Positions 1 to 64,000 of a stretch of 64,000 nucleotides of DNA are shown here, piece by piece. The stretch lies in assembly GCA_963555755.3 (NCBI GenBank), contig OY820905.2:2496001-2560000 (forward strand), in the 5' to 3' direction. The stretch is from Nitrospirales bacterium. GTDB taxonomy: Bacteria; Nitrospirota; Nitrospiria; Nitrospirales; UBA8639. Positions within the stretch are counted from its first letter, which is position 1, and each line of letters begins with the position of its first letter. The translations under genes were made by a program, and so were the position numbers. A model generated the notes under the pieces. The model saw only the letters and a list, made by a program, of their open reading frames with translations, did not search any database and was not told where the DNA came from.

Positions 1-524
1 ATATCGTTTTGGAGGGTCCCGCCAAGTTGTTGAAGTGAGATCCCTCGTTCTTCCGCCACAGCTAAATACATGGCGAAGATCACCGCTGCCGGACCATTGA
101 TGGTCATGGAGGTTGTCACCTGATCGAGGGCAATGGCTTCAAACAATCTGTCCATATCATCAATTGACGAAATGGCCACCCCGCAATAGCCCACTTCCCC
201 GCGGGATCGGGGATCATCGGAGTCCAGTCCCATTAACGTGGGCATATCAAAGGCGGTGCTAAGCCCGGTTTGCCCTTGGGCCAGCAGATATTTAAATCGA
301 TCATTGGTGTCGGCAGCAGACCCGAAGCCGGCAAATTGGCGCATGGTCCACAACCGACCACGGTACATGGTGGGATAAATCCCACGCGTATAAGGAAACT
401 CTCCAGGATCGCCAAGGTCTCGATCAGCATCCCATTCTTTAAGGTCATCTTTGGTATAAAGACGAGAAACGGGAAGCCCCGACAGGGACGAGAAGCGATC
501 CTTCCGTTCGGAGATTCCCGGCAT
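1..524 (-). CDS. Methylmalonyl-CoA mutase family protein, large/N-terminal subunit (runs off the left edge)
   Basis: Own translation from ATG at 524 with [25 protein letters not shown]...[29 protein letters not shown]...[10 protein letters not shown]...GTLQNDI, all MCM motifs. Absent from the ORF track because it is truncated. Confidence 0.93.
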
Positions 525-616
525 TATAGTAAGACCTCCTTCGTGAAGCGTAATGTGTGAAGCGTGAAACGTAAAAACAAAAAGGGTTTCATTTCTGACT
601 CATCACGGTTCACGCA

Positions 617-1483
617 TTACGTCTTCTGATATTCGTAAAACCCTCTTCCCGTTTTTCGTCCCAACCATCCGGCCTCCACATATTTCCGGAGTAGGGGACA
701 AGGCCGGAATTTGGGATCGCCCATGTCTTGGTAGAGCGTTTCACAAATAGCCAAGACGGTGTCGAGACCAATCCGATCGGCCAACGCAAGAGGACCCATG
801 GGCTGATTCGTTCCCAAAACCATCGCTTGATCGATGCCTTCAGCAGGGGCTACCCCCTCAGCTAAGGCAAACACCGCTTCGTTTACCAGAGGAATCAATA
901 TGCGGTTCACAATAAACCCTGGAGCATCTTTTGATGCGATAGGCGTCTTCCCCATTTTTTTCGCGAGTTCGACCACGAGCGTGGTCGTCTCATCACTTGT
1001 CTCCAAGCCACGAATGACTTCTACTAATTTCATGACAGGGACGGGATTCATAAAATGCATCCCCACGACTCGATCACCCCGGCCTGCAGCTTTTCCCAAT
1101 TTTGTGATAGATATCGAAGACGTGTTGCTGGCCAACACCACCTCTGGTTTGCAAATCTGACCAAGTTCCAAAAAGATCTTTGACTTAAGATCAGGTTGCT
1201 CCGACGCGGCTTCAACAATGAATTGGGCTTCGGCCATGGCATCGAGTGACTGGCATGTCTTGATTCGACTCGCTGCCTCCACAACCTCCGAGGCGGTCAT
1301 CTCACCGGCTTCATGCTGCTTGGTAAACCCTTTCTGAATTCCAGCAAGCGCCTTGGTGAGGCGCTCAGGAGTCACGTCCAGCAGCAAGACTTCAAAGCCT
1401 GCTTTTGCACTGACCAGGGCAATGCCAGCTCCCATCTGGCCAGCACCGATGATTCCGATTCGTGTGATGTCGGAAAGTGTCAT
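617..1483 (-). CDS. 3-hydroxybutyryl-CoA dehydrogenase
   Basis: GIIGAGQMGAGIA Rossmann motif, ASNTSSISI, GMHFMNP, PGFIVNR, GRKTGRGFY. True start is MTLSD at 1483; the track's N-terminal extension is translated repeat DNA. Confidence 0.93.
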   Translation of the reverse strand: MTLSDITRIGIIGAGQMGAGIALVSAKAGFEVLLLDVTPERLTKALAGIQKGFTKQHEAGEMTASEVVEAASRIKTCQSLDAMAEAQFIVEAASEQPDLKSKIFLELGQICKPEVVLASNTSSISITKLGKAAGRGDRVVGMHFMNPVPVMKLVEVIRGLETSDETTTLVVELAKKMGKTPIASKDAPGFIVNRILIPLVNEAVFALAEGVAPAEGIDQAMVLGTNQPMGPLALADRIGLDTVLAICETLYQDMGDPKFRPCPLLRKYVEAGWLGRKTGRGFYEYQKT

Positions 1484-1498
1484 GTCTCGTTTCCTTTG

Positions 1499-1620
1499 GG
1501 GAATGTTGAAAAAAGCCGCCAGCGGCGTTCTCGCCCTTTTGCCGTGCTCACGTACTGAGAGTACGCTCCGCGCGTCAAAAGGGCTGCGGCCTTGCTGGAC
1601 GAACTTTTTTGAACATTCCC
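1499..1620. repeat. Palindromic MITE/ERIC-like repeat, family A copy 1
   Basis: Ends GGGAATGTTGAAAAAAG / CTTTTTTGAACATTCCC with core CTCACGTACT-GA-GAGTACGCTCCG. Seven copies in the window. Confidence 0.85.
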
Positions 1621-1663
1621 TGTGAAGCGTGATGCGTAAAACCAAAAAATTCCTTGGCTTTCT

Positions 1664-2858
1664 TTACGCATCACACTTCTGAATCATCACAGCCAATGCT
1701 TCGCCTCCGCCAATGCACAGACTAGCAATACCCAATCGCCCTCCTCGGGCCTCTAGCGCGTATAACAGCGTGGTGAGAATCCGAGCCCCGGTTGCGCCGA
1801 TGGGGTGTCCAAGTGCTACCGCGCCTCCATTCACGTTGACTTTAGATGGATCCAACCCAAGCTCCCGGTTCACCGCCAATGCAACGGAACTAAACGCCTC
1901 GTTGATTTCAAAAAGGTCGATTTGATCAATCGTATGGCCGGTTCGCTTGAGAAGATTTCGTACGGCATCCACCGGAGCGATGGTGAACCACTCAGGGGCC
2001 AATGCAGCTCCGGCATACCCCACGATTCTCGCTAGCGGCTTCATGCCTCGGTTAATAGCTACCTGTTCTTCCATGACCACCATGGCGGCAGCCCCGTCGT
2101 TGCAAGAGGGGGAATTGCCCACGGTCAACACCCCGTCGTCCTGAAACGCGGGTTTCAAGAAAGGCATTTTTTCCAGATTGACCCGATTAGGTTCTTCATC
2201 GTCGATCACAATGACCGGGTCTCCTTTTTTTGTGAGGAATTTCTACCGAGACGATTTCGTTTTTGAATGCCCCTGAAGCCATGGCCATTCGAGCCCGGCG
2301 ATAACTCTCTAGAGCAAACTCATCGGCTTCTGTGCGCGTGATGCCATATTTCTTTGCGCACAGCTCACCGCCATGTCCCATGTGAAATTGATTGTACACA
2401 TCCCATAACCCATCTTTGATCAGACTGTCCTCAAGTTCGCCGTGGCCCAGTTGATACCCCTGGCGTGCTCGCATGAGCAGATAGGGTGCGTTGGTCATAT
2501 GCTCCATCCCACCAGCCACGAAAATACTTCCGTCCCCCAGTTGAATGTGTTGGGACGCCATGATCACGGTTTGCAAACTCGATCCACAGACTTTGTTGAC
2601 GGTGGTGGCTCCGACGGAGTGAGGGATTCCTGCTCCGATCGATGCTTGTCGAGCTGGAGCTTGACCAAGACCAGCTGCCAACACGCATCCCATGAACACA
2701 CTGTCTACATGCTCCCCGGGAAGATCGATTCGTTTTAGGGCTTCCGCGATGGCCACACTTCCTAGCTTGGTGGCTGACAGGGGACTGTAGGCCCCACTAA
2801 AACTTCCCAGGGGAGTTCTGACCGCACTGACGATGACGGGCTGGTTTTGTTTGTTCAT
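1664..2858 (-). pseudogene. Acetyl-CoA acetyltransferase (thiolase), split by a +1 frameshift in an A7 run at 2225-2231 (possibly a sequencing error)
   Basis: N-half has VSAVRTPLG and NKVCGS; C-half has EINEAF, GHPIGATG and SLCIGGG. Removing one A gives the continuous read IPHKKGDPVIVIDDEEP. Confidence 0.85.
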
Positions 2859-2865
2859 AGTGGCT

Positions 2866-4023
2866 TCACCACTCCTGCGACTCGATAGATTGTTTGACCT
2901 TCTGCATGAATTGATCCGCCATGGCTCCATCAATCATCCGATGATCAAACGATAAACTCAGATAGGCCATGGGTCTGATTGCAATCGCATCATTGATGGC
3001 CACGGGTCGTTTTTGAATTGCGCCTACACCCAGGATGGCCGTTTCGGGTTGGTTGATGATGGGGGTCCCCAATAGACTTCCCGAGCTGCCATGATTGGTA
3101 ATGGTAAACGTGCCTCCCTGAACCTCATCCGGGATGAGTTGCTTGGATCGAGCGCGTTGAGCCAGATCGGCGATGTTCTCCCCTAGTTGAGACACGTCTT
3201 TTTGATCAGCATGACCGATCACGGGCACCAAGAGGCCATCGTCAAGGGCGACTGCAATCCCAATGTTGATATGATTCTTCATGACGATACCGGTATCACT
3301 CCATGACGAGTTCACCTGAGGGTAGGTTTTCAAGGCCTGTGCTACGGCTTGAACAACAAATGGTAAGTATGTGAGCTTGAGATTTTTTCGAGTGGGTTCG
3401 ATTACTGAAAAATCTACTTCAAAAACCGTGGTGACATGGGCGGCTGTCCGACGACTATCCATCATCCGCTCAGCGATGGTTTGCCGCATGGTCGTCAATG
3501 GAATCACGGTATCCTGGGAAGTATGATCTTGCCCAACGGACTGGCCTTTCCCATTGGCGGAAATCTCTGTGGTATCCTCTTTGGTGGCTATGAGCGCGCG
3601 AATATCTCGTATGGTGATACGTCCTTCTCCACCAGTTCCTTGTATTGTAGAAAGATCCACGCCATGTTCTTTGGCTAAGTGTTTGACGGCGGGAGAAAGA
3701 TGGAGATGGGGATCCGAGTCAGGTGGGATGATCTTCTCTGAATCCTTTTTCCCGTTGGACGTTGGTTGCGGAGCGACGTTGGAAGACTCGACGGCCAAAC
3801 GGGCAATGGGTGTTCCCACCGGAACCGTTTCCCCTTCCTGGATCAGAATTTCCATGAGTGATCCGCATTCAGGCGAGGGAATTTCGAGGGCCACTTTGTC
3901 CGTTTCCACCTCCAATAGGGCCTGATCCTTTTCCACATGGGCTCCTGTGGCCACGAGCCACTTCAAAATGGTGCCTTCGGCAGTGCTTTCACCTAATTGG
4001 GGCATGATAATATCTGTCGCCAT
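2866..4023 (-). CDS. 2-oxoacid dehydrogenase E2, dihydrolipoamide acyltransferase (likely branched-chain type)
   Basis: Lipoyl domain VETDK, E3-binding GTGGEGRI, catalytic SFDHRMIDG. Confidence 0.93.
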   Translation of the reverse strand: MATDIIMPQLGESTAEGTILKWLVATGAHVEKDQALLEVETDKVALEIPSPECGSLMEILIQEGETVPVGTPIARLAVESSNVAPQPTSNGKKDSEKIIPPDSDPHLHLSPAVKHLAKEHGVDLSTIQGTGGEGRITIRDIRALIATKEDTTEISANGKGQSVGQDHTSQDTVIPLTTMRQTIAERMMDSRRTAAHVTTVFEVDFSVIEPTRKNLKLTYLPFVVQAVAQALKTYPQVNSSWSDTGIVMKNHINIGIAVALDDGLLVPVIGHADQKDVSQLGENIADLAQRARSKQLIPDEVQGGTFTITNHGSSGSLLGTPIINQPETAILGVGAIQKRPVAINDAIAIRPMAYLSLSFDHRMIDGAMADQFMQKVKQSIESQEW

Positions 4024-4043
4024 GTCTGCCTCCGTCTTTCGGA

Positions 4044-4186
4044 CGTGATGCGTGATGCGTAATGCGTGACCCGTAAAGAATGAAAAACTTCTAGTCTTTT
4101 CGCATTACGCGTCACGCATTACGCCTCACGTTGTTTTCCTCTTGTCTTTACACTTCACGTATCACGCATCACGCATCACGCGTTAC
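4044..4186. repeat. Heptamer tandem repeats (CGTGATG/CGTAATG and reverse complement) in inverted blocks
   Basis: cgtgatg cgtgatg cgtaatg cgtga...cgcatta cgcgtca cgcatta cgcctca...tcacgca tcacgca. Similar arrays at 541-620, 1621-1676, 11946-12020, 12793-12862 and 13820-13885. Confidence 0.8.
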
Positions 4187-4197
4187 GTTTTCCCCTC

Positions 4198-5187
4198 TCA
4201 ATACGTTGCCAATTGACGAGCCGCTCGAAGCACATCATCGACCTTTGGTAAAAAGAACTCTTCCAATGGAGGGCTATAGGGAACTGGTGTATCAGGAGCG
4301 GCGATTCGAAGAATGGGCCCATCCAGGTGATCGAAACAGTATTCACTGATCAACGCGGAGATTTCCGCCCCAATGCCTCCGGTTTTCGTGGCCTCATGTA
4401 AGACGATGACCTTGCTGGTTTTCCGAACCGACTCCAGAATGGCTTCTTGATCCAATGGCAAAAGCGTGCGCAGATCCACCACTTCGAGGTCGATAGCTTC
4501 TTTTTCCAAGATTTCCGCCGCTTCTAAAGCCAGAGGAACCATGGCGCCATAAGTGATGACAGATATGTCGCGACCCGTTCGTTTGACGTCGGCTTTCCCA
4601 ATAGGAACGATGTAGTCCTCTTCTGGCAGCACTTCCTTGGCACGACGATACAGGTATTTATGTTCAAAATAGATCACGGGATTGTCATCGCGAATGGCGG
4701 CCTTCAGCAGACCCTTGGCATCATAGGGTGTGGATGGGGCTACAAGTTTTAAGCCCGGCGTATGGAAGAACCAAGCTTCGGGACAGACTGAATGGAACGG
4801 TCCGCCATGGATTCCCCCTCCATAGGGCGCCCGAATGACCATCGGAACAGCAGCACCCCATCGATAATGATTCTTGGCGGCAACCTCGGTGATTTGATCA
4901 AACGCGCAGGAAATGAAATCAGCAAATTGCATCTCCACCACCGGACGCATGCCCATCATAGCTGCTCCAATCGCGGCTCCAACAAACCCTGATTCCGCGA
5001 GTGGCGTATCCAGCACGCGCCATTCACCGAACTTTTTTTGAAATCCCTCGGTGACACGAAACGCCCCGCCATAAGGGCCAATGTCTTCTCCAAGAAGAAA
5101 CACTCGCTCGTCTCGGCTCATTTCTTCGTCTAAGGCTTGTGAGATGGCTTCTAAATAGGTCACTTCCTGAGAGATCGCTGTGGTCAT
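4198..5187 (-). CDS. 2-oxoacid dehydrogenase E1 beta subunit
   Basis: GEDIGPYGGAFRVT, DTPLAESG, EMQFADF, GGPFHS, VDLRTLLPLD. Confidence 0.94.
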   Translation of the reverse strand: MTTAISQEVTYLEAISQALDEEMSRDERVFLLGEDIGPYGGAFRVTEGFQKKFGEWRVLDTPLAESGFVGAAIGAAMMGMRPVVEMQFADFISCAFDQITEVAAKNHYRWGAAVPMVIRAPYGGGIHGGPFHSVCPEAWFFHTPGLKLVAPSTPYDAKGLLKAAIRDDNPVIYFEHKYLYRRAKEVLPEEDYIVPIGKADVKRTGRDISVITYGAMVPLALEAAEILEKEAIDLEVVDLRTLLPLDQEAILESVRKTSKVIVLHEATKTGGIGAEISALISEYCFDHLDGPILRIAAPDTPVPYSPPLEEFFLPKVDDVLRAARQLATY

Positions 5188-6221
5188 ACATGTACCTCCT
5201 CAAGCGTCTCAGCATAGACGCCATCCAATGTCTCGGAGCCTTCAGGGAGAGGACTCTCTTCAGCGAACTCCACCGCGGTATCAATTTCCTTTTTCACTCG
5301 TTCTTGGATTTCCATCAATACTGATTCATCCGCGTAGCCCATGGTTTTCAGAGCATATTCAACTTTGAGAATGGGATCTCTGCGTTTCCATTCTTCCAAT
5401 AACTCACGAGGGACGTACTTGGCGGAATCGTGCTCTGCATGGCCATGCATTCGCATGGTTTTGCATTCAATGAAGGAAGGCCCGTGCCCTTCCCGCGCAC
5501 GTTTGATCACCCGCTGAGCTGTGACATACACCGCGGCGACGTCATTCCCATCGATAATTTCACTGGGGATGCCATAGGCCTTGGCCCGGTCTGCCACGTC
5601 GGGAGTTCCCATCTGAAGCTCAAGGGGCGTGGAGTAGGCATATTGGTTGTTGCAGCAGAAAAAGACCACGGGAAGTTTGCGAACCGCGGCGAAGTTGAGG
5701 GCTTCATGAAAGTCGCCACGGCTTGTTCCGCCATCTCCGGTATTCGCCACGACTACCTGAGATTGCCCTCGGATTTTAAACGCGAGAGCGGCTCCCGTGG
5801 CAAGAGGGAGGTTGTCAGCCAGATGGCTCACAAAGGCAAAAATTCCCCGTTTTAAATCACCCATATGCACGTTGGCATCTTTTCCTTTGGTGGGGCCTGT
5901 GCGTTTGCCCAGGTATTGAGCGAGGATTTCTTCAGGCTTCATGCCACGAATCAGAAACGCTCCCATGTCGCGATGCATAGGGGCGATGACATCGCCAGCC
6001 TCAAGCGCGTACGCGTACCCAACAGAAATGGCTTCCATTCCGTGGGAGGTGTACACTCCACCAACAATTCGACCTTGTCGGTAGAGTGCGGTCACTCGAT
6101 CTTCAAGGGTTCGTGTGAGGCAGAGGTAATAGTACAGTTGAAGGTAGTCAGCTTTTGACACCTTACTGAAGGGCTTCCTTCTGTCCTCCGGGCTGTCTCT
6201 TCGTTCTATGTCCATACTCAT
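5184..6221 (-). CDS. 2-oxoacid dehydrogenase E1 alpha subunit (TPP-dependent)
   Basis: TPP motif GDGGTSRGDFHEALNFA...CNNQYA and RMHGHAEHD; 4-bp overlap with E1 beta. Confidence 0.94.
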   Translation of the reverse strand: MSMDIERRDSPEDRRKPFSKVSKADYLQLYYYLCLTRTLEDRVTALYRQGRIVGGVYTSHGMEAISVGYAYALEAGDVIAPMHRDMGAFLIRGMKPEEILAQYLGKRTGPTKGKDANVHMGDLKRGIFAFVSHLADNLPLATGAALAFKIRGQSQVVVANTGDGGTSRGDFHEALNFAAVRKLPVVFFCCNNQYAYSTPLELQMGTPDVADRAKAYGIPSEIIDGNDVAAVYVTAQRVIKRAREGHGPSFIECKTMRMHGHAEHDSAKYVPRELLEEWKRRDPILKVEYALKTMGYADESVLMEIQERVKKEIDTAVEFAEESPLPEGSETLDGVYAETLEEVHV

Positions 6222-6244
6222 TATTTGTACCTCCTTGCGGTGAT

Positions 6245-7954
6245 CTATCCCTTCACCACAGATTCCTTAAAACATTTGTCACGGTATGCACGTAATGTTT
6301 CTGATAGTCGCGATTTCAGTTCCAATCGTTTTGGTTTTCCCGTGGCGGTGTACGGGATATCGTCACCGAACAGAATGACTTTGGGACATTTGGCGAATGG
6401 GAGTCGGCTTTGGCAAAACTTCATGATGTCCGATTGAGATGGCGTGCTGGCTCCTTCGTGAATAACCACATATCCGGCTATTTCTTCGCCGTAAAAGCGG
6501 TTTTCGAATGGCACGGCCATCGCGAATTTGACTGAAGGATGTCCCCGGAGGACCTCATCAATTTCCAGCGGAGAGATATTCACCCCTCCTCGAATAATCA
6601 GTTCCTTGATCCTTCCCGAAATAAAGAAAAATGGACGGCCCTGTTGATCCCGCACAAAAAATCCTTCGTCCCCTGAACGGAACCAACCCCATTGAAACGC
6701 GGCCTCGTTTGCATCCGGGCGCTTGAGGTATCCAGAGCAGATCGTTTGGCCTCGAATGCAGATCTCACCTCTTGTTCCTTCCGGGACTGAGTGCCCTTGC
6801 CCATCCAGGATGGCCATTTCATTGTGGTGAATAGGCACGCCAATGGAGGGAAACTCATAGTGGGTCAGCCAATGATGGTGCTCCTCGGCTGATAAGTCAT
6901 TTGGTAAAAAACAGGAGTAACACGTGGTTTCTGACAGTCCATAGCCATGACGAATAGGAACCTGGAAGTGGTTTTCGAAGTGTGTCGCTGTTTCTTTTAA
7001 TAAGGGCCCTGCACCGCAAATCAGTCCGCGAAATCCATTCAATTGAAAAGGTGCATAATCTGTTCCGGATTCGAGTAAGAATTCCAACAGTGTGGGTACC
7101 ACACTGGCACACACCACATGTTCCTCTTGCACTCGTGACCAAAATACACCCGACTTGAATTTTTTGTTGAGGACGGCTTTCCCTCGGAAGTAGAACGGGG
7201 TGATCAGGGTGACGACGATACCATTCACGTGGTGAATCGGGAGGACGCACATGAGACAATCACCTTGCCCAAATCCGTGCCATTGGGTAATGGCGTCGGC
7301 ATCGATGAGAAGATTTTCCATGGTGAGTATGACGCCCTTTGGGGGGCCTGTTGTTCCGGAGGTGTAAATGATGAGCGCTTCATCCTCTATTCGGTCTTTC
7401 CAAGTCGGGGAAATAGGTTTCGCTTGAGATAGGTTCTGGGTTAGTGCACAACGTTGGGGATCATCCAAAACTAAGATGGCTTCCTGAAGGTATGGCAGTT
7501 CATCGATAAATTCCTGAATTTCATCGTAGGCATCACCCCAGCAAAACACGACCGACGCCTCTGAGTGTTCGAGGATATACCGTTTCTTGTCAGCGGATTC
7601 GGCAATGTTGATGGGGACGATAGTGGCACCTAAAGTCCAGACCGCAAAGTAAATCAAAACGGTTTGGTCATGATTGAATAACACCGTGGCAAGACGATCC
7701 CCTCGCTTGATGCTCAGTCGATCACGGAGAACCGAGGCCATTTTTGCTACTGCCTCGCCAAATTCCCCATAGGTGTAGGTTCGGTGGACCAACTGATCAT
7801 CGTCGTGGTAACTCAAAAATGTGTGTTGCGAAAGTTGTAGATCGTGAACTCGTTCGTAGAACAGACCAGAGAAAGAGGAAAAGGGAAACTGGTGAGGTGG
7901 CGTACAACTTTGATGCGCTCCCATGATGCTGTCCTCAATGGTGGTGGAGGTCAT
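6245..7954 (-). CDS. Class I adenylate-forming enzyme (acyl-CoA synthetase/AMP-ligase)
   Basis: IIYTSGTTGPPKG, GYGLSET, RSGDEG, GRIKELIIRGGVN, TATGKP. Probable start MTSTT at 7954 overlaps the upstream stop (TGATG). Confidence 0.9.
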   Translation of the reverse strand: MTSTTIEDSIMGAHQSCTPPHQFPFSSFSGLFYERVHDLQLSQHTFLSYHDDDQLVHRTYTYGEFGEAVAKMASVLRDRLSIKRGDRLATVLFNHDQTVLIYFAVWTLGATIVPINIAESADKKRYILEHSEASVVFCWGDAYDEIQEFIDELPYLQEAILVLDDPQRCALTQNLSQAKPISPTWKDRIEDEALIIYTSGTTGPPKGVILTMENLLIDADAITQWHGFGQGDCLMCVLPIHHVNGIVVTLITPFYFRGKAVLNKKFKSGVFWSRVQEEHVVCASVVPTLLEFLLESGTDYAPFQLNGFRGLICGAGPLLKETATHFENHFQVPIRHGYGLSETTCYSCFLPNDLSAEEHHHWLTHYEFPSIGVPIHHNEMAILDGQGHSVPEGTRGEICIRGQTICSGYLKRPDANEAAFQWGWFRSGDEGFFVRDQQGRPFFFISGRIKELIIRGGVNISPLEIDEVLRGHPSVKFAMAVPFENRFYGEEIAGYVVIHEGASTPSQSDIMKFCQSRLPFAKCPKVILFGDDIPYTATGKPKRLELKSRLSETLRAYRDKCFKESVVKG

Positions 7955-8712
7955 CACGCTCCCCCTCCAGTTGTAACGCCCATTTGAGTGGGAGAGGAAT
8001 TGCCGATTATCGTTTCCCGATTCCGTTCCAATCCCATCCAAAACCCTTCGAGATAATCCAACACTTTTTTGACTCCATGGGAAAAGTTGGTTTCCTCGTC
8101 GGCTGATAAGGCTCCATGAGAAGACGAGTGGTCTTCCATAGCGGAAACAGCTTTCTCCATGGCATCCTCGTGTGTCGATTCCAGTTCCCGATGAAAGGTG
8201 AAATATTCCATGTCCATATGAGGGTGCCGGGAGCGTTTGAGCACCAGCAGCCCGGGAAGCAAATGATCCCACATCGTAATGGCCATGTTTTCCAAACCGA
8301 ACGATGCGCCTAAGGCCTGTTCGTGGTTGCCGCTGCTGTACAGCATTTCCATTCCTTCGATGTAGGCTTTGGTCGATGGCATCATGGGTCGGGTGAGGGC
8401 TTCTTGGATGGAAATGCCGACTGACGTGAGAAACCTTCGATACAACAGCTCATGGCGATGTTCCGGTTTCCCATCGCCTAATTCGGAATAGAGCACTCGG
8501 GTGAGTTCTTCGGCAATGGATTCGTCCTCCGTGTTGACTAGTTGCGAAACGAGGATTTTGGGGAAAAACCGAGCGAAGCTATAAAACTCGATGGCAAAGT
8601 CTTGAAGTTCAGGATCGGATAATTCGCCCGTTTGGAAACGAATCAGGTACGGATTATTAATGGCTCCATGTTTAAGGACGAAGTTCCGCTTGTCCTGGTA
8701 AAGAACTGACAT
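7954..8712 (-). CDS. Heme-oxygenase-like diiron (iron-containing redox enzyme; TenA/PqqC/CADD-like) protein
   Basis: E-x6-H-like SELGDGKPEHRHELLY, LGASFGLE and YFTFHRELESTHE ligand pattern. ATG at 8712 follows GAGGAGG. Confidence 0.8.
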   Translation of the reverse strand: MSVLYQDKRNFVLKHGAINNPYLIRFQTGELSDPELQDFAIEFYSFARFFPKILVSQLVNTEDESIAEELTRVLYSELGDGKPEHRHELLYRRFLTSVGISIQEALTRPMMPSTKAYIEGMEMLYSSGNHEQALGASFGLENMAITMWDHLLPGLLVLKRSRHPHMDMEYFTFHRELESTHEDAMEKAVSAMEDHSSSHGALSADEETNFSHGVKKVLDYLEGFWMGLERNRETIIGNSSPTQMGVTTGGGA

Positions 8713-8859
8713 AGTCACCTCCTCGGTCCTGAAAAGATCCTTCTTTATTGGCTACTTTTTTGAGGGGCCTTCTTGCCTTGCCAAGAAAGCCCCTGAGAGC
8801 CACTTTGGTTCCAGGATGTCTTGAAAACTCGCCAAATTGGTATCCCTCACCCTAGGCCT

Positions 8860-9065
8860 TGCCATTATTTATAATTTCGGTTTTATTATATTAATAATAA
8901 AATTTAATTATCCTATCATTTTTTTCAATATAACGATCAATTATGCTATGTTTTATGACGTATATGCTTATTGTAAATAATTACTCTAAATTTAATGATT
9001 GCAATACCCGATAAAAAATAATAAACTTTTATTATTAATTATAATATATTATTATCATGAGAGTC
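8860..9065. promoter_or_regulatory. Very AT-rich divergent promoter region between the two catabolic operons
   Basis: About 200 bp of almost pure A/T with the imperfect palindrome TTTTATTATATTAATAATAAAA (8881-8902), lying between divergent start codons. Confidence 0.55.
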
Positions 9066-9242
9066 TACCAGTCGCAACAGTTTTTTTCTATGACAGATGG
9101 GTGAGGAATCGCCCGATACGGAAAGATAGGTGCCTCTACCCAAGGCAACCTAATCATGGATTGCACCAAACGTTCGGCAAAGGAAAAACAACACCCAGTG
9201 TGGAATGAGTTACGACAGAACACATAATGAGGAGGTAGGCGT

Positions 9243-9815
9243 ATGGCAGGCACACTCGGCATTGATCACATAACGCTTTGCGTCCCTGATCTTGGGGCGG
9301 CGGAGTTCCTATTCAATCAGGTGCTCGGGTTTCACACTATTTGGTCTGCTCAGGATGTAGGGACGGAAAAATCCAGCATGGATACTATTGTGGTCCAACG
9401 GGATAGCATCAAAGTCGCGTTGATGCAGGGCAATGACAAACAAGAAAAGTCACAAATCACAGACTTTGTTGAACGATATGGTCCGGGGGTTCAGCATGTG
9501 GCCATCGAAGTCGATGATATCGAGGCTGTGTCCAATGAGTGGGAGGACCAAGGGGTGAAATTTTCTGGGCCAATCAAGGAGGGGAAAGATGGTTTTGGGC
9601 CCCTGAGACAACGATTTACTTGTCCCCTCTTTCCCGGCAGTGGAGTGTTTTTTGAACTCACTCAACGTCAACATGGGGAAGAAACATCGCGGACGTTTGT
9701 CAAAGGAACCGTGGAGTCCTTGTATCGTGACATCGAAAAGCAACAATCAGCCGGAGTTGGAGATACCATCATTGACTATAGTCGCCAGCATCAATGCGTG
9801 GATAATGAGAAATAG
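9243..9815 (+). CDS. VOC-family protein resembling the catalytic C-terminal domain of 4-hydroxyphenylpyruvate dioxygenase
   Basis: IDH..., SQITDFVERYGPGVQHVA..., FFELTQR..., LYRDIEKQQ give the His-His-Glu triad. Directly upstream of hmgA. Confidence 0.75.
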   Translation: MAGTLGIDHITLCVPDLGAAEFLFNQVLGFHTIWSAQDVGTEKSSMDTIVVQRDSIKVALMQGNDKQEKSQITDFVERYGPGVQHVAIEVDDIEAVSNEWEDQGVKFSGPIKEGKDGFGPLRQRFTCPLFPGSGVFFELTQRQHGEETSRTFVKGTVESLYRDIEKQQSAGVGDTIIDYSRQHQCVDNEK

Positions 9816-9830
9816 GACCAGGAGAGGACT

Positions 9831-10967
9831 ATGTACCTTGTAAAACGGGGTTCCCCCCCGAATCAAGCTCATGTTGATATTCCTGATGGACTTCATGAGG
9901 AAGAACATGGCCGGATGGGGTTTACGGGTCGGGTGTCTCATCTGTACCGGTCCCATCCTCCAACCAATTGGATCCGAATTGATGGTCCCTGCCGCCCACG
10001 AGCCTTTTCATGCAGCGAACTTCTAACTCCCGATCTTCGCTCGGACGATGATCGTCCCTTGGAGATCCTCCGAAGTTCCGATGTCCGGGTTTTCATTTCC
10101 CGTCGAGCCCACACCATGCCCTTTTGGTTTCGCAATGCGGATGGAGACGAGCTGCATTTTATCCATAAAGGTCACGGTGGGTATGAAACCGATTATGGCT
10201 ATCTTTCCTATGGACCAGGTGATTACATCTTACTGCCTAAAGGAACCACGTATCGCATTGTGGTCGAAGAAGGCCCAGGCCTTTCGCTGATTGTTGAAAC
10301 GCCCGATCCCATTTCCCTTCCGGAGCGAGGCCTGCTTGGGCAACATGCCTTGTTTGATCCAGGAGTGCTCACTGTTCCTGAACCCTTCGCCACTAGCCAA
10401 ACCCAAGATGAATACGAGGTCAGAATTAAACGCGATGGCACGTATACCCGGGTCTTTTACGCTTTTAATCCTTTGGACGTCGTGGCGTGGAAAGGTGATT
10501 TGTGGCCCACCAAACTCAACATCAAAGATTTTCGGCCCGTCACCAGTCCAGGGTATCACCTTCCTCCCAGCGTTCATGCGACATTTCAGGCTGGCGGCCA
10601 CGCTGCTGGCCAAACTGCTGGCCAAGCTGCTGGAATGATCATTTCCACCTTTGCGCCAAGGCCACTGGAAACTGATCCTCTAGCGTTAAAAGTTCCTTTT
10701 TATCATCGGAATATCGATTACGATGAAGTGTTGTTTTATCACGAGGGAGACTTTTTTAGTCGATCCGGGATTAAGCCAGGAGCACTCACCCTCCATCCCC
10801 AGGGCATTCATCATGGGCCGCATCCTGCCGCCGTGGCTGCGAGCAAAACGAAGACACACACCAATGAAGTCGCGGTGATGGTGGAATCACGCCACCCATT
10901 TCAAGTGCTTCTTGAAGCGGAAACCGTTGAACTCAAAGATTACCCTCTAAGCTGGAGCCAGCCATGA
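9831..10967 (+). CDS. hmgA: Homogentisate 1,2-dioxygenase
   Basis: EEHGRMGFTG, FRNADGDEL, HLPPSVHATF, PFYHRNIDYDEVLFYH, LHPQGIHHGP. Confidence 0.92.
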   Translation: MYLVKRGSPPNQAHVDIPDGLHEEEHGRMGFTGRVSHLYRSHPPTNWIRIDGPCRPRAFSCSELLTPDLRSDDDRPLEILRSSDVRVFISRRAHTMPFWFRNADGDELHFIHKGHGGYETDYGYLSYGPGDYILLPKGTTYRIVVEEGPGLSLIVETPDPISLPERGLLGQHALFDPGVLTVPEPFATSQTQDEYEVRIKRDGTYTRVFYAFNPLDVVAWKGDLWPTKLNIKDFRPVTSPGYHLPPSVHATFQAGGHAAGQTAGQAAGMIISTFAPRPLETDPLALKVPFYHRNIDYDEVLFYHEGDFFSRSGIKPGALTLHPQGIHHGPHPAAVAASKTKTHTNEVAVMVESRHPFQVLLEAETVELKDYPLSWSQP

Positions 10968-11950
10968 AACTTGTCACCTTCCAAGTATCCACATCAGTCG
11001 GAAAGTTTGCCCGTGTTGGAGCGTGCTTCAATGACACCATTGTCGATTTAAACATGGCGTATACGCGCATGCTGTCCGATCAAAAAGAAGCTCAATCGTA
11101 CCGAATGGCCCAAGCTGGAGTCCCCTCCACCATGATGGAATTGCTGGAGGGAGGACATTCGGCAATGGATCGAGCACGCACGGCTTTTCGGTATGTCACC
11201 GGAGAAGGCGAAGCCCGGCAGGGGCCGGAGGGTGAAACGATTGTCTATCCGGTTCAAACTATCCGGCTGTTAGCTCCACTTAATCATGTGCCGATGCTCC
11301 GCGATTTCATTGCCTTTGAAGATCACATCGCGGCGACCTCAAAACGACGTGGCCAGCCTATCCCTCCCGAGTGGTATACCGCCCCGGTGTACTACAAAGG
11401 CAACCCGCACACCATCCTTGGCCCTGATGAGGAACTTCCATGGCCACTCAATACGGAAAAATTGGATTATGAGCTGGAGTTAGCCTGTGTGATCGGCCGA
11501 ACCGGCAGGGATATTCCAAAAGACGAAGCAGATCAGTATATCGCGGGGTACACCATCATGAACGATTTCAGCGCCCGCGATGTCCAATTTCAAGAAATGG
11601 CCTGTCGGTTAGGACCGGCGAAGGGAAAAGATTTTGGCACGGTCTTGGGGCCATGCCTCATCACCCCTGATGAAATCCCCAATATCAACGACCTCACCAT
11701 GATCGCACGGATCAATGGAGAAGTGTGGTCCGAGGGAAAATTTGGAAGCATCCATTGGTCATTCTCGCAGATGATTCAACATGTCTCGCGAGGCGAGACC
11801 ATATATCCGGGAGAGGTGTTTGGTTCTGGAACCGTCGGTGGAGGCTGTGGGCTGGAATTGAATCAATTCTTGAAACCTGGAGATCTTGTCGAGTTGGAGA
11901 TTCAACCAATTGGAATATTGCGAACTCCGGTGGCTATTGAAAAGACGTGA
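10964..11950 (+). CDS. Fumarylacetoacetate hydrolase family protein
   Basis: RDFIAFEDH, YYKGN, LDYELELA, MNDFSARDVQ, PAKGKDF, GSGT; overlaps the hmgA stop. Confidence 0.9.
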   Translation: MKLVTFQVSTSVGKFARVGACFNDTIVDLNMAYTRMLSDQKEAQSYRMAQAGVPSTMMELLEGGHSAMDRARTAFRYVTGEGEARQGPEGETIVYPVQTIRLLAPLNHVPMLRDFIAFEDHIAATSKRRGQPIPPEWYTAPVYYKGNPHTILGPDEELPWPLNTEKLDYELELACVIGRTGRDIPKDEADQYIAGYTIMNDFSARDVQFQEMACRLGPAKGKDFGTVLGPCLITPDEIPNINDLTMIARINGEVWSEGKFGSIHWSFSQMIQHVSRGETIYPGEVFGSGTVGGGCGLELNQFLKPGDLVELEIQPIGILRTPVAIEKT

Positions 11951-12037
11951 TGCGTAATGCGTGAGACCTAATGCGTAACAAATCTTTATTTTTCGCTTCA
12001 CGCATTACGCTTCACGCTTCACCGCCAAAAGGAGACC

Positions 12038-12805
12038 ATGAACGCCTTGGCTTCCCATGAAAAGAGACTGGCTCAAGTCATCGACGATCATCGATTACTG
12101 TATGCTGACCCCACGGTCGAGACGAAGCTCCGACAGCTGATTGATGTATCACCTCATTCTTTTTTAACCGAGAGTGAGCTGCTCGAGCTGTTTCGCCGGA
12201 CACAATCAATCTTTTTCAACACCCATCTCGAAGTTGCTTCTGGTCACCATACAGGTACGTATCTTCGGTTTGAATCGATTGCTCATTTTCCTGACCGGAT
12301 CGACATCATTGTGCAGGACATGGCCAATTGGGTGTCCAAGTTAGACAAGGATCAGAAAGTCCATGGCATCATGGTGCCCAATTCTGATGCGAGATTGTTG
12401 GCGGAAGGAATTGCAAACAGACTGAAAAAACAAGTTCCTCTACGTGTTGTCCCAGCCCCCTTTGATCCCACAACTGGAAGAATTGGGACCGATGTGCCAC
12501 CTGAAAAAATTCAAAAAGGTGAGCACTTCATCGCATTCAATGATGTCACCGCTCGTGGCAACTGCGTCAACAAGCTTGGCCAAATTGTCACCGATCGTGG
12601 GGGGACAGTCGTGGGCATGATGGTCTTCGCGAGACGAGACAGCGGTCAGTTTCCTTTCATGGATGAGCTTGCAGCTCAGTACCCCTTTTATTATAGCGTC
12701 GGTTTAGACATGCCTCAGTGGAAACAATCAGAATGCTCGTTGTGTCGCCTCGGTGAAGAATTGTTGAGTTGGCGTGATATGCCGTTGTTAAGACGTGAAG
12801 CGTAA
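12038..12805 (+). CDS. Type I phosphoribosyltransferase-like protein (degenerate orotate PRTase-like)
   Basis: HLEVASGHHTGTYL resembles the OPRT N-motif, FNDVTARG resembles the PRPP-binding xxDVxxxG motif, and the C-terminal CxLC occurs in some PyrE proteins. Confidence 0.6.
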   Translation: MNALASHEKRLAQVIDDHRLLYADPTVETKLRQLIDVSPHSFLTESELLELFRRTQSIFFNTHLEVASGHHTGTYLRFESIAHFPDRIDIIVQDMANWVSKLDKDQKVHGIMVPNSDARLLAEGIANRLKKQVPLRVVPAPFDPTTGRIGTDVPPEKIQKGEHFIAFNDVTARGNCVNKLGQIVTDRGGTVVGMMVFARRDSGQFPFMDELAAQYPFYYSVGLDMPQWKQSECSLCRLGEELLSWRDMPLLRREA

Positions 12806-12924
12806 GGCGTGAAGCGTTAAGATTAAGGAGAAGGTCTTTTCTTCTACGCATTACGGATCACGAGATAGAGGAGTACTCCAGCCATGAGCCTGACGACAAA
12901 CGGATCTCATCAAGAATTGAGATC

Positions 12925-13704
12925 TTACTGGTCCTGGAAATTGGGCTGGCGTTTTTCTAAGAAGGCATTGATGCCTTCTTTGGCATCCTTCGTTTCAAAC
13001 AACTCGCCAAAGAGCTCGGCTTCCTGGGCTAATCCTTCAGCCAGTGGATTGTCTTGTGCCGCACGAAGGGCACGCAATACGGCTCGAAGGGCCAGGCGCG
13101 CTTTTTGTGCGAGTCGTGCGGCGAATTCCTGTGTGCGAGGCAAGAGATCGGCCTCAGACCACACTGCATTCACTAAGCCACAACGTTGGGCCTCATCGGC
13201 GGAAATCAGTGACCCGGTCAAAAGTATTTCCGTGGCTTTTGACAGCCCAATGAGTTTGGGCAGGCGTTGGGTGCCCCCCCATCCAGGAATCAAACCGAGA
13301 TTGACTTCGGGAAGACCAAACGAGGACGCAGGCGAGGCGAAACGAAGATGACAGGCCAGAGCCAATTCTATGCCGCCTCCAAGACACGATCCATTGATCG
13401 CAGCGAGAACGGGTTTGTCCAGTTGTTCAATCCGATTCAGCAGGGCTTGACCATGAAGCGACACATCTTTTGCTTGTTGAGGGGTGTCGATGTGTTGCAG
13501 TTCTTTGAGGTCCGCTCCTGGACAGAAAAACCGGCCGGATGAGGTAATAACCATGACTTTGATGGAAGAATCTGTTGCCAATCGGTCGACAAGCCGACCC
13601 AATTCAACCAAAACCCGTGTGCTCAAAAGATTAACGGGAGGATTATTGAATGTGATCGTGGCGACACGATCGACAACGGAAAGCACAAGAAGCTCGTTCG
13701 ACAT
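12925..13704 (-). CDS. Enoyl-CoA hydratase/isomerase (crotonase)
   Basis: FCPGADL, AAINGSCLGGGIELALACH, FGLPEVNLGLIPGWGGTQRL, EGINAFLEKR. Confidence 0.93.
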   Translation of the reverse strand: MSNELLVLSVVDRVATITFNNPPVNLLSTRVLVELGRLVDRLATDSSIKVMVITSSGRFFCPGADLKELQHIDTPQQAKDVSLHGQALLNRIEQLDKPVLAAINGSCLGGGIELALACHLRFASPASSFGLPEVNLGLIPGWGGTQRLPKLIGLSKATEILLTGSLISADEAQRCGLVNAVWSEADLLPRTQEFAARLAQKARLALRAVLRALRAAQDNPLAEGLAQEAELFGELFETKDAKEGINAFLEKRQPNFQDQ

Positions 13705-13901
13705 TGACGCACCTATTCCTTCGGAGTTGATGTCGTGGATACTGGTTCGTGAGAGGGATGAGTGAGTGGTTCATGGGAGCAATGGGTTAAGAGTAATGGG
13801 TAATGGGTAAAAAAACAATCGTGATTCGTCATGCGCAAAGCGTAAGAAAAAGAGGGTTTTTATGCCTCACGCCTTACGAATCACGAAAAAAGAGGTTCTC
13901 A

Positions 13902-15317
13902 GTGAGCGAAGCATCTAACGGGTTGCTAACCAAAACTTTGGCGGCGTATGCCCATCGGCTGTCATTCAACAAGCTCCCAAGGGAGGTGGTCCATGAAGTG
14001 AAACGCCGGATCGTGGATAGTTTGGGCTGTGCCTATGGAGCGATGTCTGCGCCTCCCTGTCGAATGGCAAGGAGCTTAGCAGAAGCCGTGCCGCTGCCGA
14101 AGGGGGTGTCCGTGTGGGGAACTGAGGTTCGGACCACCCCCGAGTTAGCTACCTTCGCAAATGGGACTTTGGTTCGGTATTTGGATTGCAACGATACGTA
14201 CCTTTCGAAAGAACCTGCCCATCCCTCCGACAATATTCCAGCCTGCCTGGCCGTGGGAGAAATGTGTCATGCCTCGGGCCGATCCGTCATCGTGGCTATG
14301 GCCATTGCCTATGAACTCCAATGTCGGCTGTGTGATGCCGCCGCACTCCGGCCGCTTGGTTGGGATCATGTGACCTATGGAGCATTTTCCACCGCGTTGG
14401 CCGCGGCCAAGTTGTTGAAGCTGTCGCCAGAAGCCATGGCACAGGCACTCAGCATTGCAGGAGTCACCTCCGGGGCACTTCGGCAAACCCGCGTGGGAGA
14501 AGTGTCGTTGTGGAAAGCCTGTGCGTTTGCTAATGCAGCCAGGAACGGGGTATTTGCCACGCTGGCTGCTCGACGAGGCATGACAGGCCCGTTAGACGTA
14601 TTCGAAGGCGAGAAAGGATTTATGCGCGTCATTTCCGGCCCCTTGTCGCTACCAACATTAGGCGGCGAGCGAGGAGCCTCGTTTAAAATTTTGGACACCT
14701 ATATTAAGCCGTATCCCGTGGAATATCACGCGCAATCGGCAGTCGAAGCGGCGATGAAAATCCGGCACATGATCGTAGAGGCTGAAGGGCATTGTGACAT
14801 GTCTCAGATTAAGAACATTGTCGTCGAAAGCTTTGACGTCGCTATAGAGATTATCGGGCGGGATCCAGAAAAGTGGCGTCCCAAAACGAGAGAAACCGCT
14901 GATCATAGTCTTCCCTATTGCGTGGCTGTGGCGTTGAGTGATGGCCGGATCACGCCTCATTCGTTTTCGTCGAAACGACTCAACGATACAGCACTTCGTG
15001 CGCTGGTGAAAAAGGTAAAGGTCGTTGAACAGCCTGACTTCACGGCTTGGTATCCAGAGGCGATGCCAAATCGACTTCGAGTCACCACCACGCAAGGGAA
15101 AGACTACATGGCCCAGGTGGATCACCCCTTGGGGCATCCCAAACGGCCAATGTCTGACAGTGAAGTGGAAACGAAGTTCCATCAATTTGCTGACCAAAAA
15201 ATTGGGGCCTATCAAGCGAACCGCCTCATTGAGCGGGTCTGGGATCTTGAACACATCACTGATGTGTCCATGCTCATACGGACGTTTCCAGTTGTGGGGA
15301 ATATGAGGGTGGCGTGA
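13902..15317 (+). CDS. prpD: 2-methylcitrate dehydratase (MmgE/PrpD family)
   Basis: RYLDCNDTYLSKEPAHPSDN, SLWKACA, RETADHSLPY, PLGHPKRP. Probable GTG start at 13902. Clustered with prpB and prpC. Confidence 0.88.
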   Translation: MSEASNGLLTKTLAAYAHRLSFNKLPREVVHEVKRRIVDSLGCAYGAMSAPPCRMARSLAEAVPLPKGVSVWGTEVRTTPELATFANGTLVRYLDCNDTYLSKEPAHPSDNIPACLAVGEMCHASGRSVIVAMAIAYELQCRLCDAAALRPLGWDHVTYGAFSTALAAAKLLKLSPEAMAQALSIAGVTSGALRQTRVGEVSLWKACAFANAARNGVFATLAARRGMTGPLDVFEGEKGFMRVISGPLSLPTLGGERGASFKILDTYIKPYPVEYHAQSAVEAAMKIRHMIVEAEGHCDMSQIKNIVVESFDVAIEIIGRDPEKWRPKTRETADHSLPYCVAVALSDGRITPHSFSSKRLNDTALRALVKKVKVVEQPDFTAWYPEAMPNRLRVTTTQGKDYMAQVDHPLGHPKRPMSDSEVETKFHQFADQKIGAYQANRLIERVWDLEHITDVSMLIRTFPVVGNMRVA

Positions 15318-15328
15318 TTAACAGTGAC

Positions 15329-15550
15329 GGGGAATGTTGAAAAAGGGCGCCAGCTGCGTTCTCGGCACTTTGTCGAACCTTCGAGCTCACAGACTTGCCG
15401 CTCTTCGCGGCGTTCGCGCTCACGTACTATGAGTACGCTCCGCGCGCCAAGCCTACTCCGCCGAAGTGGCTACGAAGGCCGGGAGTGCCTGCGGCTTTGC
15501 TGGACAGACCCTTCGGAAAGACTCAGGGCATGCTTTTTTGAACATTCCCC
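15329..15550. repeat. Family A repeat copy 2, expanded by internal mini-insertions
   Basis: GGGGAATGTTGAAAAAG...TTTTTTGAACATTCCCC with the CTCACGTACTATGAGTACGCTCCG core. Confidence 0.8.
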
Positions 15551-15595
15551 AGCCCTCTGTATGTTTCACCGAATTGTCCAAGGGTAATCAGGAGG

Positions 15596-16525
15596 ATGAA
15601 AATTTTGAATTTTTCAACGTCCCCTGAAGTAAGTCGATCAGCAACGCTTCGGGCCTCACTTGAACAGGGCACGTTGGCCGTGCCAGGAGCATTTAACGCC
15701 TTTTCGGCGCGGCTGATTGAGGAGTCCGGGATGCCCGCCGTGTATGTCTCTGGCGCGGGGCTGTCCGCGAGCCGAGGGTTGCCGGATATTGGGTTATTGT
15801 CCTTGGAAGAAGTCACTGAAGAAACTCGGCGGATTTGTCAGGCAGTGCGAATCCCGGTGATTGTGGATGCTGATACCGGCTTTGGGAACGTTGAGCAGGT
15901 ACGTCGAACGGTTCAGGCATTGGAAGCCGCCGGGGTTTCCGGCATTCAGCTTGAAGACCAAGTATTTCCCAAGCGGTGTGGGCATCTTTCCGGGAAGCAA
16001 ATCGTGAACTGCCAGGAAATGTGCGACAAAATTGCAGCAGCAGTTTCCGCGAAACACGATCGCGATTTATTGATCATCGCAAGAACCGATGCGCGTGCTA
16101 TCGAAGGGATTGAGGGCGCCATTGAGCGGGCTAAGGCCTATCAGGCAGTTGGGGCGGATGCCATTTTTCCCGAGGCGCTTGAGTCGGTGGAAGAGTTTGA
16201 GCGGTTTGCCATGAGTTTCAGGATGGCCCGGATTCCGCTCATGGCGAACATGACGGAATGGGGAAAGACCCCTATGCTCTCCGTCCACGAATTTTCACAG
16301 TTGGGTTATCACATGGTGCTGTTTCCCATGACGATGTTTCGAATGATGGCAAAATCGATGGAAATGGGGCTCATGGAATTGCAGTCCCGTGGAACGCAAA
16401 AAGAGCTTCTCGATCTGATGCAGCCTCGAAGTGAGTTGTACAGGGTGCTTCGTTATGAAACTAATGACGAACTGAATGGAATAAAGGAAGAAAGGCAGGT
16501 GTTGCATGTTGACGACGAGTCCTAA
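15596..16525 (+). CDS. prpB: Methylisocitrate lyase
   Basis: VDADTGFG, EDQVFPKRCGHL, ARTDA, IFPEAL, ANMTEWGKTP. Confidence 0.92.
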   Translation: MKILNFSTSPEVSRSATLRASLEQGTLAVPGAFNAFSARLIEESGMPAVYVSGAGLSASRGLPDIGLLSLEEVTEETRRICQAVRIPVIVDADTGFGNVEQVRRTVQALEAAGVSGIQLEDQVFPKRCGHLSGKQIVNCQEMCDKIAAAVSAKHDRDLLIIARTDARAIEGIEGAIERAKAYQAVGADAIFPEALESVEEFERFAMSFRMARIPLMANMTEWGKTPMLSVHEFSQLGYHMVLFPMTMFRMMAKSMEMGLMELQSRGTQKELLDLMQPRSELYRVLRYETNDELNGIKEERQVLHVDDES

Positions 16526-17636
16526 CTCTGGCCTTGAAGGTATAGTGGCGGGCGAGAGCGCTATTTGCTTGATAGATGAAGAAAAAAGCGAGTTGCGGTA
16601 TCGAGGCTATTTAGCCGAAGAACTGTCTGAGCGCGCGACGTACGAAGAAGTGGCCTATTTGCTTCTCAAGGGAGAATTGCCTTCCTCTCAGGCTTTGGAA
16701 GTGTGGAAAGACGAATTGGTCCAGGCTTCCATCCTTCCCGCCCTCATATTCCAGTGGTCCCGGATGGTACCGCCTCACGCTCACCCTATGGACATCCTTC
16801 GCACGGGGGTATCCTTGCTGGGGATGGTCGACCTGGAGGCGACCAAATCATCCTATGAGGCGAATATTCAGAAAGCGATCAAACTGCTGGCTCAGACGCC
16901 TCTTCTGGTGGCCATCGCCTCGCGACCGAACGAGAAGAAGACGCACCCGTTTCAGTTAATCAGAAGTCAATCGTTCGCGGAAAACCTGTTGTATTTTCTC
17001 ACAGGAGATCGCGATGCCGTTCATGCCAAAGAATTGGACATTTCGCTGATTTTGTATGCCGAACATGAGTTGAATGCCTCCACGTTTGCCGCGCGTGTGA
17101 CAGCCTCTACGCTGGCTGATATGTACGGCGCGGTGATGTCGGGAATTGCCGCGCTCAAGGGCCCCTTGCATGGCGGGGCCAACGAAGCCGTCGCGCAGAT
17201 GCTGACGAGCATTGGCGAGCCGGAAAAAGCCAAGGATTGGGTGCTGTCATTGCTGAGAAACAAACAACGGATCATGGGATTTGGCCATCGTGTATTGAAA
17301 CATGGTGATCCCCGCTCTGATGTCATGAAGCGACGAGCCAAGGCGCTGAGTGGCCAACTCGGAAACTGGCAGTGGTATGAGATGGCCGAACGCATTGACC
17401 AGACGATGCACGAGGAAAAAGGGATTCCTCCCAATCTCGACTTTTATACCGCCGTGGTCTATTTGTTATTGAGGATTCCCATCCCAGCCTATACCCCGAT
17501 TTTTGTGGCCAGCCGAATGTCAGGATGGTGCGCACACATTATTGAGCAACAAATGAACAACCGCATCATCCGTCCTCGTGCAACATACACGGGGCCTCCG
17601 AAACGGGAATTCCTTCCGATCTCGTATCGTACTTAA
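16506..17636 (+). CDS. prpC: 2-methylcitrate/citrate synthase
   Basis: GLEGIVAG, YAEHELNASTF, GPLHGGANE, MGFGHRV, PNLDFY; follows prpD-prpB. Confidence 0.88.
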   Translation: MLTTSPNSGLEGIVAGESAICLIDEEKSELRYRGYLAEELSERATYEEVAYLLLKGELPSSQALEVWKDELVQASILPALIFQWSRMVPPHAHPMDILRTGVSLLGMVDLEATKSSYEANIQKAIKLLAQTPLLVAIASRPNEKKTHPFQLIRSQSFAENLLYFLTGDRDAVHAKELDISLILYAEHELNASTFAARVTASTLADMYGAVMSGIAALKGPLHGGANEAVAQMLTSIGEPEKAKDWVLSLLRNKQRIMGFGHRVLKHGDPRSDVMKRRAKALSGQLGNWQWYEMAERIDQTMHEEKGIPPNLDFYTAVVYLLLRIPIPAYTPIFVASRMSGWCAHIIEQQMNNRIIRPRATYTGPPKREFLPISYRT

Positions 17637-17718
17637 CAAATCGTTGCTCGTCGCGCAGGAAGAGAAAACGGAATGATTCCATTAAAATGCGGGGTTTCGG
17701 CAAAAGTGCCCAAAACCA

Positions 17719-17862
17719 TTCTTGCCTGTGCGCGGCACTACGGGTCCCTCCGTCTCCGTCCCGAATAAGATGGCTCAGGAACTCGCTGCGCTCAAACAAC
17801 CTTCGCCAAAGAGGTCGATTCGGGACGGAGATTCCGCCGCACCCAACGCATAGGACAAGAAA
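17719..17862. repeat. Self-complementary intergenic element (single copy in window)
   Basis: Nested inverted arms TTCTTGCCTGTGCG/CGCATAGGACAAGAA and TCTCCGTCCCGAAT/ATTCGGGACGGAGA around CTCGCTGCGCTC. Confidence 0.55.
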
Positions 17863-17957
17863 GATTCTCAACCTTCAGAAAAATATAGGGAATACCTTTT
17901 GGTGTGGCCCATTAATTTCCCCTGCCGTCGAAGGTTCTCTGGTCCGATGTGGCACTG

Positions 17958-18038
17958 CAAGACCTGACCCCCAGCCGGTTTGATCCCAAGCCATAGGGCA
18001 GACCAGAGAAGTTACAGTATTAAGTCAAGACTTGCCCC
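17958..18038. repeat. REP-like repeat family C, partial copy
   Basis: CAAGACCTGACCCC...TATTAAGTCAAGACTTGCCCC; its reverse complement matches the left half of the copies at 35843 and 38091. Confidence 0.7.
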
Positions 18039-18055
18039 GCATCGCAGGAACCAAC

Positions 18056-18490
18056 TTATTGGAGTAAAGGGTTGCGAGGAGAAAGAGTGGGGAATCGACT
18101 GAAATCACGATCCGCGGTCCATAACTCTTGAATACCATGATGTCGACAAAGGGCCGCAATGCGGGCATCATGTATGAGAGGACCTTGGATTTTGCCCTCC
18201 ACCACAGCTTGTCGCAGGACCGGCCAATACCCATTTGTTTCTGAAAGAAGCGTGGCCCGGGGGGATTCTAACCATGCGTCCACTTGCTCGCAGGCTCTCT
18301 GTAAGGGGGTAGGCGGTTTGAAGATTCGCGGGTGAGTCACGATCGCCAGAAACTCATGCAGACATGGCCAGGGAATGGCCCATGGTGTGGCCCCTTCAGC
18401 TAAGTTGGCCAGATGGTGGTAGGCTGACTCATGCCAGGGGGAATCTTCCCGATGGGCATACACCAAGATATTGGTATCAACGGCAATCAC
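18056..18490 (-). CDS. vapC: VapC-family PIN-domain toxin
   Basis: MIAVDTNILVYA, LHEFL, IHDARIAA, LWTADRDFSRF acidic PIN residues. Confidence 0.9.
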   Translation of the reverse strand: MIAVDTNILVYAHREDSPWHESAYHHLANLAEGATPWAIPWPCLHEFLAIVTHPRIFKPPTPLQRACEQVDAWLESPRATLLSETNGYWPVLRQAVVEGKIQGPLIHDARIAALCRHHGIQELWTADRDFSRFPTLSPRNPLLQ

Positions 18491-18732
18491 CCGCCGCGAC
18501 CTTCATACGCTCGTTCCCGCATGGCTTCCCACGTGGCCCCTGCCATATCTGGCTGAAGGCCTTTTCCTTTAAAGGTCGCCTTTCGAAGGCGGAACATCTC
18601 TGAACGTTGATGCTGGCTGATGACTCGCCGTAACCCTTCTTCCACCAACGCTTTCACCGTGGTCCGATTATTGGCTGCGAGTTTTTTGGCCTCATCTAAA
18701 AGTGATTGAGGTATATCAACAGTTGTCTTCAC
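18487..18732 (-). CDS. vapB: VapB-like antitoxin (RHH type)
   Basis: MKTTVDIPQSLLDEAKKLA...VEEGLR; overlaps the vapC start. Confidence 0.85.
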   Translation of the reverse strand: MKTTVDIPQSLLDEAKKLAANNRTTVKALVEEGLRRVISQHQRSEMFRLRKATFKGKGLQPDMAGATWEAMRERAYEGRGG

Positions 18733-18924
18733 CCATATAGATGTATCATGAAATATGGGTATATGTCAAAAAGGATTACACTCATTAATTAATGGTGCGT
18801 TATGCCCTTGATATCCATCATGGTGACTTCACCTTTTCCTGGGAGTGTCCCAGGAGCCAAGTAGGGGTAGAGTACGACCGGGCTTCTACACACCAAAGAA
18901 AACCGTGCCGAACTCGGGGCAGGG

Positions 18925-19184
18925 ATGAGATGGCCGAACGCATTGACCAGACGATGCACGAGGAAAAAGGGATGCCTCCCAATCTCGACTTTTATACCGC
19001 CGTGGTCTATTTGTTATTGAGGATTCCCATCCCAGCCTATACCCCGATTTTTGTGGCCAGCCGAATGTCAGGATGGTGCGCACACATTATTGAGCAACAA
19101 ATGAACAACCGCATCATCCGTCCCCGGGCCACATACAATGGGCCCTCGAACCGGGAATATCTTCCGATCTCGTATCGCTCTTAA
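18925..19184 (+). pseudogene. Duplicated 260-bp 3' end of prpC (direct repeat of 17377-17636)
   Basis: First ~200 bp nearly identical to the prpC 3' end; last ~60 bp diverged (RATYNGPSNREYLPISYRS vs RATYTGPPKREFLPISYRT). Confidence 0.92.
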
Positions 19185-19246
19185 GGGAATGTTGAGGAAC
19201 ATAAACATGAAGACAGATCTTATTATGCCAGTATTTTCCTTCTGAC

Positions 19247-19783
19247 TTACTTGGTCTCCTTGCTCGTCTTTAGAGTGATGTCGATTACCATGTCGTCGGC
19301 CAGCTTTTCGAGAGCCGTGCGGATCTGTTCGAAATCGACTCTGGCGGGTGGGACAAGCTCGGCCTCGGCACGAAAGAGCCGCTCTCCTGACATGGGAGCA
19401 CTCTCGATGACGGTCCGGAGTTCCTGAATGTTGACCCCGAGCGCCGCCAAGGTACACGAAATATCCCGCATGATCCCTGGCCGGTCTTGTCCTACCAGGT
19501 CGAGTCGCAACGATTCTCGATGGTCAACGACCGTAAGAGACCAGTCGCTATCGACGACGCTGACGGAAAGCCCTTGGTCGGCTAGCGTGGGAAGCAAAGC
19601 GATAAGCCCCTCTGCAAGGTCCTCCTGGATGTGAATCTGGACAACCCCTGCGAAGTGGCCTGCAAGGCGTGCCATGCGGCTCTCGTCCCAACTCCCCTCG
19701 TGCCGAGCGATTAAATCCGCCAGTGCTTCAACCAGGCCCGGTTGATCTTTGCCGATTACCGTCAGAACCAGAACACGCGCCAT
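19247..19783 (-). CDS. Tandem ACT-domain protein (GcvR-like)
   Basis: LVLTVIGKDQPGLV...SRMARLAGHFA and LVGQDRPGIM...SAPMSGERLF. Confidence 0.85.
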   Translation of the reverse strand: MARVLVLTVIGKDQPGLVEALADLIARHEGSWDESRMARLAGHFAGVVQIHIQEDLAEGLIALLPTLADQGLSVSVVDSDWSLTVVDHRESLRLDLVGQDRPGIMRDISCTLAALGVNIQELRTVIESAPMSGERLFRAEAELVPPARVDFEQIRTALEKLADDMVIDITLKTSKETK

Positions 19784-19887
19784 ATTTATTCGTACCTCGA
19801 AAAAGAATTGTCGGTTGGGGTTGGGGGTCAAGTATTGACTTACTATATTTCTTTCGCAAGAGCCAGCCGAAAAAGGGGCAATCCTAT

Positions 19888-20036
19888 TTAAGGGCACCTC
19901 TAAAAACCGTCCTTTTCCGTGAGGGCGGCGTCAGCCGCGTGCTCACATCCTCATGTATTCGCCCATACACTCCGGTTTTCCGCGCGCGGCTTCCTTGCCC
20001 TCACAAAAAATGCCGGGTTTTTAGAGGTGCCCTTAA
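19888..20036. repeat. MITE-like repeat family B copy 1
   Basis: TIR TTAAGGGCACCTCTAAAAACC / GGTTTTTAGAGGTGCCCTTAA; near-identical inverted copy at 47992-48136 and an end remnant near 50595-50610. Confidence 0.88.
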
Positions 20037-20103
20037 TATTGCATTATGGATTTTTGGTCAATTCTCACATTCCTACTTTTTCTGCTATTCCGACACCCGA
20101 AGC

Positions 20104-20157
20104 AGGGGGGCAGAGTGCTTGATTCAATTCTGAATTATATCAAGCACTCTGCCCCCT
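20104..20157. terminator. Long GC-clamped hairpin downstream of the HTH gene
   Basis: GGGGGCAGAGTGCTTGAT...ATCAAGCACTCTGCCCCC. Confidence 0.5.
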
Positions 20158-20311
20158 TACCATCCCTACTTTGAGCGGACGCGGGCCGAGTATTTATCCG
20201 CCCATGGGTTGTCTGTGGCGGAGCTACAAAAACAGGGTACGTCGTATTTGGTGATGCATGCGGAAGTGTTTTGCCGATCCTCGGCCCACTGAGGAATGTT
20301 TTGCCTTGGCG

Positions 20312-21268
20312 TCAAGAGTGCCCTTTTCTTCGTCGATTGAGGCGAGCTCGGAGGGATCGTTCAGCTTTATATTCGGTGACGTAGCGAGTCTCAAAGAGGG
20401 CCACGGGATTGAGATCTCGCACATGGTTTTCATCCCAACTAATATGCAATTGATCAATCATGGTGATGGGTGGCGTGGCGCCATCATCACCTAACGCATG
20501 TTCCACATACGACCGGGAGAACAGTATAATTTCGTTGTCAAAAAGGGCCGAATTGATTTGGCCTTTGACCCCTTGTTTTTTGTATTCGGCCGCCAGTCGT
20601 TGGAAGGTCAGCGTTTGACCGAGTTCCTCGCGAAAGGCAAAAAACGTTGAGACGCCCACCAACTTCTGGTCGTTGAGGACTTGGAGAGCTTCAGCGATTT
20701 TTTCTTCTTTGGTGAGCTGATCTTTCGTGAAAATAAACAATCGGCGAATCTTCACCCCTCGTTTGATGGCAAATTTACTGCCCATCAGATAATTGGGAAA
20801 CAGGGGCCCCTCTCTTCTCCAGACTTTCCAGCGCTCTATAATGGAATCTACTGAACTCTCCGTGGTCCTCAGGATTCGGTCCATTTCCGTATAGGCGATA
20901 TTCCCTTCATAGGACAGCATTTGGGATTCTAATTGCCGAAGGTCGTGGCCAATATCTTGGACCTTTTGCGGAATATACCGAGGGTGTTCAGGAACATTAA
21001 TCAGGACATCCACGGCTGTCAGAGCCATTTCCCAATGTTCTTTTTCTCCGGTTGGGGCTTTGTCCCTTTGGGCGACAAGGAGGAGTTCGACAGGATTCTT
21101 CTCGAGTAAGTTCGCAATTCTAATGCAGACAGCGGTATTGGGAACTTTCTTGCCACGACGAAACCAGTTGGCCTCGGGTTGGCTCACCTTGAGTTTTTTC
21201 GCAAGGGTGTAGTCACTGGTGACCCCATATTTTTTTTTGACTTGTTCAATGTAACGCGGAATGCCCAT
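20312..21268 (-). CDS. XRE/Cro-like HTH protein with an uncharacterised C-terminal domain
   Basis: N-terminal SDYTLAKKLKVSQPEANWFRRGK...CIRIANLL helix-turn-helix; GGAGGAG RBS. Confidence 0.65.
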   Translation of the reverse strand: MGIPRYIEQVKKKYGVTSDYTLAKKLKVSQPEANWFRRGKKVPNTAVCIRIANLLEKNPVELLLVAQRDKAPTGEKEHWEMALTAVDVLINVPEHPRYIPQKVQDIGHDLRQLESQMLSYEGNIAYTEMDRILRTTESSVDSIIERWKVWRREGPLFPNYLMGSKFAIKRGVKIRRLFIFTKDQLTKEEKIAEALQVLNDQKLVGVSTFFAFREELGQTLTFQRLAAEYKKQGVKGQINSALFDNEIILFSRSYVEHALGDDGATPPITMIDQLHISWDENHVRDLNPVALFETRYVTEYKAERSLRARLNRRRKGHS

Positions 21269-21585
21269 ATGACTCCTCCTCCGGGAACTCCAAGAATAGT
21301 GAAGAAATGGGTTAAGAGCAAATGATTTCTAGATGGGGTAAGGAAAGGGCCAAAAAGGAAGAGTGAGGGTCTGTCACTGTCAGGAGCACAACGCACGACT
21401 TCGTAGATGCGTTCCGCACCATGCGGAAAAGAACGTTTGCCGCGTAATGCCAAATTTGATGGCCTGCAGGCCATCCCATTATTGAATGTCATTGATGGCT
21501 ACGTTGGCCTAACCTGAGGTTTCTTGATTTCGCGAATGTGCTCCTCACTGTTAAAAAGATCACTGGGATATTTGGTGTTCATGAG

Positions 21586-21969
21586 TTACTTCTGCAGCTG
21601 AAATCGCCGGCGAATGGTTTCGACTCGTTTGCGGTTCGCTCCAAGGTCGGAGTAGCCGACTCGCGAAGCCGACCGAACATGGATCACCTTCTGGGTGTCA
21701 TCGAATGCAAAGTCCAGATCATCGGTAAAACGAAAAATCAATGAGGTGGATTCTGCCCGAAGGTACGTGGGCTCCTCTTCCACAATTCTGGTGCGTGGCA
21801 AGGAGGTGAGGATTTGCATTATCCGCGCCTTAGCCTCCTGAAGGGAATCATGATAGGCAATCGGGTCAATGAAATGGTCGGCATCCGAGCTTTGTGAGGA
21901 CACGCAGTTTGGGGACTGGGAGCAAGGCGGCAAGCTTTTGAGGCCTGGACTTTCGGCATCTGGGTTCAT
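21586..21969 (-). CDS. DUF1499 family protein
   Basis: PCSQSPNCVSSQ, FRFTDDL, IHVRSASRVGYSDLGANRKRVE; start overlaps the ogt stop. Confidence 0.85.
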   Translation of the reverse strand: MNPDAESPGLKSLPPCSQSPNCVSSQSSDADHFIDPIAYHDSLQEAKARIMQILTSLPRTRIVEEEPTYLRAESTSLIFRFTDDLDFAFDDTQKVIHVRSASRVGYSDLGANRKRVETIRRRFQLQK

Positions 21970-22517
21970 GGCTTCTTTGCCTTGTTCCTTCCTTCCAACG
22001 TGAGAAGTATGACTTTGATAGGCAAGCCTCCGCCGTACCCCACCAATTGGCCCGTGCTGCCGATGACTCGGTGGCATGGCACGATAATCGAAAGCGGATT
22101 TTTTCCGTTGGCAGCACCCACAGCCCGAGAGGCATGTGGGTGGCCAATAGCCTTCGCGATCTCGCCATACGAAACGGTCTTGCCATAGGGAATGGTTCTC
22201 AAGGCGCGCCAGACCTTTTGTTGAAACGGGGTTCCTGCCGGGTCCGTTTTAATCGTGAATGTTTTGAGTGTGCCTGAGAAATAGGCTGTTAATTGGCGAA
22301 TGGTTTCCCGGAAGGGTCGCGGGGCATTGATCCAGGAAGCCTCAGGTTGTATGGGATGTTTTCCCTTTTGGAAGGAAAGAAGCGCGAGCCGGTCATTGTG
22401 TCCCGCAAGAAGGAGTTTCCCCACGGGACTATCGATGATGCAGAAGGTGGTGGCTGGCAACCCCGCCTTCTTTTGTGAGGGTTTCTGACGAGAATTTTGG
22501 AGTGTGTTGGATGCCAT
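21966..22517 (-). CDS. ogt: Methylated-DNA--protein-cysteine methyltransferase
   Basis: GTPFQQKVW, IPYGKTVSYGE, RAVGAANGKNP, active site PCHRV. Confidence 0.94.
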   Translation of the reverse strand: MASNTLQNSRQKPSQKKAGLPATTFCIIDSPVGKLLLAGHNDRLALLSFQKGKHPIQPEASWINAPRPFRETIRQLTAYFSGTLKTFTIKTDPAGTPFQQKVWRALRTIPYGKTVSYGEIAKAIGHPHASRAVGAANGKNPLSIIVPCHRVIGSTGQLVGYGGGLPIKVILLTLEGRNKAKKP

Positions 22518-22543
22518 CGGTACCTGTTTTTTACCGGTACGCG

Positions 22544-23107
22544 TTATCCATACCCAGGAGCGGTATCTTCATCACGTGATTCTTTGGCTGCCTCTTTCGT
22601 AGCTTGCTCTTGATTCGCAAGGGCATAGGCTTGGTCGATTTCGAAAAGATCCTGGGATGTCAAATATCGAATGGCCGTGCATGCAAGGATTTTTTGGCTC
22701 ACTTTTCCTTTTAATTGAATGTTGGCCACTGCATCGGCGCCCAAGGCTCGAGCCTTTTGAAGAAGGATCACATGCAGCTCACCCCAATTGACTGTCTTCT
22801 TGTCTGGGGGTTGATGGGCTTCCAACTCATCCAACGTTTCATACGGCACATCCGGCAAGGCGTCCAGAATGGGAATAGGACGATCGCTGTTAGGGGGTTC
22901 TTCCGAAATGGGGGTCGGCGTCGCGGTCGGTTCCTCCACTCGTGGGGCTCGGGCTGCATTAATATCAAAGGTCTTTAATCGCAAAGCGGCTAACGCGGCT
23001 TCATGTTCATTACTGCTGTGCGAGAGACGCTTTAGCTTTTCCACACGTTCAAGCGCTTCCTGAAGGCTCATTCGAGCCCCGGATTTGCGAAGGGCATTGA
23101 CTGGCAT
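22544..23107 (-). CDS. Hypothetical protein, DUF2786-like N-terminus plus YbjQ-like segment
   Basis: LERVEKLKRLSHSSNEHEAALA resembles DUF2786; KARALGADAV resembles YbjQ/heavy-metal-binding domains. Confidence 0.5.
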   Translation of the reverse strand: MPVNALRKSGARMSLQEALERVEKLKRLSHSSNEHEAALAALRLKTFDINAARAPRVEEPTATPTPISEEPPNSDRPIPILDALPDVPYETLDELEAHQPPDKKTVNWGELHVILLQKARALGADAVANIQLKGKVSQKILACTAIRYLTSQDLFEIDQAYALANQEQATKEAAKESRDEDTAPGYG

Positions 23108-23132
23108 ACAGATACTCCACTCGTTGAATAAT

Positions 23133-23298
23133 GGGAATGTTGAAAAAGCATGCCCCCGCGGAGGCGGGGGGGCGTCAGCGGCGTTCTCGACCCTTTGTCG
23201 TGCTCACGTACTATGAGTACGCTCCGCGCGTCAAAGGGCCTGCGGCCTTTCCTTCGATAAACTCAGGACAGGACTGAGCGCACCTTTTTAACATCCCC
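23133..23298. repeat. Family A repeat copy 3
   Basis: GGGAATGTTGAAAAAG...CTCACGTACTATGAGTACGCTCCG...TTTTTAACATCCCC. Confidence 0.8.
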
Positions 23299-23420
23299 TC
23301 TTGCTCTTGACGTTTTATAAGATGAGTTACACGTGAATGGTATCAGAAAATTTTTCCAATTGTTGAACGGTCACACAATCGAAAGTTCGTGCTTGAAACA
23401 AGGAAAAGGAAATTGGCTAT

Positions 23421-23622
23421 ATCACGTCGGACCCCCGCTTTAATGAAGGCGAACTTAAGGAACACAGCGTGACCTGCTCCTGATGATTTCTACCTATCCG
23501 AAAAACGAGTTGTCAACCCGGGTGACGTGGCCTTGAATCCTGAAGCAGGTGGACGGAAGTACTAGGAATAGGGAATGAGGACCCAGATTACTGAATAGGA
23601 ACACAGTCGGGCGCGAGGTGAT
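23421..23622 (+). ncRNA. Putative ~200-nt structured ncRNA (6S-like rod or GGA-rich sRNA)
   Basis: Terminal pairing ATCACGTCG/CGAGGTGAT, inner ACCTGCT/AGCAGGT, apical GTCA-ACCCGGG-TGAC, large central bubble, no ORF, TTGAAA/TATAT-like boxes upstream. Confidence 0.45.
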
Positions 23623-23626
23623 TTGA

Positions 23627-24376
23627 TTAGGGGGTAAGCTGGCAAGCCCGAGCGATACTATCTCGATACCGTAACCAGAGTCGCAGGGATTTCCGCAAAG
23701 CGGTCAAAATCGAATCTTGGTCCCTACGAGTGTTTGTGTGTTGGACGACCATATCATAGGCATTATGACGGTGGCCGTTCTCGACCATTTGATGGGCTCT
23801 GCTCAGGTCCATGCAGGCTGGAGAAAGACCGTGATAGCGCACGAGAGGATGGCGTTTTATCTGCGCTTCCATTTGCCGTGCGGTTTTGGCTTTTGAAGGA
23901 TGGTGAATTTCTTGCCGGTCATGGATGCTGCCTTCAACAAAAATGGTCAGCACCGCAGCTCCCAAAACCCAATTCTGATTCATCGACGCCTGATCAAGCC
24001 AACCCCGATAATGACGGCTCGCGGGGAGCAAGGTCATGGTTTCAAATGCACCATTTCTAAATCCTAACCCTTCCATCATCGTCAAAAAGAGTTCCGGGTG
24101 AGACGTTCCCAACGATAGTTGTCCGGTATCTTCCTCAAAAATGTTTTCCGCCAGCATTTGGCGAACGTCCATTGGCGGATTTTTGCCATAAATACGTGCC
24201 AGCAAGACAGGGAAGTCGCGAACATATACCGCATATTCCTGTTGAAAATGGATTTTGAGTTGTGCCTTGGAGATCCAGTTCCCCGCAAACTGGGGCCAGG
24301 CCCAATGGTGTTTCTCGTCCATGACAGCCAATAGCTGATTGCGGAAGTGTGAGGGTGTCAACGGTTTCGAAATCAT
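23627..24376 (-). CDS. Second heme-oxygenase-like (PqqC/TenA/CADD-like) iron redox enzyme
   Basis: ENIFEEDTG...SHPELF, IFVEG, RAHQMVENGH ligand pattern; probable start MISKP. Confidence 0.75.
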   Translation of the reverse strand: MISKPLTPSHFRNQLLAVMDEKHHWAWPQFAGNWISKAQLKIHFQQEYAVYVRDFPVLLARIYGKNPPMDVRQMLAENIFEEDTGQLSLGTSHPELFLTMMEGLGFRNGAFETMTLLPASRHYRGWLDQASMNQNWVLGAAVLTIFVEGSIHDRQEIHHPSKAKTARQMEAQIKRHPLVRYHGLSPACMDLSRAHQMVENGHRHNAYDMVVQHTNTRRDQDSILTALRKSLRLWLRYRDSIARACQLTP

Positions 24377-24606
24377 ATGTGTTCTAACTGTATCGAGATA
24401 TACAAAAATCCAGGCTTCAAGAGAATCCCTTTCTTCATACACTCTTGTGGGTATCTTCGGTTGAGTTGAGACCAGACCAAAGTCTCAAATCAGGTGTGAA
24501 CATTGTGTGATGGGAGGCTTACTACCCGCAGGACTTATGACAAATGGCACAAAACCGCCATCCTTTTGAAGTTACGTATAGAAACCTAGCGCATTGAGCT
24601 AATAAT

Positions 24607-24821
24607 GGGAATGTTGAAAAAGCATGCCCCCGCGGAGGCGGGGGGGCGTCAGCGGCGTTCCCTGCCTTCGCCGTAGCAGCTTCGCGTTTACGCACTGTAG
24701 CCGCTACAACGCGCAAGCGTGCTGGCAGGTCGGCACTTTGACGTGCTTCACGTACTAATGAGTACGCTCCGCGCGTCAAAGTGCCTGCGGCCTTGCTGAG
24801 CGCACATTTTTGATCATCCCC
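24607..24821. repeat. Family A repeat copy 4 with an internal insertion
   Basis: Same left end and core as copy 3, including the shared CATGCCCCCGCGGAGGCGGGGGG module. Confidence 0.8.
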
Positions 24822-24943
24822 TGTTGTTCTAGATGAGTCACATGAGAACGGCATTGTGAAGAATTTTCAATTATTCAACGGTTCCATAATTTAACCCAAG
24901 TCCGTATCTCTGATGTCAAATGTTTTCACGGTGGAGTGAATCT

Positions 24944-25029
24944 GGGAGTGTGGGCTAAGGTTAGTTGAAAATTGAAGTGACTCCCTCAACTGTGGTGAGA
25001 TGGCGTTCGACCAAGAACCGACATCTTTC
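24944..25029 (+). mobile_element. Probable left end of the IS256-family element whose transposase now lies at 38890-39320
   Basis: GGGAGTGTGGGCTAAGGTTAGTTGAAAATT end-like sequence; it terminates in CATCTTTC, matching the inverted flank of ISL3 copy 2. Confidence 0.45.
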
Positions 25030-26801
25030 GGATCAATCGCACTTTTGGTGGAGTGGGGGTAAACGGTGAGGGGAAGAAAGGAGGGAGCATGACCGGATGG
25101 ACACCACCGATGAACGTCAGATGCTGGCCTTCTTCTTACCCGAAGGCCCCTTGGAGTATTTCGAGCTGAGTCGAGGCACGAAGACGGCCCACGCGATCCA
25201 CTTGGTACTGGAAGAGAAGAATCACCCTCCGCTGGCGGATGCGCAGCCAGGCCCACGCGTCTGGTCCAAAGGATTCCAGGACAGCACCATCACCGATTGT
25301 CCCGCCAGGGGCCGACCCGGTTCCCTCACGTTTCGCCGCCGGCGCTGGCAGGTGGAGGGCGAGCCCTCGCTTCTGACGCGCGCCATGGCTCTTCCGGCCC
25401 CCGGGACACAACTGGCGACGGAATGTGCGGCTTTTGTAAAAGCACGCGGCTGCCCACAAGCCGCGGGCCTGGGCCACGATTGCCGAGGCTCATTTCCTGG
25501 ATGCCACGGGGGTTGTGCGGCACTACCGCGAGCCTCGCAGCGACGTCCCCACGTGGGAGGCGCGCACGCATGCCGCCGCATGGCTCGTGTTTCCGGAGAA
25601 CGTGGGGAGGCACGTGCGCCTTGCTGCAGTGGCAAGCAGCCAAGGCGAGCGCGACACCGTCCTCACGAACAACGCGCGCCACGGCAAGCACGGCGCGCTG
25701 GTTGCCATCGTCAAGGGCCCCAAGACCGAGGTCGTCAGCGAGGGCTTGCGCCGGATCCCTGAATCCATACGAGAGACGGGCCAGCCCGTCACCCGCGATC
25801 TCGACGCGAGTATGGCACAGCTTGCAACGGTCTGCTTCCCGAATGCGCAGCAGAGCGAGGACCGCGTCCAGGTCCAGCAACGCGTTTCTGAAGCGTTCCA
25901 GGAAGTCCGTGTGGCCTTGCGCAAGGAGGCGATCACGGACGACAACGCCCAGGTCAAAGCGGCTCGGGAACGTGGGAGCCACTCCCAGGCCCCCCGCTAC
26001 GAGAATGGGGATACCCACAAGGCGGTACTGGCAAGCAGTCGCGACCTGTTGTTCAAGGCGAGGAGCACATGGACCGTCTCACAGCAGGAACGGGGCGCCA
26101 TGCTCTTCTGCGAGTATCCCGTGCGACAGAAAGCCTACAACCGCTCCATGATGTTCCGGGGAATCTACGAATACTGTGAGACGCAAGGCCATGCCCACGA
26201 GAAGTTGCAGGAGTGGGACAACAAACTAGGGAGCATACAGAATCTATGGTTCTATCCTACCGCCATCCAATTCTGGCCCCATGGAGTTTCTTGGCCATGG
26301 CGTTGCTTCCTGTGAGCGTTCTTGCTTGTGTCGCTGCACGATCTTCTCGTGCCCTCTTCCCACGGACCAAGGGGCTATGACGCCAGGAAGAGGCAGCATG
26401 AGATGCGGCAGCGACCTAAAAATACAAGACGACGCCATTCGCTCAAAAGGAGAGGCGACATAACCCACGAGGAGTGCCATAACTTTATGTGCACCTGATC
26501 GTATTGTGCTGCCAGAACCCTAAATTCTGCATGATCCCAAACTAGACACCTCCATTGAGATCCTGCCGGCCTGCGAGACGCCGATGCAGAGGATCAAACT
26601 CCATGAGACAACCATCTTGCACTCCTTTGATAGCCGGCGGACCACTGCCAGCGCTGAATCGTGTCATGCAAAGAGTAAGAATTTCCGTGCGCTGCAGCGA
26701 GGTGTCCGAGGGGTGCCCTTTTTCCTCTACCGCCTCGCGAAGATCTACGGCTAAGAACATGAAGGATGGTACCCTGGCTCCACCAAAATTGCGATTGATC
26801 C
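25030..26801 (+). mobile_element. Degenerate ISL3-family (ISAon1-like) element, copy 1
   Basis: 24-bp TIR GGATCAATCGCA(C/A)TTTTGGTGGAG; fragmented transposase (FFLPEGPLEYFE..LEEKN..RRRRW; WLVFPENVG..DLDASM..FPNA). Confidence 0.85.
26229..26538. mobile_element. 310-bp MITE nested in ISL3 copy 1
   Basis: Imperfect 25-bp TIR GGGAGCATACAGAATCTATGGTTCT / AGAACCCTAAATTCTGCATGATCCC; AAACTA duplicated on both sides. Confidence 0.8.
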
Positions 26802-27152
26802 GCTTAACACCTTGAGCAGATCATTGCGAAACGTTTTACCATACTTGGGTGGTCGACCCGAGCGGGGCTGATCCTGAAGGCCGGCTAGCCCATTCTCGAC
26901 ATAGCGTTATCGCCAATCAATGACTTTGTTGGGGTACGTGGTGAGTTCCTGAGCGATCTGTTTGACCGGTTTTCCCGCTTCGCTCTCCAAAATCATTTTC
27001 GCTCGGGCCACCGTTTGCTTGGGCAATGTTCGGCTCTTTGTCCGGTTTCGTAACGTTCTCTTGTCCTCTGGGGGGATCTCTATGGGGGGGGGCAGTTCTC
27101 GGCATAAGGCCAAAATTACATAATATAGTTTAACTTAGCAATTAAACACTAG
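26802..27152 (-). pseudogene. IS630-family transposase 5' fragment
   Basis: MPRTAPP/IEI...RAKMIL...WR*RYVENGLAGLQDQPRSGRPP; frameshift in a G9 run, internal stop, CTAGTG end; truncated at ISL3. Confidence 0.8.
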
Positions 27153-27657
27153 GACATAATCGGACACGGGCCCGAGGCAAAGTCTGACCATATTTTCAGG
27201 ATTCCGCTGATTTAAATAGAAAACCAATTTCAATATACTTCATTTCAATTTTCGGGGCGCCCGTGGTCGACGCAGAAGACAACCTGGGTGGGGTCGTAGC
27301 CAGGCGGGCTATTCTCCCAGACTATTTACCTGCGAACAGACCACGCAAGGTTTTCTAAGGGGAAACGGTCTCCCTGGTACGATCCACTTGTGGAAAAAAA
27401 TCAGAAAGGCGGACGAACTAAGGCAACTCTCCGTCTCCAAGTGAAGAGCATGATTGTGTAAGGTTCCCGAACCCCTCTGCCGCGCCTTTTTTATTGCTAT
27501 GGGGAACCCATGGTTACCGGGGTGCTGGGACTCTCAGGTGACACACCAGAGTCACTGAGAGGACGGCAGACGAAGCAGTAAAACAGCAGAAGCCGTGGGT
27601 TATGTGGTGAGGGGCAAGACGGCTTCATACAATTACATCTCTCAAAGGAGGATCATA

Positions 27658-28188
27658 ATGGGAACAGTCAAACAAATACTGATCGGGCTAGTCAGTGTGG
27701 CATTCCTGATTGGCGTGGTGCCGATGGGCACGCCGTTGGGGAGCGTGGCGCAGGCGGCCCCAGGGAACCAAGCCAAGCAATTCGTGGTGTTGGGGACGGG
27801 CGAGGTGTTGGATCTGACCACCGGCTTGCGGTGGCAGCCAGCTCCTGGAACCACTGAGACAGGAGGTGGGTCTTTCTGTAACGGACCTAGGCAGTGCGGC
27901 CCGTGGCAACAGAACGTGGACTATTGTGCCGCCCTTGGGGATGGCTATCGGCTGCCGGAGTTGAAGGAGCTGATCAGCCTGTTGGATTACGGCGTGGCTT
28001 CCCCTGGCCCTACCCTCCCTGCTGACCATCCGTTTATTGAAGTCCAGTCGACCTTCTATTGGTCGGCGACGACGAGTGCCGATAATCCCGCGAACGCGTG
28101 GGGCGTGAGCTTCAGCAATGGCGACGTGGGCATCGGCAATAAGCTGAGCAACGACTGGTTTGCCTGGTGTGCGCGCAGTCGCTCGTGA
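27658..28188 (+). CDS. Secreted DUF1566 (C-type lectin-fold) protein
   Basis: Signal peptide, VLDLTTGLRWQ, YRLPELKELISL, YWSAT...AWGVSF...WCAR; AAGGAGG RBS. Confidence 0.88.
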   Translation: MGTVKQILIGLVSVAFLIGVVPMGTPLGSVAQAAPGNQAKQFVVLGTGEVLDLTTGLRWQPAPGTTETGGGSFCNGPRQCGPWQQNVDYCAALGDGYRLPELKELISLLDYGVASPGPTLPADHPFIEVQSTFYWSATTSADNPANAWGVSFSNGDVGIGNKLSNDWFAWCARSRS

Positions 28189-28323
28189 TGGGGTTTGAGG
28201 ATTTGGTCATTTGAGTTATTTGGTGATTTCGGGGGTGCAGGGGGCGGGAGCCCCTTGCTCGCCCCTGATGTGGGGTAGCGGTGAATTGCACACTCACTGT
28301 TACCTGACCAAAGGAGGCCCAAC

Positions 28324-28404
28324 GTGACCGCATCTTGCAGTATGTTCAGTCAGATTCTCAAGCTCATTCCGCGGGTAGAATTCCAACGCTTCGTCAAGCA
28401 GAGG
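28324..28404 (+). pseudogene. IS4-family (DUF4372-type) transposase N-terminal fragment
   Basis: After an AAGGAGG RBS: VTASCSMFSQILKLIPRVEFQRFVKQ. Confidence 0.55.
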
Positions 28405-28499
28405 TATTGTTGTGGCCTTGTCCAACTCCCATGCGCGGCGTAATTATGAATTCGAGACCCATAGCCAAATCTTGCTTAACTTGACAATGCCCCCTCCGA

Positions 28500-29087
28500 T
28501 CATTTCAGAGGGAATTGAATAATGATGCCCCCCATGACATCGTTGAGCTTGTAGTCCTTCCTCGGACTGAGCAGGTGTTCATTGTGACAGGTTGCGCAGG
28601 CTTGAGTGACCGCTCTATCCGCATAGATCGCTTTGAAGTGGGGACCTTTTGCTCTTCTGATCGTGGTCGTATGTACTGTACTCGGATCATCCGCCACAGC
28701 CTGTAATCCTGTTCGTTCGAAGTCCGTGGCCGGCCCATTGGTCTCATCAATAGGCCACAGGCTCGCTAGCCGGTACTTCAGGCGGGATCCCCTCCTTTCC
28801 ACCTCAAGCCCTGCAAACTGCAGCAGTTGAGCTGGAAGAGGAAGCTGGTTCTTCTGGGCCCAGTCTTCTGACGCATAGGCTTTCTGATGAAGCTGCATCC
28901 TTTCAACCACGAGGGAGGCATACAGGGTCCGGTCCGCTTCAATGATCGCATGGATATAGTCTGCAACTAACTTTGGCGCAACACAGGCCTCGCCGCCCGC
29001 TTCTTTCGCTCCCGACGAACAGCCCACATACGCGACCAACGCGAACCCAGCAAGAAGAGTTCCCCGCAAGAAACCTGTTTTGATCAT
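28500..29087 (-). CDS. DUF3365/Tll0287-like c-type cytochrome lipoprotein
   Basis: Lipobox-like AYVGC, LPLPAQ, YRLASLWPI, heme motif CATCH, NDVMGG; start MIKTG after AGGAGG. Confidence 0.85.
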   Translation of the reverse strand: MIKTGFLRGTLLAGFALVAYVGCSSGAKEAGGEACVAPKLVADYIHAIIEADRTLYASLVVERMQLHQKAYASEDWAQKNQLPLPAQLLQFAGLEVERRGSRLKYRLASLWPIDETNGPATDFERTGLQAVADDPSTVHTTTIRRAKGPHFKAIYADRAVTQACATCHNEHLLSPRKDYKLNDVMGGIIIQFPLK

Positions 29088-29478
29088 GACAACACCTCCT
29101 TTGTGCATTCCCTTAGAAAGATTCCCTAAAGAACGACAGATATTCAAAGGCCGTAGCACTGAATCTCACGGTCGGCGTAGGCAGTTCGTCTCACCTTTTG
29201 TTAAAAACAAGAAAGCCCTCAGGGCGTATAGCACCCTGAGGGCTTCATAGTGAATTTCGACAATGAGGACTTAATCCAAAGAAAAGTTACCCCATGGGAG
29301 TATCCTTATAGTATTAAACAAAATTTTGCTCCTCTTTGAAAGGAAAGTAAAGCCTATTGTTTTTAAAAAAGCCTGGAACGAAACCCTTTCAGACCCTGTC
29401 CCTTCTATAAATTCGTCCCCATTGAAAAACTTGATTTTTTAGATACCGCAAGGCTGGATGAGTTTTTTGACCATACGA

Positions 29479-30627
29479 CTATTCTCGCCATCCTTCTGCG
29501 CGCTGTTCAGCTTCGGCAATTTGAGTCATGTCCATTCTGGTGGCTAGATGATCTCTTGCCCTTGTTGCCTCTCCATCGCTCTGGTCCGCTGAAAGGGTGA
29601 ACCACTTATACGCCTCCACGTCATCTTGGTTCAGGCCTAATCCATCTCGATACATCTTTCCCAAAAGATATTGTCCCTCTGCATGACCTTGTTCGGCGGC
29701 TTGGCGAATCCAATGCTCGGCTTCTTGATAATCTTGTTGAACTCCCTTTCCTTCGAAATACAGCACGCCTAAATGGTACTGGGCTTTCTCCATTCCTTGT
29801 TCTGCGGCTAAGTGATACCATTTCACGGCTTCTCGCTCATCTTTCGTCAGGCCCGTTCCATTGGCATACAACCACCCCAAGCTGTACTGAGCTTCCCGGT
29901 GTCCCTGTTCGGCAGCCTTCCGAAACCACTGTGCAGCTTTTTGATCGTCTTGTGTGGTTTCATCGGTTCTCTGATACAGCCAGCCTAACGCGTACTGAGC
30001 GATGACATGGCCCTGCTCTGCTGCACGTTCCCACCAGGGTATGGCATCCTCCAGGTTTGTCGCGACTCCTTGACCATTGGCATAACTCCACCCCAGGCTG
30101 TATTGTGCTTCAGCAAGTCCTTGGTTCGCGGCTTTTCGAAACCACTTCACGGCTTGTTGAGGATCTTGCGTGACACCGTGGCCATTCACATGAAGCCAAC
30201 CGAGACTATACTGCGCGTGCAAGTATTCCTGGTCTGCCGCCTGATGAAACCACTTGGCCGCTTGCTGATAATCTTGGCTGACTCCTTCGCCTCGTTCGTA
30301 CATCACACCCAAGTTAAATTGCGCTTCAATTTCTCCCTGCTCAGCTGCCATGTGATACCATTTCCCCGCTTCGTGATTATTCTGTGGAGTCCCTTCCCCC
30401 TTGCGATACATGTCCCCGAGAAAGGATTGCGCCGCAGCATTTCCTTGTTCTGCCTCTACATGAAATTCATGCAAGGCGGTTTCATGGTCTCCGAATGCAT
30501 AGGCTCGAATCCCAGTCTCTAAGTCCGCGATTGCCTCAGACATTGGTCTCAGGAAAAGGATGATCATCCAAATCACGAACATGGAAATTGGGAAAGACCG
30601 AGAGCCCTTCCTGCAAAACATTTTCAT
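29479..30627 (-). CDS. Sel1-like repeat protein, secreted
   Basis: Repeated AQYxLGxxYxxGxGVxQDxxxAxxWxxxAAEQG units after a signal peptide. Confidence 0.92.
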   Translation of the reverse strand: MKMFCRKGSRSFPISMFVIWMIILFLRPMSEAIADLETGIRAYAFGDHETALHEFHVEAEQGNAAAQSFLGDMYRKGEGTPQNNHEAGKWYHMAAEQGEIEAQFNLGVMYERGEGVSQDYQQAAKWFHQAADQEYLHAQYSLGWLHVNGHGVTQDPQQAVKWFRKAANQGLAEAQYSLGWSYANGQGVATNLEDAIPWWERAAEQGHVIAQYALGWLYQRTDETTQDDQKAAQWFRKAAEQGHREAQYSLGWLYANGTGLTKDEREAVKWYHLAAEQGMEKAQYHLGVLYFEGKGVQQDYQEAEHWIRQAAEQGHAEGQYLLGKMYRDGLGLNQDDVEAYKWFTLSADQSDGEATRARDHLATRMDMTQIAEAEQRAEGWRE

Positions 30628-30908
30628 ATGATTATTATGAAAGATTTCTTAGACAAACACCAAATTGACGCAAAGGTACACTCAAGATGTTGTCCCGTAT
30701 GGTAAAAAAACTCAAACGGGGAAAGTTTGACGAACCTTCTCATTGGGCCTCTGGGAAGGCTAGGGATTCGGCATGCACAGGCCCTCTTGCGTTCCAATCG
30801 CACTACGTTGACAATTGCTCTATGGGCAGACCAATCCCGAGCCTTATCGCAATAAGTTTTGGTTCAGGGTGAGGCGCTTGTCTTTTTTCGAGTGAAGGGA
30901 GGCGGGTG

Positions 30909-31895
30909 ATGAAGGTTTTAGTTCTCGGAGCAACTGGGCAGTTGGGATCAAACCTGGTGCGGATGTTGTTGGCAAAGGGCGATCAGGTTCGCGCTCTCGT
31001 GCGTCCGACAAGTAAAACGCTGACTCTCGATGGCCTTGACATCGAACGAGTCACCGGAGACCTCAACAATCTCGATTCGCTGGTTCTCGCTTGTGAGCAC
31101 GCGCAGGTGGTGTATCAAACGGCCAGCTATTACCCTCCCGCGACGATCCCAGCCGAGGAGGCTAAAGCCCAGGCTCTCAAAGAAACCAATAATCTGCTCA
31201 ATGCCGTCCGGCAGACGGGCGTCGAGTGCCTGGTGTTTACCAGCACCTTAACGACCATTGGGTTCCCCACAGCTCCCGGCCAATTGGCTAACGAAGATTG
31301 TTTATTCAGCACACAATTTCCCAACAACCCATACTTGACCGCTAAAATGGCGATGGAGATCCGGGTACTAGAAGCCACGAGGGAAGGCATTCCCGCCGTT
31401 GTCGTCAACCCGACGGCCTTCTTCGGGCCCTACGACAGCAAACCGACGAGTGGGACTCAAATCTTGATGATTGCGAAACGACTGATGCCTGGCTACATCC
31501 AGGGGCCAGTCAACGTGATTGACGTGCGGGATGTGGCAGGCGCACTCATCAAAGCCGCAGAGCGTGGGCGCGTTGGGGAGCGGTACATCATCGGGAACTG
31601 GAATACCACACAGCAAGACTTGAACAAACTCATCGCCAAGGTGGCCGGGGTGATGGCCCCCATGATTCCCGTTCCGTTTCTCATCGCCCAACAGGGGTCG
31701 AAACTCGGGGAATGGGCCACCAAGACCATTTTACAAAAGCCTCCCTTCGTCCCAGCCTTTTTCGTGGAGATGCTCAAGCACATGCAGCAGTACGATTGCT
31801 CGAAGGGCCTGCGCGAATTGGGTTATCACCAAAGCTCTGTGGAAACGGCGATCCGGGATGCCCTGACGTGGTTTAAACAGAATGGGTATGTGTGA
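30909..31895 (+). CDS. NAD-dependent epimerase/dehydratase (HpnA/DFR-like SDR)
   Basis: LVLGATGQLG, YxxxK (YLTAK), VVVNPTAFFGPYDSKPTSG, IDVRDVA. Confidence 0.88.
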   Translation: MKVLVLGATGQLGSNLVRMLLAKGDQVRALVRPTSKTLTLDGLDIERVTGDLNNLDSLVLACEHAQVVYQTASYYPPATIPAEEAKAQALKETNNLLNAVRQTGVECLVFTSTLTTIGFPTAPGQLANEDCLFSTQFPNNPYLTAKMAMEIRVLEATREGIPAVVVNPTAFFGPYDSKPTSGTQILMIAKRLMPGYIQGPVNVIDVRDVAGALIKAAERGRVGERYIIGNWNTTQQDLNKLIAKVAGVMAPMIPVPFLIAQQGSKLGEWATKTILQKPPFVPAFFVEMLKHMQQYDCSKGLRELGYHQSSVETAIRDALTWFKQNGYV

Positions 31896-31923
31896 GGGGA
31901 GAGGCGCTTTTCCCTCGGGAAAC

Positions 31924-34900
31924 ATGATGTCCCAAAGTTCCAACCTGATCCCGCACTTTTCTGCCAGTGAGGCCCAGTCCCTCGCCGCGGATCTGTTTGG
32001 CGTTTCTGCGACGGCACGACCCCTTCCGAGTGAACAGGACCAAAACTTTCTTCTTGAACCTTCTTCGGGACCGCAGTTCGTCCTGAAGATTGCCAATGCT
32101 GGCCAGGACACTGCAATCCTCGACGCTCAGAATGCGGCGCTCACTCACCTGGCCAGCCAGGCACCTGAGTTCCATTGTCCTCGCATTCATCCAGCAACAA
32201 CCGGTGAGTTGATCGCGCGCGCGCAGGGATCAGACGGTTCGACTCACTTTGTGAGGATGTTGACCTATGTGCCTGGTCACCTCTTCGTTCATACGAGCCC
32301 CCACACCTCTGAACTACTCGACAGCCTTGGCCAATGTTTTGGTCAACTCGATCGAGCTCTGAGTCCGTTCTCCCATCCTGCTTTAAAACGAGTGCTCCAG
32401 TGGGATTTGAAACACGCGAGTGAGGTCATCGAGCAGAACATTGACCATATCGCCGAATCCGGTCAGCGCAACCTCGTGACCCATTTTCTCCAACGCTTTC
32501 GGAAAGTCGTGCTGCCGGCTCTACCCAAACTTCGAACCAGCGTCATTCACAATGACGGAAACGATTACAATGTGTTGGTCTCCGACCTTTACCCATCTGG
32601 CGGAACCGTCACTGGGGTAATCGACTTTGGAGACCTTGTCGAAACGCACACCGTGTTCGAACTCGCCATCTGTTCAGCCTATGCTCTTTTGGGGAAAGCG
32701 GATCCCATAGCCGCCGTTGCACAGGTCGTAGGCGGATACCATTTATCCAACCCACTCACGGAACTTGAGCTTGAATTGCTGTATGACTTAATCGCCACTC
32801 GCCTTTGCACCAGCGTGGTGATTGCAGCTCGTGAAAAAAAGGCTCATCCCGAGAACTCCTACCTCACAGTGTCTGAAGCACCTGCATCGACGGCCTTGCA
32901 CCAACTCGCCAGCCTGAGCCCTCGGTTCACTCACTATGCTTTTCGCCATGCCTGTGGGCTAGCACCGTGCGAACGAGACGTTCCTATTGTGGAATGGCTT
33001 CGAACTCACGCACAGGCTATGGGGCCTGTTGTGGAACACGATGTGCAAAACGCAGCCTCTTTCGTGTTTGATCTATGCCCAGGAAGTTTTGACTTCACTG
33101 AAGTCGCAGATCTTTCCAATACTAAACGATGGGCAGAAGTCCTTTTTGAACGAATGGAGTCGGCAGGCGTGCAGGTTGGCATCGGTCGATATAACGAACC
33201 AAGACGGACCTACACCTCTACCTCTTACCGACCAGACGCAGGCGAGATCGAAGACTGCCGAACGATTCATCTCGGCATGGATCTCTTTTTGGAGCCTGGG
33301 ACAAGAGTACTGACACCATTAGATAGTGTAGTGCACAGCTTTGCGAATAACACCCAACCTCAGGATTACGGACCCACCATCATTCTCCGACATCACACTG
33401 ATGCTGGATTGGAATTTTTCACTCTCTATGGCCATCTGAGCGTGGAATCACTCGAAAGTCTTTCTCCTGGTAAACACATGGCGAAGGGTACTTGTCTTGG
33501 GACGATTGGCACGTCAGCGATCAACGGTGGCTGGCCTCCCCATCTCCACTTTCAACTCATCACCGACGTCTTTGAGTATTCCGGCAATTTCCCAGGTGTG
33601 TGTACGGCGCGTGATCGTGACCTGTGGCTTGCACTGTGCCCGGATCCCAATCTGATCCTTCGCATTCCCAACTTACCCAAACCGGATCATGGCCGAAGTC
33701 TTGAGGACATTCTTACAGCTCGTCAGCAGCACATTGGAAAATCTCTTAGCCTGTCGTACCACAAGCCGCTCAAAATCGTTCAAGGGTGGATGCAATACCT
33801 GTACGACCACTTGGGCCGAGAGTATCTCGACACGGTGAACAATGTGAATCATGTTGGCCATTCGCATCCTACCGTAGTCCAGGCTGCCCAACGGCAGATG
33901 GCTGTTCTCAATACCAATACACGTTTCCTTCATGACAACCTTGTCGACTATGCCGAACGCTTGTGTGCCCTGTTTCCCAGTCCACTGAACGTTTGCTTCT
34001 TCGTCTGCTCAGGGAGCGAAGCCAATGAACTGGCCTTGCGCCTGGCACGCGCACATACTCGGGCCACGGATTTTATCGTGGTGGAGGGTGGATACCACGG
34101 CAACACGTCCACGCTAGTCGATATCAGTCCCTACAAGTTTGATGGGCCCGGGGGAGCTGGCGCACCACCCAACGTTCACACGGTCATGATGCCCGACCCC
34201 TACCGTGGACCGCACAGGGATAAGCAGACAGCAGGGCACCTTTACGCTCAGCAGGTGCACGAAGTGGTCAACCTCATCCAAAGCAATGGGAACCGAGTGT
34301 GTGCGTTTATCTGTGAGTCGATGTTAAGCTGCGGCGGCCAGATCATTTTGCCACCCGAGTATTTAGCCGAAGCGTATCATCACGTGCGAGCAGCAGGGGG
34401 AGTCTGTATTGCCGATGAAGTCCAGGTGGGTTTTGGGAGGTTGGGGTCACACTTCTGGGGCTTCCAAACTCAGGGCGTGGTCCCTGATATCGTCACACTG
34501 GGGAAACCTATGGGGAACGGCCATCCACTCGCAGCAGTGGTCACGAGGCCGGAAATTGCCGAGTCCTTTGCCAATGGCATGGAGTACTTCAACACGTTCG
34601 GGGGAAATCCTGTTTCGTGCGCCATTGGAATGGCCGTGCTGAATATCATCGAAACCGAACACCTCCAGGAACATGCCCTGCACACGGGCCAGTATTTTAA
34701 GGAACAACTCAGCCAGTTGATGAAGCATCACGCTCTAATTGGTGATGTGCGAGGAGAGGGGCTGTTTTTGGGTGTAGAGCTAGTGAGAGATGGTGACACG
34801 TTAGAAACCGCTGGGGTAGAAGCCTCGTATGTGAGTAATCGCATGAAAGACTTAGGTGTCCTTGTTAGTACAGATGGCCCGTTTCACAATGTGCTAAAAA

Positions 34901-35007
34901 TAAAGCCTCCGATGGTCTTTACTCAGGCTGACGCAGACCGGTTCATATCGGTCCTGGACCAAGTACTTGGTGAACCTCGGCTCAAACTTATCGGTACCTC
35001 CTCTTGA
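31924..35007 (+). CDS. APH-like kinase + M23-like domain + class III aminotransferase fusion (hydroxylysine kinase/phospho-lyase-like)
   Basis: IHNDGNDYN and IDFGD (kinase); HLGMD, YGHL and PHLHFQ (M23); [10 protein letters not shown] and [10 protein letters not shown] (PLP class III). Confidence 0.88.
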
Positions 35008-35102
35008 ACAATTCCTTTTAACCTAGAAACGGCAGTTGGGCGCAAAAAAGACGTGTAAGCTATTGGTGTGCATGGTGCAATACAAAAAGTCGTAGTCACC
35101 TT

Positions 35103-35261
35103 AGGGTTCGCGCAAGAATACCTTCCCCGGTTTGGGCGTCGATCCATCCCGCCTGGCGGCGTTGCTCGTTCTTTCCATACGAGGAGTATGCGCAGTCCTC
35201 GCGCCTTGCCAGACAGGTGTCTCAGCACCCAAACCGGGGAAGGTATTCTTGCGCGAACCCT
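35103..35261. repeat. MITE-like repeat family D copy 1
   Basis: TIR AGGGTTCGCGCAAGAATA / TATTCTTGCGCGAACCCT; inverted copy at 51447-51605. Confidence 0.88.
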
Positions 35262-35302
35262 CCGTGGTGATGAGACATTTTTGTATTGTGCCAGGTGCGC
35301 CT

Positions 35303-35595
35303 AGGAGCCTGTCCGAGATTAGGGATCGTTGCGAGGGAGTGCTGGTTTGAGTCAGATGTTTCGATCGTTTGAGGCGAATAGTAGGGCTATTCAACGAAAA
35401 CGGGGAAGGTTGAAAAAGGCTGTCCAGCAAGGCCGCAGGGCTTTTGGCGCGCGGAGCGTACACGGAGTACGTGAGCACACCAAAAGCCCGAGAACGCAGC
35501 TGGCCGCCTTTTTCAACCTTCCCCGAAAAGGATCGGAAGATCTGGCCACATCCAGCGCACCCGCAGTAGATCCGTCTAATCTTGGACAGGCTCCT
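35303..35595. repeat. MITE-like element family E containing a nested family A copy (35401-35525)
   Basis: Outer TIR AGGAGCCTGTCCGAGATTAG / CTAATCTTGGACAGGCTCCT; inner perfect TIR CGGGGAAGGTTGAAAAAGGC flanked by AAAA on both sides. Confidence 0.82.
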
Positions 35596-35842
35596 TGAGC
35601 TTGCGCGGACTTTTGTGATCCAACTGCTGTTTCTAGGTTTAAACCCGGATTCAGCCGTTGAGAAATCGTGATCCCCGTTTGGTCAAAAAACTGAACCGGG
35701 GAAAGGTAAAACAAAACCGGCTCATTGGGCCTCTGGCAGCGGTGATTAGAAATTCGCTCGGCACAGGAAGTGCGTCAGCCTCTAGTCCGGGAAGTACCGC
35801 AACGGATACGGAAGTGCAACGGCGCTAATCCTTCAACGGGAA

Positions 35843-35993
35843 GGGAGTCAAGTCTTGACTTAATATCTTAACTTCCTTCTGGTCTGTCCTATGACATGGG
35901 ATCAATCGGTGTGGGGGAAAGTTGAGCCAGTCCCAGGAAAGCCAGCCACGGCTGGCTCGAGCGAAAAAAGGTATTAAGTCAAGACCAGACCCC
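35843..35993. repeat. REP-like repeat family C, full copy
   Basis: GGGAGTCAAGTCTTGACTTAATA...TATTAAGTCAAGACCAGACCCC; near-identical to 38091-38239. Confidence 0.85.
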
Positions 35994-36363
35994 ACACCAC
36001 CACACTTGTGGGCCATGAGCCATTGTAACGACACCCAACATCACTCACCAATTGTGCAACAACGCCGAGCGATCAACGTAACTGCTCGTCGCCACGCGGG
36101 TTTTCCCCTAGTAAGTAGGCTCGCTTGACGCACTTCGTAAGGAGGCGTAGGCTTGCAGCTCTGATATGAATCAGTCGAGGTGTACATGGGGTGACTGGCC
36201 TAAAAATAAGTCGTCTGGATTCAGGACTGCTCTTGCAAGCCCTTCGGGTGGGAACGTGCCCCCGAAGGGCTTTTTCGTTTTCAGCACGAGGTGAAAGGAG
36301 CAACTTGGCCTGCCCGCAAGTTCAGGCGGGAATTCGGTTAGCTGCCTACTTACGAGGAGCTAC

Positions 36364-36435
36364 CTCAGTCCGAGGCGGGACTACAAGCTCAACGATATCA
36401 TGGGGGGCCAAATCGTCTCATACCCGGTGAAATGA
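36364..36435 (+). pseudogene. 3' remnant of a DUF3365 cytochrome paralog
   Basis: LSPRRDYKLNDIMGGQIVSYPVK* matches LSPRKDYKLNDVMGGIIIQFPLK of 28500-29087 at DNA and protein level. Confidence 0.75.
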
Positions 36436-36569
36436 TCAGATGCAGGCGTTGAGCTGAAAATGAAACGTCAACCTCTCAGGCACGCGCGTGAGGCAGGCGG
36501 ACGTGGAAACTGAATGGTCTCCTCAGGGGACTACCCTCAGAGGGGGCTTCCAGCAGAAAGGGGGTCAAC

Positions 36570-37442
36570 ATGTTCACAACACTAGGATTCTGGGGATACC
36601 TGGGAATTGTGGTCGCCCTCGCCGCGATGGTCGGGGTCTTGTACGTTTGCCTGTGCTTCCTGTCCCCCAAAAAAAGACCTAGGGGGACAAAGGGCTGTGT
36701 GATGGTCGTCGAGGATGAGTCGGACGTCAGAGAAAATATACGCGTGAAGCTCGAGCGGGCCGGATACGACGTGATCGAGACAGAGGACGGAGAGAAAGCT
36801 ATCGAGGCGATGGGTTCGGGCGAGAATAGCTTTGATGTCGACGTCATTATCACGGATATCCCCAAGAGCAAGGGCCTGGAAGCAATCACCTATTTCAAGA
36901 AGAATTACCCGAGCATCTCTCTGATTGGCCTGACCGGGTTACCGCATTTCGAGATGGGGAATACCCGACTAACAAAAATTGCCATCCTAGGAGGCGGCAA
37001 AGGTGGAAGCGCGCTGCTCAGTCTATTCAGCCATTTGCCCGGCATTGAGATTGTCGGGATCACCGACAAAGATCCAAACGCACCAGCATTGAAACGTGCC
37101 CATGAGCTGCGTATCCCAGTCGTCCACGATGCGATTAGCCTGATTGCCTCGGAAGGCACGGATCTGATCGTGGACGTGACCGGCGACCCTCACATGCAAC
37201 AGCTCATTGCTGAGCATAAGGGCCCGGGGGCGGAAATATTGGGAGGCGCAACCGCCAGACTCCTTTGGGATGTGGTTCAGCACGAGGCGGAGATGCAGAC
37301 CCATTTACACCAGAACGAGTCATTGGCCAGCCTGGTCACGCACGGGATGCTCGTAAACTATCTGGTCAAACCACTTCAGGATGAGACCCTCATAGCGTCA
37401 GTCACCAATGCGATGGAGCAGCGGGAAATCCATCGGTTATAA
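36570..37442 (+). CDS. Membrane-anchored response regulator with an inserted Rossmann-like domain
   Basis: N-terminal TM helix, VMVVEDE, IITD, LTG, then insert IAILGGGKGG...LIVDVTGD, then NYLVKP. Confidence 0.75.
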   Translation: MFTTLGFWGYLGIVVALAAMVGVLYVCLCFLSPKKRPRGTKGCVMVVEDESDVRENIRVKLERAGYDVIETEDGEKAIEAMGSGENSFDVDVIITDIPKSKGLEAITYFKKNYPSISLIGLTGLPHFEMGNTRLTKIAILGGGKGGSALLSLFSHLPGIEIVGITDKDPNAPALKRAHELRIPVVHDAISLIASEGTDLIVDVTGDPHMQQLIAEHKGPGAEILGGATARLLWDVVQHEAEMQTHLHQNESLASLVTHGMLVNYLVKPLQDETLIASVTNAMEQREIHRL

Positions 37443-37595
37443 GACGGTCAAGTCAGTACATTATTCCTGCACAGCAATAGAAGCCTCACGCCTGCGGGTG
37501 TGAGGCTCTACACGCCGATACGAATATGGGCCTGTTGGATATTGCACTCCAATAGCCAACCAAAGCTCCAGATGAGCCACGCATCGTCAATGGGA

Positions 37596-37741
37596 GGGAA
37601 TGTTCAAAAAAGCATTCCCTGAGTCTTTCCGAAGGGTCTATCCAGCAAGGCCGCAGCCATTTTGACGCGCGGAGCGTACATTGAGTACGTGAGCACGGCG
37701 AAAGGGCGAGAACGCCGCTGGCGGCTTTTTTTAACATTCCC
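37596..37741. repeat. Family A repeat copy 6 (inverted)
   Basis: GGGAATGTTCAAAAAAG...CGGAGCGTACATTGAGTACGTGAG...TTTTTTAACATTCCC. Confidence 0.82.
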
Positions 37742-37792
37742 AAAATGGCTATTTTTGCCGGATTTGGATTTGGGATTTTACAAGGAGGACTT

Positions 37793-38071
37793 ATGGAGTG
37801 GAGAGCCAGTCATATTTTAATTAAAGAAAAAGGGTTAGCCGACGAACTGAGAAAACGTATTAAAAGCGGAGGAAATTTTGGAGACTTGGCGAAAGAATTT
37901 TCTACCTGTCCAAGTAAATCCAAAAGTGGTGATCTTGGGTGGTTTGGTCCAGGCAAAATGGTCAAACCCTTTGAAGATGCAATCAAACGCATGAGCCATG
38001 GAAGTATTAGCCAGGTAGTAAAAACTCAATTTGGTTACCACATTATTAAAAAAACTGGGCAGAAGGATTAA
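37793..38071 (+). CDS. ppiC: Parvulin-type peptidyl-prolyl isomerase
   Basis: RASHIL, FGDLAKEFSTCPS, GDLGWF, MVKPFE, VKTQFGYHII. Confidence 0.9.
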   Translation: MEWRASHILIKEKGLADELRKRIKSGGNFGDLAKEFSTCPSKSKSGDLGWFGPGKMVKPFEDAIKRMSHGSISQVVKTQFGYHIIKKTGQKD

Positions 38072-38090
38072 TCCAAAAAAAGAGGATAAG

Positions 38091-38239
38091 AGGGCGAGGA
38101 TTGACTTAATACCTTAACTTCCTTCTGGTTTGTCCTACGACGTGGGATCAATCTGTGTGGGGGAAAGTTGAGCCAGTCCCAGGAAAGCCAGCCACGGCTG
38201 GCTCGAACGAAAAAAGGTATTAAGTCAAGACCCGACCCC
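38091..38239. repeat. REP-like repeat family C, full copy
   Basis: Matches 35843-35993 and ends TATTAAGTCAAGACCCGACCCC. Confidence 0.85.
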
Positions 38240-38272
38240 GCCCCCCCAGCAATTCTTATGGATGTGCCTCAA

Positions 38273-38584
38273 TCAATTCCAATTGAATACATCAATTTTG
38301 GTGTCCTCTTCTTGCTCAGGGTGAATAAACTTAAACCCGTCGGGCTCCTGGTAATCCAGGGTAATTCCTTGCATGCGTGGGGCGCTCCGCCCTTCAACCG
38401 CCACAATCAATCCTTTCACCTCCTGCACCTCGTCATCGGGCTGAACCTTATCTTCAAGGGTAATGTTGAACGACAATCGGGCCTCATCGAGGTCCCGCAC
38501 CTTCAATCGGACAATGGGGTCTTCCGGGTGTTCGCGGATTAAAACCTTGAGTTTTGTTACAGCATGTTCCGTAAGAAAAATCAT
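38273..38584 (-). CDS. HesB/IscA-fold protein lacking cysteines
   Basis: MIFLTEHAVTKLK..VRLKV..DDEV..GITLDY..GFKF resembles IscA/HesB; contains no Cys. Confidence 0.6.
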   Translation of the reverse strand: MIFLTEHAVTKLKVLIREHPEDPIVRLKVRDLDEARLSFNITLEDKVQPDDEVQEVKGLIVAVEGRSAPRMQGITLDYQEPDGFKFIHPEQEEDTKIDVFNWN

Positions 38585-38889
38585 ACCTACCCTTCCTTTC
38601 ATCGAGGGTTCCAAATTGGAGTTCCCAGGTACTTATTCTCAATCATGGCGACCTTCATGCCAAGGTTCAACCTGCATTCTTGTAGCCTCTAACAGTTCTT
38701 CCCCCAGACCCTAAATTTTCCACAATCCAATGAAAAACGGTTACAGGATCAACTGTTCCAGCGTCAGGCATGAGTATGCTTTATTCAATAAGGACTGCCA
38801 AAATTTGTTTTTCCAAATATTGAGGGGGAAGGGGCTACCACAGAGTGACTCCTTTTTCCTTCTGAATAAATAAATCAATACTCATGCCT

Positions 38890-39320
38890 GACCCCCCTTG
38901 ATAATTGCGACACGAAATCCCATACAGCACACGTTTGAGGAGAACGTCATCCAAGGCCCCGTGCGCCCGCAAGGGGGGGAGCACGGTTAACGGAATTTCG
39001 GTCTCCCCATCGGGTTGGCGCACCCGCGGAATCCGGAGCGGCACTTGTTGGCCGGCGAGTCGGACACTGCCGGGATTACTCCCATGCCGCCGCCCGGGAA
39101 GCGGCGAGGCTTTCCGGGCATAGCGGGGCCCGGCTACCGTACAGACCTCTGCTTCCAAGAGGGCCTGAACATGGAGGAGGCCCAAGGGGCTGAGGGCCCG
39201 AATACATTCGACTTTCGTCTCCACATCAAACGCCTCATACTGGTCGGGTCGGAGGACCTGGGCCGGCCCCAACCGTTTGGTCTTCTTGCTTCGCTTCGTG
39301 GTTTGCGCACTACTCTTCAT
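38890..39320 (-). pseudogene. IS256-family transposase 5' fragment
   Basis: LLEAEV..AGPRYAR..RHGSNPGSVRLAGQQVPLRIPRVR..GISCRNY; AAGGAG RBS. Confidence 0.8.
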
Positions 39321-39352
39321 GAAGTGGCTCCTTTCGGCTGCTGGAAAAGATG

Positions 39353-41126
39353 GGATCAATCGCAATTTTGGTGGAGCCAGGGTACCATCCTTCATGTTCT
39401 TAGCCGTAGATCTTCGCGAGGCGGTAGAGGAAAAAGGGCACCCCTCGGACACCTCGCTGCAGCGCACGGAAATTCTTACTCTTTGCATTACACGATTCAG
39501 CGCTGGCAGTGGTCCGCCGGCCATCAAAGGAGTGCAAGATGGTTGTCTCATGGAGTTTGATCCTCTGCATCGGCGTCTCGCAGGCCGGCAGGATCTCAAT
39601 GGAGGTGTCTAGTTTGGGATCATGCAGAATTTAGGGTTCTGGCAGGACAATACGATCAGGTGCACATAAATTTATGGCACTCCTCGTGGGTTATGTCGCC
39701 TCTCCTTTTGAGCGAATGGCGTCGTCTTGTATTTTTAGGTCGCTGCAGCATCTCATGCTGCCTCTTCCTGGCGTCATAGCCCCTTGGTCCGTGGGAAGAG
39801 GGCACGAGAAGATGGTGCAGCGACACAAGCAAGAAAGCTCACAGGAAGCAACGCCATGGCCAAGAAACTCCATGGGGCCAGAATTGGATGGCGGTAGGAT
39901 AGAACCATAGATTCTGTATGCTCCCTAGTTTGTTGTCCCACTCCTGCAACTTCTCGTGGGCATGGCCTTGCGTCTCACAGTATTCGTAGCTTCCCCGGAA
40001 CATCATGGAGCGGTTGTAGGCTTGCTGTCGCACGGGATACTCGCGGAAGAGCATGGCGCCCCGTTCCTGCTGTGAGGCGGTCCATGTGCTCCTCGCCTTG
40101 ACCCGCAGGTCGCGACTGCTTGCCAGTACCGCCTTGTGGGTATCCCCATTCTCGTAGCGGGGGGCCTGGGAGTGGCTCCCACGTTCCCGAGCCGCTTTGA
40201 CCTGGGCGTTGTCGTCCGTGATCGCCTCCTTGCGCAAGGCCACACGGACTTCCTGGAACGCTTCAGAAACGCGTTGCTGGACCTGGACGCGGTCCTCGAT
40301 CTGCTGCGCATTCGGGAAGCAGACCGTTGCAAGCTGTGCCATACTCGCGTCGAGATCGCGGGTGACGGGCTGGCCCGTCTCTCGTATGGATTCAGGGATC
40401 CGGCGCAAGCCCTCGCTGACGACCTCGGTCTTGGGGCCCTTGACGATGGCAACCAGCGCGCCGTGCTTGCCGTGGCGCGCGTTGTTCGTGAGGACGGTGT
40501 AGCGCTCGCCTTGGCTGCTTGCCACTGCAGCAAGGCGCACGTGCCTCCCCACGTTCTCCGGAAACACGAGCCATGCGGCGGCATGCGTGCGCGCCTCCCA
40601 CGTGGGGACGTCGCTGCGAGGCTCGCGGTAGTGCCGCACAACCCCCGTGGCATCCAGGAAATGAGCCTCGGCAATCGTGGCCCAGGCCCGCGGCTTGTGG
40701 GCAGCCGCGTGCTTTTACAAAAGCCGCACATTCCGTCGCCAGTTGTGTCCCGGGGGCCGGAAGAGCCATGGCGCGCGTCAGAAGCGAGGGCTCGCCCTCC
40801 CCACCTGCCAGCGCCGGCGGCGAAACGTGAGGGAACCGGGTCGGCCCCTGGCGGGACAATCGGTGATGGTGCTGTCCTGGAATCCTTTGGACCAGACGCG
40901 TGGGCCTGGCTGCGCATCCGCCAGCGGAGGGTGATTCTTCTCTTCCAGTACCAAGTGGATCGCGTGGGCCGTCTTCGTGCCTCGACTCAGCTCGAAATAC
41001 TCCACGGGGCCGTCGGGTAAGAAGAAGGCCACCATCTGACGTTCATCGGTGGTGTCCATCCGGTCATGCTCCCTCCTTTCTTCCCCTCACCGTTTACCCC
41101 CACTCCACCAAAAGTGCAACTGATCC
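39353..41126 (-). mobile_element. Degenerate ISL3-family element, copy 2 (inverted; carries the same nested MITE at 39616-39925)
   Basis: Reverse complement of 25030-26801 with scattered SNPs and a 2-bp insertion; same TIRs. Confidence 0.88.
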
Positions 41127-41133
41127 CTTAAGC

Positions 41134-41433
41134 TTATTTGCTGGGACGCGCTTTGCCGGCCATAGCCTTTAATTCTGATCCACATTTAAACGTCACCGTC
41201 TTCGAGGCTTTAATCTTAATGACCTCGCCAGTTCCAGGATTGCGGCCTTTTCTCGCGGGACGGGATTTGATGGTAAAGGTTCCAAACCCAACTAACCGAA
41301 CTTCCCCGTCTTTCTTAATGCCGGTTTCAATCGCGGATAGTACGGCCTGAAGCGCGCGGGTTGCTGCCGCCTTGGACTCTAAACCAGAAGCCTTATTGGA
41401 TACTAGTTGTTCTACGAGACCTTCTTTTCTCAT
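41134..41433 (-). CDS. HU family DNA-binding protein
   Basis: VRLVGFGTFT, RKGRNPGTGEVIKI, VTFK. Confidence 0.93.
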   Translation of the reverse strand: MRKEGLVEQLVSNKASGLESKAAATRALQAVLSAIETGIKKDGEVRLVGFGTFTIKSRPARKGRNPGTGEVIKIKASKTVTFKCGSELKAMAGKARPSK

Positions 41434-41673
41434 AACCCTTTTCCCTCCTTCTAAGGTGAGCCTTTAACAATTGCCGTACAAGATATAGGTTTTTCCAATG
41501 ACTTTTCAAGAAAATTTTGAAAAAAACATTTGGATAAAATGTTTTGCACTCTAGGCAGCGTAGGGGTTTGATGGCGCTGTACATGGCGAATTCCTCATCG
41601 CTTCTGCCTGAGGCTCATTTATCCGCTCTTGACCGTACTGTCACCACGGATGAGTTTTTTGACCATAGGAGCT

Positions 41674-42420
41674 TTACGCCCTGATGCCGTCGATCATGAT
41701 GAAAACCGGGTATTGAAGAAAATGATCCCAGTAGTCCCCTGCCCCGCCCGCTTGAGGATCGGGGGCAAGTGTCAGTTTATGGAATGCGACATCGCGAAAC
41801 CCCGCGTCGTGAAGGGCCGACTCGTACGCCGCAATCGGCAAGTAGTAATTCTCGATCACGATCGATTCGTCGTCTAAGTGGAGGGTAATGACCACTGGAG
41901 CTCCTTCATATGCCGATTCGGGGAACCGGGTCTCGAAGCCGTATTTTCGATAGTCCGGCGGATGAGACTGCCACGTGTACAGTTCAGGGTTGGTGGTTAA
42001 TGTCACGAACCGACCTCCGGTTTTGATGCGCCGCGCCAGTCCGCGACACATGACACCGAGTTCCTCACGATCGTGTGCGTACACCAGCAACCAATTGGAG
42101 ACGGCAAGGTCGAAATCCTGTGGCGGCCCTGTCCCTCGTGCGTCCTCAACCCGGTATTCAATGCCGAGCGGCTTGCGCGCCTCCTGCCAGCGGGCAAGCG
42201 CGATCATTTCTTCGGAAATGTCGATGCCAACAACCTCTGACGCGCCCGCTTTGCGAAGTTTTCGTGTGAGCCATCCTTCCCCGCACGCGACATCGATAAC
42301 ATTCTTACCCGCAAGGTCACCGATCAGATTCATTAACGAAAACAGCTCGACCTGAGTGCGCCACGGCTGCTCTTTGGCTTTCTTGTACTGCTTGGCGATC
42401 TGATTGTAATCCGTCGTCAT
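41674..42420 (-). CDS. Class I SAM-dependent methyltransferase
   Basis: VIDVACGEG, VVGIDISEEMI, FDLAVSNWLL, GGRFV. Confidence 0.88.
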   Translation of the reverse strand: MTTDYNQIAKQYKKAKEQPWRTQVELFSLMNLIGDLAGKNVIDVACGEGWLTRKLRKAGASEVVGIDISEEMIALARWQEARKPLGIEYRVEDARGTGPPQDFDLAVSNWLLVYAHDREELGVMCRGLARRIKTGGRFVTLTTNPELYTWQSHPPDYRKYGFETRFPESAYEGAPVVITLHLDDESIVIENYYLPIAAYESALHDAGFRDVAFHKLTLAPDPQAGGAGDYWDHFLQYPVFIMIDGIRA

Positions 42421-42466
42421 AGTCACCTCGCTCACTGATGGGTGTTGTCAAGTTAACGTGCGGCAA

Positions 42467-42720
42467 GGCGTTGTTACACAATTGGCCAGTGATGTTGGGT
42501 GTCGTGACAATGGCTCATGGCACACCACGCATACACCTTCCGATACCATGTTCGTAATTGGTCCCATTATAATCAGGCCCTCATTGCTCGGGGCGGCATT
42601 ACCTTCTGGATCGATGAAGCCGCACTCCCGACATGGCGAAACACCCAGACTCACAGTGGGTCTGGTGGCCCTAGAATCTACTCGGATACGACAATTCACT
42701 GCACGCGGTGGTGGTCAAGA
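42467..42720 (+). pseudogene. IS5-family (IS903-like) left end and transposase fragment
   Basis: GGCGTTGTT end; YHVRNWSHYNQALIARGGITFW...GGPRIYSDTTI. Confidence 0.8.
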
Positions 42721-42736
42721 GCGTGTCCCGCCTCAG

Positions 42737-43245
42737 GGTGTTGTCAACTTAACTCGTTTTTGCCAGACTGGCGTGATGAAAACCAAAAAGCCCAGCTACC
42801 ACCGCCATCGTTTTCCTTCTGAAATTATTAGCCACGCCGTCTGGTTGTACCATCGTTTCTGCCTCAGTTTCCGTGAAATCGAAGAATTGCTGGCCGAACG
42901 TGGCATCACCGTCACCTATGAAACCGTTCGTCAATGGTGCCGAAAGTTTGGGGCAGCCTATGCGCGGAAATTGAAGAAACGACAAGGTCGTCTCGGTGCT
43001 ACGTGGCATCTTGATGAAGTGTGTGTGTCCATCCAAGGCCAACCGCAGTATCTCTGGCGAGCCGTGGATCAAGACGGCGATACCATTGATATGTTGGTGC
43101 AACGCCGACGTAATACACAAGCAGCGGTGCGTTTCTTCCGCCGCATACTGAAAGACCAAGGTCATGAACGCGTTGGATGATCACCGACAAATTCAAAAGC
43201 TACGGCGTCGCACACCGGGCCGTCATGCCGACCGTCGAACCTATC
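42737..43245 (+). pseudogene. IS6-family element, frameshifted and truncated
   Basis: End GGTGTTGTCAACTTAA (an extra end-like copy sits at 42441); YHRHRFPSEIISHAVWLY..WHLDEV..YLWRAVDQDG. Confidence 0.85.
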
Positions 43246-43264
43246 AAGGTTTGGGGTCGGGTCT

Positions 43265-44733
43265 CAATACTGTTCACTTAGATATCTTCGGTGGTTTGAT
43301 GGATGGTGTCCAGTCAATTTGCGCAACGGGCGGTCTCGGACGTTTGTACGGTGCGTATGGAGAGTTTCGGCGTTTCACCATCCTCGGCTTGATTTTTCCA
43401 CGACTGGATTCACACAACAGTTTCGCCGTCGCCTCAAACAGCAGCCGATACCATGTTTTTTGGCGCTCAGGGGGGAAGGGCCCCAGATTGGGGCAGGGTT
43501 CGACGCACTAACTGCACCGTGGCCGTAAAAGATACCGTGCGGTCAGGGATGTCTGCCTGGGTGGCCCCTTGATACATCAACCAGCGCACGGCGTAGTGGG
43601 CCATCACCCATCCGTAGAACTCTTGACGCACCAACTCTGGCGTTTTACTGCGCAGGACGCGACGACGTTGCCTCAGGTGCGTCTTCAGCTCATCAAACAC
43701 CAATTCCACCTCCCAGCGCTCGTGATACAGTTGAGCCAGGTCCTGGGCGGGTGCGCCTTGGTCATCCAGCAGCGTGGTGACGAGACGGTACAGCGGTTCG
43801 CTATTGGGCCCCTGCGGTAAGACATACTCAATCACCCTGATGGCGATCCCATCAATTCGCTTTCTTCTGGCGCGTTCACTGGGATACAGATGGCTCAGGT
43901 ACGAGCCATCGTCCAACAGCTTGTCAACTGGAAGGATCAAGCTCTTCGGCATGCGCCAGAGTAGTTGCGCTCCGGTCTGAAGGCCGGCCTGCCAATGGGC
44001 GTACCCGACAAAGCCGCGATCGGCCATGCAGAGCATGTCGGGCGTGAGGCGACGCACCAAGGGCGCGGCCACCTCCCATTCGGCCTGCTTATAGGCCCCT
44101 AGTTCGGCATCCAAAATGGCGTGACTGGCACATTCCGTCAAAATGGCGCACTGGGCTTGGGGGTAGCCGGCCTGCCCGGTTCGGCTCCCTGGGTACCCAA
44201 AGACTTGCACATTGGCTTCCTCATCCGGGACCTCAAAGTTGGAGCCATCTATCGCGACGAGTCGGTAGCCTGCAAAAAAGGCGTGGGCATGCTCTGGACG
44301 AGCCAACGGGCGCAAGCAGCGCTGTCCAATGGCTTTCAGCGCCTTCCACGTCAGCCGTGAGCGGGCTTTGCTGATGGCTGATTTGACAACGGTCACGGGA
44401 GCAACGGGTTTGTGGTCTTTCCATGCCAGCCCTTGGGCCACAGCGGCAAACACCGCTTCGTACGCGGCCTCGCTGTATAAGCTCAACGCCATGGTGTAGT
44501 ACACCACGGCAGAAGCGGGAAAGGTGCGGACACGTTCACTGTTACAATGATGTGCGTCAAGTTCTTCGTTGATGATGGCCACCGGAAAGGCACGAGCCAG
44601 TAATCCCGTGCTCAAATAATCCGCCAATCGAGCCCCCGCCCCCAAGCCGACTTTCTTTCTTGCCATGTTGCCTCCTCCCAGATTACGTGTGGAGGCGAAG
44701 TATAACAGATTTTCATCTAAGTGAACAGTATTG
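43265..44733 (-). mobile_element. IS4-family element; transposase 43274-44666 with a +1 frameshift in a G6 run at 43470-43475
   Basis: Perfect 19-bp TIR CAATACTGTTCACTTAGAT; 10-bp TSD GGTCGGGTCT; LVAIDG, MADRG, YHERWEVE. Confidence 0.92.
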
Positions 44734-44850
44734 GGTCGGGTCTTGACTTAATACCTTTTTTCGCTCGAGCCAGCCGTGGCTGGCTTTCCTGAGTCTGGCT
44801 CAACATTCCACCATACCGATTAATTCCACATCATAGGATAGACCAAAAGA
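44734..44850. repeat. Family C repeat (inverted) interrupted by IS4
   Basis: GGTCGGGTCTTGACTTAATACCTTTTTTCGCTCGAGCCAGCCGTGGCTGG; its first bases lie at 43253-43264. Confidence 0.8.
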
Positions 44851-44964
44851 ATAGAAAAGGGTAGAGTAGAGCACTGGTGCTCACCTGGAGCTACTCTCGA
44901 ACGCTTCGACGCACGCGTCTACCACGGACCATAGCAGTCAGGAATTCCCAGCGCCCCCTCATCA

Positions 44965-46960
44965 GTAGGGTCGAGGACTGGCGCGCCAACGGTAGGGTTC
45001 GGTGGCTCCTCCACCCCTTTCGGAATGGGCCTCAGTCCGACTCCCCTGGTCACGGTTCCAGCCCCCGCCACCTCAAACCCGGCGTGCTGATTTCCAGCAC
45101 CGGGCTTTCCTGGATGCTTCACCTCAAGGGTTATGTGACCTATCGGTCTGGAAGTGCTTTCATGCCGACCCGCTGTACCGCACTCGGTAATCTCCATATA
45201 AGCCGAGTACCGTGTAGAGCCAAACCTTACTCCACCTCTTCCAGCCAAAACCTCGACGGTGGCGCACTCGCATCATGTGCCGCCGGACCTTCCGCTCCAC
45301 CCAATCCTTCACGTAGGATAAACACCGACTCGCATGCCCAATCCGAAAGTCGTTCACCCAGCCCCGTACGATCGGATTGATCATCGCGATCATCCGTCCC
45401 ACCGGCTGGGATTGCCCGCGTCGGAACACCTCCTTGAGCTTCCGCAGCAACGCGGTGCGCCGCTTCACCTTCGGTATGTACTGCGGGCGCCACACCCCAC
45501 GTCGCGACCGCACACGCCGGAAGTCAAAGCCCAAGAACCCGAAGCTCCCTCCCTGACTCAGGTCCACGATCCGGCTCTTCTCCTCATTCACCTGAAGGGC
45601 TCATTGGGCCAACGCCTCTCGCCGCTTCCGCTCCGCGACCTGCGCCAGTTGTGCGTGGCGGCGATAGCCATCCACTAACACGACGAGGTCATCCGCAAAC
45701 CGGGCATACTCGAGATACGTATACTGGCCCTGCCGGGTTGTCTCCTTCAGCTGCTCCAGCATCTCATCCACTTCCGTGAGATAGAGGTTGGCCAGCAGCG
45801 GGGAAATCACACCCCCTTGAGGCACCCCACGCGGGCCGGACGCCTTGACGATGAGTTTCACCAGCCGCAGGATCGCGGGATCCTGGATGCGTCGGGCCAC
45901 CTTCGCCAGCAGCCGGTCATGCCGCACCGTGTCGAAGAAGGCCGCCAGATCCACATCAATCACTCGCGTCTTGTTCTGCACCATCGCCTGAGCCACCCGG
46001 CCAATCGCCTGATGGGCTGTTCGTTTCGGTCGATACCCATACGACCCATCACGAAAATCCGCCTCAAAGATCGGTTCCAGCAGGAGCTTGAGCGCTCCCT
46101 GTACCACGCGGTCCCGAATCGCGGGTATCCCTACGACGCGGACTCGTCCACCGCCTTTCGAAATCTCCACGTGCCGGTTCCGCATCGGTCGGTAGGTCTG
46201 CGTGACCAGTTCGTCCCGTAGTCGTGCAAGAAAGGGCTCCACCCCCGTGGCCTCGATGACCGCAAACGTCACCCCATCAATGCCGGGGGCTCCGTTGTTC
46301 TTCTTCGCCATCGCATAGGCCGCGCGTAGCGTCGCCTCTTTGCACACGTGGATGTACAGGCCCCACACCCGCCATCGCTTCTCAGCCTTCGCCTTGACGT
46401 ACAGCCGCTGTCGCAGGTCTTGCAGTGAAATGGACGCCGTTGTCATCTCGTCCCTGCCTCCCATGTTGATCGCAGCCTACAGCCAGTAGGGCTCCTTTGC
46501 TCCACAGGCATTACCCTGTTTCCTCGCTCCTACGAGCCCCTCCGCCACCCTCTCGTCTTCGGCTCACTTCCCAGAGAGCTGGTTATAGAGCCGAAATCTT
46601 CCTCCAGGGATTTCTCCCTGGGACGAGGAGGGCTTCTCCAGTTGCGTCGTCTGTCCTTGCTCCCGTGCTGTCGCTCTCACCCCGCCGGAGTGGCCAGGCG
46701 TCTCAGCCTTGGTTCGCCTGTCCATGCCGTCTTCGTCCTACGGTCAGGGACTCGACCTCCGAGGTTTCATATTTTCGAGGCTACCACTGCGTTCACTTTC
46801 GTTACGGCCCGGGAACTCGCTTACCATCCCCGACGATGGCTTTGTCGATGGGCTTCAGCGTCTCGGTTTCTCTCCACGCTGCCATCCAAGCTACAGGGCT
46901 CAGGCTCTTACCCTGGTGGGCTTGCTTCCCACTGAACAGTCTCGCCTTACCTGGACACAC
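44965..46960 (-). mobile_element. Inner group II intron (twintron) inserted at the 3' end of the outer intron's domain V
   Basis: 5' GTGTGTCC; domain V AAGCCCGGTGCTGGAAATCAGCACGCCGGGTTT; domain VI ends CCCTAC. Confidence 0.85.
45160..46446 (-). pseudogene. ltrA: Group II intron reverse transcriptase/maturase (no endonuclease domain) with an in-frame TGA at 45601
   Basis: GAPGIDG, IPAIRDRVVQ, PQGGVISPLLAN, RFADD, FLGF; the reading frame continues past the stop. Confidence 0.88.
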
Positions 46961-47618
46961 AACCGTGCGTATGGTTTTCCCATACACGGCTTTCCGATGT
47001 TCTTCTTCCAGCGGCATGCGTCTGTCATCAGGCAATAGCCAAATTCAGACTTGGCCTTCTGAGATAGTTTCCTCTGTAGTGTCCTGATCGTGCTCGGGGT
47101 GGTTAGCGCAATGGCAATCCCCTGATCCTCCACTCGTCGGAAACGTGAACAAAGTAGGGTCCCTTCCCTCGGGCCGGGTTGTGTTGTCCCAGGCTCTCCA
47201 ACGGTACGATGAACCCCTCCGACTCCCACGACGGCCCGCAGCGATTTCGGTATCCCTTATACGCCTCAGTTGCTGGTTCTGCGCCAGCACCGTCGCGGGT
47301 CTCCCGTCCTGCACGGTGTCTCTTCCGCCACATGCCATCCCTGCTACCCCGGAAGATCCTGAGGGTGGGTGTTCGTTCTGCTCCCTCAGACAGCGGCCTT
47401 CCCCTTCTGACCACAGGGTCGGCATCTCCAATTCGTTTACGAGGCTACATCTAGGTTCGCTTGCGCTACGGCCTGCGGCTTCGCCCATGGGAAACTTCAA
47501 CCCCTGATTACTCAGACGCCGCTTCCCGGTACTAGAAAGGTGTACGAACAACTCCTTTCGCGGGACTTCAACCCGCGAGACACACCGCCGATGACGGCAT
47601 GCGGTCAGACCCGGTTTT

Positions 47619-47710
47619 TTTGGGAAACTCGGCTAGGAAGGTTTTCTAATCGGTGAAAAAATATGGTGGGTCGTGCAGGGATCGAACCTGTGGCCCGCTG
47701 ATGAAGAGTC
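47619..47710 (-). repeat. Degenerate tRNA-Lys 3' half plus downstream flank (att-like direct repeat)
   Basis: Minus strand GACTCTTCATCAG..GGTTCGATCCCTGCACGACCCACCA; repeated with its flank at 59265-59358. Confidence 0.75.
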
Positions 47711-47991
47711 CGAAAGATACCGATTCTGCGCAACCCAGCGCAACACAAGACACTGATAATTCAGAGGATGATCATGAACCAAGGTAACCTTGGAGTGACT
47801 TGGTGTGCCTACGGTTGGCACCAACTTGGCCCCAAATTAGTTATGGAACCTTAGTCAAACCAATTGGGAAAAACTATCCACCATGCTAATGACCCGGGCG
47901 TCGGCAAATAGTCTTGGAGACTCTAAGATGTACGTGATAGACATGAAAGTAATCATGACTGGAAAGAGCGCCCCGGCAGGCTGAAATATTC

Positions 47992-48136
47992 AAGGGCACC
48001 TCTAAAAACCAGGCATTTTTTGTGAGGGCAAGGAAGCCGCGCGCGGAAAACCGGAGTGTATGGGCGAATACATGAGGATTTGAGCACGCGGCTGACGCCG
48101 CCATCACGGAAAAGGACGGTTTTTAGAGGTGCCCTC
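47992..48136. repeat. MITE-like repeat family B copy 2
   Basis: Reverse complement of 19888-20036. Confidence 0.88.
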
Positions 48137-48582
48137 AAGTATTTCAAGGGAGGTGAATTAAAAGAAGGGACAAGTACATAATGGCCAAATGCGAATGCGT
48201 ATACACTTTTGGACTACGCAACTATGAGTATTTCCATTTTAGCTGGACACTTTTAAACTTACACCTCTGAGGTGGGTTTTAAATAAATTTATAAAAAGAG
48301 GCTTAGGATTCCTAATCACCCTCATTATTAATAAATCGGTGGAACTTTCTCATGAGGTACTTTATTTGGAGTGTTTTATCGGGGTGAAGCATGGGGATAG
48401 CATTGCATTTTCTCTTTAATCCAAGCGTAGCAATTGCTCAGACTTATGGGGTTTTTCATGAATGTGACAGGCACCTTGAGGAAGTTATCCTAGGCTATGG
48501 AATACGAATATAATTTTTTTATTTATTAGCGAGTCTAAAAAATCATGATGGCAAGACCCTCCCAACCAACATCTTTCATCCC

Positions 48583-50184
48583 ATGCCATTACGAGGTGAA
48601 GAGACAATGAAAGGAACTTTTTGTATGAATTCGAATCCGCATATACCATATGGCTGGCCCGCTTGGGCATTATTGGTAATATTCTTGGTTGCTCCATCAT
48701 GCGCAAATGAAACAAGGAGTTGGGAAAGACAGGAAATAAGGAGTTGGGAAAAGAATATCTTCTCCGGAGAGAGAGCATATCAGGAACATCGCTATAAGGA
48801 AGCAGAGGAGCGATTTAAGGAAGCCCTCGAGGAAGCTGAAACTTTTGAAGAACAAGACCCACGTGTGGCTACCAGCCTCAATAATCTCGCAGTTCTATAT
48901 AGTGCCCAAGGGAAGTATGCTGAAGCAGAGCCCCTTCAAAAGCGCGCTCTTATGATTCGAAAGAAGGTGCTAGAACCTAGCCACCCTGACATTGCCCAAG
49001 GCCTAAATAACCTAGCGCTCATTCATCATCACAGGGGCCAATATAGTGAAGCGGAGGTCCTGTATCAGGAGGCCTTGGCCATTTGGGAAAAAACATTGGG
49101 AACCAACCATCAAAGAGTAGCTCTCTGTCTATCTAATTTAGGAGGGGTTTACTATTCCCAAGGCCATTACGCTAAGGCTGAGCCCCTATACCAGCGTGTT
49201 TTGGCAATTCAGAAAAAATCCCTTGGACCAGAAGATCTGCGAGTAGCCACTACTCTCAATAATTTAGCTAAACTTAATGAGGCCTTGGGGAGAAATACAA
49301 AGGTTGCCCTATTATTACAAGAATCCCTTCAGATTCAGGAAGAAACCCTCGGTCCGGAACATCCTGTGGTAGCAACAAACCTGATGAATTTGGGAGACAT
49401 CTACCGTAGACAAAGCCAGTATGACAAAAGCCTCGCCTCCTTTGAACGAAGTTTGGTTATTCGTGAGAAAGTCTTGGGTCCTGAGCATCCTGATGTGGGT
49501 GAAAGCCTGACTGCTCTTGCCCTTCTGCATCAAGAACAGGGTAAATATGCAGAAGCCGGACTTGCCTACGAAAGGGTCTTAACTTTTCAGGAAAAAACCC
49601 TCGGTCCGGAACATCCTGTGGTAGCAACAAACCTGATGAATTTGGGAGACATCTACCATAAACAAAGTCAGTATGACAAAAGCCTCGCCTCCTTTGAACG
49701 AAGTTTGGTTATTCGTGAAAAAGTCTTGGGCCCTGAGCATCCTGATGTGGGTGAAAGCCTGACTGCTCTTGCCCTTCTGCATCAAGAACAGGGTAGATAT
49801 GCAGAAGCCGAACTTGCCTACGAAAGGGCCTTAACTATTCAGGAAAAAACCTTAGGATTCGAGCACCTGGATGTAGCCTCAAGCCTTACTAATTTGGCTT
49901 TTGTTTACCAAGCCCATGGCAAGTATACGGATGCAAGAGAACGCCATCATCAAGCCTTAGCTATTAAGGAAAAAATGTTGGGATCCGAACATTCAGATTT
50001 GATCCCCACCCTCAATCACCTCTCCAGCGTCTACCAAGAACAAGCCCTGGCTATTGCGGAAAAGGTTGAGAAGCAAAAGAATCTGGTAAAAACCAACAAA
50101 TTAAAGAATGAAGACTTTCTGCCAGAAAACCCCCAACTAAGTCCTAACTCTGAAAACCTCGACTCCCAAGGCCAGGGAGTGTAG
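48583..50184 (+). CDS. Exported 42-aa-period TPR protein (kinesin-light-chain-like); start uncertain (48583/48607/48625)
   Basis: Repeated LGPEHPxVAxxLxNLAxxYxxQGxYxxAExLxxRAL units after a hydrophobic signal ending PSC. Confidence 0.9.
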   Translation: MPLRGEETMKGTFCMNSNPHIPYGWPAWALLVIFLVAPSCANETRSWERQEIRSWEKNIFSGERAYQEHRYKEAEERFKEALEEAETFEEQDPRVATSLNNLAVLYSAQGKYAEAEPLQKRALMIRKKVLEPSHPDIAQGLNNLALIHHHRGQYSEAEVLYQEALAIWEKTLGTNHQRVALCLSNLGGVYYSQGHYAKAEPLYQRVLAIQKKSLGPEDLRVATTLNNLAKLNEALGRNTKVALLLQESLQIQEETLGPEHPVVATNLMNLGDIYRRQSQYDKSLASFERSLVIREKVLGPEHPDVGESLTALALLHQEQGKYAEAGLAYERVLTFQEKTLGPEHPVVATNLMNLGDIYHKQSQYDKSLASFERSLVIREKVLGPEHPDVGESLTALALLHQEQGRYAEAELAYERALTIQEKTLGFEHLDVASSLTNLAFVYQAHGKYTDARERHHQALAIKEKMLGSEHSDLIPTLNHLSSVYQEQALAIAEKVEKQKNLVKTNKLKNEDFLPENPQLSPNSENLDSQGQGV

Positions 50185-50882
50185 TCGCCCCTGGCCTTGC
50201 CATACAAGACTTCCCTTATCGATAGCACCCGCCCGAGATGCATCCACACTTTCGGGGCCAGACCAACAAGGTACGAATCGTGTCTGGGCAAACCTTGTTC
50301 TTTTGCAGTTAACCAGGTTGCGATTTCTACCCCATTGCTGATGGAATGTTCTTCAACAGCTGCTAGTTTCTATGTGACCAAGGACTAAGAATCCTGGCGT
50401 CATCCGAACGCCTGGTTTGATCCGGTCTCTGGAAAAGCTGTGGCGGAATTGTAGCAGCGGAGACGGGACTGTGGGGATTGGGATTGTAAAGAGCAGCTGA
50501 TAGCGTATCAGCTTCAGATAAAGAGTCAATTACAAGCAGTTTTTGTAAGGGTTTGATTGCAAACCAGGTTTCCCGTTTCTCAAGAAAAACGAAGTTTTAG
50601 AGGTGCCCTTTAGTCTGTTACGGGAATTCTAGCACAAATTTAGCACACCATTCGTCCATAACAAATTCCTAATTAACCGAAAACCAAAGTCTGAAACAGA
50701 GCTTGTCAATGTGACCGTGAGGCTGCATGAGTTTTTTGACCATACGGGATGTCAATACCTCAAAAGAAGGAGAAGATATCGAGTGCTTATTTCAGCAAAG
50801 TTTTTAGTAGGTACACGAGGCATGTAGGGTGAGAAATTGCGGACATTCCGACAATGTCCAAATAAACTATAACGAGGAAAGC

Positions 50883-51287
50883 TCAACCAGTTTGGGCAGA
50901 TTTTTGCTCGTAAAACCAACCGAAGTACACTAATAGGTCACGCAGGGTGACTATCCCGATCACTTTCCCTGCTTCACGGACAACCAGATGACGGACCCCA
51001 AGATCTTTCATCATTTCAAGGGCATTCTGAAGGCTGTTGGTTCCCTCGATACTATGGGTAGGGGAGGTCATCACATCCTTTGCGGTAGTCGTCGCGAAAT
51101 CCTTTCCGTGAGCCACCACTTTTCCAATGATATCCCATTCGGTCACTATTCCAACAATTTCTCCATTCCATTCTACGAGAAGAGCGCCTACTCGATGATC
51201 ACGAAATTTTTGTGCTACCTCAACGATTGATGTTTGAGCCTGAGTTTTTTTGAGATACCGGCTCATGACCCGGGAAAGTGTGGGCAT
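50883..51287 (-). CDS. CBS-pair protein
   Basis: VGALLV..GIVTEWD..VRHLVV..GIVTLRDL. Confidence 0.88.
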   Translation of the reverse strand: MPTLSRVMSRYLKKTQAQTSIVEVAQKFRDHRVGALLVEWNGEIVGIVTEWDIIGKVVAHGKDFATTTAKDVMTSPTHSIEGTNSLQNALEMMKDLGVRHLVVREAGKVIGIVTLRDLLVYFGWFYEQKSAQTG

Positions 51288-51446
51288 GGATGTTTAAACC
51301 TTTATGGTTGAGAATTCCTGCTTCTCAAAAAAAACTTATGGGCAATTTCCCAACACGGTTACAATGAAAAAGAGTATTCGGCGTCAAATCTTCAAAACCG
51401 AAATAACCGAATGTCGAAGGTACCCTGGGTGCAATCCGGGCTTTTA

Positions 51447-51605
51447 AGGGTTCGCGCAAGAATAACTTCACATTTGGGGGTGTTGAGACGCCTGTCTGGC
51501 AAGGCGCGAGGACTGCGCATACTCCTCGTATGGAAGGGACGAGCAACGCCGCCAGACGGGATGGATCGACGCCCAAAGATGTGAAGTTATTCTTGCGCGA
51601 ACCCT
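51447..51605. repeat. MITE-like repeat family D copy 2; overlaps the stop codon of the YHS gene
   Basis: Reverse complement of 35103-35261. Confidence 0.85.
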
Positions 51606-52017
51606 AAGTTTCGGTGGAACAACACCCCGCCTGGCCGAATACGCCTTCGTAAGGGATCTCACCTTGTAATCGTTTGACGTAATGATCAGGATCCTTTTGA
51701 AACACTTCCGGACAATACGGGCATCGGCAAAAAAACACGTCCCATCCCCGGATTTCCATGCGCACGGTCCACTGTACCGGTTTTTCCGCTAAACAGGTGG
51801 GGCACACAACGAGGTCACGGGTTTCCTGAAGGTATTTTGAAGGTTCCTGATCAAAAAGATCGGCGCAACCCTGGCAGCAAAAGAAATACTCTTTGCCTTC
51901 GTAGTGGCTTGTGGCCCAGCGATCCGCTCCGATTCCCAATCGGATCAAAGAACAACCACAGGTGGGACAAATGGAAGTGACTATTGTTTTTGCCGAGCTT
52001 GAGAGGTCACTTGTCAT
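51604..52017 (-). CDS. Cys-rich tandem YHS/TRASH-domain metal-binding protein
   Basis: CPTCGC...YEGKEYFFCCQGC..F..EPSKY and CPTC...FFCRCPYC..F..DPDHY; C-terminal GCC. Confidence 0.8.
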   Translation of the reverse strand: MTSDLSSSAKTIVTSICPTCGCSLIRLGIGADRWATSHYEGKEYFFCCQGCADLFDQEPSKYLQETRDLVVCPTCLAEKPVQWTVRMEIRGWDVFFCRCPYCPEVFQKDPDHYVKRLQGEIPYEGVFGQAGCCSTET

Positions 52018-52195
52018 TGCTTTGGCCTTTTTCTTTTTCACTCAATTCAGCGTAACCTGATGATTCCTTTTTTTTGGGAAATAAATCCACCACGAAATCA
52101 ATCAGTGATTGCAATTTGCTTCTCGTGCATTCACAGGCTTCTTCATCAGAAACGCTTTCTTCTTCTACCTTGTCCCAATCCACATATTTTTTCAT
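52007..52195 (-). CDS. Small acidic protein coupled to the HgcA-like gene (not a ferredoxin)
   Basis: 62 aa, ATGA overlap with the upstream stop, one CxC, no CxxCxxCxxxC. Confidence 0.55.
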   Translation of the reverse strand: MKKYVDWDKVEEESVSDEEACECTRSKLQSLIDFVVDLFPKKKESSGYAELSEKEKGQSNDK

Positions 52196-53061
52196 AGCAA
52201 CAACGTGCCTCCATACACCAGAGCCAAAAAAGCGAATATCCCGGCAAAAAGCTTCCCGGACTTCTGATTTTGCCCTAAATGTGAATGACCTTGCGCATCA
52301 TAGCCAATATAGGCGCTCAAAGCCATAATTCCCATGGAAGCCTGGATTTTCAAAACCGGGTCTGTTTCGGAAGTCAATATAAGAGCCAGCACCGGCAGGG
52401 AAAGCACTAGCCCTTTGTATAGCAATCTATCTATCGGAATAAAATGCTCAATTAATTGCATGCTGAAAGCAAAGTACCAGACTAAAGCAATTCCTTGAAT
52501 CCACCAATCGGAAGCGAACATAAGTATTGGGAGAATACAGACTAACGTGCAGAAAACGGCATGACTGAGACCCATTTTAAAACGCTCCCAATACCCATAT
52601 TCTAGTGCCTGCATATCCTTATTTTTGGTCAACCCATTATTTAAAAAATCCTTTAAATCAGTAAAATACACCGGGCCATATATGCCTTCCCAGCCTTGCT
52701 CTTTAAGAGCTTTTCTTTTGATTCCAGACGCGGACAATTGCGGCAGTATTAACCGATTATGATTGACCCGTTCCCCTACATTGTAAACCTTCAAGTGGGA
52801 AAGAACTGTTTCGGCTGTAAAAATACGTTCGGCAGCTGCACACCAGACATTGGTTCCGTTTGTATTGACGACTAAAAGAAAACAATCTAAAGCCTCTTTT
52901 TCCAGATATTCCTTGAGATGTCTCACCGTATAATCGAAATTACAGGTGACGAGAATAGGGGAAGATTTGTCTGGGTTGCCGATAGCCACTGTTTCAGGTT
53001 CACACGGAAATCGGACAAATCGAAAAAGGGTTTGATAGATGTCTTTAATCCAGCCAATCAT
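52192..53061 (-). CDS. hgcA: HgcA-like corrinoid-binding membrane protein
   Basis: GNPDKSSPILVTCNFDYT, cap helix GTNVWCAAAE (canonical G[IV]NVWCAAGK), LILPQLSASG, GPV..DL..FL, followed by several TM helices. Confidence 0.82.
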   Translation of the reverse strand: MIGWIKDIYQTLFRFVRFPCEPETVAIGNPDKSSPILVTCNFDYTVRHLKEYLEKEALDCFLLVVNTNGTNVWCAAAERIFTAETVLSHLKVYNVGERVNHNRLILPQLSASGIKRKALKEQGWEGIYGPVYFTDLKDFLNNGLTKNKDMQALEYGYWERFKMGLSHAVFCTLVCILPILMFASDWWIQGIALVWYFAFSMQLIEHFIPIDRLLYKGLVLSLPVLALILTSETDPVLKIQASMGIMALSAYIGYDAQGHSHLGQNQKSGKLFAGIFAFLALVYGGTLLL

Positions 53062-53690
53062 TTTTTAATTTCTAAAAGAATAAACATGCCCAACATAAAT
53101 GATTTGCAGTTGACTATGGTCATACCCGCTTCCCGAACATCATCATCAAAATTGGAAATCGCGTTGGTTGTGGTTTGAGTGATAACCCAAGTAAGAAGCC
53201 GCATAGGTAACCTGAATGCATAGTACAAACATTTGGCTAAAATATTTTCTGGAATCATTTCATCGCCAATAAGAACTTTCCCCCCATTTCTTAAAATTCT
53301 TTTGATTTGCTTCAATACATGAATCCGTTCCGCGCGAGTCAGTTCGCTGAAAGCAAGAGTGCTCAAAATAATATCGAATGACTCATCTCCTAAATGCTCA
53401 TCGAGGTTACCAAGGCTAATATTCAGGTAGGTTGCTGAGGGCGAATTTCTCTTTGCCACAGCAAGCATGCCGCTATTGGCATCCACGCCCGTCACCACGG
53501 CTCCTCGCTCGATACACATTTGGGCCAGAGTTCCGGTGCCACAACCCAGATCGAGAACTTGATTTCCGGGGTGAATGTGTTCGGCGATTTGCATTTTAAT
53601 TTTCGTCAACGTTCCCAGAGTCAAAAGACTCATCCCTAGATCGTAACGTTCAGGACGGGATTCAAGAATTTTCATGTACACAAACGACAT
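53058..53690 (-). CDS. Class I SAM methyltransferase (UbiE-like, corrinoid-protein-associated type)
   Basis: MSFVYMKILESRPERYD, VLDLGCGTG, GVD, FDIILSTLAFSEL; ATGA overlap with the hgcA-like start. Confidence 0.85.
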   Translation of the reverse strand: MSFVYMKILESRPERYDLGMSLLTLGTLTKIKMQIAEHIHPGNQVLDLGCGTGTLAQMCIERGAVVTGVDANSGMLAVAKRNSPSATYLNISLGNLDEHLGDESFDIILSTLAFSELTRAERIHVLKQIKRILRNGGKVLIGDEMIPENILAKCLYYAFRLPMRLLTWVITQTTTNAISNFDDDVREAGMTIVNCKSFMLGMFILLEIKK

Positions 53691-53814
53691 TAAAAAGACC
53701 TTCAACAAGTATTCAGAGTTTAAAAAACAAGAATAGTTGTAAACTTGACCACCCAAACCGTTGATCCTAAGCCTATAATGCAAATAGACTTTATGCGTTT
53801 CCCACACCTGCTTA

Positions 53815-55856
53815 GGACCCGCGAGAAAATAACTTGATCAATATCGCGCCAAGATTTGGGTCGGATTTGGACGGAACGATTGAGAAAAACTCGAGGCATA
53901 GCACAGCTATGGTGAGGGTTTTTCGATTGAGGCCCGTTCAAAGATGGCCCGACGGATCTTCCCCCGAGTTTTGGGCGGATTTTTGGCTCTAACCTTTTGA
54001 TGTCATTGAAGAAGTCACGGTTTGGGCGAGGCCACGTCTCTGCCTACACATGCACCTTGGCTGGCCGTGTGGTGGTGGCAGGCGGGGTGATCCCCAATGC
54101 GGCAAAGATGGTTGCCTGCCTAGCATCGGGGCGAGCCAGCTGAAGCACCTCCTGCCCGCCGATTGCATGGCGTTGGAAACACAATCGTGACAGGGCCCCC
54201 AGGGCGTCTTGAAGGGTCAGCGCCTGGGCGCTCTGCTCCGTCGTCCCAAACGCCTCCTTCAGGCCTCGCTCGCCTTCCCGGGCCACTTTCAGGGCGAGCA
54301 TCGCGGCAAAGACATGGCCACGCGTGCGGCTCTCCTTCCGCACAAAGATGGGGCGCAGTTCGAGCAAGCCCGTCTTCATCGTCCGGAAGTCGCGTTCCAC
54401 CCGTTGCAGGTCCCGGTACCGGGCATCCACCGTCGCGGCATCCATCGTGTCCCGAGCCACATCGGTTTCCAGCACCGAACAGCCATCCAACAGGGCCGCC
54501 TCGGCCTGCTTGGCCTCATCAATCTCGACCACAAGCTGGGTCCCCTGCAGGGCGAGGGTGGTGAAGGCGGAGAGCTTGTGCTTCTTGGCCCACTGGGTCA
54601 GCTGCCGCTGTCCCGCCGCCGGGGTGGCCCGCTTGGCCTTCTGGACAAACGCATTGCGCGCCGCGACCTTCTGCTGCAGTGTGGCCACTTTGTCCTGACG
54701 TCGCGTGGCCACCGTGTGGCGCAACGCCTCATTCCGCCGCAGGATCAGCCGACGAGACCCATCCTCCACTTCCTGTATCGTCTCATCAAACAAATTGAGT
54801 TGGAGCACATCTTTCTTCAGCAAGGTGCGAATCTGCGGGTCAGTGAGGGCGGTGAGGGCGGTGAGGTACTTGAGTCCCTGCTCGGTGAGGGCCGCCTTGC
54901 CTGCGGCTTTCACCATCCCCCGATCCCCCACACACACGACGTCGGTGATCTTGAACTGGGTCTTGATCCGTTCAATCTGCTCGGCGACCGTGCGGGGATC
55001 CGCCGTATTCCCCTTGAACACCGTGACGGCCAGCGGCTCACCATCCGGCCCTGTCAGCAACCCAATCACAATCTGCTTCTTGTGCTTCTTGCCGTCCCGG
55101 TTATAGCCATACGCCGCCAGCTCATTCTTCTCCCCCTCAAAATAGGAGGAGGTCACGTCATAGAGCACCAAGACCGGTGGCTGGCCGGTCCGCTGGACAG
55201 AGGCCCGATACAGTTTCTTCTCGATGGCTTCTTGTTGGATGCCCAACCAGTCTAAGGCCTCGTACAGGTCATTCTCGTCAAAGGCGGGCAATCCCAACAC
55301 CTCAGCGACCGCATGATCGGTGGCCCACCGCACGGCTGACAGCCGCGAACCCTGATGAGCCACTCGTGCCAGCACCAGGAACAGGGCGAGCTTGGCTACT
55401 CGTTTCGGACCCAAGGCCGACACCACTCCCACCCGTTGGGCCACCGCTTTCAGGGCGAAGAGGACGCCAAAGATCCGATCACTCACGGGGCCCGCCTCGT
55501 CTTCCGTTCCATCGAAATCCCCACGGAGGCAGCGCTTGAGCGCGTCTACGCGAGCCGGAGGCCACGAGGTCAGATTGGCCAGGGTCCGGGTCTTCACCTT
55601 GCCGCCCGCTCGGTAGCTTTCGCGCAATAAAATGGCGGGCGGGGAGGTGCGGTTAGGAACGGTGGCGATATACATGCTTTATGTATAGCATAAATAAAGC
55701 ATTATAGTCAAGATAAAACAACAATTACATGCCTACATTACAGAGAGCAATCCAATCTTTCCCTGAAGAATTCCAACAGCTTAGGTGGCAAACATGGGGG
55801 GAAGATCCGCCCGAAGATTGGATGCGAGATTGACCAAGTTATTTTCTCGCAGGTCC
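53815..55856. mobile_element. ~200-bp MITE-like element, itself interrupted by IS1634
   Basis: About 30-bp TIR GGACC(C/T)GCGAGAAAATAACTTG(A/G)TCAAT; TTA duplicated at both flanks. Confidence 0.72.
53963..55798 (-). mobile_element. IS1634-family element, transposase ORF 54044-55675 (ends approximate)
   Basis: LLRESYR..GKVKTRTLANL, LYDVTSSYFEG, GYNRDGK, VGDRGM, VERDFRTMK. Confidence 0.9.
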
Positions 55857-56106
55857 TTACTCTTAATATGTCTTCAGAAACGGAACTCATTTCGCAGCAT
55901 TCCTATAATTTTCCGTCCACGGCGATCGCGGGAATCCTTTCAATTCCGTACAGGGCCGCCTTATGTTGAATGTCCTTATTAGGGTCCTTGGTTAAATCAT
56001 AAATAACGACCTCACACGATGGACAAGCCAAACTTTTCACAAGGTCCACCGTTGACTCACAAATGGGACAACCACTTGTAAAAACCTCAACAGTTCTTTT
56101 TCGCAT
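55857..56106 (-). pseudogene. Thioredoxin/glutaredoxin-like protein with an internal TAG and its 3' end cut by the MITE
   Basis: VEVFTSGCPIC..ACPSC..IPAIAVDGKL*ECCEM; an AGVGNA* tail lies beyond the insertion near 53790-53811. Confidence 0.7.
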
Positions 56107-56161
56107 GATGTGGTCTCAATTATAAAAGTGATAATTATTTCAAATTCATAACGGAATATAT

Positions 56162-56872
56162 TTAAGCGGTGATACTTTTTTTATGCTCTAAATAAAATTC
56201 TTTCATCTCTTTGTTAGCCGATATCGTGGTTGCAAGGTTTGTCAAGAAAGAATCTATTTCTTTGCAGTTGAGTGTGGCCAGAATGTGGTCATCACTGACT
56301 TCGGTGAAAGTCCGCATTCCAGTGCAACCTAAGGACATGCCAAAAGGCGAATTATCCAAGGTGGTTGGAATCACCGCGCAAGCCGGACGACCCAACGCCA
56401 TGGATTGCATGCTTTCAGACCATTTGCAGCATCCCAAAACTTCGTTGTAAATCATCGCCTGTGAAGGCTTTAACCACATCAGGATCAATTGGGGCTCAAC
56501 CGGAAAATCTTTTAACGGTCCATACACCACACCAGCTTTTTTCTCTTTAATGGTTGGGATATGTGCTGGCTCATCTTCTGACAGGTAAGAACATTCACAC
56601 ATTTTTTTCACCAAACCACCCAGTTGTTCCTGTACCTCTTTGGGCATCTCGAACCCCAACACCATGGCTCCTATCGGACAGTTAAAATGCTTGGCTGCCG
56701 GCGCATAGAACGTTTTTTTCTCTGCGACTCGCCAAAATGTACAGAACGAGGGGAATTCGCCTTCGATAGACTCCACTCCCTGCGGTTGATCATCAACAAG
56801 GGCCATCGCTACCGGGGCAATTTCAAGCCCAAATGCTGATGTGATTTCCTGATTCGTTTTTGCATTATCCAT
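56162..56872 (-). CDS. DUF169 family Cys-containing protein
   Basis: PVAM..SFCTFW..NCPIG..YGPL..PACA..SLGCTGMR. Confidence 0.75.
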   Translation of the reverse strand: MDNAKTNQEITSAFGLEIAPVAMALVDDQPQGVESIEGEFPSFCTFWRVAEKKTFYAPAAKHFNCPIGAMVLGFEMPKEVQEQLGGLVKKMCECSYLSEDEPAHIPTIKEKKAGVVYGPLKDFPVEPQLILMWLKPSQAMIYNEVLGCCKWSESMQSMALGRPACAVIPTTLDNSPFGMSLGCTGMRTFTEVSDDHILATLNCKEIDSFLTNLATTISANKEMKEFYLEHKKSITA

Positions 56873-56947
56873 GTTCGCCTCCCAAAACTAGGGTTTTAAA
56901 GGGTGGGTAATTCCTATCGCACCATTGATAATTTTTAAACTTGCTAT

Positions 56948-57110
56948 TCCCCGTAGCTAGCTACGGAGTGACCAATGAGGCCTGCCCTGAGTCATATCGA
57001 AGGGTCCCCCCTTTGGAAAATCCCCCCATCCCCCCTTTTGCAAAGGGGGGCAAGGGGGGATTTAGGATTCCGATTTTCCATTAAATACCCCGTCAGCTTG
57101 CTGCGGGGAT
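56948..57110. repeat. REP-like palindrome cluster between merR and DUF169
   Basis: CCCCGTAGCTAGCTACGG, CCCTGAGTCATATCGAAGGG, CCCCCCTTTTGCAAAGGGGGG, CCCCGTCAGCTTGCTGCGGGG. A related CCCCCCTTTGGAAAAGGGGG motif occurs at 62875-62928. Confidence 0.6.
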
Positions 57111-57150
57111 CTTCATATCGCTTAGAGGCTCTTTCAAAAGAAAAAGTTTT

Positions 57151-57561
57151 TTATAGCTCTCTCCCTGATTCGAAACTGCAAAGGATGGGACAGTCGCCCG
57201 TGAGCGTTGCTTCTTGGCATTGGTGAATCATTTGCTTTAAAACCTTTTTCATAGAGTTGAGGCCTTTGATTTTCTGATCCACTTCGTCCAGTTTTGTTTG
57301 CGTTTTTGCCAAAACCGATTCACAACTTTCGTTTTTTTTAACCCGCAATTTCAGAAGTTGCAGAATCTCATTAAGCGTGAATCCCAACTTTTTCGCATTT
57401 TGAATAAAACGAATTCTGGCGGCATCTTCCTTGGAATAGAGTCGATAACCGACTTCGGAACGTTTGGGAGGGTCGATCAGCCTCCTCTTTTCGTAATACC
57501 GCAACGATTCGATATTGACCCCGCATTCCTTTGCCAATTTACTTCGTGTCATCGTCACCAT
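57151..57561 (-). CDS. merR: Hg(II)-type MerR family regulator
   Basis: wHTH LAKECGVNIESLRYYE, GYRLY, LGFTLNEI; three Cys positioned like MerR C82/C117/C126 (ESCE, QCQE, DCPIL). Confidence 0.88.
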   Translation of the reverse strand: MVTMTRSKLAKECGVNIESLRYYEKRRLIDPPKRSEVGYRLYSKEDAARIRFIQNAKKLGFTLNEILQLLKLRVKKNESCESVLAKTQTKLDEVDQKIKGLNSMKKVLKQMIHQCQEATLTGDCPILCSFESGREL

Positions 57562-57581
57562 ATTTTTCTCCTAATGTATAG

Positions 57582-57613
57582 AACCTACACCCTGTACCAC
57601 AGTACAGGGTCAA
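57582..57613 (-). promoter_or_regulatory. MerR-type promoter/operator
   Basis: Minus strand TTGACC-20 bp-TAGGTT with the dyad ACCCTGTAC-N4-GTACAGGGT spanning the over-long spacer. Confidence 0.88.
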
Positions 57614-57626
57614 GGGGAAATTAGGA

Positions 57627-59213
57627 CCCAAGATCCGCGATGGGTTTGGTCAACAGAGGTCCTTTGGCAAAACCCACGTGTTCGCGCCGTTGCTTAGTCA
57701 ATGGTCTGGCTGGATTTGAGCCACCTCCCAGAGTTGCCTGTCCTGACATGGGATCGACCAGCCTTTTGGGCAGACCACTCCCTTCCTGCTTCCTTCTTCT
57801 CTTGTGCTGTCCCCTGCCCCGGCTTAATAAGGCTGGGCAGCTTCTGCACAGCGCGTCCGAATCTCCTCACACAAGCCCCACAGCTGTTGTTGCACTTTGA
57901 GGATCACGGCACCAGCATGCCGGACCACTTTGCCCGCCACCTGATACAGCCGCCAACGCACCGTGCGCACTTGGCACTGGCTCCAGGCATAGGGCAACGC
58001 CAACAACTTGAACAACACAAACAGGTTGTAGGCTAACACGCCAATGCGAAAGAAGACGGCATTGGCCGCGAAGGTCCCACACGGAAGCCGTTCCATGCCA
58101 AAGCCACTCTTCAGTTCTTTGATGCGATTCTCGCTGGTCTCGCCCCGCTGGTTGTACCATCGTACAATCTCCTCAGGGGTTCCATCTCGGTTCGTCGCAA
58201 TCAGCGTGTAGCGCAGGCTGGGGGCCTCGGGGGCAAACAGATCCTGTTGCACGGGCCGTCGCAATACGATGAGGCGAAAGGCTTGCTTGGTCTTCGCCAT
58301 ACAATGTACCGTTTCAGCGAGATGGCCATCTCGGTAGGGTTGCCACTGGCTCTCAGGGATGGCGGCAATGACGGCCTGCACGGCCGTATCCTGCACGCCC
58401 CCAATCGCAAACGTCACGTTGTGCTCCTCGCACCAATTGAACAACTCCGCTTGGTACGCCGCACTATCCGCCCGCACATGAGCAATCCGTTTGCCTTTGG
58501 GCATCTGCGCCGCACACGCCTGGGTGAATTCAAGATTGCGGGACGCCGGAGCCTCATTCCCTTCACGAAACTCCTCCCCAAGCACCAGCCCATTTTCCGC
58601 CAGGTGCCCCAGCATCGGCAGATAGCCTCGCTCCCCCTTGTACGTCCATTTGGCTGCCTGCTTCTCCGCGACAATCTGCGTGGCATCAAGATCGAGGGTA
58701 TAGTCCGTGCGCGGTTCCCGCTTCAACGCCCGCCGGATCTGCTGCTGATTGACGACGGCTAAACTTGCTAAACCATCCTTCTCCCCCATGCGTCGCAGCC
58801 AATCGCCCGTGGCATCGGCACTGGGAACCACGGGGAGTCGCAGCACGGCCCGCAAGCCCGCATCCTCGCGAATCTGGCGCAGATCCTCCAGCGTCCGGCC
58901 CCCGCCATGCAACATCAGCAGCAGGGGCTCGACAAATTGGGCGGGGTGATAGCCGATGCGGCTCCCGGGCGCGGGCAAGGCCGCATTGAGTTGCCGGGGC
59001 ACATTCATGGCTTGGAGAAACTCCCCGAACAGCGCCAGCCCGCCATGAGCGGTGAGCTGTTCGTCGGTGGGCTCAAGCTTGAACGGAAGAACGGTTTGTG
59101 GCATCATTCGTTTCACCTCGTTGGTGAGGAGTGGCTAAGGGGGTGGGCACCCGTATCTTAGCAAATCAACGAGGTTTTTTTATGCCCAAAATAAATCCAT
59201 CGCGGATCTTGGG
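57627..59213 (-). mobile_element. IS1380-family element, intact transposase 57824-59116
   Basis: 17-bp TIR CCCAAGATCCGCGATGG; 5-bp TSD TAGGA; LTAHGGL, LDLDAT, RADSA, YNQRGETSENRIKELK. Confidence 0.92.
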
Positions 59214-59264
59214 TAGGAATTTTTTATTTTTAAAGGATGGAAAAGGAATTAGTCTCGAAAAAAA

Positions 59265-59358
59265 TTTGGGAAACTCGGCTATGTAAGGTTCTCTAATCGG
59301 TAAAAAAAATATGGTGGGTCGTCGAAGGATCGAACCCCGGTCCCACTGATTCAGAGTT
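59265..59358 (-). repeat. Second degenerate tRNA-Lys 3' half plus flank (att-like)
   Basis: Minus strand ACTCTGAATCAG..GGTTCGATCCTTCGACGACCCACCA followed by the same flank as 47619-47663. Confidence 0.72.
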
Positions 59359-59744
59359 AGCTGCTCTTTCCTCAATCCTGAGAAAGGTCATTCATCATTT
59401 TCCAAACACACTGGCCCTGCTGGTGCCAACAGACGACGGTCTCGGGCAATTAACCTGTTAGCACGAAACGGGCACGTATCGTGACTCTCAAATCCCCCTC
59501 AAAAACGGGAACATGTTGCAAAGTTCAAAACAAGGTGTATGTTGAAAGCAGGGCAGAGGATTGGTGTCACTATGACGAACAATGAAACGGATTCTCCAAG
59601 AGGAACCAGGATCTTTCATGGATTCGTTGTGAGGCATGGACGGATGACCCTCCAACCTTGACCCCACTTGGTTCACCGCGACGCACTCAGCTCCGAATGC
59701 CAAGTTAAGCTCTACGTAGAAGAAAATACCCGAGGTCTTCCCGA

Positions 59745-62594
59745 ATGAAATCCGTATTGAATATCGTTCTGTTTGCGGTGTGTGGTGGTCTCGTGGCCAT
59801 GAGTCCTCTGGCTATTTCCTGGGAAGACAGCCTCTATGATCAGCGCATGATCTGGTGGGTCGAGCGCCATCCCCGCAGCGCAGAGATCGTGTTGATCGGG
59901 TTAGACCAGCCCCCACGGGACTATGTGTGCGGGAGTTTTTCGACCCGCGATCAACCCACCGCCCATACGCCACTGGCCGGCATGCTTGAGGCCCTGGACA
60001 AGCTATCCCCAAAGGCCGTGGCACTGGCGTTTCATCTACCGGACTGTGAGGCCCTTAAGCATCTGGGCGCAAAGTTGGCCCCCCTGCGAAATCGAGGCAT
60101 TCCGCTGGTATTGATTCCCCCGAAACCGACATCCGGTGAACGCAATATTCCCAGGACCCTGTTACTCCAATCTCTGCACATCGAAGACGACCCCGACTGG
60201 TATCGTGTCCAGTATGGCGATACGTTATCGACGATGGCCCAACGATTTCGCACAACGGTGGCCACACTCAAGGCCTTGAATCAATTATCAGACGATACGA
60301 TTCACATCGGACAGCGACTGCGGGTCAGTCAAAGAGCGGAAGGATTATCGTCCCCTCCCCCCGTCATGCACATGACGGCGATTGGCTCCCTCCAGGTGAA
60401 GACACATACCGCACCAGACGGGATCCTCCGAACGGTGGCATGGTCAGGCTCCAGTGTCCCTCCCGTCGGATCCGTCCTGGCCGATCTTCTGTCACCCGGC
60501 GGAGATACCCCCACGGACTCCACCCTCCGACTTCCTTCCGGAATTCCGGAGAACCGGACCTGGCACATTGCCTATAGTGAACCCTGGGACGGGACACCCC
60601 GACCGTTTCACTATCAATCTCTCGACAACTTTTCCGCCCTGGACGAACGGGCGAAGGAAGTCCTCATCACAGATAAGGTAGTGATCCTCTTCGACGCGAC
60701 TGAAGAGTTTCAGGTCCGCACGCCGCGTGATGAACGCGTCCCCCGGGCCTATATCCATGCACAGCTACTGCTCAATCGTTTGACGGGGATGACCATCACG
60801 ACGGCCCCCCCGTGGCAGACCGTGTGTCTGGTCCTTCTCGGCAGTGTCGCCATGGTGAGTCTGTATCGATTCAAGCATTACAGACGATGGAGCGACAGCA
60901 CCCCGGCCATCATCTGGTTGTATCCTCTCGGCTGGGCACTGCTGCTGGCCCTGATCTATGGACTGGGTCAGTACAAGGCGTTTCTGATGGCGCAGTACAT
61001 GGTCCCGGTCATCCCACCACTGGTGGCTATCGGCATCGCCGCTATAGGGGTCGCCATCCTCACGTGGCAACAGTCCTTTGCGCGCCTGGCCTCCCGGATG
61101 GAAGGCATGCAATCGGAACGGGATGCCATGCTCGATGAACGCGCCCGTTTACTTGAGACGGCGGAGGGGAATACGGAAGAGGTTCTGGAAATGAATCGCC
61201 AGTTGCATGAGAAAGATGCCGCCATTCTGCTCCTCAAAGTCGAGCAGGAACGACAGAAAAATATTCAACGAAAATTCCTTCCCCACACCGTTGCCCTGAC
61301 GCCATTACAGGATGCCGACATGGCCACGTTACAGCAGCAGGCTGCCGCCATGGGTATTCTGACCCGGGACGAGGGGATGTTACGAGCCTTTAACCAGCTT
61401 CAACAACTGGCCAATATTCCCAAGGCCCCCGTCTATATTTTCGGGGAAACGGGAACAGGGAAGGAACGGTACGCGAAGGCCCTCCACCTCTTGAGTGACC
61501 GCGCCAAAGGTCCGTTTGAAACCATCAACATGGGGGAACTCACCGGAGACAAACTCCTGGCGCGGCTGTTTGGACAGGAGAAAGGCGGGTTCACAGGTAT
61601 TGAAAGCCGCCAAGGTCTGTTTCACCTGGCGGATCAAGGCACTCTGTTCCTCGATGAAATTGCCAATCTCGACACGGAAGGGCAGCGCCAGATATTGCGG
61701 GTGTTAGAGAATGGCAGCTTTACCCCGCTTGGCGGAAGGGCCGCGGTGGTCACCGATGTGCGTCTGGTCATCGCCACGAATAAAAACCTGAAAAAAGAAT
61801 GGGCTGCCGGACGATTCATGGAGGATCTGTACCACCGTCTGACGCGTGGCGGGATCATCAGGCTCATTCCGTTACGGAATCGTGCCAGGGACGATCTCCA
61901 GCTACTGGCCGAATCGCTTCTCACCAACCATTGTCAGACCATCTCGCGTCTTCCTGTTCCCCGGCTGACGGAAGAGGCGCGGGACTGGATTCTCACGCAA
62001 CCCTGGCCCGGGAATATTCGCGAGCTGGATGGCGTCTTGTTCCGAAGCCTCCTGGCCAACCCGGACGCGTTGACGATTCAACAGGAGCATCTGGTGCACG
62101 CGGTCGATACCGACGTCACCCCCGCCCCGGGTGAACACGCTGCACCACCCACGGGTCCGGCCCTGTCCCCCGTCGTGCCTGACCCGTTCACCACCCCGAT
62201 GTCGGATGAACAGTTCATGGAATTGTTCTGTCAGTATCAGGGAGCCATCGGCGAGGTGGCGGAGCATCTGGGGTTGCACCGGGACCGTGTCCGGTTACGG
62301 GTGAAGGGATTGGCGTTGGAGGCCATGTGTCAGGGTGCGGGCCCCGACCACGAACAGAGTTGTGAGCGGATGCTCCGGGGCCATTCCCTATCCCGTGCGT
62401 CCCGGCGAAAGCTGGAGAAGAAATTGCAAGGATACTGGGAGACGTTCGTGAAAACCTGTCAGGACTGGACCTCACCGGAAGATGTCATGACCGCCATCTG
62501 GCAACAAAATGAGAATATGCCCTCCCGCAAACACTATCTCCGTGACCTGGACGCCTTCATCCAGCGACACTATTCCTCCCTGAGGGGCTGTTGA
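59745..62594 (+). CDS. Transmembrane sigma-54-type AAA+ activator with a CHASE2-like sensor and an inserted LysM domain
   Basis: EIVLIGLD and DKVVIL..TP..P..IHA (CHASE2-like); YRVQYGDTL..ALNQLSDDTIHIGQRLRV (LysM); three TMs; GETGTGKE, GGFTG, LFLDEI, WPGNIREL. Confidence 0.85.
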   Translation: MKSVLNIVLFAVCGGLVAMSPLAISWEDSLYDQRMIWWVERHPRSAEIVLIGLDQPPRDYVCGSFSTRDQPTAHTPLAGMLEALDKLSPKAVALAFHLPDCEALKHLGAKLAPLRNRGIPLVLIPPKPTSGERNIPRTLLLQSLHIEDDPDWYRVQYGDTLSTMAQRFRTTVATLKALNQLSDDTIHIGQRLRVSQRAEGLSSPPPVMHMTAIGSLQVKTHTAPDGILRTVAWSGSSVPPVGSVLADLLSPGGDTPTDSTLRLPSGIPENRTWHIAYSEPWDGTPRPFHYQSLDNFSALDERAKEVLITDKVVILFDATEEFQVRTPRDERVPRAYIHAQLLLNRLTGMTITTAPPWQTVCLVLLGSVAMVSLYRFKHYRRWSDSTPAIIWLYPLGWALLLALIYGLGQYKAFLMAQYMVPVIPPLVAIGIAAIGVAILTWQQSFARLASRMEGMQSERDAMLDERARLLETAEGNTEEVLEMNRQLHEKDAAILLLKVEQERQKNIQRKFLPHTVALTPLQDADMATLQQQAAAMGILTRDEGMLRAFNQLQQLANIPKAPVYIFGETGTGKERYAKALHLLSDRAKGPFETINMGELTGDKLLARLFGQEKGGFTGIESRQGLFHLADQGTLFLDEIANLDTEGQRQILRVLENGSFTPLGGRAAVVTDVRLVIATNKNLKKEWAAGRFMEDLYHRLTRGGIIRLIPLRNRARDDLQLLAESLLTNHCQTISRLPVPRLTEEARDWILTQPWPGNIRELDGVLFRSLLANPDALTIQQEHLVHAVDTDVTPAPGEHAAPPTGPALSPVVPDPFTTPMSDEQFMELFCQYQGAIGEVAEHLGLHRDRVRLRVKGLALEAMCQGAGPDHEQSCERMLRGHSLSRASRRKLEKKLQGYWETFVKTCQDWTSPEDVMTAIWQQNENMPSRKHYLRDLDAFIQRHYSSLRGC

Positions 62595-62772
62595 AAAAAC
62601 ATGCCCTGAGTCTGGCCGAAGGGTCCGCCAGCGGCGTTCTCGGGCCTTTGCCGTGCTCACGTACTCACGTACGCTCCGCTCGCCAAAGCCCCTGCGGCCT
62701 TGCCTGTGGAAGGGCGAGTCTTGGCGCGCCTGGGTTGGGCGGGTCAGACAACGGGCCTTTTTGAACAGCCCC
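62584..62772. repeat. Family A repeat copy 7; supplies the stop codon of the sigma-54 activator
   Basis: GGGGCTGTTGAAAAA...CTCACGTACTCACGTACGCTCCG...TTTTTGAACAGCCCC. Confidence 0.8.
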
Positions 62773-63191
62773 TGGCTATTTGGTGTTCACTCAATTAATC
62801 AAATGTTATTGGTTTTATAGAAATTTTGAACCTTGTTATTCCCCTATCACTCCGCGATGGGGTAACCGTTGAAGTCCCCCCTTTGGAAGTTGAAGTCCCC
62901 CCTTTGGAAAAGGGGGTTAGGGGGATTTTCTAATCCTATTTATTCCACAGTCTCCCTGACGAAATCCTAACAACCTGCGAGGCGCGTCCGCGCCTTTTAT
63001 TCCCCGCCACACGCCGTGCCGTGACGGCAGCCATGCCGTGACCAGGCGTGAGACCACGGCATCATTGCCGTGAGCCACAATCAGGCAACTCATCACATTC
63101 AATACCTCACTATCCTCCTAACCCCGCATAAACACGACAGAATCTCATCCTACCCTGTGCCACGTTAAAAAAAATCATCGACCGGTCGAGC

Positions 63192-63207
63192 TGGCATGGA
63201 ACTGGCA
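63192..63207 (+). promoter_or_regulatory. Possible sigma-54 -24/-12 promoter
   Basis: TGGCATGGAACTGGCA has GG-N10-GC spacing and lies downstream of a sigma-54 activator gene. Confidence 0.35.
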
Positions 63208-63696
63208 ATTGTGCCTTGCAGGTGAACGCACGGCCGCAACGTTTCAGGCACGTAAGAGCGAAAGGAGATGCCCCATGCCACCACGACCCGACCCGCGGAA
63301 AGTCCACCGCCATCCGTTTATTTCAAAATTTCAAAAAGGGAGGCGCTTTCCCAGATGGCCCGAACGTACACGCAAGGAACTGGAACGCCTCCGCGTCACC
63401 ACCCCGCAGACCCCGGCGGTTCCTCCACGGTGGCTGCGTATTGCTCCGGCACAGTACCTGAAGGAACGCTGGCCGGACACCGTCGTCATGATTTCCCCCG
63501 GCCGGAAAGCACAGGTGCCGGTTCGGCTGGTTCTGACAGCGGATCAGCCCCCCTGTCGCCGGCATGTGGAAGAAAAACAGGGCTCGTGTGAGACAGCATC
63601 GAGCCTGGTTGATGTATCACAATTATTCACCGCGTTCGCAGCGATCGACGCCACAAAGCCGGGCGGATCGCTCGCGGTCGTCAGGAAGGAGACATC

Positions 63697-64000
63697 ATGA
63701 AACAGAGGAATCAACTCATACCCGGAATCACCATTTTTCTCGTGATGCTGATTGGAGGCGGATGGGTGACCTATCAGCTTCTTCTCGATGAAACAACGTC
63801 CAGTACAAAAAAAATGACAAATGTTCAGCGCACCAGCAAGAACGCGCTGCCCCACGCGCGTCCGGTTTCATCCCGACCGGTTGCCGTGACGACCACGTCC
63901 TCGTCCACCACCATGACGGATCCTGAAACAGCCCGCACTCAACCGGCGAAGAAGACTCCTGTGGAAACGGGTTCGTCCCTCGCACATGCCTCGACTGTCC
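63697..64000 (+). CDS. Membrane-anchored hypothetical protein (runs off the right edge)
   Basis: AAGGAG RBS; MKQRNQLIPGITIFLVMLIGGGWVTY then a Thr/Ser/Pro-rich linker, open to the end of the window. Confidence 0.6.
   Translation, partial: MKQRNQLIPGITIFLVMLIGGGWVTYQLLLDETTSSTKKMTNVQRTSKNALPHARPVSSRPVAVTTTSSSTTMTDPETARTQPAKKTPVETGSSLAHASTV

Follow-up and report, generated by a model that had tools for sequence, protein, structure and literature searches.

The canonical mercury methylation system HgcAB (NF040863, NF040864) is built on a CdhE-like corrinoid domain with a cap-helix cysteine and on a membrane domain. Excerpts of PMC11588087 name S-adenosylmethionine (SAM) as its methyl donor and describe a turnover that needs two low-potential electrons from HgcB as well as HgcB cysteines, and according to an excerpt of bioRxiv 2022.10.17.512643 canonical methylation is not induced by mercury and has no known benefit. 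A high-stringency motif ending in GK is given as a criterion for HgcA in part of PMC10087281. A second group comprises fused HgcAB-like proteins (NF043039) accompanied by the corrinoid protein-associated SAM methyltransferase CpaM (NF043040); as far as excerpts of PMC10087281 and PMC4646819 report, the assayed organisms with fused HgcAB made no methylmercury. The classical mer operon (merRTPA, merB) is marked by a three-cysteine MerR and a long-spacer operator.

Closest to the locus described here is a gene set of marine Nitrospina, in which an hgcA-like gene has merR, a ubiE-type methyltransferase, DUF169 and YHS genes as neighbours and hgcB is lacking. Extracts of Villar et al. (bioRxiv 10.1101/648329) present both this gene set and the hypothesis of its induction by mercury. 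Nitrospina-type hgcA-like genes dominate ocean hgcA surveys, and according to excerpts of PMC12874090 (2026) no isolate carries them. PMC12484752 already includes a carrier from the Nitrospirota.

Here, we describe a run of seven genes in a window of 64,000 nt, the whole stretch of DNA that was analyzed. An earlier note on this DNA had proposed an inducible methylation operon and had pointed to the Nitrospina precedent. The precedent is borne out by the published set, and neither the cassette nor the idea of mercury induction is novel, since both are in print. The window holds a copy of the marine Nitrospina set that has been interrupted by transposons and mutated in part. This copy shares with that set the protein clade, the neighbouring genes and the lack of hgcB, but differs in its host, which is likely a member of the Nitrospirales and not of the Nitrospinota, in a merR gene that is co-oriented with the other genes, and in being split by insertion elements, with an arginine at position 79 of the HgcA-like protein, a broken glutaredoxin gene and a cysteine-depleted small protein. 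Horizontal acquisition by the source genome is likely. The support that is new here consists of an operator common to the cassette and a merRTPA operon (locus L110), merT genes inside the cassettes of three relatives, CpaM fusions, and a sister operon (L131).

Results and Discussion

Gene order and insertion elements

All seven genes of the run are real and lie on the minus strand, namely merR (57151-57561), the DUF169 gene (56162-56872; PF02596), a broken glutaredoxin-like gene (55860-56106, with an open reading frame at 55903-56106), the gene of the 210-aa SAM methyltransferase CpaM (53058-53690, start ATG at 53690), the gene of the 289-aa HgcA-like protein (52192-53061; PF03599), a 62-aa open reading frame (52007-52195) and the gene of a Cys-rich YHS protein (51604-52041, likely start 52017; PF04945, 48 bits). 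The overlaps among the final four genes, noted before, measure 4, 4 and 11-35 nt. The co-orientation proposed earlier thus stands, but the run is not contiguous: a 2-kb insertion splits it, and the source genome holds an interrupted operon instead of an intact one.

This insertion consists of a multicopy MITE of about 180 bp (53815-55856, TTA target repeat) that is itself split by a co-oriented IS1634 element (53951-55809) with a 543-aa transposase (54044-55675; NF033559 327 bits, cut-off 100) and a flanking 5-bp target repeat. The left part of the MITE gives 118 matches of at least 100 bp across the genome, and the empty-site join of the IS1634/MITE insertion was found in sequencing runs X5 and X7. 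The MITE sits at the 3′ side of the glutaredoxin gene, close to the point where this gene would naturally end; a premature TAG follows codon 67 (55903-55905), the relatives being 89 aa long, and this stop is also present in contigs of runs X1, X3, X5 and X7.

Upstream of the promoter lies an IS1380-family element on the minus strand (57627-59213, transposase 57824-59116; NF033539 338 bits, cut-off 180; 5-bp target repeat), the end of which sits 13 bp above the -35 box. It occurs in seven near-identical copies in the source genome, is missing from the orthologous locus L063, and its empty-site join was found in runs X1, X3 and X5. Between merR and the DUF169 gene, a further insert of about 170 bp (56943-57111) with a 23-bp-arm hairpin (57018-57063) is not present in L063 and L003.

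In this allele, the IS1634/MITE insertion stands between the promoter and the four genes of the catalytic side, so the window copy is probably weakened or silent. Arg79 and the cysteines lost from the 62-aa protein may in addition impair its proteins. These two changes, both insertion elements and the glutaredoxin stop had been missed in the earlier reading. An assembly error was rejected as the origin of Arg79, as contigs of four runs agree with the window at this site, and general gene decay was rejected for the hgcA-like gene, the branch of which has 16 synonymous and 2 non-synonymous changes. Low-depth contigs from RNA runs cover parts of the cassette, but the two runs on record as RNA gave no contig over the middle of the hgcA-like gene; contigs of this kind cannot show transcription.

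The HgcA-like protein and CpaM

The HgcA-like protein comprises a CdhE-like corrinoid domain with the cap-helix cysteine Cys74 and a C-terminal helical hydrophobic domain, and carries neither a ferredoxin nor a C-terminal 4Fe-4S domain (CxxCxxCxxxC). Its AlphaFold model (pLDDT 92) found an HgcA model (E 2e-11) and CFeSP (rmsd 1.5-1.8 A for some 125 aligned residues) as best Foldseek matches. The model shows a CdhE-like corrinoid fold plus a helical, putative membrane domain, and binding of cobalamin is predicted. Cys74 is invariant and lies in an N(V/I)WCA motif as in HgcA. The motif as a whole, NVWCAAAE-R, departs from the high-stringency form, ending in AAAE where canonical HgcA has AGK; the arginine is Arg79, a position held by Gly in 72/72 related loci. 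Further residues invariant in the family are C20, C40, C60, H167, C171, C175 and H261. Identity to the 42 best full-length matches ranges from 74 to 94%, and dN/dS values of 0.06-0.24 indicate purifying selection.

Scores stay below the cut-off both for the canonical model NF040863 (130.5 of 275 bits) and for the fused model NF043039 (228 of 285 bits). In quick trees the protein falls within a clade of 289-aa Nitrospina proteins (support 100), to which it is 80-94% identical, and grouping with the fused HgcAB-like proteins received SH-aLRT values of 80 and 90 in two such trees; an AU test did not reject grouping with canonical HgcA (p 0.42). The fused proteins with CpaM are thus the closest outgroup by score and tree, and the HgcA-like protein appears to group with them, if with weak support. 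Clustering with CdhE-like paralogs, named earlier as an outcome that would speak against the methylation reading, was not seen. Since it departs from the motif, scores below the HMM cut-off and lacks a partner HgcB, the window protein is, by these sequence measures, not a canonical HgcA.

CpaM scores 251.9 bits against NF043040 (cut-off 180), and its gene overlaps the hgcA-like gene by the first of the 4-nt overlaps. The earlier note had left conservation of this neighbourhood to be surveyed; a cpaM gene lies directly upstream of the hgcA-like gene in 68/68 related loci, and CpaM above the cut-off occurs in 4/401 genomes of the phylum, exactly the carriers of a fused or Nitrospina-type protein. 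Each of the 18 longer homologues joins a methyltransferase to HgcA-like domains in one protein, and 15 of them lack a ferredoxin. These fusions support the coupling of methyltransferase and corrinoid protein suggested before, and CpaM probably methylates the corrinoid of the HgcA-like protein.

The fused HgcAB-like systems share with this locus a CpaM that is directly upstream or fused, and DUF169 is nearby in 3/4 such metagenome loci. In contrast to them, the locus has no C-terminal ferredoxin, possesses MerR rather than ArsR in the loci seen, and adds the 62-aa and YHS proteins. The canonical system likewise has SAM as likely methyl source, but uses it directly, whereas a dedicated methyltransferase and a MerR operator are found here.

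Genes for hgcB, mer functions and cobalamin

The genome-wide search for hgcB and merA that the earlier note had called for gave no match above the cut-off in the whole 99%-complete genome. HgcB was below the NF040864 cut-off in all five genomes (highest score 36.8 of 99 bits, reached in G000), MerA reached at most 375 of 454 bits in G000, and none of 61 related loci has a ferredoxin downstream of the core. Among 120 Nitrospinota genomes, MerA above the cut-off is absent from 16 of the 17 cassette carriers. No merB was found in the source genome by a weak search that also gave no match in control genomes. At the locus itself, as read earlier, merA, merB, merT and merP are absent; unlike the classical mer operon, the cassette offers a methyltransferase and a corrinoid protein in place of the reductase. 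Neither a RACo activator nor a dedicated reductant for the cassette was found. The source genome has no cobS, so the organism must salvage B12.

Operator and regulator

A MerR-type promoter/operator (57582-57613, minus strand) comprises the -35 box TTGACC, a 16-bp palindrome in a 20-bp spacer and the -10 box TAGGTT. The operator claimed earlier is real, as none of 100 shuffles reproduces the pattern; a general promoter/terminator scan, which cannot score 20-bp spacers, returned no more than in shuffles. MerR has TIGR02051 as its best NCBIfam match at 127 bits, below the cut-off of 150.85, with ZntR models at 116-122. Its cysteines Cys80, Cys115 and Cys124 have what we take to be the three-cysteine spacing of Hg-responsive MerR in Tn501 numbering, and a long-spacer operator is combined with a three-Cys MerR as in mer operons.

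Among related loci, merR lies at most 3.2 kb upstream of the core in 36/37, an operator of the window's or a divergent type is present in 30/37, and the operator is kept under two different MerR subtypes. Operator and linkage together support the MerR control proposed before. In L110, the palindrome in front of the cassette recurs unchanged in front of a merR-merT-merP-merA operon, the MerA of which scores 544.6 bits (cut-off 454). Mercury genes also join the cassette in some relatives: merT is inside it in L016, L018 and L099, together with an HMA gene in L018, and in L067 the genes merR, merT and merP come after it. A sister operon, L131, consists of arsR, merB-like, cpaM, hgcA-like, a separate 2[4Fe-4S] ferredoxin and merTP. 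From this evidence, induction of the cassette by Hg(II) via MerR is likely.

Proposed mechanism and alternatives

The best explanation as a whole, to which we assign a probability of roughly 45%, is an Hg-switched CpaM/HgcA-like cassette that methylates mercury. MerR would sense Hg(II) and switch on the cassette, CpaM would load the methyl group of SAM onto the predicted cobalamin of the HgcA-like membrane protein, and the latter would pass it to mercury. The YHS and 62-aa proteins would hand over the metal through their cysteines, and electrons would come from a housekeeping ferredoxin or from DUF169. In methionine-synthase reactivation, methylation pulls reduction forward, and CpaM could do the same for the corrinoid. 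The methylmercury formed would be a MerA-independent disposal of mercury. Against methylation of mercury speak the assayed fused relatives without methylmercury, the deviating motif, the lack of hgcB and RACo, and a canonical system that is not Hg-induced. Against the MerR/Hg reading speak locus L020 with a core without merR, the fused relatives L059 and L060 under ArsR, and the MerR score near those of ZntR.

It is rather unlikely, but fits the regulatory and mer-neighbour evidence equally well, that the cassette is Hg-induced and acts on organomercury or thiol-bound mercury, by a second methylation to a volatile form, by demethylation or by corrinoid-mediated reduction, or that it methylates or repairs Hg-damaged thiols. 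The negative assays of fused relatives, as far as excerpts of PMC10087281 and PMC4646819 go, and the additional invariant Cys and His residues are in line with it. So is a merB-like gene in the same operon in L130 and L131; beside a methylase, as in L131, such a gene would oppose methylation. However, the merB-like protein is weak, its match being confined to positions 1-69 of a 126-position profile, and a SAM methyltransferase points to donation of methyl groups, not to their removal.

Less probable still is a response to, and methylation of, a soft metal other than mercury or a metalloid (Cd, Pb, Zn, Cu, As, Se, Te), with the nearby mercury genes reflecting general metal islands. The divergent MerR subtype scores almost alike as CadR/PbrR (113), MerR (112) and CueR (111), the fused relatives are under ArsR/SmtB, and L003 adjoins copper-efflux and multicopper-oxidase genes, but the operator shared with a true merA operon in L110, merT within three cassettes and the cysteine spacing of MerR favour mercury. 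A comparably improbable capture by MerR regulons of a CpaM/HgcA-like pair acting on an organic substrate (e.g. halomethane, thiol, terpenoid) would suit L020, where the core adjoins peroxiredoxin and linalool-dehydratase-like genes, the common archaeal fusions and the halomethane dehalogenation by HgcAB that a preprint reports in its abstract (10.64898/2026.04.26.720869), but not the MerR linkage in 36/37 loci, kept despite swaps of regulator subtype and orientation, or the strong purifying selection.

A wider claim, which we regard as doubtful, starts from the Hg-switched methylation cassette and takes CpaM and the ferredoxin-less HgcA-like protein as a second, Hg-inducible methylation route, a mobile resistance module that replaces MerA in aerobic nitrite oxidizers. 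If true, it would be the first purposeful mercury methylation and might account for the methylmercury of oxic subsurface seawater; in seawater rich in oxygen, the cassette is a candidate methylmercury source. The test is narrowed to a defined set (CpaM, HgcA-like and 62-aa protein, then YHS and DUF169) plus the inducer, which is one explanation why assays of hgcA only or without induction could miss an activity. A positive result would change the account of marine methylmercury; after a negative one, a large part of the putative ocean methylators would no longer count as such. The window copy adds an example from a new host lineage but is damaged, and intact relatives are the better test objects.

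Accessory proteins

The DUF169 gene is present in 34/37 related loci, and six cysteines are invariant in the alignment, which makes its product a candidate metal or redox protein; its structural model is poor (pLDDT 50), no solved relative was found, and an Atlas look-up returned DUF169 clusters only. A glutaredoxin as a necessary part, as the earlier mechanism had it, is contradicted by its presence in only 14/37 relatives and by the broken gene in the window. The YHS protein, encoded in 58/61 related loci, has 13 cysteines and is a candidate metal chaperone; of the double YHS domain described before, one stretch is a significant Pfam match, but the second repeat is degenerate.

The 62-aa protein has no Pfam or NCBIfam match, and its gene occurs in 60/61 related loci with an invariant CECTRS motif. 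A C-terminal Cys-Cys pair is kept in 51/61 loci; the window copy has lost this pair and the last cysteine. Homology to HgcB, as a remnant of it, was rejected (hhalign probability 0.1). A search for longer proteins gave five matches, among them one fusion of the 62-aa and YHS proteins, maybe due to a frameshift.

Conservation of the cassette and its operator

Profile searches recovered, on the minus strand at window 51604-57613, all seven genes that an earlier note had described as a MerR-controlled operon for a candidate metal methylation system: merR, DUF169, a glutaredoxin-like gene, a SAM methyltransferase gene (start at 53690), an hgcA-like gene, a gene for a 62-aa protein and a YHS gene. 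The methyltransferase scores 251.9 against NF043040, the NCBIfam model of the corrinoid protein-associated methyltransferase CpaM (cut-off 180). The HgcA-like protein lies below the cut-offs of NF043039 (fused HgcAB-like; 228 vs 285) and NF040863 (HgcA; 130 vs 275). The MerR operator is exact, with TTGACC, a 16-bp palindrome in a 20-bp spacer and TAGGTT, and 100 shuffles gave no match. A scan of the whole genome returned three loose operator-like sites, of which two are good, each upstream of a merR gene.

The arrangement is conserved in 74 Nitrospina-type loci (20/23 from one survey and 54/62 from another, the remainder being canonical or fused types). Gene counts were taken over loci with sufficient flank and are not independent, since many loci are near-identical kin. 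The synteny on which the earlier proposal depends was borne out: the CpaM gene stands immediately upstream of the hgcA-like gene in 68/68 loci, and merR was found in 36/37, DUF169 in 34/37, the glutaredoxin gene in 14/37, the 62-aa gene in 60/61 and the YHS gene in 58/61. No ferredoxin gene follows the hgcA-like gene in any of 61 loci. An operator was found in 30 of 37. The MerR proteins under it belong to two subtypes, the first co-oriented and the second divergent, with three cysteines in each. Two records may be assembly or binning errors, namely a Chloroflexota record (L021:1610-1963) in which an hgcA-like gene of 95% identity runs for no more than 114 codons before unrelated sequence begins, and a 3.6-kb Flavobacteriales contig (L010) with 86% identity to Nitrospina copies.

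Insertions and substitutions in the window copy

The window locus is a damaged copy of this real and already known cassette. The gene run had been taken as uninterrupted, and here the earlier note was mistaken: the 3' end of the glutaredoxin gene holds an IS1634 element (53951-55809) nested in a MITE (53815-55856) with more than 100 relatives in the genome. In addition, this gene stops after codon 67 (89 aa in relatives). Likewise overlooked was an IS1380 element whose end lies 13 bp upstream of the -35 box. None of these insertions occurs in the orthologous locus L063, which shares the upstream flanking gene and is 95-97% identical in DNA. Four DNA-like sequencing runs were compared, out of seven holding at least 97% of the words; contigs skip IS1634/MITE in two of the four and IS1380 in three, so these insertions are recent and not fixed.

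Immediately past the cap helix, residue 79 of the HgcA-like protein is Arg in the window copy and Gly in all 72 related loci covering the motif (2/74 lack coverage). Database proteins have Gly in 51/54, Arg in two and an unread residue in one. The change is real, since each of the four runs has it in its contigs. Missing from the 62-aa protein are its last Cys and a Cys-Cys pair present in 51/61 relatives. General decay was rejected for the hgcA-like gene, which shows 16 synonymous vs 2 non-synonymous changes on the window's branch. The IS1634 transposase carries a 9-nt duplication (54843-54851) absent from contigs of all four runs, and a short repeat (51440-51611; 174 genome matches of at least 100 bp) abuts the YHS stop codon.

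Descent and coupling to the methyltransferase

The HgcA-like protein was modelled at pLDDT 92, and its structure matches both the model of HgcA and the corrinoid domains of CFeSP. Two quick corrinoid-domain trees set the protein apart from CdhE, as the earlier proposal demands, and joined the Nitrospina-type clade, itself supported at 100, to the fused proteins with support of 80 in one tree and 90 in the other; its grouping with canonical HgcA was not rejected (AU test, p 0.42).

All 18 longer homologues (P0121-P0138) are single-chain methyltransferase-HgcA-like fusions, several with Asgard archaea names; the ferredoxin is kept in 3 and absent in 15. Among eight fusions scanned with the CpaM model, three exceed the cut-off and five score 113-140. 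With seven candidates scored per genome, CpaM exceeded its cut-off in 4/401 genomes of the phylum, precisely those that carry a fused or Nitrospina-type protein. It did so in 0 of 20 genomes in which hgcA was seen next to hgcB.

Evidence for and against a link to mercury

At L110, one palindrome stands at the head of the cassette and again at that of the neighbouring merR-merT-merP-merA operon; the MerA encoded there is above its cut-off. merT lies inside the cassette at L016, L018 and L099, and the more distant L131 has the order arsR, merB-like, cpaM, hgcA-like, separate ferredoxin, merTP. This operon, at L131:1961-7471 (genome G533) and in L130 (G535), has a ferredoxin of 70 aa with CGECGAC. 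It stands midway between the fused and the ferredoxin-less forms and could be scored, rightly or mistakenly, as hgcAB. MerA over cut-off is missing in 16/17 Nitrospinota carriers, many of these genomes being incomplete. An unnamed membrane protein (CLxNAxRCGRTHC motif) and a GDCCVxC protein (L067:3569-3952, 8727-9352) recur near merR, merT and the cassette; a further gene copy of this type lies at G000:C1:2259984-2260364 in the window's own genome.

Against the link, the cassette MerR proteins are below the Hg-MerR cut-off, the regulator of the fused relatives L059 and L060 is ArsR, and the core at L020:4833-9034 (a Methyloglobulus record) lacks merR, DUF169 and YHS and reads peroxiredoxin, linalool dehydratase/isomerase-like (Ldi-family) gene, cpaM, hgcA-like, small gene. 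MerA over cut-off is missing in 16/17 Nitrospinota carriers, many of these genomes being incomplete.

Villar et al. (10.1101/648329) show Nitrospina hgcA-like genes with merR1, ubiE, DUF169 and YHS as neighbours, in agreement with the precedent named in the earlier note, and already propose Hg-induced regulation. According to Lin et al. (PMC10083202), hgcB is missing from all Nitrospina and function is unconfirmed; PMC12484752 lists Nitrospirota carriers, among them the isolate named for L003. Literature searches over openly accessible main texts turned up nothing on the shared operator, CpaM fusions or the 62-aa protein. Our data strengthen, beyond published evidence, the case for the cassette as a mercury regulon and for the methyltransferase as an enzyme part.

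Proposed mechanism

In canonical HgcAB, the SAM methyl goes onto Co(I) and HgcB is required for electrons and cysteines (PMC11588087). In the cassette, MerR would switch on the operon, CpaM would transfer methyl to the corrinoid, Cys-rich small proteins might deliver the metal, and electrons could come from a host ferredoxin or DUF169. This scheme as a whole is the most economical reading, although we infer every chemical step; we give it a probability slightly under one half (about 0.45), because the reductant is missing and fused relatives gave negative results.

Host and genome background

The host is likely a member of the Nitrospirales, since its 16S gene matches the Nitrospira probe with 0 mismatches (Nitrospirota 1, Nitrospina 2). 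The cassette occurs in 2/41 close genomes, only in the window's genome among 401 of the phylum, and in 15/120 Nitrospinota genomes, with two more holding distant forms. GC3 of hgcA-like and cpaM is within the lowest 5% of long ORFs. Horizontal acquisition is likely.

A genome search returned no hgcB, merA, cobS or RACo activator, extending the reported absence of the first two; that of merB is weak, its search having no positive control. The genome has an intact MetH, as well as three small ferredoxin-like ORFs. The classical mer locus also looks broken: G000:C1:2257178-2258135, outside the window, holds another MerR operator along with merR, a glutaredoxin-like gene and a merT-like gene ending after about 50 codons, and no merA; this region is situated behind an operon resembling those for heavy-metal RND efflux. 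At window 45601-47569, two Rfam matches mark group II intron fragments, accompanied by an apparently truncated reverse-transcriptase-like ORF of 287 aa. The CBS-domain gene at window 50883-51287, outside the cassette in relatives, has a 96%-identical copy at G000:C1:980174.

Follow-up and report, generated by a model that had tools for sequence, protein, structure and literature searches.

A predicted MerR-type switch, probably responsive to Hg(II), heads an HgcA-like corrinoid cassette in a Nitrospirales bacterium

We characterized a merR-headed gene cassette in a 64,000-nucleotide stretch of a Nitrospirales genome (hereafter, the window), and found that it probably represents a mer-like operon controlled by an Hg(II)-sensing MerR switch, with a predicted SAM/corrinoid methyl-transfer module standing at the place of merA. 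Promoter geometry, operator dyad, cysteine triad, gene order, conservation, two MerR lineages, and the merT-like and merP-like genes embedded in related cassettes were all observed here, and on the strength of sequence comparisons we hold with good confidence that Hg(II) is the main inducer of the regulator. The window cassette works like a mer regulon, yet it falls outside the reductive mer family, given that it lacks merA, and outside hgcAB, given that it lacks hgcB.

On the minus strand, a -35 box (TTGACC, 57613-57608) and a -10 box (TAGGTT, 57587-57582) are separated by a 20-bp spacer, and merR starts 21 bp past the -10 box, behind a putative ribosome-binding site (AGGAGA, 57572-57567). 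A perfect 9-4-9 dyad, ACCCTGTAC-TGTG-GTACAGGGT (57610-57589), overlaps the -35 box and is the predicted MerR operator; a dyad between the -35 and -10 boxes of a promoter with a 19-20 bp spacer is a MerR-family trait. The initial annotation had described TTGACC-N20-TAGGTT with a CTGTAC-N4-GTACAG dyad and merR (57561-57151) as the first gene behind it, all of which we recovered, the dyad being longer than claimed.

The firmicute MerR signal as given in the text of Permina et al. (2006, PMC1526738), ACCGTGTAC-(4)-GTACAGGGT within a 20-bp spacer, differs from the window operator at one base. The window operator has the GTAC-N4-GTAC form found in Hg(II)-responsive MerR, and is unlike the ZntR and CueR signals in the text of that source (PMC1526738) and unlike the pbrA promoter. 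Among sites with a GTAC-N4-GTA core across the 4.6-Mb chromosome, only two lay within five mismatches of the firmicute consensus, namely the window site (one mismatch) and a site before a second merR (five mismatches); the pattern TTGAC-N-GTAC-N4-GTAC returned exactly the same two places. Operator counts from pattern searches are lower bounds, as several real promoters were missed in this way. Both sites precede merR genes, and the match in the window is more than chance. The mer operons of Staphylococcus aureus pI258 and Bacillus (merR1) likewise start with merR and have a 20-bp spacer that holds a 9-4-9 GTAC dyad (pI258, TTGACC-GTGTACTATGGTACAGGGTT-TATACT), and firmicute MerR has the same cysteine spacing (C79/C114/C123) and Cys-Pro as the window regulator. 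Unlike these operons, the window has no merA, merB or intact merT, its host is Gram-negative, and its regulator is 38-40% identical to firmicute MerR. Calling the promoter Gram-positive-style, as was done at first, is accurate for the signal that it matches, but describes a layout and not an origin. Nor is the merR-first arrangement with a 20-bp spacer a mark of Bacillus and Staphylococcus, since it also occurs in a Shewanella mer operon and is widespread in the host's phylum.

In the 12 related loci whose regulator belongs to the type found in the window, TTGAC[CA] was always kept and TA...T at 20 bp in 10, the spacer being 20 bp in 10 loci and 19 bp in two. In L027 and L028 the dyad centre is one base shorter and the spacer measures 19 bp, a natural change from 20 to 19 bp inside a single regulator clade (type A, see below). 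A sigma-70/terminator scan returned eight promoter-like and three terminator-like matches, at or below chance; it allows spacers of 16-18 bp only, and is thus blind to the 20-bp-spacer promoter. By analogy with established MerR biochemistry, a MerR dimer would stay on the dyad and keep this promoter off without metal, and Hg(II), held by C115 and C124 from one subunit and by C80 from its partner, would untwist the spacer and switch transcription on. With merR as the first gene, the regulator would also control its own expression. The layout suggests that merR is co-transcribed with the downstream genes, possibly as one transcript running through DUF169 to a YHS gene. The promoter and the regulator themselves are ordinary MerR biology.

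The regulator, which we termed type A (136 aa, 57151-57561, minus strand; Pfam MerR_1/MerR-DNA-bind), has an N-terminal MerR HTH, a coiled coil and a C-terminal metal loop, with cysteines at positions 13, 80, 115, 124 and 128. Its best PDB match was Bacillus MerR (4UA1), whose three Hg-ligand cysteines align with C80, C115 and C124, in agreement with the complete triad reported initially. These residues and P125 were invariant in all 46 aligned homologues (46 of 63 matches were aligned), and one genomic relative (L197) is without C80. Three cysteines at the 82/117/126 spacing, present in the window merR, are necessary and not sufficient for an Hg(II) response. The further statement that they define Hg(II) sensing fails, since the first cysteine or the triad marks divalent-metal sensors (accessible text of PMC9909328 and PMC3431237), PbrR (C79/C114/C123) has a spacing identical to that of the window triad, and ZntR has C79/C114/C124.

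The regulator could instead be a divalent soft-metal sensor of other or broad specificity (Cd, Pb, Zn), with the cassette answering general thiol-reactive metal stress and the mer-like operator only reflecting the descent of the DNA-binding domain, which we consider improbable. The PbrR-like cysteine spacing is consistent with such a sensor, as is the nearly equal score of ZntR models (122 versus 127 bits for TIGR02051, the best NCBIfam match of the window merR at 127.1 bits, below its cut-off of 150.85). A genuine alphaproteobacterial mer regulator likewise fell below the TIGR02051 cut-off (135 bits), and for PbrR its own model (173 bits) outscores TIGR02051 (88 bits), a ranking opposite to that of the window merR that argues against a sensor for other metals. 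Related regulators head P-type ATPase, CMD/AhpD, DsrE, thioredoxin and NHL genes, and in L042 a GTAC dyad with the merR-first 20-bp layout precedes a copper-type ATPase, the regulator having Ser at position 80. This dyad, the triad common to PbrR and ZntR, and the ZntR score near that of TIGR02051 all count against Hg(II) sensing. PbrR, CadR and ZntR regulons have three cysteines in the same positions as the window regulator, but they differ in their dyads, in their targets, which are efflux ATPases, and, for PbrR and ZntR, in the Cys-Gly or Cys-Ser after the third cysteine. The cassette encodes no metal-efflux ATPase or CDF, and both of its regulator lineages are linked to merT or merA, with merT-like genes embedded in the cassette itself, which again speaks for Hg(II).

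Eighteen GTDB loci carry the HgcA-like gene; three end before the upstream region, and the other 15 all have a MerR, four of them co-directional type A with a GTAC-type dyad and 11 a divergent type B. The type-A merR gene is broken in L013. Type B is ~37% identical to the window MerR, has a metal loop one residue shorter, and has a CTGTAG-N-CTACAG operator dyad with a 19-bp spacer; this dyad also resembles the pbrA dyad, a similarity that would suit a sensor for other metals. In a tree of 66 proteins, type A formed a clade (100/98) of unresolved deep position, the bootstrap not having settled, while type B formed a clade with four alphaproteobacterial regulators (98/97) and was nested among alphaproteobacterial mer regulators. 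A single clade of types A and B was rejected (p-AU 0.012), and thus the cassette recruited MerR twice. Type A did not group in the tree with firmicute MerR (Bacillus/Staphylococcus/Enterococcus), a grouping that was nevertheless not rejected (p-AU 0.45). In a quick tree, type A appeared as sister to merT-heading regulators from the host's phylum, a placement lost in the careful tree.

Both lineages have neighbours in mer operons. A blastn search of the type-B gene against plasmids gave no match and tblastn gave 208, of which the five examined all head merT-merP-(merF)-merA and share the CTGTAG-type dyad and 19-bp spacer of the cassette type B; two of the five are near-identical, and they are therefore not five independent cases. 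Alphaproteobacterial mer operons (divergent merR / merT-merP-merF-merA) represent the source lineage and operator of the type-B regulator; unlike them, the window has a type-A regulator. Among plasmid neighbours of the window regulator itself, only four of the nine examined carry mer genes, none of them above 45% identity, which counts against Hg(II) sensing. A search of a Nitrospinales family found DUF169 adjoining all 10 loci with a type-B regulator, and next to seven type-A loci DUF169 (two), NHL-repeat (two), thioredoxin (one) and other genes (two). Also counting against Hg(II) sensing, type-A MerR precedes an NHL-repeat gene in L085, L086, L194 and L196, where the operator is intact and a long NHL-repeat protein comes directly next, with DUF2703 and DsrE-like genes near in L086.

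Within the cassette, L028 (type A), L025 and L212 (type B) have merT-like genes with a Cys-Cys pair, placed after DUF169 and before cpaM, and an HMA gene follows the merT-like gene in L028 and L212 and stands ahead of cpaM in L029, so that these four relatives hold merT-like and/or merP-like genes. The initial view that the switch drives non-mer genes is accordingly correct for the window copy and not for these relatives. The embedded merT-like matches are weak (26-33 bits, Pfam cut-off 32.9; no NCBIfam match at 1e-12), which counts against our preferred explanation, as does the lack of hgcB. In L084, a type-A MerR 66% identical to that of the window directly heads merT-HMA (Pfam MerT 33.1 bits, above cut-off). 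Given that MerR is present in 15 of 15 relatives with visible upstream DNA, that it comes from two unrelated lineages, and that four relatives hold merT-like or merP-like genes, Hg(II) is the likeliest inducer. Its proposal as inducer of the HgcA-like cluster thus stands through the cassette context, the two arguments first given for it being insufficient.

In the host's phylum, merT, merF or merB lies within 1.5 kb of the regulator in 12 of the 29 next-closest MerR loci (11 by Pfam and one by tblastn; 300 genomes, 44 of about 70 candidate frames scanned); the others precede CMD, thioredoxin, DsbD or ATPase genes, or no readable gene. In two of 20 wider regions around related regulators of this phylum there was a merA with a terminal Cys-Cys, both times behind another, divergent merR. 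Also in this phylum (L163-L182), a merA-less operon, merR-merT/merF-HMA-CMD(AhpD)-DsrE, is common behind GTAC operators, with merB once and a SAM methyltransferase divergent from merR in six of 20 regions.

Downstream of merR, on the minus strand, the window cassette encodes a DUF169 protein (236 aa, 56162-56872; Pfam PF02596, E 7e-24), a thioredoxin-like gene (55903-56106; Thioredoxin_3) with a TAG at 55905-55903 ahead of a conserved ECC, the class I SAM methyltransferase cpaM, associated with corrinoid proteins (210 aa, 53058-53690; NF043040, 251.9 bits, cut-off 180), an HgcA-like corrinoid membrane protein (289 aa, 52192-53061; PF03599), a conserved 62-aa protein with CxC and no Pfam match (52007-52195), and a Cys-rich YHS protein, which we take to be of the TRASH type (51604-52017; PF04945). 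merT, merP and merF are absent from the window cassette. The Nitrospina-type set of merR, DUF169, methyltransferase, hgcA-like and YHS genes is thus found in one locus here, and the full ancestral operon may have comprised merR, DUF169, thioredoxin, merT, merP-like, cpaM, hgcA-like, 62-aa and YHS genes. After the cassette and outside its conserved extent, a CBS-pair gene (50883-51287) has a 96%-identical second copy at C1:980174.

The HgcA-like protein scored 228 bits on NF043039 and 130 bits on NF040863, both below cut-off, and by profile scores is closer to fused HgcAB-like proteins than to HgcA. It has the motif NVWC74AAAE, five C-terminal transmembrane helices and no ferredoxin tail, and its structural model (pLDDT 91.7) best matched the folds of the HgcAB model and CFeSP. 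The protein shares the corrinoid domain, the NVWC cap helix and five transmembrane helices with HgcAB of Pseudodesulfovibrio mercurii ND132 and other anaerobic methylators; the cap-helix motif N(V/I)WCA(A/G) of hgcAB reads NVWCAA in the window. In contrast to ND132-type HgcAB, the window protein has AAAE instead of AAGK, falls below the HgcA cut-off, lacks HgcB, has a SAM methyltransferase next door, and is under predicted MerR control, whereas HgcAB expression is reported to be Hg-independent (PMC9494745).

In the mechanism that we propose, MerT/MerP-like proteins, where present, would import Hg(II) and Cys-Cys proteins would pass it on; CpaM would load a SAM methyl group onto the Cys74-bound corrinoid, and mercury would be released as methylmercury. 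SAM is described as the methyl donor to the corrinoid in HgcAB (accessible text of PMC11588087), in line with a dedicated SAM methyltransferase whose gene overlaps the hgcA-like start codon, as it does in every locus covering both genes. The terminal cysteine pair of HgcB has been proposed to deliver Hg (accessible text of PMC7305189), and the C-terminal Cys-Cys of the YHS protein, present in the window and in 16 of 16 orthologues, mirrors HgcB C94/C95. Provided that the operon is under Hg control, we see methylation as a likelier output than demethylation or trapping, with its chances about evenly balanced.

Hg(II) might also switch the operon on while the corrinoid module serves to demethylate methylmercury, to trap Hg by thiol binding or to repair targets damaged by Hg, which is possible, if doubtful. 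The protein has neither a ferredoxin tail nor an HgcB reductant: hgcB was not found in the window genome (best match 36.8 bits, cut-off 99), nor was an HgcB ferredoxin adjacent or fused. True methylators need hgcB, and canonical hgcAB is reported to be neither Hg-induced nor protective (PMC9494745); methylmercury formation was not found protective in the accessible text of PMC7305189 either. The closer resemblance to fused HgcAB-like proteins points the same way, as the fused strains tested did not methylate according to the accessible text of PMC10083202 and bioRxiv 10.1101/648329. A search for merB in the window genome found none, a weak blank since it gave no match in any control genome. 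The overlap of the SAM methyltransferase with the HgcA-like start codon fits methyl loading instead, Cys74 and the transmembrane domain are kept, and the YHS protein retains its HgcB-like cysteine pair, all of which favour methylation over such alternative outputs.

The window copy has been disturbed by mobile elements. An IS1380 (57627-59213, minus strand; NF033539), one of seven near-identical genome copies, lies exactly 13 bp upstream of the -35 box (57614-57626) and is flanked by a 5-bp target duplication (TAGGA, 57622-57626 and 59214-59218); as first reported, it left the -35 box intact. It also displaced an A/T-rich tract, which lies upstream of the -35 box in alleles without IS1380 (L079, L080), was moved 1.6 kb away in the window, and may act as what we take to be an UP element. 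A dispersed palindromic repeat (56943-57111; 17 blastn pieces of at least 60 bp in the genome, own included) widens the merR-DUF169 gap to 278 bp, compared to about 149 bp in alleles without it, and is absent in L013, L079, L080 and run X2. A conserved merR terminator was rejected as an explanation of these palindromes, as they belong to an inserted repeat missing from close alleles. A 2-kb insertion (53814-55860; NF033559 and copy count) between the promoter and the HgcA-like gene consists of an element that we take to be a MITE and a nested IS1634 (about 53947-55813; transposase 55675-54044, minus strand) pointing the same way as the cassette. The presumed MITE is a roughly 190-bp element with 141 near-full genome copies, and IS1634 is apparently nested in it at several places. 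The window is very IS-rich elsewhere, with an ISL3 piece (25515-26315) and an IS240-type piece (42458-43180) in its left part, and an IS4 transposase with a fragmented group II intron reverse transcriptase at 43467-47551. At 1664-2933, a thiolase gene inside a fatty-acid/2-oxoacid catabolic cluster is split into two overlapping frames, and 59745-62594 encodes a protein of 949 aa that combines LysM, membrane segments and a sigma-54 activator domain, its full length being conserved in its cluster.

With these insertions, the promoter in the window genome could drive only merR, perhaps with DUF169, the rest being a decaying passenger cut off by repeats and IS1634, a possibility of some weight, though below an even chance. 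The 169-bp hairpin-rich insert in the merR-DUF169 gap (predicted folding of the gap -101.5 kcal/mol, versus -35.9 for the insert-free allele), the 2-kb MITE/IS1634 insertion and the loss of the A/T tract upstream of the -35 box are consistent with a cut-off operon. So are the TAG in the thioredoxin gene, a Gly79Arg replacement in the cap-helix region (62 of the 65 motif-bearing family proteins and 20 of 20 loci have Gly), and a Gly-Tyr in the 62-aa protein where 16 of 16 orthologues have Cys-Cys. Given that contigs of runs X7 and X11 cover the latter two places without differences, these are not assembly errors. The absence of merT from the window cassette, the broken thioredoxin gene, the insertion, Gly79Arg and the lost cysteine pair also weigh against our best explanation as a whole. 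The thioredoxin gene, intact in L014, L015 and L028 (89-90 aa), is also broken in L013, L018, L079 and L080 and missing from several loci, and is thus dispensable.

Against a severed operon, the terminator scan gave no terminator-like site for the minus strand in the stretch from merR to IS1634, and IS1634 runs in the same direction; termination at the merR-DUF169 palindromes, named initially as a refuting case, thus has no terminator-like match and would concern the window strain only. The cpaM, hgcA-like, DUF169 and YHS frames are open. In close-strain runs (two studies, one possibly the assembly source; run kind not on record), the empty site 53813/55861 was joined in X7, X9, X10 and X11 at a depth near that of the locus, one X9 contig spanning it, so the insertion-free form is the common one in four of four runs and the MITE/IS1634 insertion is not fixed. 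IS1380-free junctions were found in two of three runs mapped across that site (X9, X11). From RNA libraries, pieces of merR, DUF169, cpaM, YHS and the thioredoxin gene were recovered on contigs X1 and X3, and X13 covered almost nothing; these contigs carry no strand, level or co-transcription information and may be DNA, and were not used as expression evidence. Decay would in any case concern the strain and leave the family-level reading untouched. In the window genome, the switch looks intact and the cargo is likely decaying.

The host is likely a marine nitrite oxidizer. In RpoB it is 88% identical to the L013 genome, 83% to a record with the title Nitrospirae and 56% to two Nitrospinales genomes, and close protein clusters are named mostly Nitrospirales and some Nitrospinae. 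Given that its cassette proteins are 84-88% identical to Nitrospinales copies, against 56% for RpoB, the cassette likely moved between the phyla Nitrospirota and Nitrospinota. The HgcA-like gene was present in three of 115 genomes in the host's family, its own among them, and in 11 of 70 genomes of the Nitrospinales family searched, many of them incomplete; such Nitrospirota and Nitrospinota MAGs are listed as hgc carriers in the accessible text of PMC12484752. In the window genome (99.4% complete), none of 10 merA matches exceeded the TIGR02053 cut-off and the six best all lacked a terminal Cys-Cys. Likewise, none exceeded the cut-off in five of five cassette-bearing Nitrospinales genomes, the six top matches all being without a terminal cysteine pair.

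The second merR of the window genome (L001:6179-7136; C1:2257178 onward), with the promoter TTGACT-20-TATGCT, heads an intact thioredoxin-like gene followed by a merT-like gene truncated by a palindromic repeat, the only merT found in this genome; this region is a decayed mer-like locus. Type B is represented in the window genome only by a pseudogene fragment resembling it, away from the cassette. Divergent from this fragment (L001:8985-9365 and 9452 onward) is a 126-aa membrane protein with no Pfam match, a homologue of which (79% identical, L030:2685-3062) comes first among the genes separating type-B merR from DUF169; it is a candidate member of the Hg regulon.

The MerR switch, the firmicute-type operator, the Nitrospina cassette and the Hg-induction hypothesis were already known. 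Villar et al. (bioRxiv 10.1101/648329) described a Nitrospina hgcA-like locus with the same merR1, DUF169, 'ubiE' methyltransferase, hgcA-like and YHS genes, and hypothesized its Hg induction by merR; like the window cassette, it has no neighbouring hgcB (accessible text of PMC10083202). Unlike that locus, the window copy belongs to a Nitrospirales-like host and is IS-interrupted, and the accessible text of Villar et al. gives no operator, regulator types or embedded merT. In the openly readable literature, which leaves aside subscription papers and bioRxiv figures and supplements, we found neither the operator, nor the two regulator lineages, nor the merT/merP-like genes of the cassette in print.

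Tentatively, and with less confidence than in the Hg(II) switch, the cassette could be a true mer-type operon that ends in a SAM-fed corrinoid methyltransferase instead of MerA, providing aerobic marine nitrite oxidizers with an Hg-inducible, HgcB-free methylation route for mercury disposal, with Hg control kept through a swap of two unrelated MerR lineages and the whole passed between phyla. According to the accessible text of PMC10083202, the hgcA homologues of many marine waters are dominated by Nitrospina-type hgcA-like genes, which lack hgcB and whose methylation function is unconfirmed. An Hg switch recruited twice and recognizable at the operator level, together with embedded merT-like genes, indicates that this branch really deals with mercury. 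Should the cassette methylate, ocean methylmercury would have an aerobic source under regulation; should it demethylate or trap, surveys counting such genes as methylators would be wrong. The Hg switch points to a direct test of this suspected open-ocean methylmercury source.
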